From positions 342,108 through 406,107 of the forward strand of contig JAWBAK010000001.1 in assembly GCA_038997165.1 (NCBI GenBank): a stretch of DNA of 64,000 nucleotides, in the 5' to 3' direction. The position numbers and the translations under genes are program-made. The notes beneath the pieces were generated by a model. That model was not told where the DNA came from. It saw only the letters and a list, made by a program, of their open reading frames with translations, and did no database searches. The stretch comes from Candidatus Aenigmatarchaeota archaeon (GTDB taxonomy: Archaea > Aenigmatarchaeota > Aenigmatarchaeia > CG10238-14 > SpSt-28). This document shows, one piece after another, positions 1 through 64,000 of this stretch; the stretch's first letter is position 1; every line of letters begins with the position of its first letter.

Positions 1-1496
1 AGGAAGAATTTAGTTTCCTAATAGATCCTACAGGAGAAACTATATCTTTGAAAAGGTTATTTAATGCTGGAGAATATGATTTAAATATAAAAATATCTTC
101 TAATAAATCACGGAAAGTTAAAATATATGCATTTATTTCTATAAATAAAACAATTAAATTTCTTGATTTAGGAATTTTTGAGATAAAAGAATTTAAGGTT
201 TTAAGATTTGAGGTAAATGATGATGGAAATATTAATGTTCAAGCAAAAAAAGAAAAATCAAAAGAATTAGAATGGTGTATTGAAGATGGTGATTGTGTAG
301 AAAATTTAAAATGTTTTTATCAAAAGTGTGTCAATCCTAAAAAATTGATTTGTGATGAAAATGTTGAAGGAAGAATAATATATGAAAGTGGAGAAATAAT
401 AGTAGAAGACTTTGAAAAATATTGTTGTGAAAATAGAAGAGTATGCAAACCCTTTAGTGCTTGTTTGGTTGAAAATGAAAGAAAATGTAGAGAAATAGAT
501 AAATGTAAGCATAGTGTTACTCTTAATATAGAAGTGAATCCAAGAGAAATAACAATATGTCCTTCGCGTGTTGTTATTAATGGTTCTATAAAAACAGAAA
601 GTTGTAAAGATAATACTCCATTCATTATTAAAGTGTTATATGATTCCGGATACTTTATTTCTTCAGAAAGAGAACCACCATTTATTGAAGATATAATATG
701 TATTAAAGAAATAAGAATTAAAAATAATACAGGAAATTTTTCATGTGAATTTTTTGTAGATAAATTTTCTAAAAATAGGAGATTATTAGTTAGAATTTAT
801 TCTAGAGAAGGTGAAGAAGTTTTTCCTATTCATTTTTTTGAATTAAATATTTCTTGTAATTGTAATGAGAACGAAAAAATATGTAAGAATAAAGAAATTT
901 TTGTATGTAAAAATGGAAAATGGGAAAAAGGAGCATTGCCTTCTTGTTTACCTGATGAAGTTTTTGATTTAGATTTATGTAAATGTATAAAATTTGTAGA
1001 TTTATATGACTTTGAAGTTTATTATGAATATTCTTTACTTCCATGTATTTTTGAGAAAGAAATAATAGGTGAAATAAAAGATAACAGAACAGATAATAGA
1101 AGTATTATAATTAAGAGAAGTGGAGAGATAATTTTACCATCCTATCTTACTTTAATTATAGAAGTATTTAAGAAGCAAGATTTTATAGGTAAATATATTC
1201 CAATTCCAACAGAGGATGTTATAAAAAAAGAAGTGGAAGTTTACATTATACAAACAAGAAGAAAAGATTTTCCTGGTATATTAAGTCCAACAGAAGCTAG
1301 AATAATTTTACCTCCCACTAGAGTATGTCATGGTAATGTTGAGATAATAAGTGGAGTGGGTAAATTTAAATGTAAAGTAGATCAAGAACTTATCAAGTTA
1401 TATTGTAATCCTTACTTAAATCGTTTATATTGTTTGTTTGATGTTAGAGTAGGTGAGAAAAGAAAAATAGAAAGTTTTTTAATACCAGTTTGTTAA
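1..1496 (+). CDS. Cysteine-rich secreted/surface protein, uncharacterised (5' end probably cut by window edge)
   Basis: ORF track 48..1496 begins at TTG but the frame stays open to the first bases of the window. Many spaced Cys (CIEDGDCVENLKCFYQKC, CNCNENEKICKNKEIFVCKNGKWEKGALPSC). No family recognised. Confidence 0.35.
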   Translation, partial: EEFSFLIDPTGETISLKRLFNAGEYDLNIKISSNKSRKVKIYAFISINKTIKFLDLGIFEIKEFKVLRFEVNDDGNINVQAKKEKSKELEWCIEDGDCVENLKCFYQKCVNPKKLICDENVEGRIIYESGEIIVEDFEKYCCENRRVCKPFSACLVENERKCREIDKCKHSVTLNIEVNPREITICPSRVVINGSIKTESCKDNTPFIIKVLYDSGYFISSEREPPFIEDIICIKEIRIKNNTGNFSCEFFVDKFSKNRRLLVRIYSREGEEVFPIHFFELNISCNCNENEKICKNKEIFVCKNGKWEKGALPSCLPDEVFDLDLCKCIKFVDLYDFEVYYEYSLLPCIFEKEIIGEIKDNRTDNRSIIIKRSGEIILPSYLTLIIEVFKKQDFIGKYIPIPTEDVIKKEVEVYIIQTRRKDFPGILSPTEARIILPPTRVCHGNVEIISGVGKFKCKVDQELIKLYCNPYLNRLYCLFDVRVGEKRKIESFLIPVC

Positions 1497-1502
1497 ATTA
1501 CT

Positions 1503-1934
1503 TTACCATCTCTTTTTTGCTCCTAATAATAATGATATTTCTTCTAAACTCATATAATTAGCTCTTTTTAAATCTTCAGAACTTTTAATTTTAATATTTA
1601 AAATTTTATCTTTATATTCTTCTGGAATTCCATAAAATATCTTTAAATTTTTAAGAGCAATTTTACCTCTATATTTTTTGTAGGGTAACATTCCTCTAAC
1701 CATTCTTCTAAATATTTCATCTGGATATTTTGGATAAAATGGCCCTTTATATGGATCTCCTCTTTCTCTTTTTTTCTTAAATTCTTCAATTATATCTTCT
1801 TTATCTCCACTAATTATTGCTTTTTCAACATTTAGTACAATAACTTTATTTCCTTTTAATAATTCTTTAGCAACAAAACTAGCTAATCTTCCAGCAATTT
1901 TATCTTTTGCATCTATAACAATTTCTTTCATCAT
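1503..1934 (-). CDS. rpl13: 50S ribosomal protein uL13
   Basis: IDAKDKIAGRLASFVAKELLKGNKVIVLNVEKAIISG and RMVRGMLP motifs and ~140 aa length are typical of archaeal L13. Confidence 0.9.
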   Translation of the reverse strand: MMKEIVIDAKDKIAGRLASFVAKELLKGNKVIVLNVEKAIISGDKEDIIEEFKKKRERGDPYKGPFYPKYPDEIFRRMVRGMLPYKKYRGKIALKNLKIFYGIPEEYKDKILNIKIKSSEDLKRANYMSLEEISLLLGAKKRW

Positions 1935-1935
1935 A

Positions 1936-2301
1936 TTATATTATAATTCTAACATTACTTCCTTTTGGATTCTTTTTAACTAATTCTTCAATACTCATAT
2001 ATTCAATATTTTTTTTCTTTAACTTTAACTCTGCTAATTTTGAAAATCTCCATGCGGCAATTTTTATATTTTTATTTATTTCTCCAATACTTAAAACTTT
2101 TCCAGGAATAAGTGCAATTTCTCCATCTCTAGTATATTTATTTATTTTATAGAGATTTACCTCAATTTTTTTTCTTCTAGGTTTATTTAATAATTCAGCT
2201 ACATATTTCCAAATTTTTGCATTATTTTTTTTGCTGGCTTTTTCTAAAAATATTATTAATTTTCTTAAATATGGATTTGTAGGTCCAGTAGGTCTTACCA
2301 T
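1936..2301 (-). CDS. rpl18e: 50S ribosomal protein eL18 (L18e)
   Basis: N-terminal TGPTNPYLRKLI and C-terminal KGSNVRII. It lies directly upstream of L13, as in the archaeal L18e-L13-S9 cluster. Confidence 0.85.
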   Translation of the reverse strand: MVRPTGPTNPYLRKLIIFLEKASKKNNAKIWKYVAELLNKPRRKKIEVNLYKINKYTRDGEIALIPGKVLSIGEINKNIKIAAWRFSKLAELKLKKKNIEYMSIEELVKKNPKGSNVRIII

Positions 2302-2342
2302 AAATATACAAAAAATAAATATTTTACTTTATAATACATATA

Positions 2343-3293
2343 ATGGAAAATAAAAAAACGATTAAAATGAAAATAAATTTTTGGCAAATAACTACAATAA
2401 TTCTATTTATTGCTCTTGTACTATCTCTTTATACAAATTATACTGGTAGATTCTTATTTATAAATTTAAATTATTTGAATCTAGAAGAAATAGGAAAAAA
2501 AACTGTTGATTACATTAATAAATATTTTGTTCAACCAGGAACTTCTGCAAAACTAAAAGAAGTTAAATTTGATAGCTCTTTAAATCTTTATATTGTAATT
2601 ACTGAATATCAAGGAAATGAAATTCCTGTTTATGTTAGTAGCAATGGAAAATATATTGTCGGCTTTAATCAAGTTTTTGATATGGATAAACCTTTAAGAA
2701 TTGAAAGAGAAGAAGCTAAACCTCAAGAAATTCCTAAATCTGATAGACCAAAAGTAGAATTATTTATATTTAGCTATTGTCCATATGGAGTACAGGCATT
2801 AAAACCTTTTGCAAGTGTTGCAAAATTAATGAAAGATTATGCAGATTTTTATGTTAAATTCTTTAGTCATATGCATGGAGAATTTGAAAAACAACAAAAT
2901 ATAATACAAGCATGCATAATTAGAATGTATCCAGAAAAATATTGGGATTATGCAATTAAATTTGCTGATGAAGTTTTTAGAAAATGTTATGGAAATAAAG
3001 AGTGCGATAAAAATGAAAGCATAAGAATTATGAATGAATTAGGAATTGATAGTAATAAGATTTTAAAATGTTTAGAGAGTGAAGGAGAAAAATATTATAA
3101 TGAAGATATTAAAGATGCTGAAAATTATGGATTAACAGGTTCTCCTTCTTTTGTAATTAATGGAGTTTATGTAAGAGTTGTAAGAAGTGAGGAAGGAATT
3201 AAAGAAGCAGTTTGTCAAGCATTTAATATTCAGCCATCTATTTGTCAAGAAAAACTATCTGAAGAAATTACTCAATCATCGGGAAGTTGTTAA
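2343..3293 (+). CDS. Membrane-anchored thioredoxin/DsbA-like thiol-disulfide oxidoreductase
   Basis: N-terminal TM helix, CPYG (CxxC-type) active-site motif in FSYCPYGVQA, and C-terminal TGSPSFVINGVYV typical of the DsbA/thioredoxin fold. Confidence 0.55.
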   Translation: MENKKTIKMKINFWQITTIILFIALVLSLYTNYTGRFLFINLNYLNLEEIGKKTVDYINKYFVQPGTSAKLKEVKFDSSLNLYIVITEYQGNEIPVYVSSNGKYIVGFNQVFDMDKPLRIEREEAKPQEIPKSDRPKVELFIFSYCPYGVQALKPFASVAKLMKDYADFYVKFFSHMHGEFEKQQNIIQACIIRMYPEKYWDYAIKFADEVFRKCYGNKECDKNESIRIMNELGIDSNKILKCLESEGEKYYNEDIKDAENYGLTGSPSFVINGVYVRVVRSEEGIKEAVCQAFNIQPSICQEKLSEEITQSSGSC

Positions 3294-3323
3294 TAATTTA
3301 AAGAGATAAATTTTTACTTATTT

Positions 3324-4397
3324 ATGAATAATAAAAGAATTATTACATTAATTTATTTAATTCTTTCAACAATGATAGGTGCAGGAATCTTAGCATTACC
3401 AAATAGTTTATATTCTATAGGACTTATATCTTTTTTATTTATTTCTTTATTGATTTTATTGATTATTTATTTCTCTTCTTTAATTCTTTTAAAATCAAGT
3501 TTAAAATGTTATAAAACGGGCTTAATAGAAGTTTTTGAAAGGTATTTAGGAAAGAATGTTGGAAAACTTTCTTTTATAATAATTTTTTTCTCAATCATAT
3601 TTGTCTGTATAATTTATCTAAACATTATAAATTTTTCTCTAAAATATTTTGTTCAAGAATCAGAAATTTATACCTTATTTATTTCTTCAATCACAATGTC
3701 AGCTTCATTAGGAGGTATTAAATTAGTTGAAAAATCTAATGAATTTTTATTTACAATAAAGATTTTAATAATTATTTTTTTTCTTTTATTGGCGGTTTGT
3801 ATTCCAAAGAAGTATAGTTTAAAGTGTTTTGAATTTAATTTAACAAAAATTTTTAATTCTATTTTAGTATTAGTTTTTTCTTTTTCATTTTATACTATAA
3901 TCCCTTCTCTTCTATATATTACTAAAAACGAAAGAATCTTAAAAACTTCAATAATTTATTCAATATTAATTGGATTTTTTATTTACTTCATTTTTTCTTA
4001 TATAGTTTCGTTAAGAAGTGGAGATAGAGAGATTTCAACATTAGGTTATAATGAGTTATTTAATTTTTTAACAATATTTTTGGTTGTTACTCCGTATTTA
4101 ACTCTTTCTTGGGTTTTGGGTGAAAATATCAATGAAAAATTAAAAATTAAAAAAAGAGTCTCAATACTAATTTCGTATAGTTTACCCTATATTCTTTTTA
4201 TATTTCTTCCAAAATCTTTTTTGATGTATATAGAAATAACCTCTGCATTTTTTATCTTAACGATTTATTTTTTAATAGGACTTATAGGATATAAATATTC
4301 ACAAAAGCTTAAAGTTAATAGACTATATTCATTATTTTTAATTATTTTTTCCTGGATTTTAATTCTTTTTAAATTCTTAGATTTAATAATTATATGA
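3324..4397 (+). CDS. Polytopic membrane protein, amino-acid transporter-like
   Basis: About 10 hydrophobic segments. N-terminal IGAGILALPNSL resembles amino-acid/aromatic permease families. Confidence 0.4.
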   Translation: MNNKRIITLIYLILSTMIGAGILALPNSLYSIGLISFLFISLLILLIIYFSSLILLKSSLKCYKTGLIEVFERYLGKNVGKLSFIIIFFSIIFVCIIYLNIINFSLKYFVQESEIYTLFISSITMSASLGGIKLVEKSNEFLFTIKILIIIFFLLLAVCIPKKYSLKCFEFNLTKIFNSILVLVFSFSFYTIIPSLLYITKNERILKTSIIYSILIGFFIYFIFSYIVSLRSGDREISTLGYNELFNFLTIFLVVTPYLTLSWVLGENINEKLKIKKRVSILISYSLPYILFIFLPKSFLMYIEITSAFFILTIYFLIGLIGYKYSQKLKVNRLYSLFLIIFSWILILFKFLDLIII

Positions 4398-5149
4398 AGT
4401 TAAACACAAAACCCCTAAATTTAGAATATAGAAATAAAAAATTGTTTTTAGATAAAATTGAAATAAGGCCCACTACAAGGAAGTTAATAGATATGAAAGA
4501 CGTTTTAATGGACCCTTCTTTTATAAATAAGAAAAATCAGAACGAAATTCTTTATTTAATGTATAGAGATTTGAAAAGAAAAGAAGACAAAGTCTTATTT
4601 AGAAAGTATGAAGTGAGATATGACATAACAATAATTTTTTCTAAATATTTAGGAAAAGAATTTAATAAAACTTTTGGGCATTTACATCCTATTGCAGAAA
4701 ATAATTTAACGTATCCAGAAGTTTATGAAGTTTTATATGGAAAAGCTTTATTTATATTACAAAAGTATGAAAAAAAGAAAGTTAAAGATGTTTTATTGAT
4801 TTATGCCAAAAAGGGTGATAAAATTTTAATTCCCCCAAACTATGGTCATGTAACTGTAAATATAGGCAAGAGAGATTTAATTTTATCTAACTTGGTTAGT
4901 AATAAATTTTCTTCAATTTATGAATTATATAAAAATAAAAACGGGGCTGCTATCTATATAATTAGAAATGGAAAAAAAATTCAAATAGTTAAGAATAAAA
5001 AATATACTGAAAAGTTTAAAATTAAAATCATCAAAAAAATTAAGTTCTTTAAATTTTTTAAGGAAAATTTGTATTCTTCTTTTATTAATTATCCACAATT
5101 TTTTAAATTTTTAAATAAACCTTCCTTAATTATCAATTTACATTATTAA
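4394..5149 (+). CDS. pgiA: Cupin-type glucose-6-phosphate isomerase (archaeal cPGI)
   Basis: FGHLHP...EVYEVLYGKALFILQ...PPNYGHVTVN matches the metal-binding cupin signature (GHxH..E..H) of archaeal PGI. Confidence 0.55.
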   Translation: MKLNTKPLNLEYRNKKLFLDKIEIRPTTRKLIDMKDVLMDPSFINKKNQNEILYLMYRDLKRKEDKVLFRKYEVRYDITIIFSKYLGKEFNKTFGHLHPIAENNLTYPEVYEVLYGKALFILQKYEKKKVKDVLLIYAKKGDKILIPPNYGHVTVNIGKRDLILSNLVSNKFSSIYELYKNKNGAAIYIIRNGKKIQIVKNKKYTEKFKIKIIKKIKFFKFFKENLYSSFINYPQFFKFLNKPSLIINLHY

Positions 5150-5156
5150 ATTTCTT

Positions 5157-6065
5157 CTATATTATTTCTAATCTTCTTAATTCATTATTTATATAATCCA
5201 ATTCGTTTCTTAATGTTTGTCTTTCTTGATCGCTTAAAGATGGATTTGCTAAGGCTTTTAATATTTGTTCTCTTCTTGTAAGAAGTTGTTGTATATAATC
5301 TACGTCTTGACCCCTTACTATTGCTTTTCCTATCATTCTCATTCTTTCTGTGAATTTCCAAATACTACTTATAGCTCTATAAATAATTCCAAAAAGAAGA
5401 TAATTAATTGCTAATAGCGCAACTCCAGCAAAACTATAAGAAAGTAATTCTACAAACATTGATGCTAATAATCCTCTATATGCTATAAGTGCCGAAGCAA
5501 AAACAACAACTCTTCTTACATTTTCGTTTGTTAGAAAATCTATAAATTCATAAAAAAGTGCAATAATAAGTGAAAGGGGTAGTATTAAAGCAAAAATTAG
5601 AAAACTTCCTATAGTAGTTATTTCTAGATCTTTAGGTGCATATCCTATAATTATACAACTTCCTGTTACAATCAAATTTTTTGAAATTTCGTTTGTTGTG
5701 GAAATATTTTTACATTCTTTAATAAGAGGATCGGGTTTACCTATAAATCTTGCAGCAAAAAGTATTTCTATACCAAAAATTCCAATAAAAATTAAAAAAA
5801 CACCAAATATTGCAATATATTTTCCTCCCCTTCCCCAGTATCGTGCCAAATAGGCACCACCAATTGTAATTACGGTACCTAATAAAATAAAAAGAATTGA
5901 TGCTCTACCCCAAGACGGAATTTCTTCTTCAATTCCTCCAAATATTTGAAAAAAATATTTTTCTACTACAAGAGAATAAAAGAAATATACGAGGGGAATT
6001 AGAATGATTAAAGCAATTAAAGCAATTATCATTATCCACCAGTTTCTTCCTACCATCTGGCTCAT
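5157..6065 (-). CDS. Integral membrane protein with C-terminal coiled-coil tail, uncharacterised
   Basis: Multiple TM segments and a charged C-terminus (LSDQERQTLRNELDYINNELRRLE). Confidence 0.3.
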   Translation of the reverse strand: MSQMVGRNWWIMIIALIALIILIPLVYFFYSLVVEKYFFQIFGGIEEEIPSWGRASILFILLGTVITIGGAYLARYWGRGGKYIAIFGVFLIFIGIFGIEILFAARFIGKPDPLIKECKNISTTNEISKNLIVTGSCIIIGYAPKDLEITTIGSFLIFALILPLSLIIALFYEFIDFLTNENVRRVVVFASALIAYRGLLASMFVELLSYSFAGVALLAINYLLFGIIYRAISSIWKFTERMRMIGKAIVRGQDVDYIQQLLTRREQILKALANPSLSDQERQTLRNELDYINNELRRLEII

Positions 6066-6090
6066 AACTTAATTATTGTTTATTAAATTT

Positions 6091-6288
6091 TTATCTTATT
6101 TCAATAGCTTTTACAGGGCAATTTTCCTTTGCTTCTTTAGCCTTTTTAATTAATTTTTCATCTTCTGTTTCAGTAATTTTTGGTTTTGAAAATCCTTCTT
6201 CATCAAATTCAAAAATTTCTGGTGCTATTGCAACACAAGCACCACAACCAATACATTTTTCACTTACACTTATTTTTATTTTTACCAT
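6091..6288 (-). CDS. Small 4Fe-4S ferredoxin
   Basis: CIGCGACVAIAP ... CPVKAI, 65 aa. Confidence 0.75.
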   Translation of the reverse strand: MVKIKISVSEKCIGCGACVAIAPEIFEFDEEGFSKPKITETEDEKLIKKAKEAKENCPVKAIEIR

Positions 6289-6330
6289 AAAATTATTTTT
6301 AGAAAATATATTTTAAAATTTCATAAAATT

Positions 6331-6720
6331 ATGGAAACTATTAGAAAAGCTATAAAAGAATTAAAAGAAGGAGATTTAGTAATAATAGAAAATGCTCCAT
6401 GTAAGGTTGAAAGCGTTTCTACTTCGGTAAGTGGAAAACATGGTGCAGCTAAAACGAGAGTAGAAGCTATTGGAATATTTGATGGAAAAAGAAGAAGTAT
6501 TGTTCAACCAGCTGATGAAAATGTTGAAGTCCCTATTATAAAAAGAAAAAAAGCACAAGTTTTAGCAATAATAGGAAATAATGCTCAATTAATGGATTTA
6601 GAAACTTATGAAACAATAGAATTAGAAATTCCAGAAGAAAAAAGAAATAAGTTAAAAGAGGGGGAAGAAACTTGGTATTATGAAATAATGGGAATAAGAA
6701 CTTTAAAAGAATTAAAGTGA
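6331..6720 (+). CDS. eif5a: Translation initiation factor 5A (aIF5A)
   Basis: Hypusination loop SGKHGAAKTRVEAIGIFDG and ~130 aa length. Confidence 0.9.
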   Translation: METIRKAIKELKEGDLVIIENAPCKVESVSTSVSGKHGAAKTRVEAIGIFDGKRRSIVQPADENVEVPIIKRKKAQVLAIIGNNAQLMDLETYETIELEIPEEKRNKLKEGEETWYYEIMGIRTLKELK

Positions 6721-7556
6721 GATTATCAAACTTTAATGGCTATTTTTATCCATTTTTAAAAGAGGAAATCGAAAAATTTATAAAGGAAAATGAAAAAGAA
6801 ATTAATGAAATAGATGAAGAAATATTATTAGCTATAGTTCCTCATGCAGGTTGGAATTATAGTGGAAAATGTGCATTACATGTATATAAAAATTTGAGAA
6901 AAGTTGAAAATGTTATAATAATTGCTACTAATCATTCTTCTATAGGTAAAGTTATTTTAAGCTTGGAAGATATTAAAACTCCTTTAGGTTTAATTAGAAT
7001 AAATAAAGAATTTATTAAGAAAATTCTAAATAAAATAGATTTTAGTGAAATAGATGAAAATATTCATGAAAATGAGCATTCGATTGAAGTTCAATTACCT
7101 TTTCTTCAATACTATTTAAAAAAATTTAAATTAGTTCCTATATTAGTTTCTAATTTAGATAAAGATGAAATAGAATTATTTACAAATTTTTTGATAGAAA
7201 ATATCGATTTAAAAAATTCTGTAATTATTTTTAGTGGGGATATGATACATCATGGCAAAATTTATAATTTTGAAATTTTTAAAACTAATAAAAAAGAAAA
7301 TGTAAAAAATGCAGATATGGAAATTATTAACTCTATATTAGAAAAAAATATTGAAAAATTTAGAGAACTCACTAAAAAATATTATACTATTTGCGGCTAT
7401 TACGTTTTTCAAATTTTTATAGAAATTTCTAAAAAACTAAATTTAAATAATAAACTTCTTTGCTATTATAATTCTGCAGATATAACTAATGATGAAGATA
7501 TTATTGTTGGATATTCTTCAATAATAAGCTATCATCCAAATTTTACAACTTTATAA
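6717..7556 (+). CDS. MEMO1-family protein (AmmeMemoRadiSam system protein B)
   Basis: VPHAGWNYSG and ENEHSIEVQLPFLQ motifs. GTG start overlaps the aIF5A stop (GTGA). Confidence 0.7.
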   Translation: MRLSNFNGYFYPFLKEEIEKFIKENEKEINEIDEEILLAIVPHAGWNYSGKCALHVYKNLRKVENVIIIATNHSSIGKVILSLEDIKTPLGLIRINKEFIKKILNKIDFSEIDENIHENEHSIEVQLPFLQYYLKKFKLVPILVSNLDKDEIELFTNFLIENIDLKNSVIIFSGDMIHHGKIYNFEIFKTNKKENVKNADMEIINSILEKNIEKFRELTKKYYTICGYYVFQIFIEISKKLNLNNKLLCYYNSADITNDEDIIVGYSSIISYHPNFTTL

Positions 7557-8626
7557 TCTTTATTTTCAATTTCTTTAATAGCTATAGGATAATCGATTTG
7601 AGAAATTTGAGATTTGCCTATTATTGGTAATTTATAATTACAATAGACACATCTACTTCTTTTTAAATTAACCTCTTCTACTCTAAATCCATATCTTTTA
7701 ACTACTATTTTTTTGCAGTGCGGACAATAAGTATTTTCTAATTTATGACCTAAAACATTTCCTATATAAACAAAATTTATTCCTTCTTCAAATGCTATTT
7801 CTGAGTGTTTTTCTAATGTTTCTAAAGGAGTTGAAGGAAAATCTAGCATTTTATAAGTTGGAAAAAACCTTAAAAAATGAATAATTGATTTTTCTCCCAT
7901 TAAATCATAAATTTTTTTACAAAGTTTTCTACAATCTTCTAAATCATCTCCTACTTTTGGAATTATTAAATCTGTAATTTCTAAATGAATTTTTTTCTTA
8001 GAAAATTCTTCTAAAGTATTAAATACTGCTTCGTAAGATGGAATAGATATATAATTTCTTGCAAATTCATTATTTCCATTTCCTTTAAAATCAATTGTTA
8101 TCGCATCTGCAAATTTTGAGAAAAAGTCAATAGATTCATCGCTTAAATATCCATTAGTTATAAAAATTATTTTTATTTTTTCTTTTTTTGCAATTTTTGC
8201 AACATCGTAAATAAATTCTGCATATATTGTTGGCTCATTATAAGTAAAACATATAGAGCTAATATTATATAATTTTCTATATTTTTTTACAATTTCAACT
8301 ATTTCATCTGGTAAAAATTCAAAACCTTCTATTTTTCTTCTTTGAGAAATATCATAATTACAACAATATTTACAAGCCCAATTGCAACCAAAAGTTCCAA
8401 AACTTAAAGCTATAGAACCAATATAAAAATGAAAAAAAGGTTTTTTCTCTATTGGATCTAAATTTGCTGAACAAAATAATCCATAATTTGCTAAGTAAAG
8501 TTTATTATCTTTATTAATTCTTACTCCACAAAAACCAATTTGATTTGGTAATAATTTACAATATCTAGCACAAGCTGTGCAAATAACTCTATTTTTTTCT
8601 ATTTTATAAAGAATTGCTTCTTTCAT
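7532..8626 (-). CDS. AmmeMemoRadiSam-system radical SAM enzyme (PFL-activase-like)
   Basis: CNWACKYCCNYDISQ (CX3CX2C cluster), N-terminal Cys-rich segment, C-terminal CPHC...CVYC zinc-ribbon-like pair. Convergent with and overlapping the MEMO gene. Confidence 0.7.
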   Translation of the reverse strand: MKEAILYKIEKNRVICTACARYCKLLPNQIGFCGVRINKDNKLYLANYGLFCSANLDPIEKKPFFHFYIGSIALSFGTFGCNWACKYCCNYDISQRRKIEGFEFLPDEIVEIVKKYRKLYNISSICFTYNEPTIYAEFIYDVAKIAKKEKIKIIFITNGYLSDESIDFFSKFADAITIDFKGNGNNEFARNYISIPSYEAVFNTLEEFSKKKIHLEITDLIIPKVGDDLEDCRKLCKKIYDLMGEKSIIHFLRFFPTYKMLDFPSTPLETLEKHSEIAFEEGINFVYIGNVLGHKLENTYCPHCKKIVVKRYGFRVEEVNLKRSRCVYCNYKLPIIGKSQISQIDYPIAIKEIENKDYKVVKFG

Positions 8627-8652
8627 AAATAAATTTTTTACTACAGAAAATT

Positions 8653-8892
8653 ATGACTAAAAAAGAGGTAATAAAAGAGGTTTTTATTCCTAAATGGTTG
8701 GCTTGGTTTAATTTGGTTTTGATGATATTAATTACAGTTTTTATTCTATATATTAATTCTGTTGTTCCAGAAAATGAGAAAATACCAACACTAGGTTTAG
8801 TAATGATAATTTTGATTTTTATAATTGTTATTGTTATTGTATTTTTATCGGCATATAAAAAATTGCCTATCTATTATTTAAGGGAAAGATAA
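8653..8892 (+). CDS. Small two-TM membrane protein
   Basis: 79 aa with two hydrophobic helices; no family recognised. Confidence 0.3.
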   Translation: MTKKEVIKEVFIPKWLAWFNLVLMILITVFILYINSVVPENEKIPTLGLVMIILIFIIVIVIVFLSAYKKLPIYYLRER

Positions 8893-8895
8893 TTA

Positions 8896-9414
8896 ATGGA
8901 AGTTTTTATTTTAAGATTGTTTCATAGAAAAAAGAGAGATAAAAGAGTTACAACACATTGTGCATTAGTAGCTAGAGCTTTTTTAGCAAAAAAAATGTTT
9001 TATTGTGGTGATGAAGATAAAGAGTTTGAAAATAAAATAAGAGATGTTAATAATAGATTTGGTGGAAATTTTGAAGTAGAATATATTAAGAATTGGAAAA
9101 AATTTTTAAAAGAATTTGATGCAATAAAAGTTCATTTAACTATGTATGGAATTCCTTTATTAGAAAAATTAGAAGAAATAAAAAAACATAAAAAAATATT
9201 AGTAATAATTGGTTCGGAAAAAGTTCCTAAAGAAGTTTATGAATTAGCGGATTACAATATTTCAATAACAAATCAGCCCCATTCAGAAATAGCTGCTTTA
9301 GCAATTTTTTTAGATAAAATTTTTGAAAGTAAAGAATTTTATACAGAATTTGAAAATGCTAAAATAAAAATAATTCCTAGCGAAAAAGATAAAAAGATTT
9401 TAAAGATTAATTAA
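8896..9414 (+). CDS. tRNA (cytidine56-2'-O)-methyltransferase aTrm56 (SPOUT)
   Basis: RLFHRKKRDKRVTTHCALVARAF N-terminus and IGSEKVP...ITNQPHSE resemble archaeal Trm56. Confidence 0.75.
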   Translation: MEVFILRLFHRKKRDKRVTTHCALVARAFLAKKMFYCGDEDKEFENKIRDVNNRFGGNFEVEYIKNWKKFLKEFDAIKVHLTMYGIPLLEKLEEIKKHKKILVIIGSEKVPKEVYELADYNISITNQPHSEIAALAIFLDKIFESKEFYTEFENAKIKIIPSEKDKKILKIN

Positions 9415-9425
9415 AGTAAATAAAT

Positions 9426-9929
9426 ATGGCAGTAGGACTTTTTGTTGCAAGGTTTCAACCTTTACATAAAGGGCATGAAAGAGCTATAAAGAAAGCTTTG
9501 AAGCTATATGAAAAAGTAATAGTAGTAATAGGAAGTGCAAATAAAAGTAGAGAAGAGAAAAATCCATTTACAGCAGAAGAAAGAAAATTAATGTTAGAAG
9601 CAGTATTTTCTAAGGAAATTAATGAGGGAAAAATTGAAGTATTGGCAATAGAAGATAAAGAGAGTGATGAAGAATGGGCAAATGAAATAATAAATAGGGT
9701 TAATTTTGATGAAGTTTATACTGCTAGCGATTGGGTAGCAAAAGCTTTTGAAGGAAAGAAGAGTGTTAAGAAATTTAAGCCTTTTAAATATGAAACTATT
9801 AACGGAACAAATATAAGAAGATTAATAAAAGAAGGCAATGAAGAATGGAAAAAATATGTAAATAAAAAAGTAGTTGAAATAATTCAAAAAATTGCAGTTA
9901 AAGAATTTTTCTCAAAACTTTCTCCTTAA
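9426..9929 (+). CDS. Nicotinamide-nucleotide adenylyltransferase (archaeal NMNAT)
   Basis: GLFVARFQPLHKGH (GRFQPxHxGH) and IGSANKSREEKNPFTAEER. Confidence 0.85.
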   Translation: MAVGLFVARFQPLHKGHERAIKKALKLYEKVIVVIGSANKSREEKNPFTAEERKLMLEAVFSKEINEGKIEVLAIEDKESDEEWANEIINRVNFDEVYTASDWVAKAFEGKKSVKKFKPFKYETINGTNIRRLIKEGNEEWKKYVNKKVVEIIQKIAVKEFFSKLSP

Positions 9930-9947
9930 TTTTTTTAATTTTTTAAT

Positions 9948-10022
9948 TAGCGGGGGGTGGATTTGAACCACCGACCTCCGGGTTATGAGCCCGGCGGGCA
10001 CTCCAGGCTGCCCTACCCCGCT
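9948..10022 (-). tRNA. Initiator tRNA-Met (CAT)
   Basis: Reverse complement AGCGGGG..GGGCTCATAACCC..TTCAAATCC..CCCCGCT-A shows an A1:U72 pair and three G:C pairs closing the anticodon stem, both archaeal initiator hallmarks. Confidence 0.9.
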
Positions 10023-10077
10023 ATCACTATAATTTATTTTATTTTTTGAATGAAATAAATTATTTTCAAAAATATTT

Positions 10078-11496
10078 ATGGAAGAAAGAATAAAAGAAGT
10101 AATTAGAGAGGCGTTAAAAATTTCTGTCCCGTCAAAAGCGGAGTATGAATATATGAATGAAATTAAAGAAAAAGTTTTGCATATTACTCAACAACATGCA
10201 AAAATTTATAATGCAGATGTTATGGTTTGTGGAAGTTTTGCAAAGAATACTTGGTTACCTAAAAAATATGAGATTGATATTTTTATTTTATTTTCTCCTA
10301 AATTAGAGAGAGAAAGATTAGAAGAACTTGGATTAATAATAGGAAAAAGAGTTGCAGAAGAGCTTAATGCTGAATATATTATAGAATATGCAGAACATCC
10401 ATATGTAAGAATAAAATATAGAGATGTTCAAATAGATTTAGTTCCTGCATATAAAGTTGAAAAAGCTAGTGAAAAAATAAGTGCTGTTGATAGAACTCCT
10501 TTTCATACAAAATATGTTATAGAAAAATTAAAAAATGTATTGAATGATGAAGTTAGATTGCTAAAAAAATTTATGATTGCTAATGAAATTTATGGAGCCG
10601 ATGCAAAAACAAATGGATTTAGTGGCTATGCTTGTGAACTTTTAATAATTAATTATGGAACTTTTTTAAATACATTAATAGAAGCAGCTAATTGGAAGCC
10701 AATAACAATTATTGATATAGAAAATTATTATTCTGAAAATGAAAAAGAAATTTTAAAAAAGATTTTTAAAAATCAACCCTTAATAATTATTGATCCTACA
10801 GATAAAGATAGAAATGTTGCTGCAGCAGTTAGTCCATATAATTATTTTAAATTTATTAGTTTAGCAAAGAAATTTTTACAAAATCCTTCAATTTCATTTT
10901 TTGAAAAAAAAGAATATAAGATAGTTGAAGAAGAAGAAATAATAAAATATCAAATTGATAGAAGAACTGAATTAATAATATTAAGATTTATTAGACCAAA
11001 TATTGTTGACGATATAATTTATCCTCAAATGAGAAGATTTGCAAATAGAATTCAAAGTATTTTAGAAAAATATGAGTTTAAAATTTTAAATAAAGATGTT
11101 TTTTGTAACGAAAAATTTTGCTATTTAGTTTTAGAAATGGAAATATCTAAGCTACCAAAAATTGAGAAAAAGAGAGGTCCAATATTTTATGATATTAATA
11201 ACACAAAAAGATTTTTAGAGAAGTATAAGAATTACGTAACTTATGTTGAAAACGATAGATGGTATGCAGAAATACCAAGAAAATTCGTTAGAGCTATAGA
11301 TAAGATTATAGATAGTTTAAGCAAAGATGAAAAAACTTTAAGAGAAAAAGGCATTCCTAGCTTTGTTGCACAGCAAATTTCTAAAGGTTTTGAAATTACT
11401 AATGAAACATCTAAAATATTAACTTTTGTTAAAGAAGATAATGAATTTGGCAAATTCTTAACTAAATTTTTAAATAAAGAAAAATTAGAGATATGA
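10078..11496 (+). CDS. cca: CCA-adding tRNA nucleotidyltransferase (archaeal class I)
   Basis: GSFAKNTWLPKKYEIDIFILF nucleotidyltransferase motif, DRTPFHTKYV, ~470 aa. Confidence 0.9.
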   Translation: MEERIKEVIREALKISVPSKAEYEYMNEIKEKVLHITQQHAKIYNADVMVCGSFAKNTWLPKKYEIDIFILFSPKLERERLEELGLIIGKRVAEELNAEYIIEYAEHPYVRIKYRDVQIDLVPAYKVEKASEKISAVDRTPFHTKYVIEKLKNVLNDEVRLLKKFMIANEIYGADAKTNGFSGYACELLIINYGTFLNTLIEAANWKPITIIDIENYYSENEKEILKKIFKNQPLIIIDPTDKDRNVAAAVSPYNYFKFISLAKKFLQNPSISFFEKKEYKIVEEEEIIKYQIDRRTELIILRFIRPNIVDDIIYPQMRRFANRIQSILEKYEFKILNKDVFCNEKFCYLVLEMEISKLPKIEKKRGPIFYDINNTKRFLEKYKNYVTYVENDRWYAEIPRKFVRAIDKIIDSLSKDEKTLREKGIPSFVAQQISKGFEITNETSKILTFVKEDNEFGKFLTKFLNKEKLEI

Positions 11497-12239
11497 GAGT
11501 AATTGCAATTACTAGCGGAAAAGGTGGTGTTGGAAAAACTTTTTTTTCTGTTAATTTAGCTACAGCATTAACAAAATTAGGCAAAAGCGTAACTTTAATA
11601 GATGCTAATTTTACAACTCCAAACACAGCTTTAATTAGCGGATATTTAACATTTTTTAATACAATTCACGATTTTTTAAGCGAAAGAATTAATGATATTT
11701 CTAAAGTAATATATAAAACATCCTATGGTTTTAAAATAGTTCCAGGAAGTATAGATTTAAATTCTATGATTGATGCAAGAATTGAAAGATTTAATTTATT
11801 TTTAGAAAAAATAAAAGATGAATTTATAATACTAGATACTGCAGCTGGAATTGGAAGAGAAGCAATTTCTTCTATAATGAATTCGAAAGAAATAATAATT
11901 GTTGTTAATCCTGAAATATCTAGTATAATAGATGCTAAAAGAGTTATAGAAGTTTGTAATAAGATTGATAAAAAAATTTTAGCATTAGTTGCAAATAAAA
12001 TTAATAAGAAAGAGGATGTTAAAAAAATTGAAAAATATTTAAATTTAGAAGTAAACCTAATTTTACCAGAAGATAAAAGAGTTAAAGATTCTATTGAAAA
12101 AAGAATTCCATTTATAGAACTTTATCCATCTTCCTATATAGCTTCTCAAATTCTAAACTTTGCAAGCTATTTAAGTGGGGAATTATACGAATTTAAACCA
12201 AACCTTTTTGAAAGAATTAAATATTCATTTTACTTATAA
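11493..12239 (+). CDS. minD: MinD/ParA-family P-loop ATPase
   Basis: Deviant Walker A SGKGGVGKT; ~250 aa. Confidence 0.8.
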   Translation: MRVIAITSGKGGVGKTFFSVNLATALTKLGKSVTLIDANFTTPNTALISGYLTFFNTIHDFLSERINDISKVIYKTSYGFKIVPGSIDLNSMIDARIERFNLFLEKIKDEFIILDTAAGIGREAISSIMNSKEIIIVVNPEISSIIDAKRVIEVCNKIDKKILALVANKINKKEDVKKIEKYLNLEVNLILPEDKRVKDSIEKRIPFIELYPSSYIASQILNFASYLSGELYEFKPNLFERIKYSFYL

Positions 12240-12242
12240 TTT

Positions 12243-12779
12243 ATGAATGTTTTTGAAGCAATAGAAAAAAGAAAAAGTATAAGAAAATATAAAAATATAA
12301 AAGTTGATTTAAAGTACATAATGGCAATATTAGAATATGCAATTTTAGCACCTTCTGCTGGAAATGTACAAGAATGGAGATTTATTATAATTGATGATAA
12401 TAAAACAAAAGAAAAATTAGCAAAAGCAGCATATGATCAAGATTTCATTAAAGAAGCACCATATGTAATAGCTGTTTGTGCTGATGAGGAAGAAATTTAT
12501 AATGCTTATGGAAAGAGAGGAAAAGAAAGATATATGTACATGGATTGTTCCTTTGCTGCTGCTAATATACTTTTAGTGGCAGCTGCACTCGATTTAGGAA
12601 CTTGTGTAGTTGCAGCTTTTGACGATTCAGAAGTAAGTAAAATTTTAGGTTTACCAGAAAGTATAAAACCGATATTTTTAATACCTATAGGTTATGCGGA
12701 TGAAGATCCAATAAGACCAGAAAGAAAATCTTTAGCTTCATTAGTTTTTTATAATCAATATGGCAAAAAACTTAAATAA
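12243..12779 (+). CDS. Nitroreductase-family protein
   Basis: RKSIRKY...APSAGNVQEWRFI and ...IPIGY, classic nitroreductase fold motifs. Confidence 0.75.
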   Translation: MNVFEAIEKRKSIRKYKNIKVDLKYIMAILEYAILAPSAGNVQEWRFIIIDDNKTKEKLAKAAYDQDFIKEAPYVIAVCADEEEIYNAYGKRGKERYMYMDCSFAAANILLVAAALDLGTCVVAAFDDSEVSKILGLPESIKPIFLIPIGYADEDPIRPERKSLASLVFYNQYGKKLK

Positions 12780-12800
12780 TTTTAAAAACAATAATTCATA

Positions 12801-14195
12801 ATGAGTAAAAACAAAATTTATTGTAATTTAACATTTATAAAGTTCTTTTTATTACAAATATTTTTATTTTTTGTCTTTATTCCTACATATTCACAAATTG
12901 CTATATCTTCTTTTTCAGATATTTTTATTAAAAATGTAGAGCTAAATATTCCAACATTTTATAATATAATTGCTGGTCAAAAGGCATCTATACCAATTCA
13001 GATAAAGAATTTAGAATCTAAAGAGATTAAAGTTTTTTTAAACATTTTTCCACCTTATTATGAAGGTATTTCTGCATACTTTGAAAAAAATGAAATAATA
13101 GTTAAACCAAATTCTGAAGTAACAACTCAATTAATAATTTCTACTCCAATTGATACAAAAGACAAAATAGTGACTTATCAAATTTATGTAAATGTAAATG
13201 GAATAGAAAAAATATATAGATTAAATCTTAATGTTATTGGAATAAAGGGTGAAATAAAAATTGAAAATTTTGGAATAAATAAAATATTGTTTGATCCAGA
13301 AGAAGAATTAAAAATTTTTGTAGAATTTAAAAATACAAAAGATTATTCAACTTCTATAAAAATTAAAACAGAGATACTAAGAGAAAATGAATTAATAGAT
13401 TTTTATGAGAGACACTTAAATATTTTAAGATATTCTTTATCAAATTTTACATTTGAATATAAATTTACTTTTTATCATAAACCTGGAAAATATTTAATTA
13501 ATATTTATTCTTTTGATGAAAAGGAAAATTTAATTTCAAAATTAACGTTTGAAGTAAATCTAAAAGAAATAAGGGACATAAAAAAAGAAGTTATTAAGGA
13601 ACAATCATTTTGGTTTTATAGAGTAAATTTATTTATTAAAAATATAGGTAATGTAAAGCAAACATTTACTTTAGAAGAAGAATTTCCATTAATAATAAGA
13701 CCGTTCGTAGTTTTTGAAAATATAAAGCCAATAATATTTGATGGTAAAGCTATTTGGAATGTAACTCTAGATCCATTAGAAGAAATTGTTATTTCTTATT
13801 CCATTGCTTATTGGATTCCTATTTCTATAATTAGTTTATTAATTGCATTAACCTTTTTCTACTTTTTGTTAGGCATTATATTTCCAAAAATATATAAAAG
13901 ATATGAAAAAAGCGAAGATATTTACAAAATTAAAATAATTGTTAAGAATACAACAACTAAAAGAATGAAAAACATAGAAATAACAGATTTTGTTCCTTTG
14001 CTATTTACTATTCAAAATTTTGAAACATTAAAACCTCAAATTAAAAAAACCAAAGAAGGATATAATTTAATTTGGAAAATTAGGGAACTAAGACCAAAAG
14101 AAGAAGTAATCATTTCTTATTCTATTAAACCTATCATAGAAATTATCGGAGAGTTAAAATTTCCTAAGCCTAAAGTTAAATATGTATTGAGATAA
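12801..14195 (+). CDS. Large secreted/membrane-anchored protein, uncharacterised
   Basis: N-terminal signal-like segment, beta-rich repetitive body, internal TM near residue 340. No family recognised. Confidence 0.3.
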   Translation: MSKNKIYCNLTFIKFFLLQIFLFFVFIPTYSQIAISSFSDIFIKNVELNIPTFYNIIAGQKASIPIQIKNLESKEIKVFLNIFPPYYEGISAYFEKNEIIVKPNSEVTTQLIISTPIDTKDKIVTYQIYVNVNGIEKIYRLNLNVIGIKGEIKIENFGINKILFDPEEELKIFVEFKNTKDYSTSIKIKTEILRENELIDFYERHLNILRYSLSNFTFEYKFTFYHKPGKYLINIYSFDEKENLISKLTFEVNLKEIRDIKKEVIKEQSFWFYRVNLFIKNIGNVKQTFTLEEEFPLIIRPFVVFENIKPIIFDGKAIWNVTLDPLEEIVISYSIAYWIPISIISLLIALTFFYFLLGIIFPKIYKRYEKSEDIYKIKIIVKNTTTKRMKNIEITDFVPLLFTIQNFETLKPQIKKTKEGYNLIWKIRELRPKEEVIISYSIKPIIEIIGELKFPKPKVKYVLR

Positions 14196-14203
14196 TAAAT
14201 TTT

Positions 14204-15409
14204 ATGCTTGAAAACATATTTTTTGTTTTAGTAGATGGTTTAAGTGATTTATTAAGGGAAAAAACTCCATTAAGAGAAGCAGCGAAGCCAAATATTTCAT
14301 CTATTTTATCAAAATCTATAGTTGCAAAATTTTGGATATTTAATGAAAAAACTTGGCCAAAAAGTGGATATGCTAGTGTAAGTCAATACGCTAATTTTAG
14401 CATCTTAGGTTACGATATAAGAAGATTATATATAAGAAGAGGTGTAGTTGAGGCTATTGGAAGCGATTTAGAATATAAAAACGGATGGCTTGCAATTAGA
14501 GTTGATTTTGGTTGTGTTGATAATAATTTAATTGTTATTGATAGAAGAGTTGGTAGAAATATATATGGTATAGATAAAATTGTTGAAGATTTTAATAAAA
14601 TTGATTTTAATGTTCCATTTATTTTAAAAAGAACATATGGTCATAGGGGAGTTTTAATATTAAAAGAAAAGTTAAGTGATGAAATTACAAATAGCGATCC
14701 GTTAGAAAATAATAAAAGAGTTAATTTTGTTTTACCAACATCGAAAAAGAAAAAAGCAAAAGAATCTGCTAAAATTGTTCAAACTTTGTTAGAAAAATTT
14801 TATTTTTTTACAAAAAAGCATGAAATAAATAAAAAAAGAAAAGAAATGGGATTATTAGAAGTTAACTATTTATTAACGAGAGAAGCAGGTAACAAATTAC
14901 CAAAAGTACCTAATTTTTTAAAAAAGTATAGATTTAGAAATGGAATAGTAATAAGTGAAAATGGTGTTATTAAAGGAAGTTGTAAAATTGCTGGATTTAA
15001 TTCTTTAACAGTTGAAGAAATGGAGCTAGAAAATCAGTTTAAATTCATTTTTGAAAAAGCATTAGAATTAAGAAAAAAATATCAAATAATTTATATGCAT
15101 ATTAAAGGTGCAGATGAAGCAGCACACGATAAAAATTGTGAAAAGAAAAAAAATATTATCGAAAAAATTGATGAACATATAGGATATTTATTAAATAATG
15201 TTAATTTTGAAAATTCTGCATTAATAATTACTGGAGATCATATTACTGATTGCATTACAGGAAAACACGAATATGGATTTGTACCAATATTAATATATAG
15301 TGAAAAAATAAAAGGAACTAAGGCTAAGAATTTTAGCGAAATAGATGCATATAAATCTAAAAAAGAATTTAGGCCAAAAAATTTGTGGAATTTTCTTAAA
15401 AAATTATGA
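14204..15409 (+). CDS. apgM: Cofactor-independent phosphoglycerate mutase, archaeal type (ApgM)
   Basis: VLVDGLSD N-terminus, HIKGADEAAHD, ITGDHITD. Overlaps the downstream enolase gene by 4 nt. Confidence 0.8.
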   Translation: MLENIFFVLVDGLSDLLREKTPLREAAKPNISSILSKSIVAKFWIFNEKTWPKSGYASVSQYANFSILGYDIRRLYIRRGVVEAIGSDLEYKNGWLAIRVDFGCVDNNLIVIDRRVGRNIYGIDKIVEDFNKIDFNVPFILKRTYGHRGVLILKEKLSDEITNSDPLENNKRVNFVLPTSKKKKAKESAKIVQTLLEKFYFFTKKHEINKKRKEMGLLEVNYLLTREAGNKLPKVPNFLKKYRFRNGIVISENGVIKGSCKIAGFNSLTVEEMELENQFKFIFEKALELRKKYQIIYMHIKGADEAAHDKNCEKKKNIIEKIDEHIGYLLNNVNFENSALIITGDHITDCITGKHEYGFVPILIYSEKIKGTKAKNFSEIDAYKSKKEFRPKNLWNFLKKL

Positions 15410-16587
15410 TAGTTAGAGATATAAAAATTAGAGAAATTTTTTCTCATAATCTAAAGGAAACAATTGAAGTAGAGGTTGAAATTTCTAAAGGAAAAGTAAG
15501 AGCTAGTGTTCCTATAGGAACTAGTAGAGGAATTTATGAAGTTGAATATTTACCAACAAAAGAAGTTATTAAAAATTTTTTGGAAATAAGGGAAAAATTT
15601 AGAATGAAGGAATTTAAGAATTTTGAAGAAGTTGATAATATAATTTTAGAGTATGATAAATCAGAAAAATTAAATAAAATTGGTGGAAATTTAGCTTTGG
15701 CAATTTCCTTAGCAATGCTAAAAGCGTTTGCATTGCACGAAGATTTAGAAGTTTTTGAATATGTAAGTAGCTATTTTAATTTTAAAATAAAAATTCCTAA
15801 GCCAGTATGCAATGTAATAGGTGGGGGAAAACATTTTGGTGGAAGTGATTTTCAGGAATTTTTATTAATTGGAAAGACTTCAAATTTTAAAGAAGAAATA
15901 AAAAAAATAATAAATTTATACTTTAAAATTGCTGAAAGATTAAAAAAAGAAGATAGATCATTTAATTTTGGAAGAAATTTAGAATCTGCATGGATAACGA
16001 ATTTATCAACTAAAAGAATTCTAGAAATTCTTAGAAACTTTTCAAAAGAATATGAACTATATGTAGGAATAGATGTAGCCGCTTCTTCTTTTTATGATGC
16101 TTCTAAAAAAATGTATGTATATGAAAAAGAAGGATTAGAACTAAATAGAATAGAGCAACTAAGCTATTTATATGATTTGATTAAAGAGTATGAAATTTTT
16201 TATATTGAAGACCCATTTTATGAAGAAGATTTTGTAAGTTTTGCAACATTATTATCTCATTTTCCTCAAAAATTAATTGTTGGAGATGATTTAACAACTA
16301 CTAATTTAGAAAGATTAAAAAAAGCGAGCGAATTAAAGTCAATAAATGGAATAATAATTAAACCAAATCAAATAGGCTTAATTACAAAAGTTGCAGAAGT
16401 TATAAAATTTGCTAAGAAGAATGATATAAAAATAATATTTTCTCATAGAAGTGGAGAAACAGAAGATCCAGTAATTTCTCAGCTTGCTGTAGGATTTGGT
16501 AGCGAATATATAAAATTAGGAATTGCTGGAGAGAGAACCATTAAGATAAACGAAATTTTAAGAATAGAAGAAAAAATTTTAGGGTAA
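15406..16587 (+). CDS. eno: Enolase
   Basis: SHRSGETED signature, IKPNQIG, GDDLTTTN. Confidence 0.9.
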   Translation: MIVRDIKIREIFSHNLKETIEVEVEISKGKVRASVPIGTSRGIYEVEYLPTKEVIKNFLEIREKFRMKEFKNFEEVDNIILEYDKSEKLNKIGGNLALAISLAMLKAFALHEDLEVFEYVSSYFNFKIKIPKPVCNVIGGGKHFGGSDFQEFLLIGKTSNFKEEIKKIINLYFKIAERLKKEDRSFNFGRNLESAWITNLSTKRILEILRNFSKEYELYVGIDVAASSFYDASKKMYVYEKEGLELNRIEQLSYLYDLIKEYEIFYIEDPFYEEDFVSFATLLSHFPQKLIVGDDLTTTNLERLKKASELKSINGIIIKPNQIGLITKVAEVIKFAKKNDIKIIFSHRSGETEDPVISQLAVGFGSEYIKLGIAGERTIKINEILRIEEKILG

Positions 16588-17850
16588 AATAAATAAATTA
16601 TTTTCATAAGTTGGTACAATTGCTTGTATTCCTCTTTCGTTTAATTCTTTTTCAAATTTTTCTAAATTTTCACCATGAACAATAAAAACAATATTTGGAT
16701 TTACCTTTTCTATAAATTCGAATAATTCACTTCTATCTGCATGTGCAGAAAATTCATAAAGTTTATATTTGCTTTTAACTTTTTTATTAAAACCATCCTT
16801 TGTAATCAATTTTCCAGTTTCTAATAAAATTCTTCCAGTAGTTTTTTCAAGTTGATAACAAGTTAAAAATATTGCATCATTTTCGTTATTATAAATTTTT
16901 TTAACATAATATTCGGCTGGACCACCTTCTAACATTCCAGAACCACAGATAATAATTTTTGGATCTTTTTTCATTATAATTTCTTTTCTTTGTGCTTTTC
17001 TTTTAACTTTTTTCGAATTTTTTAAAGCTTCTAAAAAATATTTTTTTTCATTCAAATAATTTTCAAATTTTTGATATATTTTAGATATTTCTATTACCAT
17101 ACCATCTAAGTAAATATCTACTTCTTTATGTATATTATATTTTCCTAAAATTGTCAAAATTTCTTGAGATCTTCCAACAGCTAAAGAAGGAAGTAAAATT
17201 GTACCATCTTTATCTAAAACTTCTCTTATATCATTTATAAATTCTTTTTCCAATTTATCTCTTTCTGGTAAATTTTTATACCAATATGTCCCTTCAATTA
17301 TCAAAATATCTGGATTTTTTTCTGGAAAATTGCAACCAAAAGTTAAATTAGTTTTTCTAAGTTTAAAATCACCAGTATATAAAATTCTCTTATTATTTAT
17401 TTCTAGTTCAATCATAGAAGCTCCTAATATATGGCCTGCATCTATAAATTTGAAACTAAAACTTTTCTTTTCAAAAACTTTTTCATAGCTAACATTTCTA
17501 AATTTTGAAATAATTTTTGAAATATCGTTTTCATCGAATGGAAAGTTAATTTTCTTTTTTCTAAGTACTTTAAGGTTATCTCTTAAAAGTATACTTGTAA
17601 TTTCTTTTGAAGCTCTTAATGCATAAATTTTTGTTTTATTTTTTGAAAAATAAGTTATATAACCGCTATGATCTAAATGGGAATGAGATAATAAAATGTA
17701 ATTAACATTTTCAACCTTTAAAGGTGTTTTTGGTGGATTTTCAAAAACTTTTAGTCCATAATCTAAAAGAATTTTTTCACTATTACTTTCTATTAAAATT
17801 CCACTATTTCCGATTTCGTTTAGTGCGCCTAAAAATTTAATCTTTATCAT
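16579..17850 (-). CDS. Metallo-beta-lactamase/beta-CASP ribonuclease (aCPSF2-like)
   Basis: HSHLDHSG motif, ~420 aa, C-terminal HGE motif typical of the beta-CASP family. Confidence 0.7.
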   Translation of the reverse strand: MIKIKFLGALNEIGNSGILIESNSEKILLDYGLKVFENPPKTPLKVENVNYILLSHSHLDHSGYITYFSKNKTKIYALRASKEITSILLRDNLKVLRKKKINFPFDENDISKIISKFRNVSYEKVFEKKSFSFKFIDAGHILGASMIELEINNKRILYTGDFKLRKTNLTFGCNFPEKNPDILIIEGTYWYKNLPERDKLEKEFINDIREVLDKDGTILLPSLAVGRSQEILTILGKYNIHKEVDIYLDGMVIEISKIYQKFENYLNEKKYFLEALKNSKKVKRKAQRKEIIMKKDPKIIICGSGMLEGGPAEYYVKKIYNNENDAIFLTCYQLEKTTGRILLETGKLITKDGFNKKVKSKYKLYEFSAHADRSELFEFIEKVNPNIVFIVHGENLEKFEKELNERGIQAIVPTYENNLFILP

Positions 17851-17860
17851 TTAATAATTT

Positions 17861-18424
17861 ATGGTTAAAATAATTAAATATTTAAGTATATTAACTTTGT
17901 TATTTTTTTTAATCTCTTTTTCACATACTTTTACTCCTTATAAATTTTCTATAATATTACCAAAAAATCTAAATACAAAATTAAATGAAGAAGTTCAAAT
18001 ATCTTTAATTGTAAAAAATATTGGAATGATTGGCGATCGATATAACATATCTATTATTCCATCTACTCAAGATATATTTATTTCTTCAAATTTTTTTGAA
18101 TTTTTATTAGAGCCACAAGATTCAAAAGTAGTGCCAATAAATTTAATTGTTTACTCAACACTAGGTAATAAATTTATTAATGTAACTGTGTGTAGTTTAG
18201 GTTTATTAAATCAAATTAGAGTAGAAAATAAAGGTAGCTTTATTTGTAATTCTGAAGAATGTGAACTAAAAGAAGGTTATTCTTGTATTACATCTTTAAT
18301 AAATTTAAGAGTTGCAACCTTTAGTTTAGGAGAACATATAAATGAATTTATAATATTTCTTCTATTTTTGATAATATTTGTGATTTTGTTAAGTTTTGTG
18401 GAATATAGGCGCCAGAAGCTTTAA
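17861..18424 (+). CDS. Secreted protein with C-terminal TM anchor, uncharacterised
   Basis: Signal-like N-terminus and hydrophobic C-terminal helix followed by basic residues. The 3' end overlaps the convergent DHH gene. Confidence 0.3.
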   Translation: MVKIIKYLSILTLLFFLISFSHTFTPYKFSIILPKNLNTKLNEEVQISLIVKNIGMIGDRYNISIIPSTQDIFISSNFFEFLLEPQDSKVVPINLIVYSTLGNKFINVTVCSLGLLNQIRVENKGSFICNSEECELKEGYSCITSLINLRVATFSLGEHINEFIIFLLFLIIFVILLSFVEYRRQKL

Positions 18425-19238
18425 AATGACCACCACCATTAAAGAATTTCGCTATATTATGAACATCTATATCTTTTATACTTCTAAATTCTAATTTTAC
18501 TCCTTTAAAGCCTCTATAAATTATTATTAAAAAATCTATATCTTTTTCCTTTAAATATTCAAAAACTATATATGGTGGTATAGTGTTTTTTGTTTCTAAA
18601 ACTCCAACATTAAGATTTTTTATCCTAACAATTTCAAAATTTTCTTCAATAAATTTTTCAAAATCTTTTTTTATTTTTTCAAATTCTATCATAGAGTTTT
18701 TAACATCTTCTTTATTTATAAATTCTTCTGGACTAAAATTTAAAATTTTTTTTGCAAGAAAACTAAAATATTTATTACACAATTTTCCATACTTTATTTT
18801 TAAATGTGCAAAATAATCTCTAATGATTTTTGCTTCTTCTCTTTTACAATTATTTGTATCTATTTCATTAACTATTTCTATCCAAGGAGAATAGAAATTA
18901 AAGTAATTACCAACTAAATTTGAGGCGCTTTTACTTTTTGAATCTATTATTATTTCAAAATTTTGAAAATTTGGAATTCTTTCATTTATATGATGATCTA
19001 TCCAAACAACTTTTTTAAATAGAACAGATGAAATTTTTGCAATTTCTTCTTTAATACTTAAATCAAAGAAATAAATATTATTGAAATTTTGAATTTTTGA
19101 AAGAACTTTAAAGAATGTATATTTAAATGAAAGATTTGAAGTAAAATATATTTTAGAGTTTTTTTGAAATTTTAGTGCTATTGCAGCACTTATTAATCCA
19201 TCTAAATCATTATGCGAAATTATTATATTTTCCTCCAT
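18348..19238 (-). CDS. DHH/DHHA1-family phosphoesterase (NrnA/RecJ-like)
   Basis: ISHNDLDGLISAAI (DHH motif I/II region), DHH at WIDHHIN, GGGH near the C-terminus. Confidence 0.7.
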   Translation of the reverse strand: MEENIIISHNDLDGLISAAIALKFQKNSKIYFTSNLSFKYTFFKVLSKIQNFNNIYFFDLSIKEEIAKISSVLFKKVVWIDHHINERIPNFQNFEIIIDSKSKSASNLVGNYFNFYSPWIEIVNEIDTNNCKREEAKIIRDYFAHLKIKYGKLCNKYFSFLAKKILNFSPEEFINKEDVKNSMIEFEKIKKDFEKFIEENFEIVRIKNLNVGVLETKNTIPPYIVFEYLKEKDIDFLIIIYRGFKGVKLEFRSIKDIDVHNIAKFFNGGGHFKASGAYIPQNLTKSQILSKIEEIL

Positions 19239-20005
19239 TAAATAAGTAATAAAGTTTCTATAAAAGCACCTATTAATAGTAAAATAACTCCAACAAAATA
19301 TAACCTTATAGAATCTATTAGAATATATTTTGAATTAAATTTTTTCTTTATAAAATAAGAAGAAAGTAGTATTCCAGCTGATGTTCCAAGAAAATATGCA
19401 ATAAATTCAAAAATACCATGAGGCATAAATGTTAAAAATCCAATTAGAATTCCTTGAATTCCATGGGAATGAATCATAATTCCTATTGCAGCTGCTAATA
19501 TTGTAATATTCCAAACTAATACTATTAATATTCCTCCATATATAAACGAAAGAATAAATGATAATGTTAAAACACCAAAATTATTTAGGAAAATTTTTAT
19601 AAATCCTTCTCCAAAAATAAAATTTCCTCTAATTTTTTCAATAGTATTTATTTGCTGCTTAAAAATTTCATTTACTATTTCTTTTGGTAAAAAAAGAAAT
19701 AAGCTAGTTAAACCAAATAGAATACCAAAAAATATTATTAAAAAAGATTTTATAGTTTCATAATGTCTTTCAACGAAACTTTCTTTAAATCTATATATGG
19801 ATTTTTTCATATTCACTAAAATTAATTTTCTTAATAAAGGCCAAATAGTTATGGAAATAAAAAATGTAACAAATATTCCTACAAATTCTCTAAATATTAC
19901 GTATGAAATATAAACACTTATAATAGAAACAATTGAACAGTATAAAAATGCAATAAAAGGGTTTCTTTTTAATAAATTTTCATTAATTAAAGATTCGAGT
20001 ACCAT
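19238..20005 (-). CDS. SpoIIM-like (DUF95) membrane protein
   Basis: Polytopic; PHGIFEFIAYFLG motif is characteristic of the stage II sporulation protein M family. Confidence 0.5.
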   Translation of the reverse strand: MVLESLINENLLKRNPFIAFLYCSIVSIISVYISYVIFREFVGIFVTFFISITIWPLLRKLILVNMKKSIYRFKESFVERHYETIKSFLIIFFGILFGLTSLFLFLPKEIVNEIFKQQINTIEKIRGNFIFGEGFIKIFLNNFGVLTLSFILSFIYGGILIVLVWNITILAAAIGIMIHSHGIQGILIGFLTFMPHGIFEFIAYFLGTSAGILLSSYFIKKKFNSKYILIDSIRLYFVGVILLLIGAFIETLLLI

Positions 20006-20012
20006 AATATTT

Positions 20013-20432
20013 ATGAAAATAAAAATTAGTAAGAAAGTACTAGTAATGCTTTCAACAATTTTAATTATATTTCTCTTTCTTTCGTCATATTTACCTAGCT
20101 ATGTAAATAATTCTTATTCTTCTTTTTTATCAGAAGAAAATATAAATTTTTTTGAACCAACGAGAGAGTTAAAAATATATTTGTTACAAAAAGGAAAAAC
20201 AATTGTTTTGATTTATGGTTATTCTAATATTTCAATAAATGAATTAAATAACTTAGTAGAAATTTTTTCAAAAAATGTATATTTCTTTTTAATTAATTCT
20301 TCAATAACTCAAGCATTTATAATTTCTCCGATTTATGAAAAAACAATTTTCAATATTTCGTATTATAATTTGCTAAAAGAACTATGTAGAGCAAGTTTGG
20401 AAGCGCCGATAGAATGTATAGAAATAATTTAA
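20013..20432 (+). CDS. Small secreted/membrane-anchored protein, uncharacterised
   Basis: N-terminal TM/signal segment; no family recognised. Confidence 0.25.
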   Translation: MKIKISKKVLVMLSTILIIFLFLSSYLPSYVNNSYSSFLSEENINFFEPTRELKIYLLQKGKTIVLIYGYSNISINELNNLVEIFSKNVYFFLINSSITQAFIISPIYEKTIFNISYYNLLKELCRASLEAPIECIEII

Positions 20433-21004
20433 TTTTTTGCGGTATTGATCTAGCTGGAAGCGAGAAAAGAATTAGTGGTATAGCGTTTTTAGATAAAGAT
20501 TTAAATGTTAGATGTTATTCTGTTTTTTCAAATGAAGAAATTATAGAAAAAATAGAAAAATTTAAGCCAATTATTATTTCTATAGATGCTCCGTTATCTT
20601 TACCTAAAGGAAGAAAAAGCTTAGAAGAAAAATCAAATATTCATTTCAGAAAGTGTGATTTAGAATTAAAAAAATTAAAAATAAAGTTTTTTCCACTAAC
20701 GCTAGGTCCTATGAGAAAATTAACAGAAAGGGGGATTTTTTTAAAGAAGCTTTTAACTAAAAATGGTTATAAAGTTTTAGAAACATTTCCTGGAGCGTTT
20801 TATGATTTAAATAAAATAGATAGAAAAAATTTTAGAGAAATTCTTAATTTTTTTAAAAAGATTTTAAATATAAAATCTAAAATAAAAAATCTACATGAGT
20901 TAGATGCAATAACTTGTGCTTATATTTCATATTTATATTATAATGGCAAAACAAAAGAAATTGGAGAAAAAGAAGAAGGAACGATTATTATACCTAGAAT
21001 TTAA
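20414..21004 (+). CDS. RNase H-fold predicted nuclease (DUF429/COG2410-like)
   Basis: CGIDLAGSEKRISGIAFLD and ISIDAPLSLP resemble the DUF429 family. Weak by-eye call. Confidence 0.35.
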   Translation: MYRNNLIFCGIDLAGSEKRISGIAFLDKDLNVRCYSVFSNEEIIEKIEKFKPIIISIDAPLSLPKGRKSLEEKSNIHFRKCDLELKKLKIKFFPLTLGPMRKLTERGIFLKKLLTKNGYKVLETFPGAFYDLNKIDRKNFREILNFFKKILNIKSKIKNLHELDAITCAYISYLYYNGKTKEIGEKEEGTIIIPRI

Positions 21005-21215
21005 TTTTTTTAATTTTTTCAAATTCTATATTTTATTTCAAATTCTATATTTTATTAACGATTTAATCTATTTTAAAAGTTTAACTGCTATAGTAATTTT
21101 TTTTCAAAATTTAATAAATCCTCTATCAATTCTAATTAGATTTTTTGACGGAATAAAAAATTTAAATATTTTAGAAATAAATACTTTTTTAATAATTTTT
21201 TTCATTTCTTTCTTT

Positions 21216-21917
21216 TTATCCTTTTTTAAAATAAGAAAGAATAGTAGAAACATTAGAAAAACCTCTTAAAACATATTTTTCATTTATTACTATTGATGGA
21301 ACAGAATTTATTTCAAATAATTCATTTAAAATTTTTATTTCATTTAAATTCCAATCTTTATCAATTATAAAGAAATAAGAATCTATATTATATTCTCTCA
21401 GCTTATCTAGTTCTTCTCCTTGATTTATGCAATCAGCTCCACAAAAAGATGAATAAAAGTATAAAAGCGTTGAAATATTTGTATCGCATTCTTTTTTATA
21501 TTTGATTGTTAAAAAATATGAAGTTGACATCATTTTCATATATTCCGATTTTAATTTCAAATATTCATCAGAGAGTTTACTTTCAAATTCATATTCTTCT
21601 ACTCGATATGGCAAGCTTTTTGCTATTACATTGAAACTATAATCTCTTACTTTATTAATTATATTTTCTAATAGTTTACATTTTGTTTTTTTGTCTAAAA
21701 AATCTAGAAATATAATTTCTTTATAAGAATTAATTTCTTCATTTAGACTTTTTGTTTGAAAGTATAGATAATTTATTTTTTCTATTAATTCTTTTGTATA
21801 AAAAAATTCGAATATTTTAAATCCCATGTAAATGCCAATAAAATAGAAAATTAGAGTTAAAATTAGGGTAAAAGAAATTATTCTAATAATATTTCTTTTT
21901 TCTCTCTTTATTTGCAT
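21216..21917 (-). CDS. Membrane-anchored protein with possible thioredoxin-like C-terminal domain
   Basis: N-terminal TM, SSFCGADC Cys pair, C-terminal INSVPSIVINEKYV like thioredoxin-fold proteins. Confidence 0.3.
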   Translation of the reverse strand: MQIKREKRNIIRIISFTLILTLIFYFIGIYMGFKIFEFFYTKELIEKINYLYFQTKSLNEEINSYKEIIFLDFLDKKTKCKLLENIINKVRDYSFNVIAKSLPYRVEEYEFESKLSDEYLKLKSEYMKMMSTSYFLTIKYKKECDTNISTLLYFYSSFCGADCINQGEELDKLREYNIDSYFFIIDKDWNLNEIKILNELFEINSVPSIVINEKYVLRGFSNVSTILSYFKKG

Positions 21918-23389
21918 ATTAATATATATAGATTAGCTTTTTCAATTTCTTTAATTATTTCTTTACAATAATTTTTTGCTTCTTCAATATTTATAAACAC
22001 CTTTTTAATATCTTCGAGCTCGAATCTAAAAACTTTTTTAAAACCAAATTCAATTGGTGATTTTTCATGCACTACATTATTTTTCCAACGATTTAAAAAT
22101 AATGTTTCGTTTAATTCTTTTTCATACCAATTAGAATCTGGAGAAAAAATTTCATAAATTGTTAGATTTCTACTTTCTACAAAATTTTCATAGTACCAAA
22201 AATGTATACTTAGATAATATGGAGTAACTATTATTTCTTCGTTTGATAAATATTTTACTATTTCGTTAATTGGAAAATAAATAAAATTTTCATTTAAAAG
22301 TAGATTTATTCTATAAATTGTATAGTCAATGAAACTAATTGGTAGTAAAATTATAAGAAAAATTTTATTGTATTGAGATAAAATAATTAAAAATGTTATT
22401 AAAAGGGCTAGAGAAGAGTATACGAATTGTCTTGAAAGTACCAAATATCTTGAAGTGATAAATGAAAAAAATATATTAAAAAATAATATTGTTAAAAAAA
22501 TTGAAAAGTAAATGAATAAGTATTTATCTCTTCTATTTTTTATTAAATAAATAAAAATAGGTATAAGAAAAAATATTTGAGTTAATATTTTTATAAATAT
22601 CGAAAAAAAAGAAGAATAATCAGAAGAAACAACAGTTTGTTCCTTATATAATTCGATTGGAAAAGTAGAAAGAAAAGTTAAATAATAATCTTTATAATTT
22701 TCATAATGTTTTGTTACTTCGCTCCAACCTTCATATATTTGAAAAAACTTAAATAGAAAAAATAAATAAAATAATAAAACAAAACTAGAAATTGATAAAA
22801 ATTTAAAACTATTTATAAAAAAATTTTTGATTTTTCTTTTTTCAAATTTTAAAAAATAAAAGAATTTTGGAATAATTAAAATAATGTTAAAATAGAAGAT
22901 TAGTAAGCTTATAGAATCAATAATAATACTTTTCTTTAAATCTTTTAAATTTTTCTTTTTTAAATATTTAACAAAGAAGAGGAAGGAAATTGAAGAGAGA
23001 AAAAACGAGAGAGAATAAGGTCTTACAAGTATAGATGAATAAATTAGAGGAGTAAGGCATAGAGAAAAAAGAACTATTATTTCTTCTATGATTCTTAGTT
23101 TTCTTATATTATTAATAATTTCTAAAATTAAAACTATACTAAACGAAATTAAAATAGAATTTATCAATCTAATATATTCAATTCTAAATGTTAAATTAGT
23201 TATTGGTTTTATAAAAAAATAGTAAGTTGGAAGCTGTGATTCCCAAGTTATACAGTTACTAAAGTAAATAGAACAATGTAAACTAACAAGTTCATCTATA
23301 AATGGATCTTTTGAAAAGGAGAACAAAAAAATTATAACAAAACTTATTATCCAATATATTAAGTACCTTTTTGTTTTTTCTTCAAGCAT
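21908..23389 (-). CDS. Polytopic membrane protein, possible GT-C type (ArnT/PMT-like) glycosyltransferase
   Basis: About 12 TM segments plus a soluble C-terminal domain, sited inside a glycosyltransferase cluster. Assignment rests on context and topology only. Confidence 0.3.
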   Translation of the reverse strand: MLEEKTKRYLIYWIISFVIIFLFSFSKDPFIDELVSLHCSIYFSNCITWESQLPTYYFFIKPITNLTFRIEYIRLINSILISFSIVLILEIINNIRKLRIIEEIIVLFSLCLTPLIYSSILVRPYSLSFFLSSISFLFFVKYLKKKNLKDLKKSIIIDSISLLIFYFNIILIIPKFFYFLKFEKRKIKNFFINSFKFLSISSFVLLFYLFFLFKFFQIYEGWSEVTKHYENYKDYYLTFLSTFPIELYKEQTVVSSDYSSFFSIFIKILTQIFFLIPIFIYLIKNRRDKYLFIYFSIFLTILFFNIFFSFITSRYLVLSRQFVYSSLALLITFLIILSQYNKIFLIILLPISFIDYTIYRINLLLNENFIYFPINEIVKYLSNEEIIVTPYYLSIHFWYYENFVESRNLTIYEIFSPDSNWYEKELNETLFLNRWKNNVVHEKSPIEFGFKKVFRFELEDIKKVFINIEEAKNYCKEIIKEIEKANLYILICK

Positions 23390-23393
23390 TTTA

Positions 23394-24473
23394 TTATATG
23401 TATACTTTTTTCATACTTAAAATATAGTTAAATAGGAATACGACAAAAATTCCAAACAAGTTTGATATTAAATAATAAATTTTAAAGATCTCAGTTAAAG
23501 TTATTAGAACTACTAATCCTATAATGATTCCTATACCTCTTACTAAGTTTGTTTTAATCATCCTTATCAAAAAATTTTTTAATCCTCTTCTTCTTAAATC
23601 TGAAAAAACTAAGAATTCACATAGAATAAAATTCCATAAAATACTTATTTCGAACGAAGCAATAGCAGAAAAAACGTAAAATATATTGAAATATTCTGTT
23701 AATAAAAATAAAAAAAATTCATTAATAAAAATTCCGCTAATTCCTACCAATGAAAATTTTAATAATCTTTTATACTCTTTTGTATCTATTAGCAATACGA
23801 AAAACAATTTTATAAAGTTTATTATTTCTTTAAAATTCATTTTAGACTTTCCATATCTTCTTTTTTCAAATTCAAATGGAACTTCTATAATTTTTAGTTT
23901 TTGTTTAGAAAGCAGTTCAAAGAGAAATTTAAAGCCTATGCATCTTATATTTTTTAAGTTTATCTTTTCTTTATTTAGTATAAAAAAACCAGAAAGAGGA
24001 TCAGATATATTTTTTAAGTTAGGAAAAAACGAAGAAATAAAATAAATTGCCGTTTTTGAAAAAATTTTTCTAATTTTAAATCCATATATTTTACTTTCTC
24101 TAAGAAACCTACTAGCTATAGCTATATCAGCATCATTTTCTATTAATTTATTATATAATATTGGAATAATTTTTGGTGGATGCTGAAAATCTGCATCCAT
24201 TACGCAAACATATTTATATTTAGCTTTTTCTATTCCAAATTTTATTGCACTTGCCAATCCTCTTTCTTTTTTTCTAACAAAAACTCTTATTCTATTATCT
24301 TTTATTTTTCTTGCTTCTTCATACGTTTTATCAGGACTATTGTCATCTACAACAATAATCTCAAAAAAATCAAAATTCTTTTCACATATCTTTATTATTT
24401 CTGGAATTATTTTTTTAATATTTTTTCTTTCATTATAAGTTGGTAATATGATTGAAATACTTTTTTTATTCAT
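23394..24473 (-). CDS. GT2 dolichyl-phosphate sugar synthase fused to a GtrA-like membrane domain
   Basis: ISIILPTYNERKNI, VVDDNSPDKT, MDADFQHPP, and a C-terminal 4-TM GtrA-like region. Confidence 0.7.
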   Translation of the reverse strand: MNKKSISIILPTYNERKNIKKIIPEIIKICEKNFDFFEIIVVDDNSPDKTYEEARKIKDNRIRVFVRKKERGLASAIKFGIEKAKYKYVCVMDADFQHPPKIIPILYNKLIENDADIAIASRFLRESKIYGFKIRKIFSKTAIYFISSFFPNLKNISDPLSGFFILNKEKINLKNIRCIGFKFLFELLSKQKLKIIEVPFEFEKRRYGKSKMNFKEIINFIKLFFVLLIDTKEYKRLLKFSLVGISGIFINEFFLFLLTEYFNIFYVFSAIASFEISILWNFILCEFLVFSDLRRRGLKNFLIRMIKTNLVRGIGIIIGLVVLITLTEIFKIYYLISNLFGIFVVFLFNYILSMKKVYI

Positions 24474-24479
24474 AATATT

Positions 24480-25742
24480 ATGGATAAATTTATTTTTTAC
24501 TATGTCTCTTTACTAATTCATAATATAGCATTAATACCAGTGGTATTTTTTTCTTTTTTATTTTACTTAATGCTAATATTTCATTTATTTCTTTCTGATA
24601 CTAAAGAAAGATGTAAACTTAAAAAAAATTTTTATCCATTTATATCTATACATATTCCAGTTTATAATGATTTAATAGCTATTAGATGTATTAAAAAATG
24701 TTTAGAATTAGATTATCCAAAAAATAAATATGAAATAATTGTTATAGATGATAGTGATGATGAAAATGTAAAAAAAGCTATTGATAATTTTAAAGATAAA
24801 ATAAAAATATTAAGAAGAAATACAAGAGAAGGATTTAAGGCGGGTGCACTAAATTATGCATTAAAATATTCAAAGGGAGATATAATTGTAATTTTTGATA
24901 GTGATGAAATTCCACCAAAAAACTTTTTAAGAGAAATTGTTAAATATTTTAGTGACAAAAAAATTGCCATGGTTCAAGCAAGACTAAATATTTACAATTC
25001 TAATCAGAATTTAATTACTAAATTTGCAAGTTTATTACTAAGTTTTTATTACAATATAATTCTTTCTTTATTTTATAGATACGAAGCATATCATTGTGCG
25101 GGTTCTGCTGTTGCAATAAGAAAAGATGTATTATTAAAATTGGGTGGTTGGAATCAAAAAAGTGTAACAGAAGATGCCGACTTTAGTTTAAAATTAGTAT
25201 TAAATGGATATAAAGCAGTTTATGTTAATAATTTAAAAGTTAAAGCAGAAGTTCCATTTTCTTTAATTAGTTTTCTTAAACAGCAAGCAAGATGGACTTT
25301 TGGTTTGGTTAGAGGATTCATAGAAAATTGGAAAAAGATAATTTTTTCTGATCTAATCAATATTAAACAGAAAAGCCTAATATTTTTTCAAATGTTTTTA
25401 AATTATTTGCTTGGAATTTTTATATTAATTTTTACATTTTCAGGATTTTTTGTATTTATTTTTGGTGAGCCAAGAGAAGCTACTTTAGAAGATTTAGTAA
25501 AAACTTTTTCTATATTCTTTTTGACTTCAGGATTCTTATCAAATCTATATTATATAGCTTTGAAAGAAAAAATAAAAGTTAAGTTTGAATTAATTTTTGT
25601 TCTTTTAACACTTGGATTTATTTTATTAATAAATAATTCAATATATTTTTTGAAGGCTTTTTTTACTGATAAATTTTATTGGCATGTAACGCCAAAATCA
25701 CTTAGTAAGCCATCTCAGCTTTTTAAAAAGAATAAAAAATAA
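24480..25742 (+). CDS. Membrane GT2 glycosyltransferase, processive type
   Basis: IPVYND, IDDSDD, FDSDE, and the QxxRW motif (QQARWTFG) flanked by TM segments. Confidence 0.65.
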   Translation: MDKFIFYYVSLLIHNIALIPVVFFSFLFYLMLIFHLFLSDTKERCKLKKNFYPFISIHIPVYNDLIAIRCIKKCLELDYPKNKYEIIVIDDSDDENVKKAIDNFKDKIKILRRNTREGFKAGALNYALKYSKGDIIVIFDSDEIPPKNFLREIVKYFSDKKIAMVQARLNIYNSNQNLITKFASLLLSFYYNIILSLFYRYEAYHCAGSAVAIRKDVLLKLGGWNQKSVTEDADFSLKLVLNGYKAVYVNNLKVKAEVPFSLISFLKQQARWTFGLVRGFIENWKKIIFSDLINIKQKSLIFFQMFLNYLLGIFILIFTFSGFFVFIFGEPREATLEDLVKTFSIFFLTSGFLSNLYYIALKEKIKVKFELIFVLLTLGFILLINNSIYFLKAFFTDKFYWHVTPKSLSKPSQLFKKNKK

Positions 25743-26948
25743 AGTAAACAACATTATAATATTTTGAAAAAGAAAATATGGAAAAACAAAAAAGGAAATT
25801 AGAAAATCTTTTATATCTTTTTCTTTAAAATAAATTAAAGAAATTAAAATTAAGATAAATGTTAGAATTCCTGATAAGACTCCTAAAAAAGAGGCAATGT
25901 GAAATTGCCAAATTCCAAGTGTAACTTTATATAAATAATTAATATTTCCAAAAAACGAGAACCAAAAGAAAAAATACATAAAAATTTCTATTAAATTTTT
26001 CTGAAATTGTAGCCAATAAAATATTTGATAAATAATTAAAGGAAAAATTATTAAAGAGAAAGGAAACCAAAAAATAGTTAATGGTAAGCTATATAGACCT
26101 AAAGAGGAATATTTTGGATTAAAAATTACATTTTTATAATCTTTTATGCATTGAAAGATTAAACTATTCCATCTAATTCTTTGCTTTGCAAAACTCTTTA
26201 AATTATTAGGAGCAATTGTATATGCAATGATATTTTTATCTATTAATACTTTATAGCCTTTCATTTGAATTCTTATTATAGTATCTATGTCTTCGCTATA
26301 ACTTTCTTTGAACATTACTTTCTTCAAAACATCTTTTCTAAACATAGTAGCGCAACCCCAAATATATAAGGTTCCTAATTTTAGCGAATTTAATCCAAAT
26401 CTAATTAAATTTTGATAATTGTATTCAACATTTTGAAAATATGTTATTAAGTTATTCTTATTTTTTATTTTTAAGGCAGAGGTTACTACGGCAATTTTCT
26501 TATCTAAGTAAAAATTTTCTACCATTTTTTTAATAGCATTTTTATTTTCAAGAACTGTATCAGCATCGATAATAAGAATAAAATTTCCTTTACTTTTTTT
26601 TATTCCATAATTTAATGCAAAATGTTTTCCTCTGTTTTTTTCAAATCTATATACTTTTGCATATTTTTTTGCTATTTTGCTAGTATTATCTTTTGATCCA
26701 TCATCTATAACAATTATTTCCAAATTTGGATAATTTTGAGATTTTATATTTTTTAAAGTATTTTCTATATTATTTTCTTCGTTATAGGCAGGTATTAATA
26801 CAGTAACTTTTGGATATTTTTTAATATTTAATTTTCTTTTTGGAGCTTTATTAAGCAAAGATTTAAGAAATAAAAATAACCAGCTTAAAAGTATTATATC
26901 TAAAGCTAATAAAGGAAAAATTGAAATATTTAATACAATATCAATCAT
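25698..26948 (-). CDS. Membrane GT2 glycosyltransferase, processive type
   Basis: IPAYNEENNI, IDDGSKDNT, IDADT, QxxRW (KQRIRWNS), TM-rich C-terminus. Convergent overlap with the previous GT2 gene. Confidence 0.65.
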   Translation of the reverse strand: MIDIVLNISIFPLLALDIILLSWLFLFLKSLLNKAPKRKLNIKKYPKVTVLIPAYNEENNIENTLKNIKSQNYPNLEIIVIDDGSKDNTSKIAKKYAKVYRFEKNRGKHFALNYGIKKSKGNFILIIDADTVLENKNAIKKMVENFYLDKKIAVVTSALKIKNKNNLITYFQNVEYNYQNLIRFGLNSLKLGTLYIWGCATMFRKDVLKKVMFKESYSEDIDTIIRIQMKGYKVLIDKNIIAYTIAPNNLKSFAKQRIRWNSLIFQCIKDYKNVIFNPKYSSLGLYSLPLTIFWFPFSLIIFPLIIYQIFYWLQFQKNLIEIFMYFFFWFSFFGNINYLYKVTLGIWQFHIASFLGVLSGILTFILILISLIYFKEKDIKDFLISFFVFPYFLFQNIIMLFTLFFILFKKLRWLTK

Positions 26949-26990
26949 AATGGAAAATTAATTGATCAAAATTTATTAAATTATGTAGAT

Positions 26991-27062
26991 GGCCCGGTTA
27001 GTGTAGTGGCAGCACAGGGGCCTGTGGAGCCCCTAGGCCGGGTTCGAATCCCGGGCCGGGCC
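26991..27062 (+). tRNA. tRNA-His (GTG) with genome-encoded G-1
   Basis: G-GCCCGGT..GGGGC-CTGTGGA-GCCCC..CCGGGTTCGAATCCCGG-GCCGGGC-C. The extra 5' G lies opposite discriminator C73. Confidence 0.9.
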
Positions 27063-27093
27063 TTAATAGAATAAAATTCATTTTAAATTGTAA

Positions 27094-27880
<787 letters not shown>

Positions 27881-27907
27881 ACATATATTAGGAAATTATA
27901 TAAATTT

Positions 27908-28228
27908 ATGCTATTTAAAAAATCTTTTGTTTTGATAATTTTTCTAATTCTTTTTTTATCTATTTCTTTTTCCTTTGAGGAAAAAATAAATAATATAATT
28001 TCCTTTCCTATGAAAATTGGAGAATTTCTATATAAAAATTTTGGTTTAGAAAATTTGGTTGGAAAATATTTAAAGACTTTAAGCGAACCAACTAAAACAA
28101 TAGTAGTTATAATTTTTCTGATTATTTTAATTTTTATTTTTATATTTTTTATAAAAAATTTAATTTTATCAATAATTGCTTTTTTAATTTTTTGTTTAAT
28201 AATTTATTTATTATTTCAATTTTTTTAA
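27908..28228 (+). CDS. Small membrane protein, uncharacterised
   Basis: The ORF-track start at 27854 overlaps the uL23 start. The internal Met at 27908 (MLFKKSFVL...) gives a signal-like N-terminus. Confidence 0.3.
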   Translation: MLFKKSFVLIIFLILFLSISFSFEEKINNIISFPMKIGEFLYKNFGLENLVGKYLKTLSEPTKTIVVIIFLIILIFIFIFFIKNLILSIIAFLIFCLIIYLLFQFF

Positions 28229-28229
28229 T

Positions 28230-28751
28230 ATGGTAAAAAAATTTTATTATATTCTTCATCCAAGACCTGTATATATTATAGGTTCTGGAAGTGTTAAAAA
28301 TAATGAAATAAATTTTATGGCAGCATCTTGGGTAATGCCAGTAGCAGAGGATGTACCTTCAATATGTTTAGCATGTGATAAAGAGCATAAAACTTTTGAA
28401 TTAATTGAAAAATATAAACAATTTTCTGTTAATGTTGTGGAGGATATAAATTTAATTTGGAAAGTTGGAAGTATAAGTGGGAAAAAAATAGATAAAGTAA
28501 GAGAATTTGGACTAAAAGTAATTAGTGGAAAAGTTTTAGATGTTCCTATTTTAGAAAATAATTTAGCTTTTTTAGAAACTAAAGTTATAAATTTTATAGA
28601 TATAGGTGAGGTTAGATTATATATATCAGAAGTAAAGAATTTTGGAGGAAACTTAGAAGAATATGGAATAAAAGAATATTGGAAAATTCCATTACATAGA
28701 GGCGGAAAAGTTTTTGTAAACATTTCAAAAGGATTAAAGTTTATTAAATAG
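28230..28751 (+). CDS. Flavin reductase-like (FMN-binding split barrel) protein
   Basis: LHPRPVYIIGS...NFMAASWVMPV matches the flavin reductase domain N-terminal pattern. Confidence 0.55.
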   Translation: MVKKFYYILHPRPVYIIGSGSVKNNEINFMAASWVMPVAEDVPSICLACDKEHKTFELIEKYKQFSVNVVEDINLIWKVGSISGKKIDKVREFGLKVISGKVLDVPILENNLAFLETKVINFIDIGEVRLYISEVKNFGGNLEEYGIKEYWKIPLHRGGKVFVNISKGLKFIK

Positions 28752-28764
28752 TTAAAAATATTAT

Positions 28765-29382
28765 ATGACAAAAACATTTAAAATCAAAATTAAATTATCT
28801 TATATAATAGCAATTCTAATAGTTTCTTTAATTTTTATTATTATCTTTTTTAATTCTTTTAGATTTAGTGAAAATGAAATTAAATTAAAAGATTTAATAG
28901 ACAGTAATGATATAATAATTGGAAACACTTCTTCTAATATAATTTTAATTGAATATAGTAGTTTTGATTGTTCAGCATGTAGATTTTTTCATTTAAATTA
29001 TTTTGATAATATAGAAGATGCAATAAAAAATAATAAAATAGCATATGTTTTAAGATTAATACCTCTAAAAAGAAATGAATTAAGTATAAATCTTATTAAA
29101 ATTGCTTATTGTTCTATGAAATTAAAAAACTCTTTAGATGTTATTAAGTATATTTTCAAAAATTATGTAGATATAAATTCTGTTGAAGATATTTATAAAG
29201 TTTTTAATGAAGATATTTCTGAATTAAAAACTTGCGTAAATAGTATAGAAGCTGAAAATTATGTAAAGAGTTGTTATAAAAAATTTATTGAAAATAAAAT
29301 TGAAGGTACACCAACCTTTGTTTTAATTAAAGATGGTGAAATTAAAAAAATTGTTGGTGCTCAACCAATAAATTTAAATTAA
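28765..29382 (+). CDS. Membrane-anchored DsbA/thioredoxin-like oxidoreductase
   Basis: N-terminal TM, CSAC (CxxC) in FDCSACRFF, C-terminal EGTPTFVLIKDGE. Confidence 0.55.
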   Translation: MTKTFKIKIKLSYIIAILIVSLIFIIIFFNSFRFSENEIKLKDLIDSNDIIIGNTSSNIILIEYSSFDCSACRFFHLNYFDNIEDAIKNNKIAYVLRLIPLKRNELSINLIKIAYCSMKLKNSLDVIKYIFKNYVDINSVEDIYKVFNEDISELKTCVNSIEAENYVKSCYKKFIENKIEGTPTFVLIKDGEIKKIVGAQPINLN

Positions 29383-30963
29383 GAGGCTAATATTTATTTC
29401 AGCTATAATTGTTGGCATAAAAATTTCAAAGTCTGTTAAAATTTCTGGATGTATTTCTCCTAAAAATCCAACAATTTTATTATTTGAAATTATATATGCT
29501 TGCCTTCCTTCAATAAAAAATTCTAAATTACTTTCTTTTAATTCAAAATTAATTTTCAAATTTCTAAATAATTCTTCTAGAACTGAAATCATTTCTGATA
29601 AATTTGCTTTATCGTAACATAATGCTATTGCTAAACTTCTATATTCTTCTAAATCCCTAACTATATAACCAATTTCAAAAATATTTTGTGGATATTCTTT
29701 TGATGTATTTTTTGATAAGAATAATAATAAACTTGGAAATAAATAATTTCTTAAAACGCTATATTCTTCGCTTACAGGATTTAATAATTTTGTTGGTTTA
29801 TCTTTTATTTTAGCTTTTTCCAAAGTTTTTTGATTTATTAATGTTGGATTGATAACTTCTAGAAATTTCATTCCAATAAGAATTTCTCTTATTTTATTTT
29901 CAAACTCTTCTCTTTCATGAATTTTTCCGATAGTTATGGTTCTGGGTTCTTTTAATTCAAAATTATTATAACCATAAGCAATTGCAATATCTTCAATTAC
30001 ATCTCTTTTATGTAATATATCAACTCTATAATAAGGAATTATAACATCAATATCTTCTTCATTTAAAGTTATTACTTCATATCCCATTTTTTCTAATAGT
30101 CTTTTTATTTCTTCTACTTTCAGTTCTAATCCTAAGATTTTGTTAACTTCACTTCTTTTTATTCTAATTATTTCATTATCTATTTCTGGGAATTCTTTTT
30201 CGTTAAGATAAACTTTTTGTGGTATTCCAAAAAAAGAAAAGAAATAAATTAAAATTTTAGTTACAATATCAACACTTCTTTTATCAGTTCCAGTAATATC
30301 AACGAAAATATTTTTAGTATTAACTGTTAATTTTGTTTTTTCAGAATTTAAAATAGGGGGAAAAGAAATAATAGATTCTTCATCATAAATTGCTGGATAT
30401 GGCTCATAAATTAAATTTCTATATTCTTTTCCCTTATCTGTTATTTCCAAAATTTCTTTTAATGTCATTTCATTTTCATAGGTTAGCGGAATCATTTTTT
30501 CATTTGGCAAAGCCTCTCTATAGAAAATTTTTCCCTTTATTTTATCTAGATCATGAATTCCTATTGCAACTAATTTTCTATTTCTTCCGACATATTTATG
30601 TAAAATTTCTTGAAATTCAATAATTTTTCTGAGAAGAGATTCATTCATAGATACATTTTTAACTACAAAACATGAAAAAAACTCTCTACATCTAACTTTA
30701 TTACTATAATAAACTTTTACATTAGAATTTTCCATTTCAATTTTTTTAATACTTCCGCCAAAAACAAAATCTTTAATACCTTTTAAAAATCCTTCTTCAA
30801 AAAATAAATCTATTCTATCAGAAGTTATTGTAATTTTAATTTTATTATCGCTAATTTCTTCTACTTCTGGCTTAAAATTTTCTATAATTTCTATTATTTT
30901 TTCGTTATTATCAATTTCCAATTCTTTTTTTATTTTTTGTAGATCAAATTCAAGTGTTGGCAT
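29374..30963 (-). CDS. pheT: Phenylalanine--tRNA ligase beta subunit (archaeal)
   Basis: MPTLEF N-terminus, ~530 aa, B3/4-B5-like layout, directly downstream of pheS. Confidence 0.85.
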   Translation of the reverse strand: MPTLEFDLQKIKKELEIDNNEKIIEIIENFKPEVEEISDNKIKITITSDRIDLFFEEGFLKGIKDFVFGGSIKKIEMENSNVKVYYSNKVRCREFFSCFVVKNVSMNESLLRKIIEFQEILHKYVGRNRKLVAIGIHDLDKIKGKIFYREALPNEKMIPLTYENEMTLKEILEITDKGKEYRNLIYEPYPAIYDEESIISFPPILNSEKTKLTVNTKNIFVDITGTDKRSVDIVTKILIYFFSFFGIPQKVYLNEKEFPEIDNEIIRIKRSEVNKILGLELKVEEIKRLLEKMGYEVITLNEEDIDVIIPYYRVDILHKRDVIEDIAIAYGYNNFELKEPRTITIGKIHEREEFENKIREILIGMKFLEVINPTLINQKTLEKAKIKDKPTKLLNPVSEEYSVLRNYLFPSLLLFLSKNTSKEYPQNIFEIGYIVRDLEEYRSLAIALCYDKANLSEMISVLEELFRNLKINFELKESNLEFFIEGRQAYIISNNKIVGFLGEIHPEILTDFEIFMPTIIAEINISLLI

Positions 30964-30964
30964 A

Positions 30965-32419
30965 TTACATATTTCTTAAAATATCAATATTTTGAGACAT
31001 TATGTCTCTTATATCATTTATTCCTGTTTTTAGCATAACTAGTCTACCTATTCCAATTCCCCAAGCTAATACTGGCAAATCAATATTAAATGGTTTTGTA
31101 ACTTCTTCTCTAAATATTCCTGCACCACCAACTTCGATATATTTATTTCCAATTTTTACGAAAACTTCAACACTAGGTTCTGTAAAAGGAAAATAAGCAG
31201 GTTTAAACTTAACTTCTTCGCTTCCAAAAATTTTAACTAATTCTTTTAAAATATAGAGTAGATTACTGAAGTTTAAATCTTTATCAACTATAATCCCTTC
31301 TAATTGATCGAATTCAACAAAATGTTTTGCATCAATAGTATCTGGTCTAAATACTCTATCAATTGCAAACATTTTTAATGGAATTTTTACTTCTTTTTTA
31401 CTTATTTTATATAAAACTCTAGCACTTATTGCTGTATTATGACTTCTTAATATGTATTTCTTAGCTAATTTTTCATCGAAATATTCCCAACTCTTAGAAA
31501 ATTTCCCAAGATGAGATTCTTTAACATTTTCAAAAATTTCTTTATCTATTTCAGCTTCTTTGTCTGTATCAATATAATAAATGTCATGAATATCTCTAGC
31601 TACATGTCTACTTGGCATAAATAGTGCGTCGCAATTCCAAAAGTTACATTCTATAATTTTTCCTTTAAATTCTTGAAATCCTAATGAAATTAAAAATTTT
31701 CTTACTTCATTCAAAATTCTATTATAGAAATGAATTTTTCCAGGATAAATTCTACCAGCGCTAACTAGTTCATATTTTTTAAATTTTTTGTTTTTCCATA
31801 ATCCTTTCTTTAGAATTTCTGAAGTCAAAACAGTAATTTCTTCTTCAACTTCAAATTCTTGATTTTTTGCGAACTCTGTTAATTTTATAAATCTTTTTTT
31901 AATAATCTTTTCTTCAACAATTTTCCTTTTTATAAATTCTGCTAAAATTTCTTTTTCCCCTTCTTTAATGTCTTCTTCATTCTTTTCAAATTTTAATTCT
32001 TCTAGAAATATTTCTTTTGGCATTTTTTTGTTTAAATATTCTATGGCATTTTCACTTAGTTGTATTTCCCCTCTTATAATAGAAATTAATTTATCATTTT
32101 TTAGCCAAATAATTCCTATTTCAGCGTTTTTATATTTTGTACTAAGTTCGCCTGCATTAGTAATACCTTTTGAAATTAATTCTAAAACTTTTCTTTCTGG
32201 TAGCCCCTCTTCTAAATATTTTTTTCCTTCTTGAGATAGAGAAAAAACCTTTTTTTCTTCAATTTCTATTTCAATTAAGTTTTTTAATTTTAAATTTTGT
32301 AATAATCTTTCAACTAAATCTTTATTTAATTTACATTTCTCTACTAAATCTTCAAAACTAATTTTTTCATTTTCTTTTAATACATTAATTATTTCATATT
32401 CTTCTTTTGAAATCCTCAT
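30965..32419 (-). CDS. pheS: Phenylalanine--tRNA ligase alpha subunit
   Basis: Class II motifs FRPDTIDAKHFVEFDQLEG and GAGIFREEV...LAWGIGIGRL. Confidence 0.9.
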   Translation of the reverse strand: MRISKEEYEIINVLKENEKISFEDLVEKCKLNKDLVERLLQNLKLKNLIEIEIEEKKVFSLSQEGKKYLEEGLPERKVLELISKGITNAGELSTKYKNAEIGIIWLKNDKLISIIRGEIQLSENAIEYLNKKMPKEIFLEELKFEKNEEDIKEGEKEILAEFIKRKIVEEKIIKKRFIKLTEFAKNQEFEVEEEITVLTSEILKKGLWKNKKFKKYELVSAGRIYPGKIHFYNRILNEVRKFLISLGFQEFKGKIIECNFWNCDALFMPSRHVARDIHDIYYIDTDKEAEIDKEIFENVKESHLGKFSKSWEYFDEKLAKKYILRSHNTAISARVLYKISKKEVKIPLKMFAIDRVFRPDTIDAKHFVEFDQLEGIIVDKDLNFSNLLYILKELVKIFGSEEVKFKPAYFPFTEPSVEVFVKIGNKYIEVGGAGIFREEVTKPFNIDLPVLAWGIGIGRLVMLKTGINDIRDIMSQNIDILRNM

Positions 32420-32458
32420 AAAAATTCTAAATTATAGACATAATTTTATTAATTTATT

Positions 32459-32532
32459 GGGGCCGTAGTCTAGCCTGGTAGCGACGCCGGCTTGGGGTGC
32501 CGGTAGCCCGAGTTCAAATCTCGGCGGCCCCA
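32459..32532 (+). tRNA. tRNA-Pro (GGG)
   Basis: GGGGCCG..CCGGC-TTGGGGT-GCCGG..CCGAGTTCAAATCTCGG-CGGCCCC-A. Confidence 0.9.
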
Positions 32533-32581
32533 AGTATTATACTAAATGATTTTTCAAAAAGTCTTAGATTAATATTATTAT

Positions 32582-32730
32582 GCCGGGGTCGCCTAGTGGA
32601 CATGGCGGCGGACTTGAGTGATAGATTGGCGTGAAACTGATAAGAGATATAAAAAATGATGTGGGTGTCGAAATAAGAAAGAAATCCGCTGGGCTCTAAG
32701 CCCGCGTGGGTTCGAATCCCACCCCCGGCG
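32582..32730 (+). tRNA. tRNA-Ser (TGA), class II, with 65-nt intron (32619..32683) at the canonical 37/38 position
   Basis: GCCGGGG..GCGGA-CTTGAG|intron|A-TCCGC, long variable arm TGGGCTCTAAGCCCGC, T-arm GTGGGTTCGAATCCCAC, CCCCGGC-G. Confidence 0.85.
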
Positions 32731-32760
32731 AAATTCTTTGAATTTTTTAAAATTATTTTT

Positions 32761-32831
32761 TGGGCCCGCTGGGAGTTGAACCCAGCTCTCTGCCGCGTGA
32801 AGGCAGCGTCCTACCGCTAGACTACGGGCCC
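32761..32831 (-). tRNA. tRNA-Val (CAC)
   Basis: Reverse complement GGGCCCG..CTGCC-TTCACGC-GGCAG..CTGGGTTCAACTCCCAG-CGGGCCC-A. Confidence 0.9.
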
Positions 32832-32836
32832 AAAAA

Positions 32837-33250
32837 TTATTTTCTTATTTTTCTCCAATGAATGCTTGTATGAAGAAGTATTCTATCTTCAAAAAAATCA
32901 AAAATAAGATGAATTAAAAATGCTAAAAAAAGAAGAGATAAAAATAAATTTAGGAACATAATTATTGGCACTAATATTAAAAGAATTGTAATAAAATAAA
33001 TATTATGAAATATTAAAAATCCTCTTCTTTCTCTATCACTTTTTATATTAAAAATTAAAAATTCTTTAAGTGACGTAAATTTAATATATTTTAAATAAAT
33101 AAAATGATCTATATCAGGTAAAAAAGCTCCTATAAAAATAGCAACAATTCTTTCTATTAAAGATAATTCTTGAATGTATAGAAAAGAGAGAATAAAAAGT
33201 ATTGTTGGAATTATAAAATGTAGTACTGTATGCAATTTCCAACTTTCCAT
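32837..33250 (-). CDS. Membrane-bound metal-dependent hydrolase-like protein (DUF457/YdjM-like)
   Basis: Small polytopic protein with an LPDIDH motif. Confidence 0.4.
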   Translation of the reverse strand: MESWKLHTVLHFIIPTILFILSFLYIQELSLIERIVAIFIGAFLPDIDHFIYLKYIKFTSLKEFLIFNIKSDRERRGFLIFHNIYFITILLILVPIIMFLNLFLSLLFLAFLIHLIFDFFEDRILLHTSIHWRKIRK

Positions 33251-33253
33251 AAG

Positions 33254-33814
33254 TTAAAAAAAGAAAAATAAAAATAATAAAGAAATTATTAAAAAAATAA
33301 TAGAAGATATGATAAAAAAAGATAGATATAGCGGCGAATAAAAAAATAAGATAGAACCAAAAGAGTTTTTATAAGGAAATAAAAAAGAAAGAATTAATAT
33401 AGAAGGTAAAAATGTAAGTAAAAAGCTCTTAATTACTATTCCAAAAATTGCAAATATAAAAAGTGTTAATATAAAAATAAAGGATACCTTTCCAATTTCT
33501 TTTGAAGTAATTTTGTTTTCAAAAATTTTTCTTGCTTTTGAATAATAATATATTTCTTCTAAAGATAATATTGGAAAAAAAGGAATTTTAAAAATTATAA
33601 ATACTATAGAAATTAACATACCAAAAATATTTAGTTTAAAGATTGGTTTTATATAGATTTTTTCCGAATATAAAAAAGATGTTATAAAAGGAAAAAACAG
33701 AACTAAAAATGATGTTATTAATGAAATAAAATAATTGAAAGAAAAAATATAGGCTATTGAAATTCCACAAAATAAAGATGCAATAATTATTGTTAAAAAA
33801 TTTTGAATAAACAT
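33254..33814 (-). CDS. Polytopic membrane protein, uncharacterised
   Basis: Almost entirely hydrophobic, 186 aa. Confidence 0.3.
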   Translation of the reverse strand: MFIQNFLTIIIASLFCGISIAYIFSFNYFISLITSFLVLFFPFITSFLYSEKIYIKPIFKLNIFGMLISIVFIIFKIPFFPILSLEEIYYYSKARKIFENKITSKEIGKVSFIFILTLFIFAIFGIVIKSFLLTFLPSILILSFLFPYKNSFGSILFFYSPLYLSFFIISSIIFLIISLLFLFFFF

Positions 33815-34602
33815 TAAGAAAAGAAATATTTTAGTGCATCCTCTATATTATAAACTTCTATAACTTTTATTCCAATTTCCTTTGAAATATCTATTTCTTT
33901 TGTTTCAAAAGTTATTCTACAAAATTCAAAATTTCCGATTCTAGTACAATCTCTTTTTGGAATAAGTTCAAATTCTATTGATTGACCTTTTGGAACTAAA
34001 CATATTTTTGCACCATAATTTTTTGCTGCTAAGCACTTTTCTTTTATAGCTCCAACTCTTCCTATATTTCCATTTTCATCTATAGTACCTGTAATTACAA
34101 CATCTTTTTTAAATTCTTTTTGAGTTAGTGCAGCTATAGTTGCAATAGTAATTGCTGAACCAGCAGATGGGCCACCAATTATTGAAGCATTAGCTTCTAT
34201 AGTATAAATAATATCTAAATTCGATGTGTTAATTTTTGTAATTTTTTCAGCCAAATTTTTTGCTATTCTTATTGAGTTTTGTGTATCGATCCAAAACAAT
34301 AAATTTTCAATATTTACTAAAATTTTTCCACTACCATTTTTAACCTCAACAATTAATTTTGTTATAACTCCATTTCCATTTTCATCAACAGCTAATAATG
34401 GGAACTCTACTTTTGAATAATTAGAAAAATATTGAGAAACAAAATCAATTTTAGATGGTAAATTATTTGTGCTTTCAAGTTTAATTTTTTTGAAAATAAT
34501 TTGAAGGTTATAATATATTGAAAAAACGCTTAAAATTATTACTAAGAATGAGAGTAACAAAATAATATTATTGTTATTTTTATTCTTCTTTTTTCCTCTC
34601 AT
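33814..34602 (-). CDS. Membrane-anchored S16 (Lon C-terminal) serine protease
   Basis: N-terminal TM, GGPSAGSAITIATIAALT catalytic Ser region, downstream GNIGRVGAIKEK. Confidence 0.7.
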   Translation of the reverse strand: MRGKKKNKNNNNIILLLSFLVIILSVFSIYYNLQIIFKKIKLESTNNLPSKIDFVSQYFSNYSKVEFPLLAVDENGNGVITKLIVEVKNGSGKILVNIENLLFWIDTQNSIRIAKNLAEKITKINTSNLDIIYTIEANASIIGGPSAGSAITIATIAALTQKEFKKDVVITGTIDENGNIGRVGAIKEKCLAAKNYGAKICLVPKGQSIEFELIPKRDCTRIGNFEFCRITFETKEIDISKEIGIKVIEVYNIEDALKYFFS

Positions 34603-34635
34603 ATAAGATAATTAGCGGAAGAATTTAAAATAATT

Positions 34636-34918
34636 GGTGGGGGCACGCTTAGGGTCGATAGATTAACCCACTACGATTTACCCAACCCTCGGCTAATAAG
34701 CATATCCGTGAACGCAGATATTATAGCTTATGGCTGCTTCCTTTCGGACCTCACCAGGTTCGCTATAATATCTGCCCCACGGATATGCTTATTTCATAGC
34801 CTAAGGTTGGATCGTAGTGAGTTAATCTACCTTCCCTAAGCTACGGCGGCCGTTATGGACCGTTTGCCCTGGCATTTTGCCAGAGGGGAGGCCCAGCCCC
34901 CCGCCGGAGGCCCCCACC
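34636..34918 (-). ncRNA. ffs: Signal recognition particle RNA (7S/SRP RNA)
   Basis: GC-rich island with paired ends GGTGGGGGC...GCCCCCACC. The minus strand reads CCTGGTGAGGTCCGAAAGGAAGCAGCC, the conserved helix 8 SRP54-binding motif with a GNAR loop, inside a long extended hairpin. Confidence 0.85.
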
Positions 34919-34994
34919 TAATTATTTTATAGTTTTATTAAATAATAAACGAAAGCTTTAAATAATTTATTTATAGAAATAAATAGTAAGTAAT

Positions 34995-35123
34995 ATGAAC
35001 TACTTACTTTTTGAAGAAGAGGAGGAAGAGGAAGAAGAAGAAGACTTTGAAGAAGAAGAAGAGTGGGAAGAAGAAGAGCTGGAAGAAGACTTTGAAGAAG
35101 AAGAAGAGTGGGAAGAAGAGTAA
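34995..35123 (+). CDS. Possible 42-aa hyper-acidic micro-protein (MNYLLFEEEEEEEEEEDFEEEEEWEEEELEEDFEEEEEWEEE)
   Basis: ATG at 34995, TAA at 35121, read by hand and below the ORF-track length cut-off. Built on a GAA-rich tandem duplication. Coding status unproven. Confidence 0.25.
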   Translation: MNYLLFEEEEEEEEEEDFEEEEEWEEEELEEDFEEEEEWEEE

Positions 35124-35127
35124 TAGA

Positions 35128-35988
35128 CTAAAAAACTTTAAAATCTATCCTTACTTTATATATTTTTGGTGCATAAGGCAAAACTTTTATTTTTTCAAGG
35201 ATTTCATAATTAAAGTTAAATAGTTTAGTAGCTTCTTCAATATCATTTAACGCTTTTTCAAATAAATTATCTTCTTTACCCCAATTATAGTAATGAATAA
35301 TTGTATTTTCTTTAGCAAATTCTAATGCTTTAATTAAAAAATTTTCTGTAGAAATTGGTAATGTAACTAAAATTCTGTCAAATTTTTCTTTTAAATTTAA
35401 ATATCTTACATCGCAAATTATATTAAATAATTTATTTTCCACCTTATTTATTTTTTTATTTTCTTCTGCATATTTTATTGCGTATTTATTAATTTCTATA
35501 CAATAAACTTTTACATTTTTTATTTTTTTAAAAATTGCAAATGCAAACGGAGCAATACCACTAAATAAATATAGTATCTTTTCGTTTTCTTTAACTTTTG
35601 ATGCTATTCTTTGTCTTTCAGTTGATTCTCTCGGAGAAAAATAAACTTTTGTTGGATCTAATTTTAGAAAATAACCATATTCTTTATGAATTACTTCAGT
35701 ATTTTTATCTCCGATTATTTCAAATTCATATAATCTTAGATTACCTTTTCTTGGCGTTTTTTTAAATAATACAGATTTAACATTCTTATTCAATTCCATT
35801 ATAGCTTTTGCTATTTCGTTTTTATATCTATCATATATTTCATTCCAATCTATAATAGCAACAGCTTTTTCTTTATTACCAATTATATCAAAACTTCTAG
35901 GTATTTTATCTAAAATTTCTTTAGGAATTTTATCCTTTAATTTCTCTTTTAACATAATTATGAATATGATAGTTGCACTAAATTTCAA
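35128..35988 (-). CDS. trm5: tRNA (guanine37-N1)-methyltransferase Trm5 / Met-10+ like
   Basis: RSFDIIGNKEKAVAII, class I SAM fold (LYLFSGIAPFA), DRILVTLP. The likely true start is the internal Met at 35955 (MLKEKLKD), which removes the overlap with tpiA. Confidence 0.65.
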   Translation of the reverse strand: MKFSATIIFIIMLKEKLKDKIPKEILDKIPRSFDIIGNKEKAVAIIDWNEIYDRYKNEIAKAIMELNKNVKSVLFKKTPRKGNLRLYEFEIIGDKNTEVIHKEYGYFLKLDPTKVYFSPRESTERQRIASKVKENEKILYLFSGIAPFAFAIFKKIKNVKVYCIEINKYAIKYAEENKKINKVENKLFNIICDVRYLNLKEKFDRILVTLPISTENFLIKALEFAKENTIIHYYNWGKEDNLFEKALNDIEEATKLFNFNYEILEKIKVLPYAPKIYKVRIDFKVF

Positions 35989-36613
35989 AGCTTTTAAAGA
36001 ATTGATTGGATATAATTCTATAAGAGTTATTAGAAAAATTGATAAAAAATTTAAAAATATAAGTATAATTGCTATAATAAATCCAGCCGATATATCTTTA
36101 GTTTCTAGATTTAAAAGAAAAAATTTAAAAATTTATGTATCTTTAAATAGATATTGCGAAACTTATGGTTCCTTTACAGGTTGTATTCCTTTGGATTATA
36201 TAAAAGAAATAGGTATTGATGGCGTTCTGTTAAATCATTATGAAAATAGAATAGACTTAAAAACTATTAAACAATTTATCGAGTACTGTAAAAAAGTTAA
36301 TTTAGAAACAATGGTTTGTGCAAAAAACTTAAAAGAAGCTAAAAAAATAGATAAATTAAATCCAAATAGTATAGCATATGAAGTACCAGAATTAATAGGT
36401 AGTGGAAAAGCAATTTCAAAATATAAAGCAGAAAGTTTAAAAAAATTTGTTAAAATTGTTAAAAATATTCCTATATGTGGTGCTGGAATTTCTGAAGCTA
36501 TTGATGTAAAAATTGCTAAAGAATTAGGAGTTAAAGGTGTATTAATTGCTAGTGCTTTTGCTAAAGCTAAAAATAAATTAGAATTTCTTAACCAAATAGA
36601 CAAAATTTTATGA
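35960..36613 (+). CDS. tpiA: Triosephosphate isomerase (short archaeal type)
   Basis: ~217 aa, NFKAF, LLNHYENR, AYEVPELIGSG, CGAGIS...GVLIASAF. Confidence 0.8.
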   Translation: MNMIVALNFKAFKELIGYNSIRVIRKIDKKFKNISIIAIINPADISLVSRFKRKNLKIYVSLNRYCETYGSFTGCIPLDYIKEIGIDGVLLNHYENRIDLKTIKQFIEYCKKVNLETMVCAKNLKEAKKIDKLNPNSIAYEVPELIGSGKAISKYKAESLKKFVKIVKNIPICGAGISEAIDVKIAKELGVKGVLIASAFAKAKNKLEFLNQIDKIL

Positions 36614-37539
36614 GAGCACTAGTTGTTGGAAGTTCTTTAATAGATATAGTTTGTAGATTTGAAGATAAAATCATAACGAAGAAAAATAATTTAATATTAA
36701 ACTTGGGATCAAAATATAATTTAGATTTAATAGAATTTTCTGTAGGAGGTTCTGCTTTAAATATTGCTTGTGATCTAGCTAATTTGAATAACGAAGTTAG
36801 TTTAATCTCTAGAATTGGAAAAGATATCTATGGAAACTATATATTAGAAACTTTGAAAAAATATAAGGTAAATCCTCTAATTAAAATCGATAAAGAATCT
36901 ACTGGTTTTTCAGTAATTTTGTTGAAAAATGGAGAAAAAATTGTTCTATCTAGCAAAGGAGCTTCTGAAAATTTAGAAGAAAATGATATAAATGAGGAAA
37001 CGATAAAGAAAAATGATATAATAATCGCAACTAGTTGTGGAAAAAATTCTAAAAAAATTTATAAAAAAATTTTTAAATTATCAAAAAAATATAATAAATT
37101 TTTTGTTTTTAATCCAAGCATTTCAATAATAAGGAAAGAAAGAAATTTATTAGAGATATTTAGTGATGGCGAAATAATTATTTTAAATGAAGAAGAAGCT
37201 AAAGAACTGACTAAAAAAAGAAATATTAATAAAGCTGCTAAAAAATTACTAAAACATTTTAGAAGAGTAATAATTACATTAGGAAAAAGAGGTTCGATTT
37301 ATTTTGATTATAATAATAAAATTTATCAAAAAGCATATAAAGTAAGAGTTGTTAGCACAATAGGGGCAGGTGATAGTTTTACTGCAGGTTTTGTTCATTA
37401 TTATTTTAAAACAAGAAATATAATTGATTCTTTAAAATTTGCAGCTGCATATGCAGCAATTAACGTTTCTAATTTTGGAAGTATAGTTGAGGCAAAAGAA
37501 TTTGAAGTTTTAGATTTTATTAAAAAATTCAAAATTTAA
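36610..37539 (+). CDS. PfkB-family sugar/nucleoside kinase
   Basis: GGSALNIA and the GAGDSFTAGF signature. Confidence 0.75.
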   Translation: MRALVVGSSLIDIVCRFEDKIITKKNNLILNLGSKYNLDLIEFSVGGSALNIACDLANLNNEVSLISRIGKDIYGNYILETLKKYKVNPLIKIDKESTGFSVILLKNGEKIVLSSKGASENLEENDINEETIKKNDIIIATSCGKNSKKIYKKIFKLSKKYNKFFVFNPSISIIRKERNLLEIFSDGEIIILNEEEAKELTKKRNINKAAKKLLKHFRRVIITLGKRGSIYFDYNNKIYQKAYKVRVVSTIGAGDSFTAGFVHYYFKTRNIIDSLKFAAAYAAINVSNFGSIVEAKEFEVLDFIKKFKI

Positions 37540-37542
37540 ATC

Positions 37543-37803
37543 TTAGATGGTAAAAAACTTTTTAAATTCTTCTTGTATTTCAATTTTTTTAAAATGGAGA
37601 CACGCATCAATATATGCCCAAGAAATCGTTATTGCTTCGAAAGAGTTTAAATAATCTTCCTTTTCAAAAAAATATTTTGCATCATAAAAATAACTTTTTG
37701 CTAACTCTATTAATTCATTATCTTCTAATATTTTTAAATTCTTCATAACTTCTTCAATAATTTTTATTTGCTTTTCTGCTAATTCTTTTAGTTTTTCCTT
37801 CAT
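37543..37803 (-). CDS. DUF357-family small helical protein
   Basis: 86 aa; the SWAYIDACLH motif is typical of archaeal DUF357. Confidence 0.5.
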   Translation of the reverse strand: MKEKLKELAEKQIKIIEEVMKNLKILEDNELIELAKSYFYDAKYFFEKEDYLNSFEAITISWAYIDACLHFKKIEIQEEFKKFFTI

Positions 37804-38571
37804 TTAAATGTTTAAATTTAAAAGCTTTATTATATTTTCATCTATTGTTTTTTCCACAGTTTCTAAACTAATATTCTTTAATTTTGAGATATATTCTAAA
37901 CAAATTTTTACATTCGTAGGTTCATTTATTTCTTTTCCAATTCCACACCAAGGAGAATCAGTTTCTGTAACTAAAAACTCTAGAGGAATTTCTTTAGCTA
38001 CATTCTGTATTGCAGGATTTTTATATATTTGATTGTTTATACTTATAAAGTAATTTTCCTTTATGGTTTCTTTTGCAATTTTGATTTTTCCATCAAAAAA
38101 ATGAAAAACAGCACTTTTAACATCTTCATTAACAATAATTTTGAAAACATCCTCAATTGCTAATCTTGCATGCAATATTATAGGTTTTTTAATATCTTTA
38201 GAAATTTCAATAAATCTTTTAAAAACTTCTATAGATTTTTTAATTTTTTCACTTTCTTTTATCCAATAATAATCTAATCCAATTTCTCCAATTGCAACTA
38301 TTTTATCTCTATTTTGATAAATAAATTCTAGATATTCATCTATCTCCCTTTCTGTATAGTTAATTGCTTCAATAGGGTGCAAACCTAAAGAACTAAATAC
38401 AAAATTCTTATATTTTTCTGATAGTTGAATAGAATGTTTTGCATCTTCAAAATTAGTTGCAGAATCTATAATAGCTTTTAAGTGTTTTTTATATTCTTCA
38501 ATTTTATTAACTAATGGGTTATAATTTTTATTAAATGTTTTAGTACTTAAATGACAATGTATATCTATCAT
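37804..38571 (-). CDS. tatD: TatD-family metal-dependent hydrolase/DNase
   Basis: MIDIHCHL, GEIGLDY, ILHAR, ETDSPW. Confidence 0.8.
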   Translation of the reverse strand: MIDIHCHLSTKTFNKNYNPLVNKIEEYKKHLKAIIDSATNFEDAKHSIQLSEKYKNFVFSSLGLHPIEAINYTEREIDEYLEFIYQNRDKIVAIGEIGLDYYWIKESEKIKKSIEVFKRFIEISKDIKKPIILHARLAIEDVFKIIVNEDVKSAVFHFFDGKIKIAKETIKENYFISINNQIYKNPAIQNVAKEIPLEFLVTETDSPWCGIGKEINEPTNVKICLEYISKLKNISLETVEKTIDENIIKLLNLNI

Positions 38572-39626
38572 AAATTTTTATTTGAATGCTTTAAATAGTT
38601 TAAAAGCTTATCTATTTTTAGTTGAAATTCCTCGTATTCACTATTGTAATATTCTATGTTCATACTCATATCTAAATCAAAGATATATAAATTACTTACT
38701 ACTCTAACATTTTTTATTCCATTATTTTTTAAAATTTCTCTGATATTTTTTGCATGAGCCGCACCTACAATAACTAATATTCTATATTTTCCAAACTCTC
38801 TTTTAAGCTCTTCAACAGATTTCATAATTTCGTAAGCCATTTCTCTTTCTCTCAGATTATTTATATATCTTATAAGTTCTATATTATTTTCATTATATGC
38901 CTTATTAAGTTCTTCTCTCAGATGTTCATTATTGTCTATAATCTTTTCTTCAGACCCAACTTTGAGAATTGCTTCTTTTATATAAAAATCTCTTATTGTA
39001 AGTCTATAAATTATTCTCGAAGGTATAAGAAGCTCTAAATATTTATATAGATCAGAAAGATATGTTAAATATTTTTCTATATCAGTATCTAATTTTTCAT
39101 AGATAAAAGAGTTTATTGATTCTTCTACAAACTTACGTAAATTATAAAATTCTTTGCCATTTAAATCAAACAAATTAGTATCGATATTAATTTCATACTT
39201 TTTTCTTTTATTTTTTATTGAATATCTTTTCAAAATTTCTGATATAATATTTTCTAATTTTTGTCTTTCTTCTTCTGAAATTCTATCACTAATAGTTTCT
39301 AGATAATATTTAATAGTTCCTATTTCTTTCATGTTTTCTATAAATTCCTTCTTAAAATCTTCTATACTACCTTCAACTTCTCTTAAATCTTCCGATTTCA
39401 AAATATAACCTTCCGATAAAACTTTATAAGGTTTGAGTCTTTTTATTAACCAACTTATTATTTTTGCATCTAATTCTGATAAGTGATTCTCGCCATATAT
39501 TACGATTAGATCTCTATTAATTTTTTTATCAATTACAGATGAAACTATTTCTTTGATAGAGCTAATAGCAAACGGTACTTCAAATAGAATATTCAAAATC
39601 TTTTTTATTTCGTTTCTTACGTTCAT
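38568..39626 (-). CDS. Uncharacterised protein (weak Tiki/TraB/ChaN-like GxxH motifs)
   Basis: YGENHLSE near the N-terminus and VGAAHAKNI near the C-terminus. Speculative. Confidence 0.25.
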   Translation of the reverse strand: MNVRNEIKKILNILFEVPFAISSIKEIVSSVIDKKINRDLIVIYGENHLSELDAKIISWLIKRLKPYKVLSEGYILKSEDLREVEGSIEDFKKEFIENMKEIGTIKYYLETISDRISEEERQKLENIISEILKRYSIKNKRKKYEINIDTNLFDLNGKEFYNLRKFVEESINSFIYEKLDTDIEKYLTYLSDLYKYLELLIPSRIIYRLTIRDFYIKEAILKVGSEEKIIDNNEHLREELNKAYNENNIELIRYINNLREREMAYEIMKSVEELKREFGKYRILVIVGAAHAKNIREILKNNGIKNVRVVSNLYIFDLDMSMNIEYYNSEYEEFQLKIDKLLNYLKHSNKNL

Positions 39627-39715
39627 AAATGATTACAAATACATCCTCTATTATGCTTTTTAATGATTAGCGTTATTATTTAGAACTAAAATTAAAAATA
39701 TTATATATGAAGATT

Positions 39716-39815
39716 GCCGGGGTGGCGGAGCGGTTTCACGCGGCGGGCTGCAGGGTTTTGCGATTTATGAGCGATAGAAACCCGCAGATCCCGGGTTCAA
39801 ATCCCGGCCCCGGCT
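39716..39815 (+). tRNA. tRNA-Cys (GCA) with 26-nt intron (39754..39779)
   Basis: GCCGGGG..GCGGG-CTGCAG|intron|A-CCCGC..CCGGGTTCAAATCCCGG-CCCCGGC-T. Discriminator U73 fits Cys identity. Confidence 0.85.
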
Positions 39816-40020
39816 TTTTCCCTATTTAGATATTAAATTTTAAATACATACATTTTGTCGTGGATCTCCTAAGATCTATTTATTCCTAACTTTTTAAATT
39901 TGAATTTAGGTGTTTAGGTGTTTCAATTAGAATAAACAAAAGTTAAAAAATTGTAGACCCTTTATTATAGATTTTTTCATACGTTTGCAGCTTATAAACT
40001 TGTTCAAATGATTAAATTTT

Positions 40021-40236
40021 ATGAAGAAAATACGTAGCAACGAAGATATAAAAGAAATAGGAATAGCATTAATAATAGCAGTTATGGTTGTGGCTATAAT
40101 AGGAATAATGTTTACTAGGGATTATCTTAAATTAGGAATATGTATCTTAGGTCTAATAATAGTAGCATATATAGTCTATAAAATGGTATCTAAAACTAAA
40201 ATCTATAGTAGAAAAAGTAAGAAAATAACTTTATAA
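40021..40236 (+). CDS. Small two-TM membrane protein
   Basis: 71 aa, two hydrophobic helices. Confidence 0.3.
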   Translation: MKKIRSNEDIKEIGIALIIAVMVVAIIGIMFTRDYLKLGICILGLIIVAYIVYKMVSKTKIYSRKSKKITL

Positions 40237-40287
40237 TTTTTAACTGAGAAAATTTAATCAAATTTAAAAATCTCTTTTAATTTTATT

Positions 40288-41604
40288 ATGAGTAATAGCG
40301 AATTTTTAGTTCCTTTAAAAGGTTTAAGAGATTTTCCGCCAGAAATTGAAATTCTTAGAAGAAAAGTTTTTTCAAAAATAGAAAAAATTTTTCAAATATA
40401 TGGATTCGATCCTATAGAAACTCCAATAGTTGAAAAATGGGAAGTTTTAAAAGGTAAATATGGAGATGAAGCTGAAAATAGATTAATTTGGAGATTTAAA
40501 TTACCTTATAGCGAAAAAGAATTTGGATTAAGATATGATTTAACTGTTCCTTTAGCTAGATTTTATGCAAGATTTAGACCAAAATTACCATTTAAGAGAT
40601 ATCAAATAGGTAGAGTTTTTAGATATGAAGAACCGCAAAAAGGAAGATATAGAGAATTTTGGCAGTGTGATTTTGATATTTTAGGTTCAAAAAGTTTTTT
40701 AGCTGATGTAGAAATTTTAAATGTAGTTATTGATGTATTTAAAAAATTTAATTTTAAAGATTATTTAATTAAAATTAACGATAGAAATTTATTAACCCTT
40801 ATTTTTGAGAAAAAAATTGGAATCGAAAAAGAAAAAATAATTAAGGTCTATAGAATTATTGATAAATTGGATAAAATAGGAATAGAAAATGTTATAAAAG
40901 AATTAGAAAAAGAGTTGAATAAGGAGCAATTAAATGAAATCAAGAAAATTATTAGTATTTCACAATTAAGAAACGAAGAAATATTTGTTGAATTAGAAAA
41001 ACTTAATTTAAAAGAAATAGATGTTTATTTAGAGAATCTAAAAAATATAATAGATTTTGTAAAAGATAAAAACAGAATTAAGATAGATTTATGTTTAGTT
41101 AGAGGTTTAGATTATTATACTTCAACAATATTCGAAGCTGTAGTTGAAAAACCAAAAATTGGAAGTTTAGCTGGTGGTGGTAGATATGATAATTTGATTT
41201 CTAAGTTTATAAATCAAGATATTCCAGCTGTTGGAGGAAGTATAGGAATAGAAAGATTAATTGATGCTTGCTTAGAACTAGGAATTTTAAAAGTAGAAGA
41301 AAAAACTTATTCTGAAGTTGGTGTAATTTATTTAGAAAATGTAGATTTAAAAAAAGTACTAGAAGTTGTAAATAAATTGAGAGAAAACGAAATTAATACT
41401 TATTTTCATTTTGAAGGTTTTAGGAATGTTTTGGAAGGAATAAAAGAATTAGAAAGAAGAGGAATAAAATATGCGTTAATAATAGGGGAAAAAGAAATTA
41501 ATGAAAATGTTTTTACTTTACAAAATATTAGAACAAAAGAAAGAAAAAATTTAAGTTTGGAAGAAGTAATAAATTATCTAAAGCATCTAAAGCAAAAAGT
41601 TTAA
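40288..41604 (+). CDS. hisS: Histidine--tRNA ligase
   Basis: GLRDFPPE, FRYEEPQKGRYREFWQCDFD, GGGRYD. Confidence 0.9.
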   Translation: MSNSEFLVPLKGLRDFPPEIEILRRKVFSKIEKIFQIYGFDPIETPIVEKWEVLKGKYGDEAENRLIWRFKLPYSEKEFGLRYDLTVPLARFYARFRPKLPFKRYQIGRVFRYEEPQKGRYREFWQCDFDILGSKSFLADVEILNVVIDVFKKFNFKDYLIKINDRNLLTLIFEKKIGIEKEKIIKVYRIIDKLDKIGIENVIKELEKELNKEQLNEIKKIISISQLRNEEIFVELEKLNLKEIDVYLENLKNIIDFVKDKNRIKIDLCLVRGLDYYTSTIFEAVVEKPKIGSLAGGGRYDNLISKFINQDIPAVGGSIGIERLIDACLELGILKVEEKTYSEVGVIYLENVDLKKVLEVVNKLRENEINTYFHFEGFRNVLEGIKELERRGIKYALIIGEKEINENVFTLQNIRTKERKNLSLEEVINYLKHLKQKV

Positions 41605-42603
41605 TTAATTATATCCTGTTATAACTATTTCTTTTATATTTGGTGGAATTATTATTTTTGGATTTCTAATCGCAAATCTAATCATAATTAATCTCTTTTT
41701 GGGTCCTGGAACACTTCCTTCAATTAAAATATAATCACTTCTTACTAAACCATAATGAGAGAAACCACCTTTTGGATTAATTTCTTGTCCATTAGAGGAA
41801 ATTTTTAAAATTCTTTTATTTAATTCTGTTCTTCTTTGAAATCCAAGTTGACCCTGCATAGGTACTCTACCTGGTAAAACTCTACCTACACCTTGAGCTC
41901 CTAAAGATCCAACATGTCTAATTCTTTGTGTTGCTTTTCTTCTTTGCTCTTTTACACCAAATCTTTTTACAGGCCCAGCAGTACCTTTACCTTTAGTTAC
42001 TGCTATTACATCTACCAATTGACCTTCTTTAAATATTTCGCTAACCTTTATCTCTTTTCCTAAAACATTAAAAGCATAATTTACAGCATCTTCAACTTTT
42101 CCTCCAATTTCTATTTCAAAAACTTCTGGTTTTTTCTTTTTTATTCCAGCTAACCACGGTTGTGTAGCTACTACTATTCTAACCTTTTTTATTTTAGATT
42201 TGTCTAATTTTTCAAATTCTTTAATAGCTTCATCATAGTTGCTTTTAAAGTTAGTTATTTTTCTTTTCAAATATTTCGGAATGTTTTCATCTTTTGCGTA
42301 AATGTCCAAAATACTTCTATATCCTTTTGTTGTTAATTCGTAAAATCTTATCCCTATAACCTTTAATGGTGGAACTTCTATTACTGTAGCTGGAACAAAA
42401 TATTCTTCTTCTATTTCCTTTTTTAGAACTTTTCTTTTTCTTATTTCTATAACATGAACCATACCAGCTTTATAGCCAGCAAACGCCAAAGGTATAGCTT
42501 TATCATAATTAGGATAAGATTTTATAGTTGGATAGATCCTTTTAGCTCTTTTTCTAGGCCAAAATGCTCTACTTCCTGCTAGTGGTTTTGAATCTTTTAC
42601 CAT
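41605..42603 (-). CDS. rpl3: 50S ribosomal protein uL3
   Basis: RAFWPRKRA, FAGYKAGMVHV, VTKGKGTAGPVKRFG. Not followed by L4/L23/L2. Confidence 0.9.
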   Translation of the reverse strand: MVKDSKPLAGSRAFWPRKRAKRIYPTIKSYPNYDKAIPLAFAGYKAGMVHVIEIRKRKVLKKEIEEEYFVPATVIEVPPLKVIGIRFYELTTKGYRSILDIYAKDENIPKYLKRKITNFKSNYDEAIKEFEKLDKSKIKKVRIVVATQPWLAGIKKKKPEVFEIEIGGKVEDAVNYAFNVLGKEIKVSEIFKEGQLVDVIAVTKGKGTAGPVKRFGVKEQRRKATQRIRHVGSLGAQGVGRVLPGRVPMQGQLGFQRRTELNKRILKISSNGQEINPKGGFSHYGLVRSDYILIEGSVPGPKKRLIMIRFAIRNPKIIIPPNIKEIVITGYN

Positions 42604-42725
42604 AAATTATAAGAACTAAAAATTATTTAGCTTTTTATTTCTTAAATATAATGAAGCATTAATAACATCTGATAAATAGTTTTTCTTCATCATCTCTGTT
42701 GACCGTCGTTTCTTCATTCATAAAT

Positions 42726-43298
42726 TTAATCTAAGATAGAAGAAATTATAAGATCTAATTTCTTATAGAATTCTTCTAGAGAAGAATTGTTTTCAACTAT
42801 AAAATCTGCTATTTCTTCTAATTTATCTAGACCTAATATCTCTTTATCTCTTTTATCCCTTTCTAAAAACTCTTCAAAACTTAGATTAAAATTTTTATCT
42901 TGTATTTTTCTTCTTTCATATCTTATTTTTGCGGGCGCAAAAATAAAAATTAAATAAAAATTTTTGTTAAACTCATTTTTGAATGCTTTAATTTCACTTA
43001 AGCTTCTTATTCCATCAACAATAATTTTGTTAGTTTTAATATCTTTTATTTTTTCAATAATTTTTAGTGCAAATATTTCTTCTTTTCCATATCTTTCTCT
43101 TATAATTTTTCCAACTTCACTCAATTTTCTTTTTTTCTCTTCTAAACTTAAATCTTCTTGAATTAAGTTTAATTTAATTGCTTCTTCTTCAATAATTTTG
43201 GAAAATTCAAAAATTTCAAAATTGTACTTTTCTTTTAAATATTTTGCAGCTTCACTTTTGCCGCTTGCTGCATATCCAGACAAACCTATTATTAGCAT
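42726..43298 (-). CDS. P-loop nucleotide kinase (dephospho-CoA kinase/UPF0200-like)
   Basis: IIGLSGYAASGKSEAAKYL Walker A and DGIRS motif. Exact substrate unknown. Confidence 0.45.
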   Translation of the reverse strand: MLIIGLSGYAASGKSEAAKYLKEKYNFEIFEFSKIIEEEAIKLNLIQEDLSLEEKKRKLSEVGKIIRERYGKEEIFALKIIEKIKDIKTNKIIVDGIRSLSEIKAFKNEFNKNFYLIFIFAPAKIRYERRKIQDKNFNLSFEEFLERDKRDKEILGLDKLEEIADFIVENNSSLEEFYKKLDLIISSILD

Positions 43299-43320
43299 AA
43301 ATATTATTAAAGAATAAATT

Positions 43321-44013
43321 ATGAGACTAATAATATTTGGACCTCCAGGAAGCGGAAAAGGAACATATTCATCGATTCTAAAAGAAAAGCTAGGAATTGA
43401 GAAAATATCTACTGGAGATATCTTTAGAGCTGAGGTAAAAAAACAAAGTGAACTAGGGAAAAAAGTTGAAAACTATTTAAAGCAAGGATTATTAGTACCT
43501 GATGAAATAGTTATAGAAATAGTTAAAAAGATTATAGATGAAAAAAAAGATAATTTTATTTTAGATGGTTTTCCAAGAACTGTTAATCAGGCAGAATGGT
43601 TAATAAATTATATAAAAATAGATGCAATAATAAAAATTAATGTACATGATGAAATTTTGATTGAAAAAATTAGTGGAAGAAGAGTTTGTAGTAATCCTAA
43701 CTGCGATGGAAATTATAATGTTGTTGATATAGATAAGGTAATTGATGGAATTCATTATAAATTACCTTCTATTTTACCAAAAAATGATATGATTTGTGAT
43801 AAATGTGGCTCTAAATTAATTCAAAGAGATGATGATAAACCAGAAATTATAAGAGAAAGACTCAAAATTTATTATCAGCAAACAAAACCAGTAGAGGAAT
43901 ATTTACGTAAAAAAGAAATATTTTTTATTGAAGTTTGGATGAATAAAGAGCCAAAATTTGTTGTTGAAGAAATAATAAATAAATTAAATAGTGCATACTT
44001 CAAAACATTCTAA
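43321..44013 (+). CDS. adk: Adenylate kinase with zinc-binding lid
   Basis: GPPGSGKGT, DGFPRT, lid CSNPNCDGNYN...CDKCGSKLIQRDDD. Confidence 0.85.
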   Translation: MRLIIFGPPGSGKGTYSSILKEKLGIEKISTGDIFRAEVKKQSELGKKVENYLKQGLLVPDEIVIEIVKKIIDEKKDNFILDGFPRTVNQAEWLINYIKIDAIIKINVHDEILIEKISGRRVCSNPNCDGNYNVVDIDKVIDGIHYKLPSILPKNDMICDKCGSKLIQRDDDKPEIIRERLKIYYQQTKPVEEYLRKKEIFFIEVWMNKEPKFVVEEIINKLNSAYFKTF

Positions 44014-44826
44014 AAGTAATTCTTTTATATTTTTTATTACAACTTTCTTGTTTTCTTCTGGTATTGACCTTATACATTCTTCTATAGTAGCTTTATTATA
44101 GGAGCAACAATAATTTTCATATGCTATTGGATAGATGCCTTCATCTATTTTTAATCCTAATGGCTTAAATACATATTTCTCCCAATAATTATAAAATTCT
44201 TCGAGATTATATAATCTTATTCTATTTTTTACTCTAAGATGATTATAGTGTTCTCTAGGATAATGTTTTTTAATTTCTTCGAACTCATTTCTAACTATTT
44301 TATAACTTTCAAATCCATCTTCATATTTTTTAATTACAATCCCCTCTATAACATTTTCAGTTTTACTTATTTTTATTTTATTTTCTTTTTTAATAAGTTT
44401 TATCAAATTTGGATTGATAGTATTTTTAAAAGCAGAATCTCTATTTAAAGATTCATCTATTATTTTTTTAGTTAGTGGACCTGCATAAAAAGTAGGTACA
44501 ATAATCAGCCCCAAACATAAACACATTTTCGAAGTAACTTCTGGGGGAAGATAAATAAGTTTTCCATCCTCTAATATTGCTCCTTCAATAACAATTCTAT
44601 TTGCTGGAGCTTCATACATTATTACATGTAAATCTTTTATATTTACTAGTTCACCAAAGAGACATAGATATAACTTTTTTTCAATTTTTATACATGATTC
44701 TATAAAACTATCTGATAGTTTGCCATCAATTTTTTCTTGAATATAAATTTTTTTTATATTTTTTTCAAGTTCTTTTAATTCGTTAATTTCTTTCGGTTTT
44801 TTATAAGAGATTTTTATTATTGACAT
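43984..44826 (-). CDS. Nucleotidyltransferase-superfamily ligase-like protein (RNA ligase-like)
   Basis: Ordered ligase motifs: I EKIDGK (KxDG), III LFGEL, IV EGIVIKK, V-like YKIVR. Confidence 0.45.
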   Translation of the reverse strand: MSIIKISYKKPKEINELKELEKNIKKIYIQEKIDGKLSDSFIESCIKIEKKLYLCLFGELVNIKDLHVIMYEAPANRIVIEGAILEDGKLIYLPPEVTSKMCLCLGLIIVPTFYAGPLTKKIIDESLNRDSAFKNTINPNLIKLIKKENKIKISKTENVIEGIVIKKYEDGFESYKIVRNEFEEIKKHYPREHYNHLRVKNRIRLYNLEEFYNYWEKYVFKPLGLKIDEGIYPIAYENYCCSYNKATIEECIRSIPEENKKVVIKNIKELLLECFEVCTI

Positions 44827-45605
44827 AATCTAGATGTTTTTCTTTTTCTTTTATTTTTATTTTTATTAATGGATTTGGATATATATCCATAACTTAAAAT
44901 TTTCAGAATTTCATTTATATAATCATCTAGTTTTTTTTCGTTATTTGGTAATTTTTCCATTTTTTCTGAAAATCTATTAAGACCTTCTTGATCTAAAATA
45001 TAAATCTTATTTCTTACATGTTCGTTAAATATAGTAGAAAAGTTTTTTATTATTCTTTCATCATTTGTTAGAAATATATATATTCCTCTTCCATTTTTTT
45101 CCTGAGAGTAAATTAATATCGTTTTAATGTAATCAGTATCATCTTTATCAACACTTTGAGAAAGAATTTCTGAAAGGTTTCTATATTTTCTATCAAAAAT
45201 TTCCTGGTATTTTTTTTCATATTTCTCTCTAATTATATTTATAGGAATTCCATCAATTTTTATTACATATTCTTTTTGTTCAAGGTATTTGGCCTTTCTT
45301 CTTTGAAGATATTTATGAAAATTTTCTATTTTTTTACTGTCTAAATATTTCCTATATTCTTTTTCTTTTATTTTTTTTAGTGCACCTTCCAAAGCTGATT
45401 CAAAAGAAATAAATTTAACTGGTATTTTATACATACTTTTTTCTAGAATATTACAAAAATTTTTCAAACTTTTAAAACTTTCAATATATGATCTCTGAGA
45501 ATTATTTAAAAACTTTTCTTCTAAATTTTTCTTTTGAAAATTTTCTACTAATTTATCAACTAATATACATTCATCAAGAAATACATATATCGTTTTTTGC
45601 TTCAT
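44817..45605 (-). CDS. Uncharacterised protein, possible PIN-like nuclease domain with basic tail
   Basis: N-terminal YVFLDECIL and later IYIFLTNDERII resemble the first and last PIN acidic motifs. The 3' end overlaps the ligase-like gene start by 10 nt. Confidence 0.3.
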   Translation of the reverse strand: MKQKTIYVFLDECILVDKLVENFQKKNLEEKFLNNSQRSYIESFKSLKNFCNILEKSMYKIPVKFISFESALEGALKKIKEKEYRKYLDSKKIENFHKYLQRRKAKYLEQKEYVIKIDGIPINIIREKYEKKYQEIFDRKYRNLSEILSQSVDKDDTDYIKTILIYSQEKNGRGIYIFLTNDERIIKNFSTIFNEHVRNKIYILDQEGLNRFSEKMEKLPNNEKKLDDYINEILKILSYGYISKSINKNKNKRKRKTSRLCQ

Positions 45606-45712
45606 AAAAATAACAATAAATTGAAAAATATATTTATATTAAACTTAACCATTAATATTTAAAATTATAATAAACTATTTATTATTATATTTATTGTTTC
45701 AGAAAAATTTTT

Positions 45713-46681
45713 ATGATTTCTGAGTTTTTAAATATAATAAACAAATTAAAAGAAAGAAATATTAAAAAAATTTTTGTTCAAATTTCAGAAGGTTTAAAAA
45801 TTAAAATAGAAGAAATACAAAAAATTTTTGAAGAAAATAATATAGAAGTTATTTTTAGTTTAGAACCTACTTATGGAGCTTGTGATGTAAGGGATGAAGA
45901 AGCAAAAAGATTAGGTTGTGAAGCATTAATTCATATTGGTCATTCTAATTTTGGAGTTAGGTCTTCTATACCAGTTTTTTATATTCATTATATTTTTGAT
46001 GCTGAAGAAGAAAAAATTGAAAAATTATTAGAAAAATATGAAAATATGTTTATTTACAATTCATATGCAATAGTTTCAAGCTTGCAATATATTAACTATG
46101 TTAAATATGTAAAAAATTTTTTAGAAACAAAAAATAAGAAAGTTTATACTAAAAAAGTTTTAGAGTATGAAGCTCAAATATTAGGTTGTAATGTAAATGC
46201 TGCTAAAATAGACGAGGCAGAAGCAATAATAGTTATTTCTGAAGGATTTTTTTATCCTTTAGGCTTATTGCTAGAAATTGAAAACAAACCAATAATATAT
46301 ATTGATCTTGAAAAACAAGAGGTTAGAGACATTAGTTTTTTAAGAGAAAAGTTTCGAAAGATAGTAGCGTGGAACTTAGTAAGATTTAAAGAGGCTAAAA
46401 AAATTGGATTGTTAGTTAGTTGGAAGAAAGGTCAAACATTTTATGATGTTTTTAAGATAAAAAAAGAAATTGAAAAAATTGGAAAAAAAGTATATATTTT
46501 TGCTTTTGATGAGATCGTACCTGAAAAATTAGAAGGTATAAATGTAGATTTTTTAATAAATTTAGCATGTCCAAGAATTTTTCCAGATGATATAGAAAGA
46601 TATAAAATTCCTTTGCTAAATTATTCAATCCTACTAAAAAGTTTTTATGAAGAAAAAAGAGTTAGAAATAATTCTATCTAA
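45713..46681 (+). CDS. dph2: Diphthamide synthesis radical SAM enzyme Dph2
   Basis: EPTYGACDVRDEEAKRLGCEALIHIGHS and later LGCN... Cys, typical of archaeal Dph2. Confidence 0.8.
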   Translation: MISEFLNIINKLKERNIKKIFVQISEGLKIKIEEIQKIFEENNIEVIFSLEPTYGACDVRDEEAKRLGCEALIHIGHSNFGVRSSIPVFYIHYIFDAEEEKIEKLLEKYENMFIYNSYAIVSSLQYINYVKYVKNFLETKNKKVYTKKVLEYEAQILGCNVNAAKIDEAEAIIVISEGFFYPLGLLLEIENKPIIYIDLEKQEVRDISFLREKFRKIVAWNLVRFKEAKKIGLLVSWKKGQTFYDVFKIKKEIEKIGKKVYIFAFDEIVPEKLEGINVDFLINLACPRIFPDDIERYKIPLLNYSILLKSFYEEKRVRNNSI

Positions 46682-47285
46682 TTTAAAAGGTTTTGAAAAA
46701 CCAAAGATAGAACTAGAACAATATGAAACTCCTAGCAATTTAATAAGCGAAATAGTTAATGAACTAAATTTAATGAATTTAATTGAAAATAAAAAAATTT
46801 TGGAGATTGCTTGTGGAACTGCTAAATTTTCAATAGCATTATCTTTTTTTAATCCAAAATTAATTTTTGCTTTCGATATAGATAAAGATGCTATAAAAAT
46901 TGCTAAAGAAAATTATGAAAAAATAAAAAATGAATACGAAAATTATAATATTTCAAAGATATTTTTTTGCATAGGCAATATAAAACAAATTAAATTCAAA
47001 GAGTATTTTGATTTATCGATAATGAATCCTCCATTTGGAATTCAGGGAAAAATTAAAGATTTGGAATTTTTAGAATTTGCTTTTAATTATTCAAATTTTG
47101 TTGTTTCAATAAATCCGAATGGTAAAAACATAGAATTTTTTATAAAATTTTCAAAAAAATATAATTTTGAGCTAATAAAATATAAGAAATTTTTATTTCC
47201 TATTAAGAGAATTTTTTGGTTTCATAAGAAAAAAGAAAAAATGATAGAAACTTTAGTTTTGTTTTTTAGAAAATTATTTTCTTGA
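46647..47285 (+). CDS. METTL5/COG2263-like SAM-dependent RNA methyltransferase
   Basis: LEQYETP, EIACGTAKF, NPPFG. Confidence 0.65.
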   Translation: MKKKELEIILSNLKGFEKPKIELEQYETPSNLISEIVNELNLMNLIENKKILEIACGTAKFSIALSFFNPKLIFAFDIDKDAIKIAKENYEKIKNEYENYNISKIFFCIGNIKQIKFKEYFDLSIMNPPFGIQGKIKDLEFLEFAFNYSNFVVSINPNGKNIEFFIKFSKKYNFELIKYKKFLFPIKRIFWFHKKKEKMIETLVLFFRKLFS

Positions 47286-47816
47286 TACGAACTTATTGTT
47301 TTTTATATAAAATCTCAAATTTTCTTCTAAATCTCTTTTTACACCAATTCTTTTTGAGCTCTCTATTTCAAATTTTTCTTCTTTACTCTTTGCTATATAT
47401 AATAAGCCCTTTTTATAAACTTTTATTCCATTTAAACTTTTATCAATTTTTAATGCTTTCGTTAATTTTCCAGGACCATTAGTTTCAAAATTAATGTTTT
47501 TTATTGGTTCAATCGCTCTTATTAATACAGCACCTGCTTTATTTTTTTGATGCGCAACAATATTTAATAGCCAATTGGAATGAACCATATAAATTAGAGT
47601 TATTCCTACATCTCCATATAAGGAATTTACAACATATTTTGGAAATCCCAAATAAGCTCTAGATGCAGGATCTTCTTTTCCATAGTATGCTTCAACTTCA
47701 ACAATCTTCCCAATTAATTTTTTATTATTAAATTCCCTAATTAAATACTTTCCTAATAAATTTTTTGCAATCTCTTTAGTATCTTTTTTATAAAAGCTTT
47801 TTTTCAAAATTTTCAT
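47274..47816 (-). CDS. mpg: DNA-3-methyladenine glycosylase (Mpg/AAG family)
   Basis: FYKKDTKEIAKNLLGKYL, VEVEAYYGKEDPASRAY, GPGKLTKAL. Confidence 0.75.
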   Translation of the reverse strand: MKILKKSFYKKDTKEIAKNLLGKYLIREFNNKKLIGKIVEVEAYYGKEDPASRAYLGFPKYVVNSLYGDVGITLIYMVHSNWLLNIVAHQKNKAGAVLIRAIEPIKNINFETNGPGKLTKALKIDKSLNGIKVYKKGLLYIAKSKEEKFEIESSKRIGVKRDLEENLRFYIKNNKFVSRK

Positions 47817-47823
47817 TTAAAGT

Positions 47824-48345
47824 TTAACAATATTTTTCTCCGCTCGATACTAATAAGCTATTCCTTATATAAATTGGAGCATCCAATCTTAATGCTAGTG
47901 CAATTCCATCACTAGGTCTAATATCAATTTCTCTTATTTTATTTCCTTGAGAAATAAAAGCTCTTGCAATATAGGAATTATTTCTAATTTCTTCAATTCT
48001 TACATCAATAAGCTTTATATTAAATTCTTTAAAAATATCAGAAGTTACATCATGCGTATTTGGTCTCCATTCTCTTCTTTTTTGTAATGCATTACTAATT
48101 GATCTTATTTGGGCATCTTCTATATAACCAATTAATCTATAACATCCCGAATATAAAATTAATGCACCATTTTCTGGAATTACATCAATTTTTTCAACTC
48201 TAGAATATTCTTCTGTTGAAAGTTGTGGAAAAATTTTTATTAATTCAGAAATATCTTGTAAAATTTCTTTTTGATAAAGAGATAAAATTAATGATAAGAT
48301 AGAAATAAATAATGCAATTATAACAGCGATTAATACTTTTTCCAT
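47824..48345 (-). CDS. Membrane-anchored bifunctional nuclease domain (BFN/DUF151) protein
   Basis: N-terminal TM helix plus RPSDGIALALRLDAPIYI. Confidence 0.6.
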   Translation of the reverse strand: MEKVLIAVIIALFISILSLILSLYQKEILQDISELIKIFPQLSTEEYSRVEKIDVIPENGALILYSGCYRLIGYIEDAQIRSISNALQKRREWRPNTHDVTSDIFKEFNIKLIDVRIEEIRNNSYIARAFISQGNKIREIDIRPSDGIALALRLDAPIYIRNSLLVSSGEKYC

Positions 48346-48356
48346 AAGAATTAATT

Positions 48357-49442
48357 TTAAAAATACTTTAAATATTCAATTAATCTTCTTTTTTCTTTCT
48401 TTATATCTAAATAATTTTCGAAAATTTCATTTTTAATTATATCAAAACATTCTTGTAAAACTTCTAAAAATTCTCTACCTTCTCTTATTGTGACAAATCT
48501 ATTCTTATAATCACTAAAGATTAAATGAACAGTATAAATATCTCTATGTTTTTCTATATGTAATTTCAAAAATCCTCGATTAAATATTTTTCTTATTTTT
48601 TTAATAAAATTCTTTATATAGAAGTCAACGTAATCAGAATAATATTTCTTTATATTCTCTTTTCCAATAATTATTACATTTATTTTTTCTTTTCTCTCTT
48701 TTATTAAAACTTTTAATAAATCTTTTTTAGTTATTATTCCTTGTAAATTTTCATTAACAACACAAGAAATTTTATAATAAAACATTTTTTTAATTATATT
48801 AGAAATTTTTTCATCACTAGAATATGTTATAACATTTTTAGTTGCAATTGATATTATAGGATTTTCAAAGATTTTAAATTTTTTTCCTATTAGTTCTCCT
48901 AATGTTGTCTTTTCTTTAAATTCCTTTAGAATAAAATCTGTTATATCTTTAGATGAAACTATTCCAGCAAGTTTTTTATTTTCTATTAATGGAATATGAG
49001 AAATATTATATTTTGCCATATATTTTATCGCTTTATAAATTGGTTCTTTCGATTGTAAAATAATTATATTTTTTGTTTCAATCTCTTCTGCTTTAACATT
49101 TCCAAATTTTTCTTTTATTATTTCTAAAAGCGAATCGATCTTAATAATTCCTTTAACTTTATTTTCTTTGTCTAATAATGCAGCTAAATAACAATCATTT
49201 TCTATCATTCTTTTAGCAATTTCAATTTCATTAATTTCATAAACTTTACAATCTCTCTTTTTAACTTTTTTCAATTTTTCTTTTAAATTTTTTTCAGTAA
49301 TTAAATCTCTTAGTCTTACTATTCCTTTATATTTATTTTCTTCATCTGTAACTACTATTTCTCTTAGATCTAGATCTTTAATCAATTTTAAAGCTTCTCC
49401 TATTGTCTTATTTTCATCTATTGTAATTGCTTCTGAAATCAT
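48357..49442 (-). CDS. CBS-domain protein (tandem CBS pairs plus uncharacterised C-terminal domain)
   Basis: Repeated CBS-like segments (e.g. HIPLIENKKLAGIVSSKDI). Confidence 0.6.
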   Translation of the reverse strand: MISEAITIDENKTIGEALKLIKDLDLREIVVTDEENKYKGIVRLRDLITEKNLKEKLKKVKKRDCKVYEINEIEIAKRMIENDCYLAALLDKENKVKGIIKIDSLLEIIKEKFGNVKAEEIETKNIIILQSKEPIYKAIKYMAKYNISHIPLIENKKLAGIVSSKDITDFILKEFKEKTTLGELIGKKFKIFENPIISIATKNVITYSSDEKISNIIKKMFYYKISCVVNENLQGIITKKDLLKVLIKERKEKINVIIIGKENIKKYYSDYVDFYIKNFIKKIRKIFNRGFLKLHIEKHRDIYTVHLIFSDYKNRFVTIREGREFLEVLQECFDIIKNEIFENYLDIKKEKRRLIEYLKYF

Positions 49443-49564
49443 CTTGCCCTTACTCTTATAATTTTTGAAGGTCTAATTTTTTCAAAAATTCTACCACCAC
49501 AATTTAAACAAACTAATCTATCTAATTTATCATAAACTCTTTTGCAATTAATACATCTGTACAT
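49439..49564 (-). CDS. rpoP: DNA-directed RNA polymerase subunit P (Rpo12/RpoP)
   Basis: Hand translation, not in the ORF track: MYRCINCKRVYDKLDRLVCLNCGGRIFEKIRPSKIIRVRAR. CxxC...CxxC zinc ribbon, 41 aa, directly after eL43 as is common in archaea. Its stop overlaps the CBS gene start (ATGA). Confidence 0.8.
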   Translation of the reverse strand: MYRCINCKRVYDKLDRLVCLNCGGRIFEKIRPSKIIRVRAR

Positions 49565-49565
49565 A

Positions 49566-49790
49566 TTATTTAATTTTTACTCCAGGAGGTAAATATGCTG
49601 AAGATGCTACTTTTTTATTACATTTTTTGCAATACCATATACCTGTTGAAATTCTTTTTAACTTTTTAAAACCACAACTTGGACATTTATGGAATTTTCT
49701 TTGAATAATTTCTATTTCATCGATTTTTTCTCTTAATTTCATTCCATATCTTGCACCAAATCTTCCACTAGGTCCAACTTTTCTTACCAT
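49566..49790 (-). CDS. rpl37ae: 50S ribosomal protein eL43 (L37Ae)
   Basis: GRFGARYG and CPSC...CKKC zinc ribbon. Confidence 0.9.
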   Translation of the reverse strand: MVRKVGPSGRFGARYGMKLREKIDEIEIIQRKFHKCPSCGFKKLKRISTGIWYCKKCNKKVASSAYLPPGVKIK

Positions 49791-49976
49791 AGAGAATATA
49801 TATTTTAATAAAAATTAATATATTTTTGAGTTATCATTTTGAGTTGTTTGTAGAAGAACTACGTCATCATTTTTATTTAAATCAATTACTTAAAAATGTT
49901 AGAACTCCTAATTTTAACTTTAAAAAATTTCAAAATTCTATTTTTAGTGTTGAATTGCTAGCGATTTATAAATTGA

Positions 49977-50103
49977 TGCGGGGGGTGGGATTTGAACCCA
50001 CGACGGCTCTACGCCATCGGGTTTCTTATCATTTATTCAAAGCTTAAGATTTTATATCTTTATCTTAAGCCCGACGCCCTTGGCCAGGCTAGGCGACCCC
50101 CGC
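49977..50103 (-). tRNA. tRNA-Leu (TAA), class II, with 41-nt intron (50023..50063)
   Basis: Reverse complement GCGGGGG..TCGGG-CTTAAG|intron|A-CCCGA, variable arm TGGCGTAGAGCCGTC, GTGGGTTCAAATCCCAC-CCCCCGC-A. Confidence 0.85.
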
Positions 50104-50146
50104 TTATAATTTAAATTACATCAAATTAATTTAAATTAATTTAATT

Positions 50147-51556
50147 TTAAGCTTGATCTTGAATATACTTTTCTCCTCTTTTTAATTTTTCAAAAGCTTT
50201 TGTTATTTCTTTTCCTAAATATAAGGCATGATCATATAAACTAAAAAAACTTCCGCCTTTTAAGGAATTGTATATTTCCCAAAAATCTTTACTTTCGATT
50301 TTAAAATCTATTAAAGAATTATCTGGGGTTCTATGTTCTAAAACTATTTTATCATTCTCTTGATAAATTAAAAATAAACCTTTTGGATCTTCTACAAATT
50401 CTTTCATTTTAAATGAATATTTGTTCAATATTTCTCTTACTAAATTCCAATCATGTTTATAAATATGTGCACTTGTAGAAATTGTTGTTATTGTTCCAAT
50501 TTCAAAATTTGATTTAGTTTCTTTATTTATTTCATTAACGATATATTCTGCTAATTTTATTTGTGCTACAATATTTACTGGCCACGCTTTAACCATATCA
50601 TTACTTCTAATCCAAACAGTATGATTATAATAATTTTCTGTTATTATTCCTTGAATACCTATTATGCATGGTGGATTTGAAGAATTTTGATCTATTAAAT
50701 GATCCCAAGAAATAATTAAAGCTCTTCTTGAATAAGGAGCTTTAGATAATTTATCAATTAAATATTTAACTTGATTTTTTCCAAATCTATGTTCAAAAAT
50801 TCTTTCTCCATATGTATATTCTACACTTTCTAATTTTTTTGGATATAGAACTTCATTAATGTGCCTTTCAAAATCTTCTCTTTTCAAAAATTCAAAAAAT
50901 TCTTCTTCAATTTTATATTCTTTACCATATAGACCTATAGTAATCATTAAATTTAAAAATTCTTTTTGTGGTTCTTCGTATTCTGAAAATTTTATACTTC
51001 CAAATTTCATTATTAAATCTAAAATTTTTATCCATGCTCTAAAAATACTTGTATCATATATAAAGCTACCGCTTAATGGAATTGGCCAAGAAGTTAATTC
51101 TACTTTTTCTTCAACTATTATATCAATTTTTTCTCTAACTTTTTTTGCATTTATTTTAAAATTTTTTTCTATTTCTTCTTCGAGTTTTTTAATATTATTT
51201 CTTTTAAATTCTTCTCTTAAATCAATAATTTTAACTGTATTTAAAATATTTTCAATTTTATTTATTGGAAAAACTATTTTATAATCTTTAAAATTTTTGT
51301 TTTTAAAAACATCGATTAAAGCTTTTCCACTCAAAGATAAATCAGCACCGTAAATTATTAAAGTATCTATTTTTGGAAATTGTGCTAATGTTTCTAAAAT
51401 AAAATTAATTCCGTAAGTTGTATAAGTAGTTCCAATAATTCCAATTTTACTTCTTATTTTCTCTTGTAGTTGATTTAAAATTATTTCTTTTTTTGACCAT
51501 AGAGTTGATATAGCAATATTACTATTTTCATTTAAGATTATTATATCTTTTTTCAT
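50147..51556 (-). CDS. Thymidylate synthase (ThyA)-like domain fused to a ~230-aa uncharacterised N-terminal domain
   Basis: The C-terminal half has RRALIISWDH...SNPPCIIGIQG (ThyA-like catalytic Cys context) and SAHIYKHD. The N-terminal half is not recognised. Confidence 0.5.
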   Translation of the reverse strand: MKKDIIILNENSNIAISTLWSKKEIILNQLQEKIRSKIGIIGTTYTTYGINFILETLAQFPKIDTLIIYGADLSLSGKALIDVFKNKNFKDYKIVFPINKIENILNTVKIIDLREEFKRNNIKKLEEEIEKNFKINAKKVREKIDIIVEEKVELTSWPIPLSGSFIYDTSIFRAWIKILDLIMKFGSIKFSEYEEPQKEFLNLMITIGLYGKEYKIEEEFFEFLKREDFERHINEVLYPKKLESVEYTYGERIFEHRFGKNQVKYLIDKLSKAPYSRRALIISWDHLIDQNSSNPPCIIGIQGIITENYYNHTVWIRSNDMVKAWPVNIVAQIKLAEYIVNEINKETKSNFEIGTITTISTSAHIYKHDWNLVREILNKYSFKMKEFVEDPKGLFLIYQENDKIVLEHRTPDNSLIDFKIESKDFWEIYNSLKGGSFFSLYDHALYLGKEITKAFEKLKRGEKYIQDQA

Positions 51557-51592
51557 ATGTTTTTATTTGTTTGAATTAATAAATAGTTATAA

Positions 51593-52744
51593 ATGATTGA
51601 AATTGCATTAGTCGGAAAGCCAAACTCTGGAAAATCTACATTTTTTAAAGCAGCAACTCTAATGGATGTTAAAATTTCAAATATTCCTTTTACAACATTA
51701 AAACCAAACAAAGGAATTGCTTACGTATCAACTCAATGTGTTTGTAAAGAATTTAACGTTAAGTGTAATCCACAAGATGGATTTTGCATAGATGGATTAA
51801 GATTTGTTCCAATAGTTCTTTGGGATGTTCCAGGATTAATTCCAGAAGCTCATAAAGGAAAAGGTTTAGGAATAGAATTTTTATCAGCTATAAATCATGT
51901 AGATGGAATTGTTTATATAATTGATATAAGTGGTAAAACTGATTTAGAAGGAAAAGAGATAGAATTTTTAAATCCAATAGAAGAAGTAAAATTTCTTATA
52001 AATGAATTGGTTCAATGGTATAAACAAAATATACAAAAACACATTCCTAAATTTTTTAAAGATAAAAAAGAATTAATAGATGTTTTATCTCAAAAACTTA
52101 GTGGATTAAAAATTAAAAGGGAACATTTAGAAAAACATATTGATAAAATAGATGATTTAAATAATTTTTCTAAAGCGCTTTTGTTTGAAAGTAAAAAAAT
52201 GATTATTGCTGCAAATAAAATTGATGAAAAAAATTCTGAAAAAAATTTAAAAGAATTAAAAGAATTTTTAGAGAAAGAAAATATTAATATAAAAGTTGTT
52301 GAATGTAGTGCATTAAGTGAATTAATTTTAAGGACTTTAGATCAAAAAGGAATAATAAAATACAATTTTAAAGATTTTGAAATTTTAAAGAAAAATGAAT
52401 TAAGTAATGAACAAATAAACGCATTAGAAAAAATTAGAGAATTGTTAAAAAAATATAATGGAAGTTTTATATTGAATGTTTTAAATACTTTAGTTTTTGA
52501 TGTTATGCAATATAAAGTTGTTTTTCCTGTTGAAAATGAAAATAAATTAAGCGATAAAAAGGGAAATATTTTACCAAATGCAATTTTATTAGAAAAGGAT
52601 GCAAAAACAATAGATTTAGCAGAAAAAATTCATTCTGAAATAGCTAAAAATTTCTTATATGCAATAGAGGTTAAAAGTAGAAAAAGATTAGGTAAAGATT
52701 ATATTTTAAATCATAGAGATATAATAAAAATATATCATGCATAG
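51593..52744 (+). CDS. Obg-family GTPase/ATPase (YchF/DRG-like) with C-terminal TGS-like domain
   Basis: GKPNSGKST (G1), PFTTLKPNKG (G2), DVPGL (G3), ANKID (G4). Confidence 0.7.
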   Translation: MIEIALVGKPNSGKSTFFKAATLMDVKISNIPFTTLKPNKGIAYVSTQCVCKEFNVKCNPQDGFCIDGLRFVPIVLWDVPGLIPEAHKGKGLGIEFLSAINHVDGIVYIIDISGKTDLEGKEIEFLNPIEEVKFLINELVQWYKQNIQKHIPKFFKDKKELIDVLSQKLSGLKIKREHLEKHIDKIDDLNNFSKALLFESKKMIIAANKIDEKNSEKNLKELKEFLEKENINIKVVECSALSELILRTLDQKGIIKYNFKDFEILKKNELSNEQINALEKIRELLKKYNGSFILNVLNTLVFDVMQYKVVFPVENENKLSDKKGNILPNAILLEKDAKTIDLAEKIHSEIAKNFLYAIEVKSRKRLGKDYILNHRDIIKIYHA

Positions 52745-52797
52745 TCAGAAGTACTCCTTTTCATCATTATTCAGATGCGGCGGCATTCTTCATAAAG
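52741..52797 (-). ncRNA. Box C/D sRNA (2'-O-methylation guide)
   Basis: Minus strand reads AUGAAGA(C)-AUGCCGCCGCAU(12)-CUGA(D')-AUA-AUGAUGA(C')-AAAGGAGUACUU(12)-CUGA(D). Box order and 12-nt spacers are canonical for archaea. It sits in a short spacer between two convergent genes. Confidence 0.8.
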
Positions 52798-52827
52798 TAA
52801 TTTAAATAATTTTTATAAATTTTTTAA

Positions 52828-54108
52828 TCAAATTAAATGTGTTGGAAGCTTTTTTATAAGTCCGTTATCATATAATAATTTTAAATATTTACCTTCAAGA
52901 AGTTCGTTCAACACATCTTTTTGCTCTTTTCCTTCTTTTACTTCTCTTTTAATATAATCTAAAGTAAGCTTTAAAGATCTAAGAATATCTGTACTATTTA
53001 TTTTTTCTTTTTCACAGAGACTTAAAAGATCTTCATTTAAAAGTCTTTCTATTTCTTTACTTGTTAGATCACCTCCCAAAAAATGTATTTTAATTATTTT
53101 TTGAAATATTAGATCTATACTTATTGCACTTTTAGAAAATAATAAACTATTAACAATATATTCAGTCAAGTTTTTAATCAATTTTGTTTTTGGTTTTATT
53201 CTACCGGAAATTACTAAGGGAGAAAAGGCTGCTAAAGTTAGTAAATCTTTTTCTTCTTTTGATAAAGAGTTTTCTCCATAAGCAAGTACAATTGGTTCAG
53301 CATGAAAACATAAGGGTCCTTTCATTATTTGTTCTCCATCTTTTATTATAATAAATCCTTTTATTTCATTACAAAAAAGAAAGCAAGAATATTTATCTTT
53401 TTTATCTTCTTTATAAATGGAAATTGAAACTGAAGGATAATAATAATGAAGGTATTTTTTCATTTCCTCTTTATGTTTTAGTACGTCATCCAATATAAGA
53501 TAGCTATTTTGAGAAAGTAGATATTCTATTTTTTCCTTCAAAATAGAATAATGAAACCACAAAACAAAATTTTTAATATTAGAAATACCATATATTTGAG
53601 CGATTTGAATTAGAAATTGTGGAAAAAGAGATAAAAAAAATATATTTTGAGAAATAAGTTCACCTATTTCTTTTATTTTTTCTTCTCCTATTTTTTCTTC
53701 TAATTCTAATCTTTTTGCTTCGAGATATTCTCTCATTTTTTTTTAATTTTTCTCTACTTTTCTCATCAATTTCTATTATGTTTTCCCTTATTTTATTTCT
53801 TATTGAAGATGTTAGCTCTTCCAATTCTTCTTGAATAGGTTTGCAAACTCTCATAAAAATTTCATAAGATACTAATGCGCTTGCAAAATCACTAGTATCA
53901 CATTTGGACGAAATAATAATTTCATTTGTTGGTACATAATAAAAACTACTGGGGGGGGGGGGAATTTTGCCAATATAATATTAAGATTTATCCTTTCCCA
54001 ATCAATATTTAATGAAAGATTTTCTTTTATTCTATAAAGTTCTTTTTCAAATCGATTTATAATTTCTTTGGAATTTTGAAAGTTATTGTATTCATTATGT
54101 TTATTCAT
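52828..54108 (-). pseudogene. Uncharacterised coiled-coil protein gene split into three ORFs by two homopolymer tracts
   Basis: The three ORFs are 54108..53872, 53854..53660 and 53736..52828. A one-base change at the C tract (plus-strand G run 53951..53962) joins ORF 1 to the frame of ORF 2 with no stop. A one-base change at the A9 tract (53736..53744) joins ORF 2 to ORF 3. Confidence 0.4.
53951..53962. repeat. Homopolymeric G tract (about 12 nt) inside coding sequence
   Basis: Run of G on the plus strand. The ORF-track translation FPPPPV implies 12 C on the minus strand; I read 12-13 in the printed text. Extreme outlier in this AT-rich sequence. Confidence 0.8.
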
Positions 54109-54171
54109 AATTTGTATAAGGATAGATTATTAAAATAAGTATTAGAAGTATCAAAGAACTATTTTTATTAT

Positions 54172-54311
54172 GCCGGGGTCGCCTAGCGGAAATGGCGCCG
54201 GCCTCGAGTTAAATGATAAGCTCTGGGGTAGCTGAAAGATAATGATGATTTTGTTATAAGAGAAAGCCGGTGGGCTCTAAGCCCGCGTGGGTTCAAATCC
54301 CACCCCCGGCG
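54172..54311 (+). tRNA. tRNA-Ser (CGA), class II, with 56-nt intron (54209..54264)
   Basis: GCCGGGG..CCGGC-CTCGAG|intron|A-GCCGG, variable arm TGGGCTCTAAGCCCGC, GTGGGTTCAAATCCCAC-CCCCGGC-G. Confidence 0.85.
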
Positions 54312-54427
54312 AAATTTTATTTTAGATTAATATTAGAAAAATTATTTAATTCATTTGATTTAAATGTTTAAAATTTAGTTTTAATTTTCTTTAAAAATAA
54401 TCGATTTAAAAGAAATCAAAAAATGTT

Positions 54428-55405
54428 TTAAAGTTTCTCTATAATATTATCTTTAACTCTAAAAACTTTTCCTAAGAATTTTTCTATAGTATAAATATTT
54501 GTGAGCGTATGATTTGTAATTTCTTCAACTTTTACTATAGACTTTTCTTCACATAATGCCAAATAAATTAAAATTTGATCTGCCATATACTTATCTAAGC
54601 ACGCATTAGAATTTTCAGCATTTTTTAAATTGTTAATAGCAATCTTTGAATTTTCTAAACTATCGCTTCCTAAAACGCAATTTTCATAATAAGATGCAAT
54701 AGTAACAGAAAAACCTTTACTTAATGTTTTTTCATTTCTTACATATAGTTCAACTTCTTTTAATTCGTTTTTTATGATTTCAGTTTCTTCCCTTATTCTT
54801 TTTTCATTTTCAAATGCAGATATTCTTGCTACATACTTTATAAAATTCTTTCTTTCAATCATTTCTACACCATTTAATTTTTTTATTGGGTAAATTTCTA
54901 TTTCAACTATTCCTCCACCTTTTGGATAAAACCCATGTCTTACTATATTAATTTCTGGTTTTTCTATGCCTAAAAATTTTAAGTTTTCGAATTTAACTAA
55001 ATCTATATAATCTATTGTTGGTGCATGTAATACACATGTACCACCAATTATTCTTAGTTTAACTTTTTTATTTGATAAAAAAGCTATTATTGGATATATA
55101 GTTTGCAAAAATAGAGAAATGCTACCAGCAGTTCCAATATTAATTTCTTCAAAATTTGGAATATTTTCTTCTTTCGGAATAAATTCGACTTCAGTACTTC
55201 CAATAAATAATCCTTTAACTTCCGCATTTAATAATTTAGCTGCAAATTTTGCTCCAGCCAAGTGCTGAGCTTTCAATCCTGGTTGTGGTCTATTTTTTCT
55301 AATATTATAAATTCTAAAAGGTTTTTTAAGAATGCAAGATAAAGCTATTGAAGTTCTTAAAATTTGACCACCACCTTCTAAATAGCTACCATCGATTTCG
55401 ATCAT
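54428..55405 (-). CDS. rtcA: RNA 3'-terminal phosphate cyclase
   Basis: IEIDGSYLEGGGQILRTSIALS N-terminus and ~325 aa. Confidence 0.85.
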   Translation of the reverse strand: MIEIDGSYLEGGGQILRTSIALSCILKKPFRIYNIRKNRPQPGLKAQHLAGAKFAAKLLNAEVKGLFIGSTEVEFIPKEENIPNFEEINIGTAGSISLFLQTIYPIIAFLSNKKVKLRIIGGTCVLHAPTIDYIDLVKFENLKFLGIEKPEINIVRHGFYPKGGGIVEIEIYPIKKLNGVEMIERKNFIKYVARISAFENEKRIREETEIIKNELKEVELYVRNEKTLSKGFSVTIASYYENCVLGSDSLENSKIAINNLKNAENSNACLDKYMADQILIYLALCEEKSIVKVEEITNHTLTNIYTIEKFLGKVFRVKDNIIEKL

Positions 55406-55430
55406 AAAATAATTTTGATTTTTTAAAAAA

Positions 55431-55501
55431 TGGGTCCGCCCGGAGTCGAACCGGGATCTCCGCCTCGTAAGGGCGGCGTCCTACCGCTAGACTACGGACC
55501 C
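55431..55501 (-). tRNA. tRNA-Val (TAC)
   Basis: Reverse complement GGGTCCG..CCGCC-CTTACGA-GGCGG..CCCGGTTCGACTCCGGG-CGGACCC-A. Confidence 0.9.
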
Positions 55502-55551
55502 ATAAATTTATAAAAAAGATTAAAGTTAAATTCATCTTTATACAATATTGT

Positions 55552-55650
55552 TGGGGCCGCTGGGATTTGAACCCAGGTTAACGGGTTTCCTCATTTTATC
55601 GGTGCTCCATTTCTGGAGCCCGCCGTCCTACCTGGCTAGACTACGGCCCC
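55552..55650 (-). tRNA. tRNA-Trp (CCA) with 26-nt intron (55587..55612)
   Basis: Reverse complement GGGGCCG..GCGGG-CTCCAG|intron|A-CCCGT..CTGGGTTCAAATCCCAG-CGGCCCC-A. Confidence 0.85.
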
Positions 55651-55689
55651 AATAATAAAAAATTTTTATATTTTTCGATATTAATTTAT

Positions 55690-56088
55690 ATGGCAGAATT
55701 TAGATTAAGAGGATATACATTAGAAGAATTGGAAAAGATGAGTATAGAAGATCTTGCAAAAAAAGTATTTGATTCTAGAACTAGAAGAAAAATTCTAAAA
55801 AGAGGATTTACTGAACAAGAAAAAAAGTTTTTGGAAAAAATTAAAGAAATAAAACAAAAGAATCCAAATAAATTTATAAAAACACATTTAAGACAAATGG
55901 TAATTTTACCTATAATGGTTGGATTAACAATTGGAGTTCATAACGGAAAAGAATTTGTGCCAGTGAAGATTAAACCAGAAATGATAGGCAGAAGATTGGG
56001 CGAGTTTTCAATTCCTATAAAAGAGGTAAAACATGGTGGTCCAGGAATTGGAGCTACTAGAGGAACTAAATTCTTATCTGTTAAATGA
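55690..56088 (+). CDS. rps19: 30S ribosomal protein uS19
   Basis: [25 protein letters not shown]...H. Confidence 0.9.
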
Positions 56089-56438
56089 TTGCTTCAGCAT
56101 ATATTAAAAATCTTAGAATTTCTACTAAGCATGCAACATACATATCTAAAATTATTAGAGGCAAAAATGCGTTAAAAGCAAAAAAATTTTTAGAATTAGT
56201 TGCTAAGCAAAAATTAACTTTAGATGGTAAAAAGTATTATTTAAAGGCTACTAAAGCTATACTTAAAGCTTTAGAAAGCGCATTAGCTAATGCAAAGCAA
56301 AAAGGTTTAGATGAAAATAAATTAAAAATAAAAATAATAGAAGCTCATAAAGGTTTTAAATTGAGAACTCCAAAAAGATGGAAATTTAGAGGTAGAGAAA
56401 AGAAAAATACACATATTAAAATTGTCTTATCATATTGA
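56085..56438 (+). CDS. rpl22: 50S ribosomal protein uL22 (short form)
   Basis: Position between S19 and S3. [18 protein letters not shown] and [16 protein letters not shown]. Confidence 0.8.
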
Positions 56439-57027
56439 TATGGGAGCAACAGAGAAAAAAATAATAGCTCAAAAAATTATTGAAGTTGAATTAGAAGATT
56501 ATTTAAAAAGCATATTTGAAAGAGCTGAATATAGCAATTTAAAAGTAGAGAAAACCCCAATATTAACTAGAATAATAGTTTTTGTAGGAAAACCTGCTAT
56601 AGCAATTGCTAAATTAAGGAAAAGAGAAGAGGAAATAAAAGAGATACTTATAAAAAAATATAATATTTTAAATCCACAAATTGTAATTCAAGAAGTTCAA
56701 AATCCATATTTAGATGCAAGAATAGTTGCATATAGAATAAAAAGAGCTATAGAAAGGGGTATAAATTTTAAAAAAGCAGCTTTATTTTATATAGAGAAGT
56801 GTATGGAAAGTGGTGCTACTGGAATAGAAGTTAGAATCTCTGGAAAATTATTAGGTAAAGAAAGAAGTGCAGCTTACAAATTTAGTAAAGGATATATTTT
56901 ACATACAGGATTTTTAAAGGAAGTTTATGTTGATGAAGCACTACAACAAGCAATAATACCTGTTGGTATTGTAGGAATAAGAGTTCGAATATTAAAATAT
57001 TTACCACAAATAATTTCTGCAAAATAA
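56422..57027 (+). CDS. rps3: 30S ribosomal protein uS3
   Basis: KH-domain region (LKVEKTPILTRIIVFVGKP) and GIEVRISGKL...ER. The true start may be the Met at 56440. Confidence 0.85.
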   Translation: MSYHIDMGATEKKIIAQKIIEVELEDYLKSIFERAEYSNLKVEKTPILTRIIVFVGKPAIAIAKLRKREEEIKEILIKKYNILNPQIVIQEVQNPYLDARIVAYRIKRAIERGINFKKAALFYIEKCMESGATGIEVRISGKLLGKERSAAYKFSKGYILHTGFLKEVYVDEALQQAIIPVGIVGIRVRILKYLPQIISAK

Positions 57028-57236
57028 TGGCAATTTTAAAAATTAAAGATATAAGAAATATGAAAACTGAAGAATTATTAGAAAAATTAAAAAATTATAA
57101 GGAAGAACTTAGAAAATTAAAGATGCAGACAGAAATGAAAAGGCCTATAAAAAATACAAGTAGAATAAGAGAACTAAGAAAAACTATTGCAAGAATTCTT
57201 ACAGTTTTGAAAGAAAGAAATATAAAAATTAAATGA
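57027..57236 (+). CDS. rpl29: 50S ribosomal protein uL29
   Basis: 69 aa, IRNMKTEELLEKLKNYKEELRKLK, conserved operon position. Confidence 0.85.
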   Translation: MAILKIKDIRNMKTEELLEKLKNYKEELRKLKMQTEMKRPIKNTSRIRELRKTIARILTVLKERNIKIK

Positions 57237-57529
57237 GTGAAATTTGTCAAATTTGTGGTTTACCAAAGGATTTATGTATTTGCGAGAGGAAAATAGAGGA
57301 AAAAATTATTATTAGAACAGAAAAAAGGAGTTATGGAAAAGTTGTTACTTTAATTAATGGTATTCAAAGAGATAATAAAGAATTAAAAGAAATAGCAAGT
57401 AAGCTAAAAAGTAAGTTGGGTTGTGGGGGAACTATAAAAAATGGAATTATAGAATTACAAGGCGATCATAGGAGAAGAATTAAAGAGCTACTTATTGAAT
57501 TAGGATTTAAAAATATTGAAATTTATTAA
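57233..57529 (+). CDS. sui1: Translation initiation factor aSUI1/eIF1
   Basis: N-terminal CxxC..CxC knuckle and CGGTIKNGIIELQGDHR. Confidence 0.85.
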   Translation: MSEICQICGLPKDLCICERKIEEKIIIRTEKRSYGKVVTLINGIQRDNKELKEIASKLKSKLGCGGTIKNGIIELQGDHRRRIKELLIELGFKNIEIY

Positions 57530-58767
57530 CTAATGGCTTCAAAACAAATATTTTTTGATTTTGCATATTCATATGCTTTTTTAATTTCTTCATAATTTAG
57601 TTTTCTGGCAATTTCATCAAATTTTTCTGGAAATTTTAAAACTAAATATTCTGGATGATATTGATCCATAATGTTTACTAAAACATTTGGTATATTTTTT
57701 GAAATCCAATCCAAAACTTTATAGGTGCAACATTCTAAATGATTTGGTAAGACTAAATGTCTAACAATTATATTTTCTCCAAAATCGTAAATTATCTTAT
57801 GATTTCTTGAGACAATTTCAAAGTAATTCTTTATTTTACTATATTTATATGCACATTTATTATTTCCATATTTAAAATCTGGTAACCAAATATCAATAAC
57901 ATCTAATAATAACTCTAGACTTTCTTTTGTCATATACATATTCGAATTCCAAAGCAACGCAATGTTTTCATTAAAATATTTTAAGCTTTCTAAGATTGTA
58001 TGTAAATTTTGATCAGGATTACCACCTACAAAATTTATATTTATTGCTCCTTTATCATATAATTCTTTTTCTATTTCTGCAAGTTGTAAAGAATTTATTT
58101 CAAATCCATTTTTTGGATTTTGACTTATGTCCCAATTTTGACAATATACACATTTAAAACTACAGCCAGTAAAGAAAATTGTACCAGATGGAATTAGTGG
58201 AGCTTCTTCTCCATAATGTAAAAAAGCAGATGCAACTCTAGCAATATTATCTAATCCACATTTTCCTTTTTTTCCTTCTAATCTTTTTGCTAAGCATAAA
58301 TTTTCGCAAAATTTACAAGGAGATAGCATTTTATAAGCTAATTCTATTTTAACATCCAAAAAATTGTTTTTATTATTATTATTTTTATCTATTTCCTTAA
58401 TTTCGATATTTTTACCATTTTTTATTTTTTCAAATTTATCTAAAAATTCATTTCTTAATTCAGAATGAATTTTCCAAAGTTCTTTCTCTTCCAATTCTTT
58501 TAAATTTAAATTTTCTTTTAATTTTATGCTCTTTACAATTAAATATTTTGCTTTAACTTCATTTTTTAAAACTTTATAATACCAATTAAGTCTTTCTTTA
58601 ACTTCTTTATTTTTCCAAATGTTTATTGCATCTAATCTAAAAATCATAAAATTTAATATTTTTATGAAATTTAGAGAAATTCCAAAAGAATTGATTAAAA
58701 ATGTATATAAATGGAAAATTCTAATAGAAAATAAAAAAGATTTTGTTGGAAGTTCTCCTCCAAGCAT
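57526..58767 (-). CDS. Radical SAM protein, PflX-like (PFL-activase homolog)
   Basis: FFTGCSFKCVYCQNWDISQ (CX3CX2C), upstream Cys cluster CKFCENLC...CG. The likely true start is the internal Met at 58647 (MIFRLDAINIW). Confidence 0.65.
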   Translation of the reverse strand: MLGGELPTKSFLFSIRIFHLYTFLINSFGISLNFIKILNFMIFRLDAINIWKNKEVKERLNWYYKVLKNEVKAKYLIVKSIKLKENLNLKELEEKELWKIHSELRNEFLDKFEKIKNGKNIEIKEIDKNNNNKNNFLDVKIELAYKMLSPCKFCENLCLAKRLEGKKGKCGLDNIARVASAFLHYGEEAPLIPSGTIFFTGCSFKCVYCQNWDISQNPKNGFEINSLQLAEIEKELYDKGAININFVGGNPDQNLHTILESLKYFNENIALLWNSNMYMTKESLELLLDVIDIWLPDFKYGNNKCAYKYSKIKNYFEIVSRNHKIIYDFGENIIVRHLVLPNHLECCTYKVLDWISKNIPNVLVNIMDQYHPEYLVLKFPEKFDEIARKLNYEEIKKAYEYAKSKNICFEAIS

Positions 58768-59794
58768 TTTTATTTCTTCAGTTAATTATCCAAATGTTAA
58801 TTTGGGTGTTTTGTCTTTACCTATAATAGATGAAAGAAGTTATTATTTAGATTTTCCAGAATTATGGTATAAAGATAAATTAAGTTTTGAAAAGATAATT
58901 GAATTAAGAGCAAGTTTAATATATTCTTTTAAAAATGTTAATATAAAAAAACAATTTAGTTTATCAGAAAAAATTCAAGAATTGGCATTAGCAAAAAATG
59001 TTGTAGATTTGGAAGTTAATTTAAAAAATTATCCTAAATTTAAATTTTTGTTTAATAAATATTTTGCTCCTATTGGAAATCCTGCAAAAATAGAAAATTT
59101 AAAAATTCAAAGCAATATAAAAATTGAAAATTTTGTTGAAAAAATTGTTAATGATGAAATTAAAGCTTCTGAGGCAACATTTTTATTATATAAAAAAGGA
59201 TTGGAAATATCTAGAATTCAAAAAATTTTTTCTGCTGGATTATTGGGTATCGAAAAGAAATTTGTTCCAACTAGATGGAGCATTACAGCTATAGATAGTA
59301 TTATTAGCGAGAAATTAATCAAAAAAATTAGAGATTATAAAATCTTAGATAAATTTCAAATTTTTTATAATGAATATTTAGGAAACAAATTTTGGATTGT
59401 TCTATTACCATATGTTTTTGGTTTTGAAATGATAGAGTTTATTGGAAATAAATTTTATCAAGATTATGAAATATTTTTTGAGAGAAAAAAATATGCAGAA
59501 AGTGTTGCAGGTGGTTACTATGCAGCTCGATTAGCATGTTGCGAATATTTAGAAAGAATAAAAAGGCAAGCTGCTATAATTGTTTTTAGAAAAATAGAAG
59601 AGTTTTATACAATTCCTTTAGGTGTATGGAAAGTTAGAGAATGTATAAGAGATGCTCTTAACAAAAAACCTATTGAGTTAAATTCTTTAGAAGAATTGTT
59701 AAAATATTTAAGCAATACAAATTTAAATATAGAGTTAAGTAAGATTTTAAGAATTTATACTAAACAAAAAAGAGTAATTTATTTTAATATTTAA
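58619..59794 (+). CDS. Nre-family (DUF650/DUF651) putative DNA repair protein
   Basis: GSSPPSIFISSVNYPNV and VPTRWSITAIDS resemble the archaeal Nre N/C domains. The likely start is the Met at 58664 (MKFREIP). Confidence 0.5.
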   Translation: MFIASNLKIIKFNIFMKFREIPKELIKNVYKWKILIENKKDFVGSSPPSIFISSVNYPNVNLGVLSLPIIDERSYYLDFPELWYKDKLSFEKIIELRASLIYSFKNVNIKKQFSLSEKIQELALAKNVVDLEVNLKNYPKFKFLFNKYFAPIGNPAKIENLKIQSNIKIENFVEKIVNDEIKASEATFLLYKKGLEISRIQKIFSAGLLGIEKKFVPTRWSITAIDSIISEKLIKKIRDYKILDKFQIFYNEYLGNKFWIVLLPYVFGFEMIEFIGNKFYQDYEIFFERKKYAESVAGGYYAARLACCEYLERIKRQAAIIVFRKIEEFYTIPLGVWKVRECIRDALNKKPIELNSLEELLKYLSNTNLNIELSKILRIYTKQKRVIYFNI

Positions 59795-59814
59795 AAATAT
59801 TTTAAAGGCAAATT

Positions 59815-59864
59815 ACAAAACAATTAAATGCATACCATTATGGAAATGGTTGCTAGAAATTTAA
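59815..59864 (+). repeat. Orphan fragment of the conserved ATPase 3' module (last ~16 codons plus stop)
   Basis: ACAAAACAATTAAATGCATACCATTATGGAAATGGTTG matches the 3' ends of the genes ending at 62599 and 63988. It reads KTIKCIPLWKWLLEI-stop but has no gene body upstream. Confidence 0.7.
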
Positions 59865-59894
59865 AAGTTATTTTTTTCTGAAATTTTAATAAAC

Positions 59895-59912
59895 TTCCCT
59901 ATATATAGGGAA
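59895..59912. promoter_or_regulatory. Perfect 18-bp palindrome TTCCCTATATATAGGGAA with TATA-like core, upstream of the first ATPase paralog
   Basis: Self-complementary by inspection. The half-site TTTCCCTATATAT recurs at 59928..59940, and a related ATCTTTCCTAAATATAT lies at 61302..61318 before paralog 2. Confidence 0.3.
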
Positions 59913-59942
59913 ATATTTATTTAAATCTTTCCCTATATATTT

Positions 59943-61229
59943 ATGGTAGGGGACTTAAAAAGATATTTTCTAAACAAAAAGGAAGAAATAAAAAATTTGA
60001 AAGTTGAAAAAAGGTTAATACCTCATTCTTTTTCTATAGAGTTTATTTCTTGTATAATAGGTCCTAGAAGAGCTGGAAAAACTTATTTTTTATATGACTT
60101 AATTCTCAATAAATTACATTTGAAGGATTCCGATTATCTTTTTGTGAATTTTGAGGATTATGAAATCAAAGGAAGAAATAGAAAAGAAATTTTTAATATC
60201 ATTCATTATCACAACGAAATATATGGAAAATATCCACAATATCTATTTTTTGATGAAATTCAAGCATTAGAAAATTGGCAGAGTTTTGTTTATTCACTCT
60301 ATGAAAAGAAAAAGTATTTTATCTTTATTACCGGCTCTTCTTCAAAATTATCTAGTAGAGAAATTGCAACACAATTAAGGGGAAGAACCTTTTCATTAAA
60401 AGTTCTTCCATTCAGCTTTAAGGAAATTTTATCTATTAAAAATTTTGAGTTAAACAAAAGTGTTTTTTCCTCTTACGAAGAGTCAGAAATTAAGCATATA
60501 TTAAAAAATTATTTGGAGAAAGGCGGATTTCCGCAGCTATGGATAGAAAAAATTAATGAAAAAATATTTTTTGGAGATTATATAGATGTTGTAGTTTTTA
60601 AAGATATAGTTGATAGATTTAAAATTAGGAACATAACAACAATAAAAATGTTAATTTCTTCTTGTATTTCATCTTTTTCAAAAGAGTTTTCAATCAAAAA
60701 AGTATATAATACTTTAAAGAGTATGGGAATTAAAATTAGTAAAAATTCTTTATATTCTTATTCTTCTATGTTAAGAGAAGTAATGTTTTGTTTTAACGTT
60801 TATAAATTTAGTTATTCTGAAAGGGAAATTTTGGGTTCAATTCCAAAGATATATATCTGCGATGTTGGTATTCCAAATTTTTATTTATCCTCAAAAATAG
60901 ATGAAAATATAGGCAGAATAATGGAAAATGTTGTTTTTTTGGAATTATATAGAAATGAAAATATTGATATTTTTTATTGGAAAGATTATCAACAAAACGA
61001 AGTAGATTTTGTAATTAAAGAAGGATTAAATATTAAACAATTAATTCAAGTAACTTATGCATCTAATAAAGATGAAATTGAAAAAAGAGAAATAAAAGCA
61101 TTAATTAAAGCAAGTGAATTGCTTAAATGCAAAGACTTATTAATAATTACTTGGGATTATGAAGATGAAATAAATTTTGAAAACAAAAAAATTAAATGCA
61201 TTCCATTGTGGAAATGGTTGTTATTTTAG
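59943..61229 (+). CDS. AAA-type ATPase with DUF4143/PD-(D/E)xK-like C-terminus (COG1373 family), paralog 1
   Basis: Walker A GPRRAGKTY, Walker B FFDEIQ, GSSS...QLRGR, C-terminal NEVDFVIKEG. Confidence 0.75.
   Translation: MVGDLKRYFLNKKEEIKNLKVEKRLIPHSFSIEFISCIIGPRRAGKTYFLYDLILNKLHLKDSDYLFVNFEDYEIKGRNRKEIFNIIHYHNEIYGKYPQYLFFDEIQALENWQSFVYSLYEKKKYFIFITGSSSKLSSREIATQLRGRTFSLKVLPFSFKEILSIKNFELNKSVFSSYEESEIKHILKNYLEKGGFPQLWIEKINEKIFFGDYIDVVVFKDIVDRFKIRNITTIKMLISSCISSFSKEFSIKKVYNTLKSMGIKISKNSLYSYSSMLREVMFCFNVYKFSYSEREILGSIPKIYICDVGIPNFYLSSKIDENIGRIMENVVFLELYRNENIDIFYWKDYQQNEVDFVIKEGLNIKQLIQVTYASNKDEIEKREIKALIKASELLKCKDLLIITWDYEDEINFENKKIKCIPLWKWLLF
60981..61229 (+). repeat. Conserved 3' module, copy 1 (~250 nt)
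   Basis: From AAAGATTATCAACAAAACGAAGTAGATTTTG to the stop it is nearly identical in nucleotide sequence to 62348..62599 and highly similar to 63758..63988. Confidence 0.85.
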
Positions 61230-61321
61230 CAATATAACTACAAGCCTTTTAAAATGTTCGTGATTATTAAAGTTTCATATTATGGGTAAACTTTTTAAAT
61301 AATCTTTCCTAAATATATGAT

Positions 61322-62599
61322 ATGTTTGAGAAAGATTTTGTGCTTCAATATTTTGATAGAATTATTGAGAAAATTAAAGTCGAAAGAATTTTTGAAAGAG
61401 AGTTAAAAGTAGATTTTCTTAAAAATAAGGCTATAGCAATAATTGGACCAAGAAGAGCTGGAAAAACTTATTTTTTACTTAATATTTTAAAAAATAATAA
61501 AAATGCTTTATACGTTGATTTAGAGCATTCTGCCTTCAAAGAAATTACACATAAAGAATTTTTTGAAATAATATCGATTTTTGAAGAATATTTTAAAACT
61601 AGAGTTGAAAAAGTGATTATCGATGAAATACAAAATTTAAATAACTGGGAAAGTTTAGTTAGGAGTTTGCTTGATAGCGGATATTATTTGATGATTTCAG
61701 GTTCTTCTTCAAAATTGTTAAGTAAAGAAGTTTCGACTCAATTAAGGGGAAGAAGCTTAAGTTATGTTTTATTGCCCTTAAGTTTTAGAGAGTATCTTAA
61801 ATTTAAAAATATAGAAAGAAAAAAACTTATATCAATTTCTGAAAAAGTGAAGATAATTAAACTTTTAGAAGAGTTCCTAGAATGGGGTAGTTATCCAGAA
61901 ATATTGGTTTATCCAGAAAAAAAGGAAAAAATTTTAAAAGAATACTTTGATACAATTTTTCAAAAAGATTTTATAGAAAGATTTGAAATAGTTCATACTT
62001 ATATTGCAAAATTACTCTTCGAATTTGTTATTCAAAACTTTTCAAAAGAAATAAGTTTAAACAAAATAGCTAATTTTATTTCTTCAAAAATAGGAAGAAA
62101 TATTAAAAATATTGTTTATGATTATGCGGAAAAATTACCAGAAAGTTTAAGCGTATTTTTTGTAGAAAAACTTAGTAAAAGCATTTATGAAAGAAAATCT
62201 TTAGGAAGAAAAATTTATGTTTGTGATTTGGGTTTAGTGTCGATGTTAAGCATGGAAAAAAATATAGGAAGAAGAATGGAAAACGCTGTTTTTCTTGAAT
62301 TATTAAGAAACACTAATTTTAATCCCTTACAAGAAATCTATTATTTCAAAGATTATCAACAAAACGAAGTAGATTTTGTAATTAAAGAAGGATTAAATAT
62401 TAAACAGTTAATTCAAGTAACTTATGCATCTAATAAAGATGAAATTGAAAAAAGAGAAATAAAAGCATTAATTAAAGCTTCAGAGCAATTAAAATGCAAA
62501 GACTTATTAATAATTACTTGGGATTATGAAGATGAAATAAATTTTGAAAACAAAAAAATTAAATGCATACCATTATGGAAATGGTTATTAAGAATTTAA
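61322..62599 (+). CDS. AAA-type ATPase with DUF4143/PD-(D/E)xK-like C-terminus (COG1373 family), paralog 2
   Basis: GPRRAGKTY, IIDEIQ, GSSS...QLRGR, NEVDFVIKEG. Confidence 0.75.
   Translation: MFEKDFVLQYFDRIIEKIKVERIFERELKVDFLKNKAIAIIGPRRAGKTYFLLNILKNNKNALYVDLEHSAFKEITHKEFFEIISIFEEYFKTRVEKVIIDEIQNLNNWESLVRSLLDSGYYLMISGSSSKLLSKEVSTQLRGRSLSYVLLPLSFREYLKFKNIERKKLISISEKVKIIKLLEEFLEWGSYPEILVYPEKKEKILKEYFDTIFQKDFIERFEIVHTYIAKLLFEFVIQNFSKEISLNKIANFISSKIGRNIKNIVYDYAEKLPESLSVFFVEKLSKSIYERKSLGRKIYVCDLGLVSMLSMEKNIGRRMENAVFLELLRNTNFNPLQEIYYFKDYQQNEVDFVIKEGLNIKQLIQVTYASNKDEIEKREIKALIKASEQLKCKDLLIITWDYEDEINFENKKIKCIPLWKWLLRI
62348..62599 (+). repeat. Conserved 3' module, copy 2
   Basis: See copy 1. The internal protein difference to copy 1 is ASELLKC versus ASEQLKC, plus the last residues. 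Confidence 0.85.
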
Positions 62600-62659
62600 A
62601 AGCTATATAATTTAGAATATGTCACAAGTGACGTAAAATATTAATTTTTTATGTCATAA

Positions 62660-63988
62660 ATGATATATATGAAGAAAGAGGAAATAATAAGTGTATTATC
62701 TTCGGTTAATTTTTGGGGAAGAGAAGATATAGATGTAGGAATAGAGAGAAAATTTTATAATTCTCAAATATTAAATTTTTTAAAAGGTGTTGAAAAAGTA
62801 ATAACAATAACAGGAGTTAGAAGGAGTGGAAAGAGTTATATATTAAAGCAAATTGGAAAAAAGTTATCAGAAAAGTTTGGAAAAGAAAACGTTCTTTATG
62901 TTAATTTCGAAGAAGTTAAATTTTTTGAGGAGCTAAGCTTATCTTTTTTAATAAAAATATACGATGCTTTTAAAGAAATTGTGAGACCAAAAACAAAACC
63001 TTTTTTAATTTTGGATGAAATTCAAGAGGTTCCAAAATGGGAAAAGTTTGTTAGAAGCTTGCATGAAAAAAAAGAAGCTTTTCTTATAATTTCTGGCTCT
63101 TCTTCAAAGCTTTTTAGTGAAGAACTTGCTACTTTATTAGCTGGTAGAGAATTAGAAATAGAGGTATTTCCATTGGATTTTAAAGAGTTTCTCCAGTTTA
63201 AAAATTTTGAAATAGAAAAAGAAATAGATTTAATTATAAAAAAAGAAAAAATTATAAGATTTCTCAGAGAATTTTTAGAATTTGGTGGCTTTCCAGAGGT
63301 TGTTTTAGAAGAAAATGAAAACAAGAAAATTGGTATTATTAGAAAATATTTTGATACAATAGTATTAAAAGATGTTTTAAGAAGGTTTAAATTAAGAGAA
63401 AGTTATAAGTTAGAAGCGCTCTGTAATTATTACGTTTCAAACTTTTCAAACTTAATAACTTTTAATTCTGTTGCAAGATTTCTTAAAATTTCTGAAAAGA
63501 CTACTGAAAGATTTTCAAAGTATTTGCAAATTGCAAGAATTATATTTTTTGTTGAAAGATTTTCATATTCATTTAAATCAAGATATAAATCTGCTAGGAA
63601 AGTTTATGTTATAGATACTTCTTTTTCAAATTTATTAGGAATAAGGTTTTCAGAAAATATAGGTAGACTTATGGAAAATTTGGTTGCTATAGAACTATTA
63701 AGAAGATCGAAGAGAAGTTTAAAAGAAAATTTCTTTTATTTAAAAATTAATGATAGCGAGGTTGATTTTGTTATTAAAGAAGGCTTAAATATTAAGCAAT
63801 TAATTCAAGTAACTTATGCATCAAATAAAGATGAAATTGAAAAAAGAGAAATAAAAGCATTATTAAAAGCAAGTGAATTATTAAAATGCAAAGATTTATT
63901 AATAATTACTTGGGATTATGAGGATGAGATAAATTTTGAAAACAAAACAATTAAATGCATACCATTATGGAAATGGTTGTTAAGTTAA
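62660..63988 (+). CDS. AAA-type ATPase with DUF4143/PD-(D/E)xK-like C-terminus (COG1373 family), paralog 3
   Basis: GVRRSGKSY, ILDEIQ, GSSS..LLAGR, SEVDFVIKEG. Confidence 0.75.
   Translation: MIYMKKEEIISVLSSVNFWGREDIDVGIERKFYNSQILNFLKGVEKVITITGVRRSGKSYILKQIGKKLSEKFGKENVLYVNFEEVKFFEELSLSFLIKIYDAFKEIVRPKTKPFLILDEIQEVPKWEKFVRSLHEKKEAFLIISGSSSKLFSEELATLLAGRELEIEVFPLDFKEFLQFKNFEIEKEIDLIIKKEKIIRFLREFLEFGGFPEVVLEENENKKIGIIRKYFDTIVLKDVLRRFKLRESYKLEALCNYYVSNFSNLITFNSVARFLKISEKTTERFSKYLQIARIIFFVERFSYSFKSRYKSARKVYVIDTSFSNLLGIRFSENIGRLMENLVAIELLRRSKRSLKENFFYLKINDSEVDFVIKEGLNIKQLIQVTYASNKDEIEKREIKALLKASELLKCKDLLIITWDYEDEINFENKTIKCIPLWKWLLS
63758..63988 (+). repeat. Conserved 3' module, copy 3
   Basis: Same module with scattered, mostly synonymous substitutions. 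Protein differs from copy 1 at a few positions (ALLKAS, ENKTIKC). Confidence 0.8.
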
Positions 63989-64000
63989 TTTTTTAAAATT

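Follow-up and report, generated by a model that had tools for sequence, protein, structure and literature searches.

The window, a 64,000-nt stretch of a Candidatus Aenigmatarchaeota contig, carries three open reading frames on the + strand close to its end, at 59943..61229 (g1), 61322..62599 (g2), and 62660..63988 (g3). Each of them ends in a common block of 225 nt, or 75 codons (EVDF...WKWLL), and the bodies ahead of the block share a mean pairwise identity of 38% (maximum, 41%), in agreement with the initial annotation, which had described three tandem genes with diverged bodies and a shared 3' module. The pattern is real, and it is larger than described there, as the window holds the left end only of a Candidatus Aenigmatarchaeota tandem array of PDC-S01/COG1373-type genes. 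Because the window ends 12 nt past g3, its edge probably cuts the array; a look-up of the window's own proteins, meant to extend the contig past 64000 to the right end of the array, found none of them on record, and an exact-match metagenome scan with the window-end sequence gave no match. The features of the locus are as follows; loci of related genomes are denoted by L numbers, and letters denote body types.

59817..59864, + strand: orphan block end, the last 15 codons (KTIKCIPLWKWLLEI) and stop codon of an upstream array gene that was deleted
59901..59940, + strand: type-A promoter region, with the inverted repeat ATATATAGGGAAA / TTTCCCTATATAT flanking an AT-rich TATA-like box at 59914-59927
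59943..60998, + strand: g1 body, type A, with the AAA_14 ATPase, a helical/winged-helix region, and helix α1 and strand β1 of the nuclease fold
60999..61229, + strand: g1 shared block (60999-61223), then a variable 1-codon tail and the stop codon
61230..61321, + strand: type-B upstream spacer, kept upstream of type B in L001 and L003
61322..62365, + strand: g2 body, type B, assigned by Pfam, PADLOC, and body typing
62366..62599, + strand: g2 shared block (62366-62590), then the tail RI and the stop codon
62629..62656, + strand: type-C promoter region, with the inverted repeat TGACGTAAAA / TTTTATGTCA around TATTAATT
62660..63757, + strand: g3 body, type C, assigned by Pfam, PADLOC, and body typing
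63758..63988, + strand: g3 shared block (63758-63982), then the tail S and the stop codon

The g1 body was assigned from Pfam and PADLOC matches, body typing, and an AlphaFold2 model with a pLDDT of 91. For g3, an alternative start at 62669 leads to the 439-aa product on record. The inverted repeat of the type-A promoter region ends 2 nt short of the ATG, its score was reached by 0 of 200 shuffles, and it is kept in the type-A orthologs of L001, L002, and L003; the type-C repeat is marginal (shuffle p ~0.05-0.07). A link between operator similarity and body similarity was considered and rejected, since types A and L share similar repeat arms, yet their bodies are only 38% identical, which is unremarkable.

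Protein family and predicted fold

All three proteins matched Pfam AAA_14 (PF13173; E 2e-33 to 4e-35), with the Walker A/Walker B residues G40, G45, K46, D104, and E105 invariant, and the ATPase is followed by Pfam DUF4143 (PF13635; E 2e-14 to 6e-23); DUF4143/COG1373 is listed within the PD-(D/E)XK superfamily (PMC3424549). The PADLOC PDC-S01 model PDLC04787 matched each protein over its full length (E 1e-87 to 1e-113), from profile positions 9-25 to 407-408 of 412. NCBIfam gave no match for the window proteins, nor did solved structures searched by sequence.

Because AAA+ proteins made up most of the matches in the whole-protein fold search, a separate model and search were made for the C-terminal domain. 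The ATPase part was closest to ORC/Cdc6 and SSO1545-type AAA+ proteins; the nearest folds to the C-terminal domain were McrC (6ut7_G; E 5e-4, TM-score of 0.54 normalised to the query, probability of 1.00), Can2, DdmD, and Hjc. By structure prediction the C-terminal domain is therefore PD-(D/E)xK-like, as had been suspected from the sequence, and its invariant residues are E328, E334, E353, D355, Q369, and E383. The EVDFVIK motif had been taken for an E-x-K element, but it forms an E-x-D strand, and the third motif reads Q369-V-T371 in place of (D/E)-x-K. Since the canonical catalytic lysine lies off its usual position, nuclease activity can only be presumed. The block comprises strands β2-β3, a helix, strand β4, and a C-terminal hairpin plus helix, while helix α1, with the invariant E328 and E334, and strand β1 belong to the variable body. 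What is constant is thus not the whole domain, as the phrase "constant putative effector end" in the initial annotation implied, but a part that starts at strand β2 inside the nuclease fold.

The match to PDC-S01 makes the family candidate defence genes, and PDC-S01 has been reported as abundant in archaea (PMC12988326). The genes beside the array are of another kind: in the window and L003, the array adjoins genes for ribosomal proteins, SUI1, radical SAM, and Nre, and L008 has glycosyltransferases and an S-layer protein in this position. PDC-S01 itself was discovered through its embedding in, or adjacency to, known defence systems, and no known defence gene lies beside the array in the examined flanks of the window (upstream side), L003, and L008. 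The earlier idea of a defence-like array has the candidate status of the family in its favor, and against it the neighborhood, which in the window and L003 consists of housekeeping genes.

The shared 3' block in the window and in related arrays

Among g1, g2, and g3, the block is 96-97% identical in amino acids and 91-94% identical in nucleotides. Between g1 and g2, identity sets in exactly at 60981 and 62348, respectively, 18 nt (KDYQQN) ahead of the three-way block, which confirms to the nucleotide the sharp step that had been reported at these positions. Both edges are sharp: across 82 within-genome paralog pairs, ungapped nucleotide identity rose from 0.33-0.52 ahead of the block to 0.73-0.96 within it and fell to 0.39 behind it. 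At positions with the same amino acid, codon identity in the window genes was 83% in the block versus 63% in the bodies (0.67-0.83 versus 0.55-0.63 overall). With a dS of ~0.4-0.5 (~0.42 within the window), the block is well under saturation and not near zero, so that the description of the copies as almost identical even at synonymous sites was overstated. Its dN/dS of ~0.09 indicates that the block protein is under strong purifying selection, and among 47 homologs the block is the most conserved long stretch (65-71% identity). An index-free search with the block matched 1,689 cluster representatives at E ≤ 0.001; it formed the C-terminal end in all of the best 150 hits listed, none of which exceeded 464 aa. 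A search of viral contigs found none encoding the block.

Related Aenigmatarchaeota genomes, all of them metagenome-assembled and presumably from short reads, contain 6-10 such tandem genes each (8 in L001, 7 in L002, and 9 plus 1 more in L003), and L003 has the same flank as the window (S3-L29-SUI1-radical SAM-Nre). The L003 array also includes two other genes, a ParA-like one and a small winged-helix one. The related genomes have at least 13 body types that are 30-48% identical to one another, each ending in the block; the same module does occur on other N-terminal bodies in related genomes. The combination of body and shared block was found in 22 loci, window included. Orthologous bodies are 85-100% identical between genomes, and their dN is well below dS wherever dS is measurable, a sign of purifying selection. 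The term "diversifying" used for the array therefore holds for gene content and order and fails for sequence.

The block does not follow the body to which it is attached. Between copies from one genome, its nucleotide identity was 0.889; between copies from different genomes, it was 0.874 when the body type was the same and 0.870 when it was not. Type-D bodies with 99.9% identity to each other are attached to blocks that show differences at 30 of 225 sites. In 13 of 13 genomes tested, identity and codon identity of the block within the genome were higher than those against distant genomes, with identity to closely related genomes about the same as within the genome. For 98% of genes, the nearest body came from another clade. 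For 83%, the block resembled those of paralogs in its own genome more than it resembled the one attached to that nearest body. Twenty-six block copies contain 95 variable sites in a mosaic arrangement, each copy having its own nucleotide sequence, and the PHI recombination test was significant for L003 (p<0.001), L002 (p=0.016), and all 26 copies together (p<0.002), with no significance in L001.

Crossovers were mapped in five three-way comparisons, in which the query gene tracks its own ortholog through the body and then switches, within about the first 0-65 nt of the block, to the block preceding its downstream neighbor in the relative; all five junctions fall in the first third of the block, and the switch points differ between events. 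The body of g2, for example, has 98% nucleotide identity with its type-B counterparts in L001 and L003, and its block and downstream spacer match the block preceding type C in L003, not that of the type-B ortholog. Where gene order differs between genomes, the junctions lie within the block. Altogether, these comparisons show that the block is exchanged between paralogs by homologous recombination, through short conversion tracts and crossovers, and this exchange leads to concerted evolution within a lineage, uncoupled from bodies that stay orthologous. Within-genome paralogs are indeed more alike than orthologs over the 225-nt block only, not over the bodies, and the block represents partial concerted evolution under strong protein-level selection. 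Of the causes first put forward, gene conversion and cassette-like recombination with the block as crossover site are thus both backed by comparison with relatives.

The orphan points to a loss of genes from the same array. Region 59815-59871 is 89% identical to the end of g2 over 57 nt and 84% over 68 nt, extending beyond the stop codon; tblastn detected 13-15 residues of it (KTIKCIPLWKWLLEI). The stretch 59810-59986 is collinear with L003 7030-7200, which spans a type-L gene end, an intergenic spacer, and a type-A start. In line with the earlier proposal of a deleted copy, this collinearity shows that the orphan was left behind by a deletion that took out two upstream genes.

Genes may also have arrived from other lineages. 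Between the window and L003, the core flank genes show a dS of 0.65-0.95 and a nucleotide identity of 77-82%, whereas the dS of array bodies is 0.33 (A), 0.088 (B), and 0.090 (C); values so far below those of adjacent core genes suggest exchange between lineages. As the genomes presumably come from short reads, with long exact shared runs and contig breaks at the block, the low divergence of B and C in the window could partly reflect chimeric joins of co-occurring strains; unique sequence ties just type A and the orphan to the core genome.

Alternative explanations and a model of the array

Could selection on an old protein account for the block without any exchange of copies, the C-terminal 75 residues being simply the slowest part of ancient paralogs? 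Its dN/dS is low, other phyla and single-copy genomes also have homologs in which the block is 59-85% conserved, and codon bias in a 23% GC genome by itself yields 55-63% codon identity. The codon identity of the block lies above this body baseline, however, and blocks carry no orthology signal, as the type-D pair illustrates. They group by genome, and they are mosaic, with a significant PHI test and mappable crossovers. The genome-wise clustering, mosaicism, and PHI result already contradict an account by selection alone, which we regard as extremely improbable. Equally implausible is a function at the nucleic acid level, in which the block would be kept as a small RNA, a terminator, or a regulatory RNA structure overlapping the coding sequence. 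Synonymous divergence is lower in the block than in the bodies, as such a function would have it, but Rfam gave no match to the block, its folding energy was no better than that of shuffles (z of +0.54 sense and -1.30 antisense), and third codon positions account for 58 of the 95 variable sites, which together with the dN/dS fits constraint at the protein level.

A third alternative is an assembly artefact, in which a collapsed or chimeric repeat would yield the block, the differences in gene order, and the apparent exchange between lineages. The L002 contig stops 33 nt into a block, several others (L047, L061, L068, L070, and L071) start less than 70 nt from a block start, and the perfectly matching stretches between blocks, at most 77 nt long in the window and 162 nt in L003, exceed common k-mer sizes. 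The best matches listed in a module-only protein search, which was set aside in favor of the index-free search for counting architectures, were likewise fragments of at most 144 aa, many of the NCBI-named ones labelled partial; this ceiling probably reflects a length limit of the search along with real fragments from contig ends. Nevertheless, every copy is distinct, the B-E, A-F, D-C, and L-to-A joins each occur in at least 2 assemblies, the orphan junction sits in unique sequence, and the pattern repeats in more than 10 independent MAGs from different samples, which excludes chimerism as the source of the shared block, a cause listed by the initial annotation. Individual gene orders could partly be chimeric; as an explanation of the whole, assembly artefact is very unlikely. 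A dedicated site-specific system of the integron or shufflon kind, with a recombinase acting on a site in the block to move genes, would suit cassette-like genes with their own promoters and the position of the five mapped junctions, and it is nonetheless very unlikely. No integrase or recombinase was present in the examined flanks of the window, L003, and L008; switch points vary, in a sample of just five mapped events; and short mosaic patches are scattered along the whole block, where identity is uneven (0.73-0.96) with no single standout core segment. Neither the mapped events nor the patches along the block revealed a fixed short core at which exchange takes place.

The best explanation as a whole, to which we assign a probability of roughly three in four, is a recombining-block array of PDC-S01/COG1373-type genes that behaves in a cassette-like manner and forms a putative defence repertoire. 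The product of each gene combines an AAA+ ATPase and a winged-helix region with a PD-(D/E)xK-like nuclease domain. The gene itself consists of its own type-specific promoter region, a type-specific body of ~350 codons in which the ATPase and winged helix are followed by helix α1 and strand β1 of the nuclease fold, and the common block of 75 codons. With the block as portable homology, whole genes may act as cassettes that are deleted, reordered, or imported from other lineages. The array might then set a variety of sensing or recognition bodies on one common nuclease core, for use against viruses or other foreign DNA.

A bolder version of this model, which we consider possible with the odds clearly against it, holds that the block is a recombinase-free cassette junction, a universal homology arm through which Aenigmatarchaeota populations trade units, each with its own operator/promoter, sensing ATPase, and winged helix, and all fitting one common nuclease core. 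As the core half is identical among paralogs, different paralogs could pair into mixed nuclease dimers, and the array would amount to an integron-like bank of immune specificities maintained by ordinary homologous recombination.

PDC-S01 has been reported among the commonest candidate defence genes of prokaryotes, archaea above all, and the arrays offer a natural dissection of this protein: the nuclease fold from strand β2 on, together with the C-terminal hairpin, has to stay constant, and the ATPase, winged helix, and promoter operator differ freely. The host is a DPANN archaeon with a genome of only ~0.5-0.8 Mb. The arrays suggest a simple way in which an archaeon with a tiny genome may keep and renew a gene repertoire, namely, a short protein-coding repeat doubling as a recombination site. 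The block also serves as a practical marker for locating arrays, which, because it is repeated in them, break metagenome assemblies, with contigs often ending at the block.

Comparison with known systems

The window genes resemble PDC-S01 in the full-length model match and in architecture, an ATPase fused to a member of the PD-(D/E)xK superfamily; PDC-S01, however, is described as a single-gene candidate, whereas here many diverged types stand in tandem arrays. A literature search found no report of PDC-S01 tandem arrays with diverged types and a common recombining 3' block. At the level of the nuclease domain, the likeness to its nearest solved folds, the McrC, Can2, and DdmD nuclease domains and the Hjc resolvase, is one of fold only, with a sequence identity of just 12-19%.

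Concerted evolution of prokaryotic paralogs by gene conversion is known, for example, for tuf and mtrA, and the array family is absent from the 26 genes listed in a survey of such cases (PMC6053082). The likeness to these cases lies in recombination signals and in within-genome paralogs exceeding between-genome orthologs in similarity; the difference is that here the effect stops at the sharp edges of a 225-nt segment, in 6-13 genes that otherwise differ greatly and whose bodies stay orthologous.

In integron cassettes and in the orphan toxin-tip arrays of Rhs/CDI polymorphic toxins, a constant sequence links the variable units and is also where they recombine. By analogy, truncated orphan pieces adjoin the present array, and its content appears to turn over between close relatives. 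Unlike those systems, the array has no integrase in its examined flanks, no attC-like site, and no immunity genes; its constant part is the 3' end and its variable part a large 5' body with its own promoter; and its recombination looks homologous rather than site-specific.

A sharply bounded 3' block in three tandem genes

Near its right end the window, in which GC content is ~23% throughout, carries three tandem genes whose proteins each contain AAA_14 and DUF4143 domains.

Array genes and their block copies
59943..61229, + strand, g1 (ORF); block copy at 60999-61223
61322..62599, + strand, g2 (ORF); block copy at 62366-62590
62660..63988, + strand, g3 (ORF); block copy at 63758-63982

The variable 5' part of each gene, its body, retains the Walker A, Walker B, and GSSSKL..QLRGR motifs, with a mean protein identity of 38% and a maximum of 41%. 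The body is followed by a 225-nt block, from the E codon of EVDF to the second-L codon of WKWLL, that is 96-97% identical in amino acids and 91-94% in nucleotides; no further block copies or paralogs were found elsewhere in the window. The block edges are sharp on both sides: when 82 within-genome paralog pairs (window plus three relatives) were pooled, ungapped nucleotide identity was 0.33-0.52 just upstream, 0.73-0.96 within the block, and 0.39 just downstream. Directly upstream of the block, g1 and g2 have 18 nt more in common (KDYQQN), and their match begins exactly at 60981/62348, where the initial annotation had placed a sharp switch. The near-identity at synonymous sites that it also described was overstated, as codon identity where amino acids are identical is 83% in the block versus 63% in the bodies of the window genes, with a block dS of ~0.42 within the window.

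By every sequence and fold criterion tested, the three proteins are members of the PDC-S01/COG1373 family. All three gave full-length matches to the PADLOC model PDLC04787 of PDC-S01, a phage defence candidate (E-values 1e-87 to 1e-113); an NCBIfam search and a PDB sequence search with the array proteins gave no match. DUF4143/COG1373 belongs to the PD-(D/E)XK superfamily, with unknown function (PMC3424549). PDC-S01 was one of 145 untested candidates put forward together (bioRxiv 10.1101/2024.01.29.577857); according to an archaeal immunity survey, it is a fusion of an ATPase with a PD-(D/E)-X-K superfamily member and is very common in archaea, most candidates awaiting validation (PMC12988326). 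Any defence role of the array genes is putative; their local flanks are housekeeping genes.

In an AlphaFold2 model of g1 (pLDDT 91, pTM 0.90), the ATPase half is similar to SSO1545 and ORC/Cdc6-type AAA+ proteins. Because the C-terminal domain, modelled separately (pLDDT 85), is closest to McrC (6ut7_G, E 5e-4, TM-score 0.54), followed by Can2, DdmD, Hjc, and EndoMS, modelling supports the PD-(D/E)xK-like fold suspected for this end of the protein. The (D/E)xK motif lacks its lysine at the expected position. The block starts with strand β2 (E353-V-D355) and then encodes β3 (Q369-V-T371), a helix bearing E383, β4, and a C-terminal hairpin and helix, while strand β1 and helix α1, with the invariant E328 and E334, belong to the variable body. 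The block is therefore part of the domain only, and not the constant effector domain initially proposed.

Extent of the array in related genomes

The nearest relatives of the 549-kb contig are Candidatus Aenigmatarchaeota MAGs, and comparison with three of their loci (L001, L002, and L003) indicates that the array is much larger and that the window contains just its left end. L001, a contig of 11 kb, consists of 8 tandem genes; L002 has 7, its contig stopping 33 nt into a block; and L003, flanked like the window by S3-L29-SUI1-radical SAM-Nre, continues with 9 tandem genes, a ParA-like gene with a small winged-helix gene, and one more family gene.

Order of body types
Window: A-B-C
L001: B-E-I-D-A-F-G-H
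L002: H-J-A-F-D-C
L003: K-L-A-G-B-E-D-C-M

The occurrence of the module on other bodies in relatives, raised in the initial annotation, was confirmed: the same 75-codon block ends 26 of the 26 complete genes of these four loci, whose bodies fall into 13 types (A to M) with a between-type identity of 30-48%, orthologous bodies being 85-100% identical across genomes. A scan of one genome per species yielded 280 block-encoding stretches, most of them from hot-spring and hydrothermal Aenigmatarchaeota; in other archaeal phyla the block is usually single-copy per locus. At 22 loci, including the window, bodies are 32-54% identical and blocks 65-100% nucleotide-identical, the extreme pair combining bodies of 32% identity with blocks identical at 225/225 nt. 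When 1.8 billion cluster representatives were searched without an index, the block formed the C-terminal end in all 150 best matches listed (proteins of ~405-465 aa or shorter fragments), and none of these 150 carried it on any other architecture. Many block-carrying database proteins are short fragments, and many of these are labelled partial. The ParA-like ATPase and small winged-helix protein of L003 (16759-17798, - strand) lie between the ninth gene and the contig-end tenth and may be the leftover of a plasmid-like element.

An isolated block-end remnant, the orphan, lies at 59817-59864, after the Nre-like gene, and translates as KTIKCIPLWKWLLEI*. The region 59815-59871 is 89% identical to the g2 end over 57 nt, and a longer match (84% over 68 nt) extends beyond the stop codon. 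Window 59810-59986 aligns collinearly with L003 7030-7200, a stretch spanning a type-L gene end, the spacer, and the type-A start. This correspondence with the L-to-A junction bears out the suggestion that the orphan is a deletion remnant, the window having lost type K together with almost the whole of type L. The left end of the deletion falls just after Nre, so the event was not block-to-block. Longer versions of the orphan, i.e., body-less internal 3' remnants of ~84-173 residues that keep the block, occur in other genomes.

3' remnants in other genomes
L007, ~9908-10225
L059, ~5162-5422
L060, ~1122-1600
L074, ~5075-5350

Recombination within the block and alternative explanations

The block is the place at which the array is broken and rejoined. 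In each of five three-way comparisons, a gene tracks its own ortholog through the body. Within roughly 0-65 nt of the block start, the match changes over to the block found in the relative just ahead of the gene's downstream neighbour, and it persists through the tail and spacer. Window g2 (type B, with C next), for example, matches the L003 type-B ortholog to the body end and, beyond it, the block and spacer of the L003 type-D gene, which there precedes type C. The variable tail of 0-4 residues and the spacer travel with the downstream gene, not the upstream gene. A crossover between two blocks would remove the intervening genes, and the window order B-C would arise from an L003-like B-E-D-C by loss of E and D. 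The five junctions that were mapped all fall within the block's first third, which hints at a 5' bias, but the sample is too small to judge.

Protein-level selection on the block is strong: its dN/dS is ~0.09, third codon positions make up 58 of its 95 variable sites, and it is the most conserved long stretch in 47 homologs from many lineages (65-71% pairwise identity versus 33-58% for most of the body). Selection alone, however, does not explain the likeness of the blocks, because, where residues are identical, codon identity is 0.67-0.83 in blocks versus 0.55-0.63 in bodies, and because block nucleotide identity (0.889 within a genome; 0.874 and 0.870 between genomes for the same and different body types, respectively) carries no orthology signal. 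Orthologous bodies that are 98-99.9% identical bear blocks differing at 30-35 of 225 sites, and across 13 genomes block identity is consistently higher within a genome than against distant genomes, in nucleotides and codon choice; in closely related genomes it is about equal to that within a genome. In a nearest-neighbour test, the closest body was in another clade for 98% of genes, and for 83% the block was nearer to paralogs in the same genome than to the block belonging to that closest body. A mosaic structure was also seen in the blocks: for example, two haplotypes at positions 113-128 (serine TCA or AGT) are both present in every genome. In the PHI permutation test for recombination, L003 (p<0.001), L002 (p=0.016), and the pooled 26 copies (p<0.002) were significant, whereas the L001 blocks were not. 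Mosaic blocks, PHI test, and mapped junctions support the gene conversion and cassette-like recombination proposed initially, and we put the probability of such a mechanism acting via the block at about three in four. The pattern amounts to partial concerted evolution, with recombination confined to the 225-nt segment and bodies staying distinct.

Assembly chimerism, also raised initially, draws on exact shared runs (up to 77 nt in the window, up to 162 nt in L003) and on contigs that often stop at the block. It cannot explain the block itself, every copy of which is distinct, in a pattern that repeats in independent MAGs; it may affect some gene orders, although the adjacencies B-E, A-F, D-C, and L-A were each found in at least two assemblies. 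In several MAGs, a contig stops or starts at most a few tens of nucleotides from the edge of the block (L002 16529-16560; starts of L047, L061, L068, L070, and L071), so the block behaves as an assembly-breaking repeat. Movement of the genes by a dedicated recombinase is at odds with the varying switch points, and no recombinase gene was found in the examined flanks of the window, L003, and L008. An RNA element within the block was not supported, and for viral carriage, no block was found in viral sequences.

Between the window and L003, the core genes S3, L29, SUI1, radical SAM, and Nre are 77-82% nucleotide-identical, with a dS of 0.65-0.95 where estimable, and body dS is 0.33 for A, 0.088 for B, and 0.090 for C. 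Since body dS is below core dS, the common ancestry of the array genes is much younger than that of their neighbours, which points to import by recombination. B and C are tied to A through blocks only, and chimeric assembly with a co-occurring strain is possible for them; unique sequence links type A and the orphan to the core, and both are still only ~10% diverged.

Upstream repeats, other window features, and comparison with known systems

Many array genes are preceded by a type-specific inverted repeat whose arms, 8-14 nt long, flank a TATA-like, AT-rich box and which stops 2-16 nt short of the start codon. Such repeats lie at window 59901-59940 and 62629-62656 and also in L001-L003, L008, L010, L035, and others. 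Shuffling gave p<=0.01 in 4 of 13 types in the window and close relatives; in other arrays, p was <=0.01 in 17 of 43 genes and <=0.05 in 25. The repeat resembles an operator that overlaps the promoter, and the winged-helix region encoded by the same gene may bind it.

Elsewhere in the window, five tRNA genes of 99-149 nt reach the Rfam tRNA threshold and were missed by ARAGORN, and therefore probably contain introns; two of them have a common 56-nt 3' half that is 95% identical.

tRNA genes
32582-32730
39716-39815
49977-50103
54172-54311
55552-55650

An archaeal SRP RNA (Rfam RF01857, 115 bits) lies at 34637-34917 (- strand), and just downstream of it a GAA-rich repeat at 35013-35138 (+ strand), with phases of 9-18 nt, is probably an acidic protein tail. 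Window 2515-2584 is 71% identical over 70 nt to 59052-59121, inside the Nre-like gene, which hints at a second Nre-like paralog near 2.5 kb.

In a survey of prokaryotic genes under long-lasting concerted evolution, none of the 26 listed belongs to the PDC-S01/COG1373 family (PMC6053082). The evolutionary behaviour of the array is gene conversion plus unequal crossover, both well known; our literature search found no description of one shared 3' block with sharp boundaries in as many as 13 diverged types per genome and no report of such a block as a junction for cassette-like turnover in a DPANN archaeon. The nearest parallels to the array are integron cassettes and, in Rhs/CDI systems, orphan toxin-tip arrays. 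Unlike these, it has no recombinase in the flanks examined, holds its constant part at the 3' end, and provides each unit with its own promoter.
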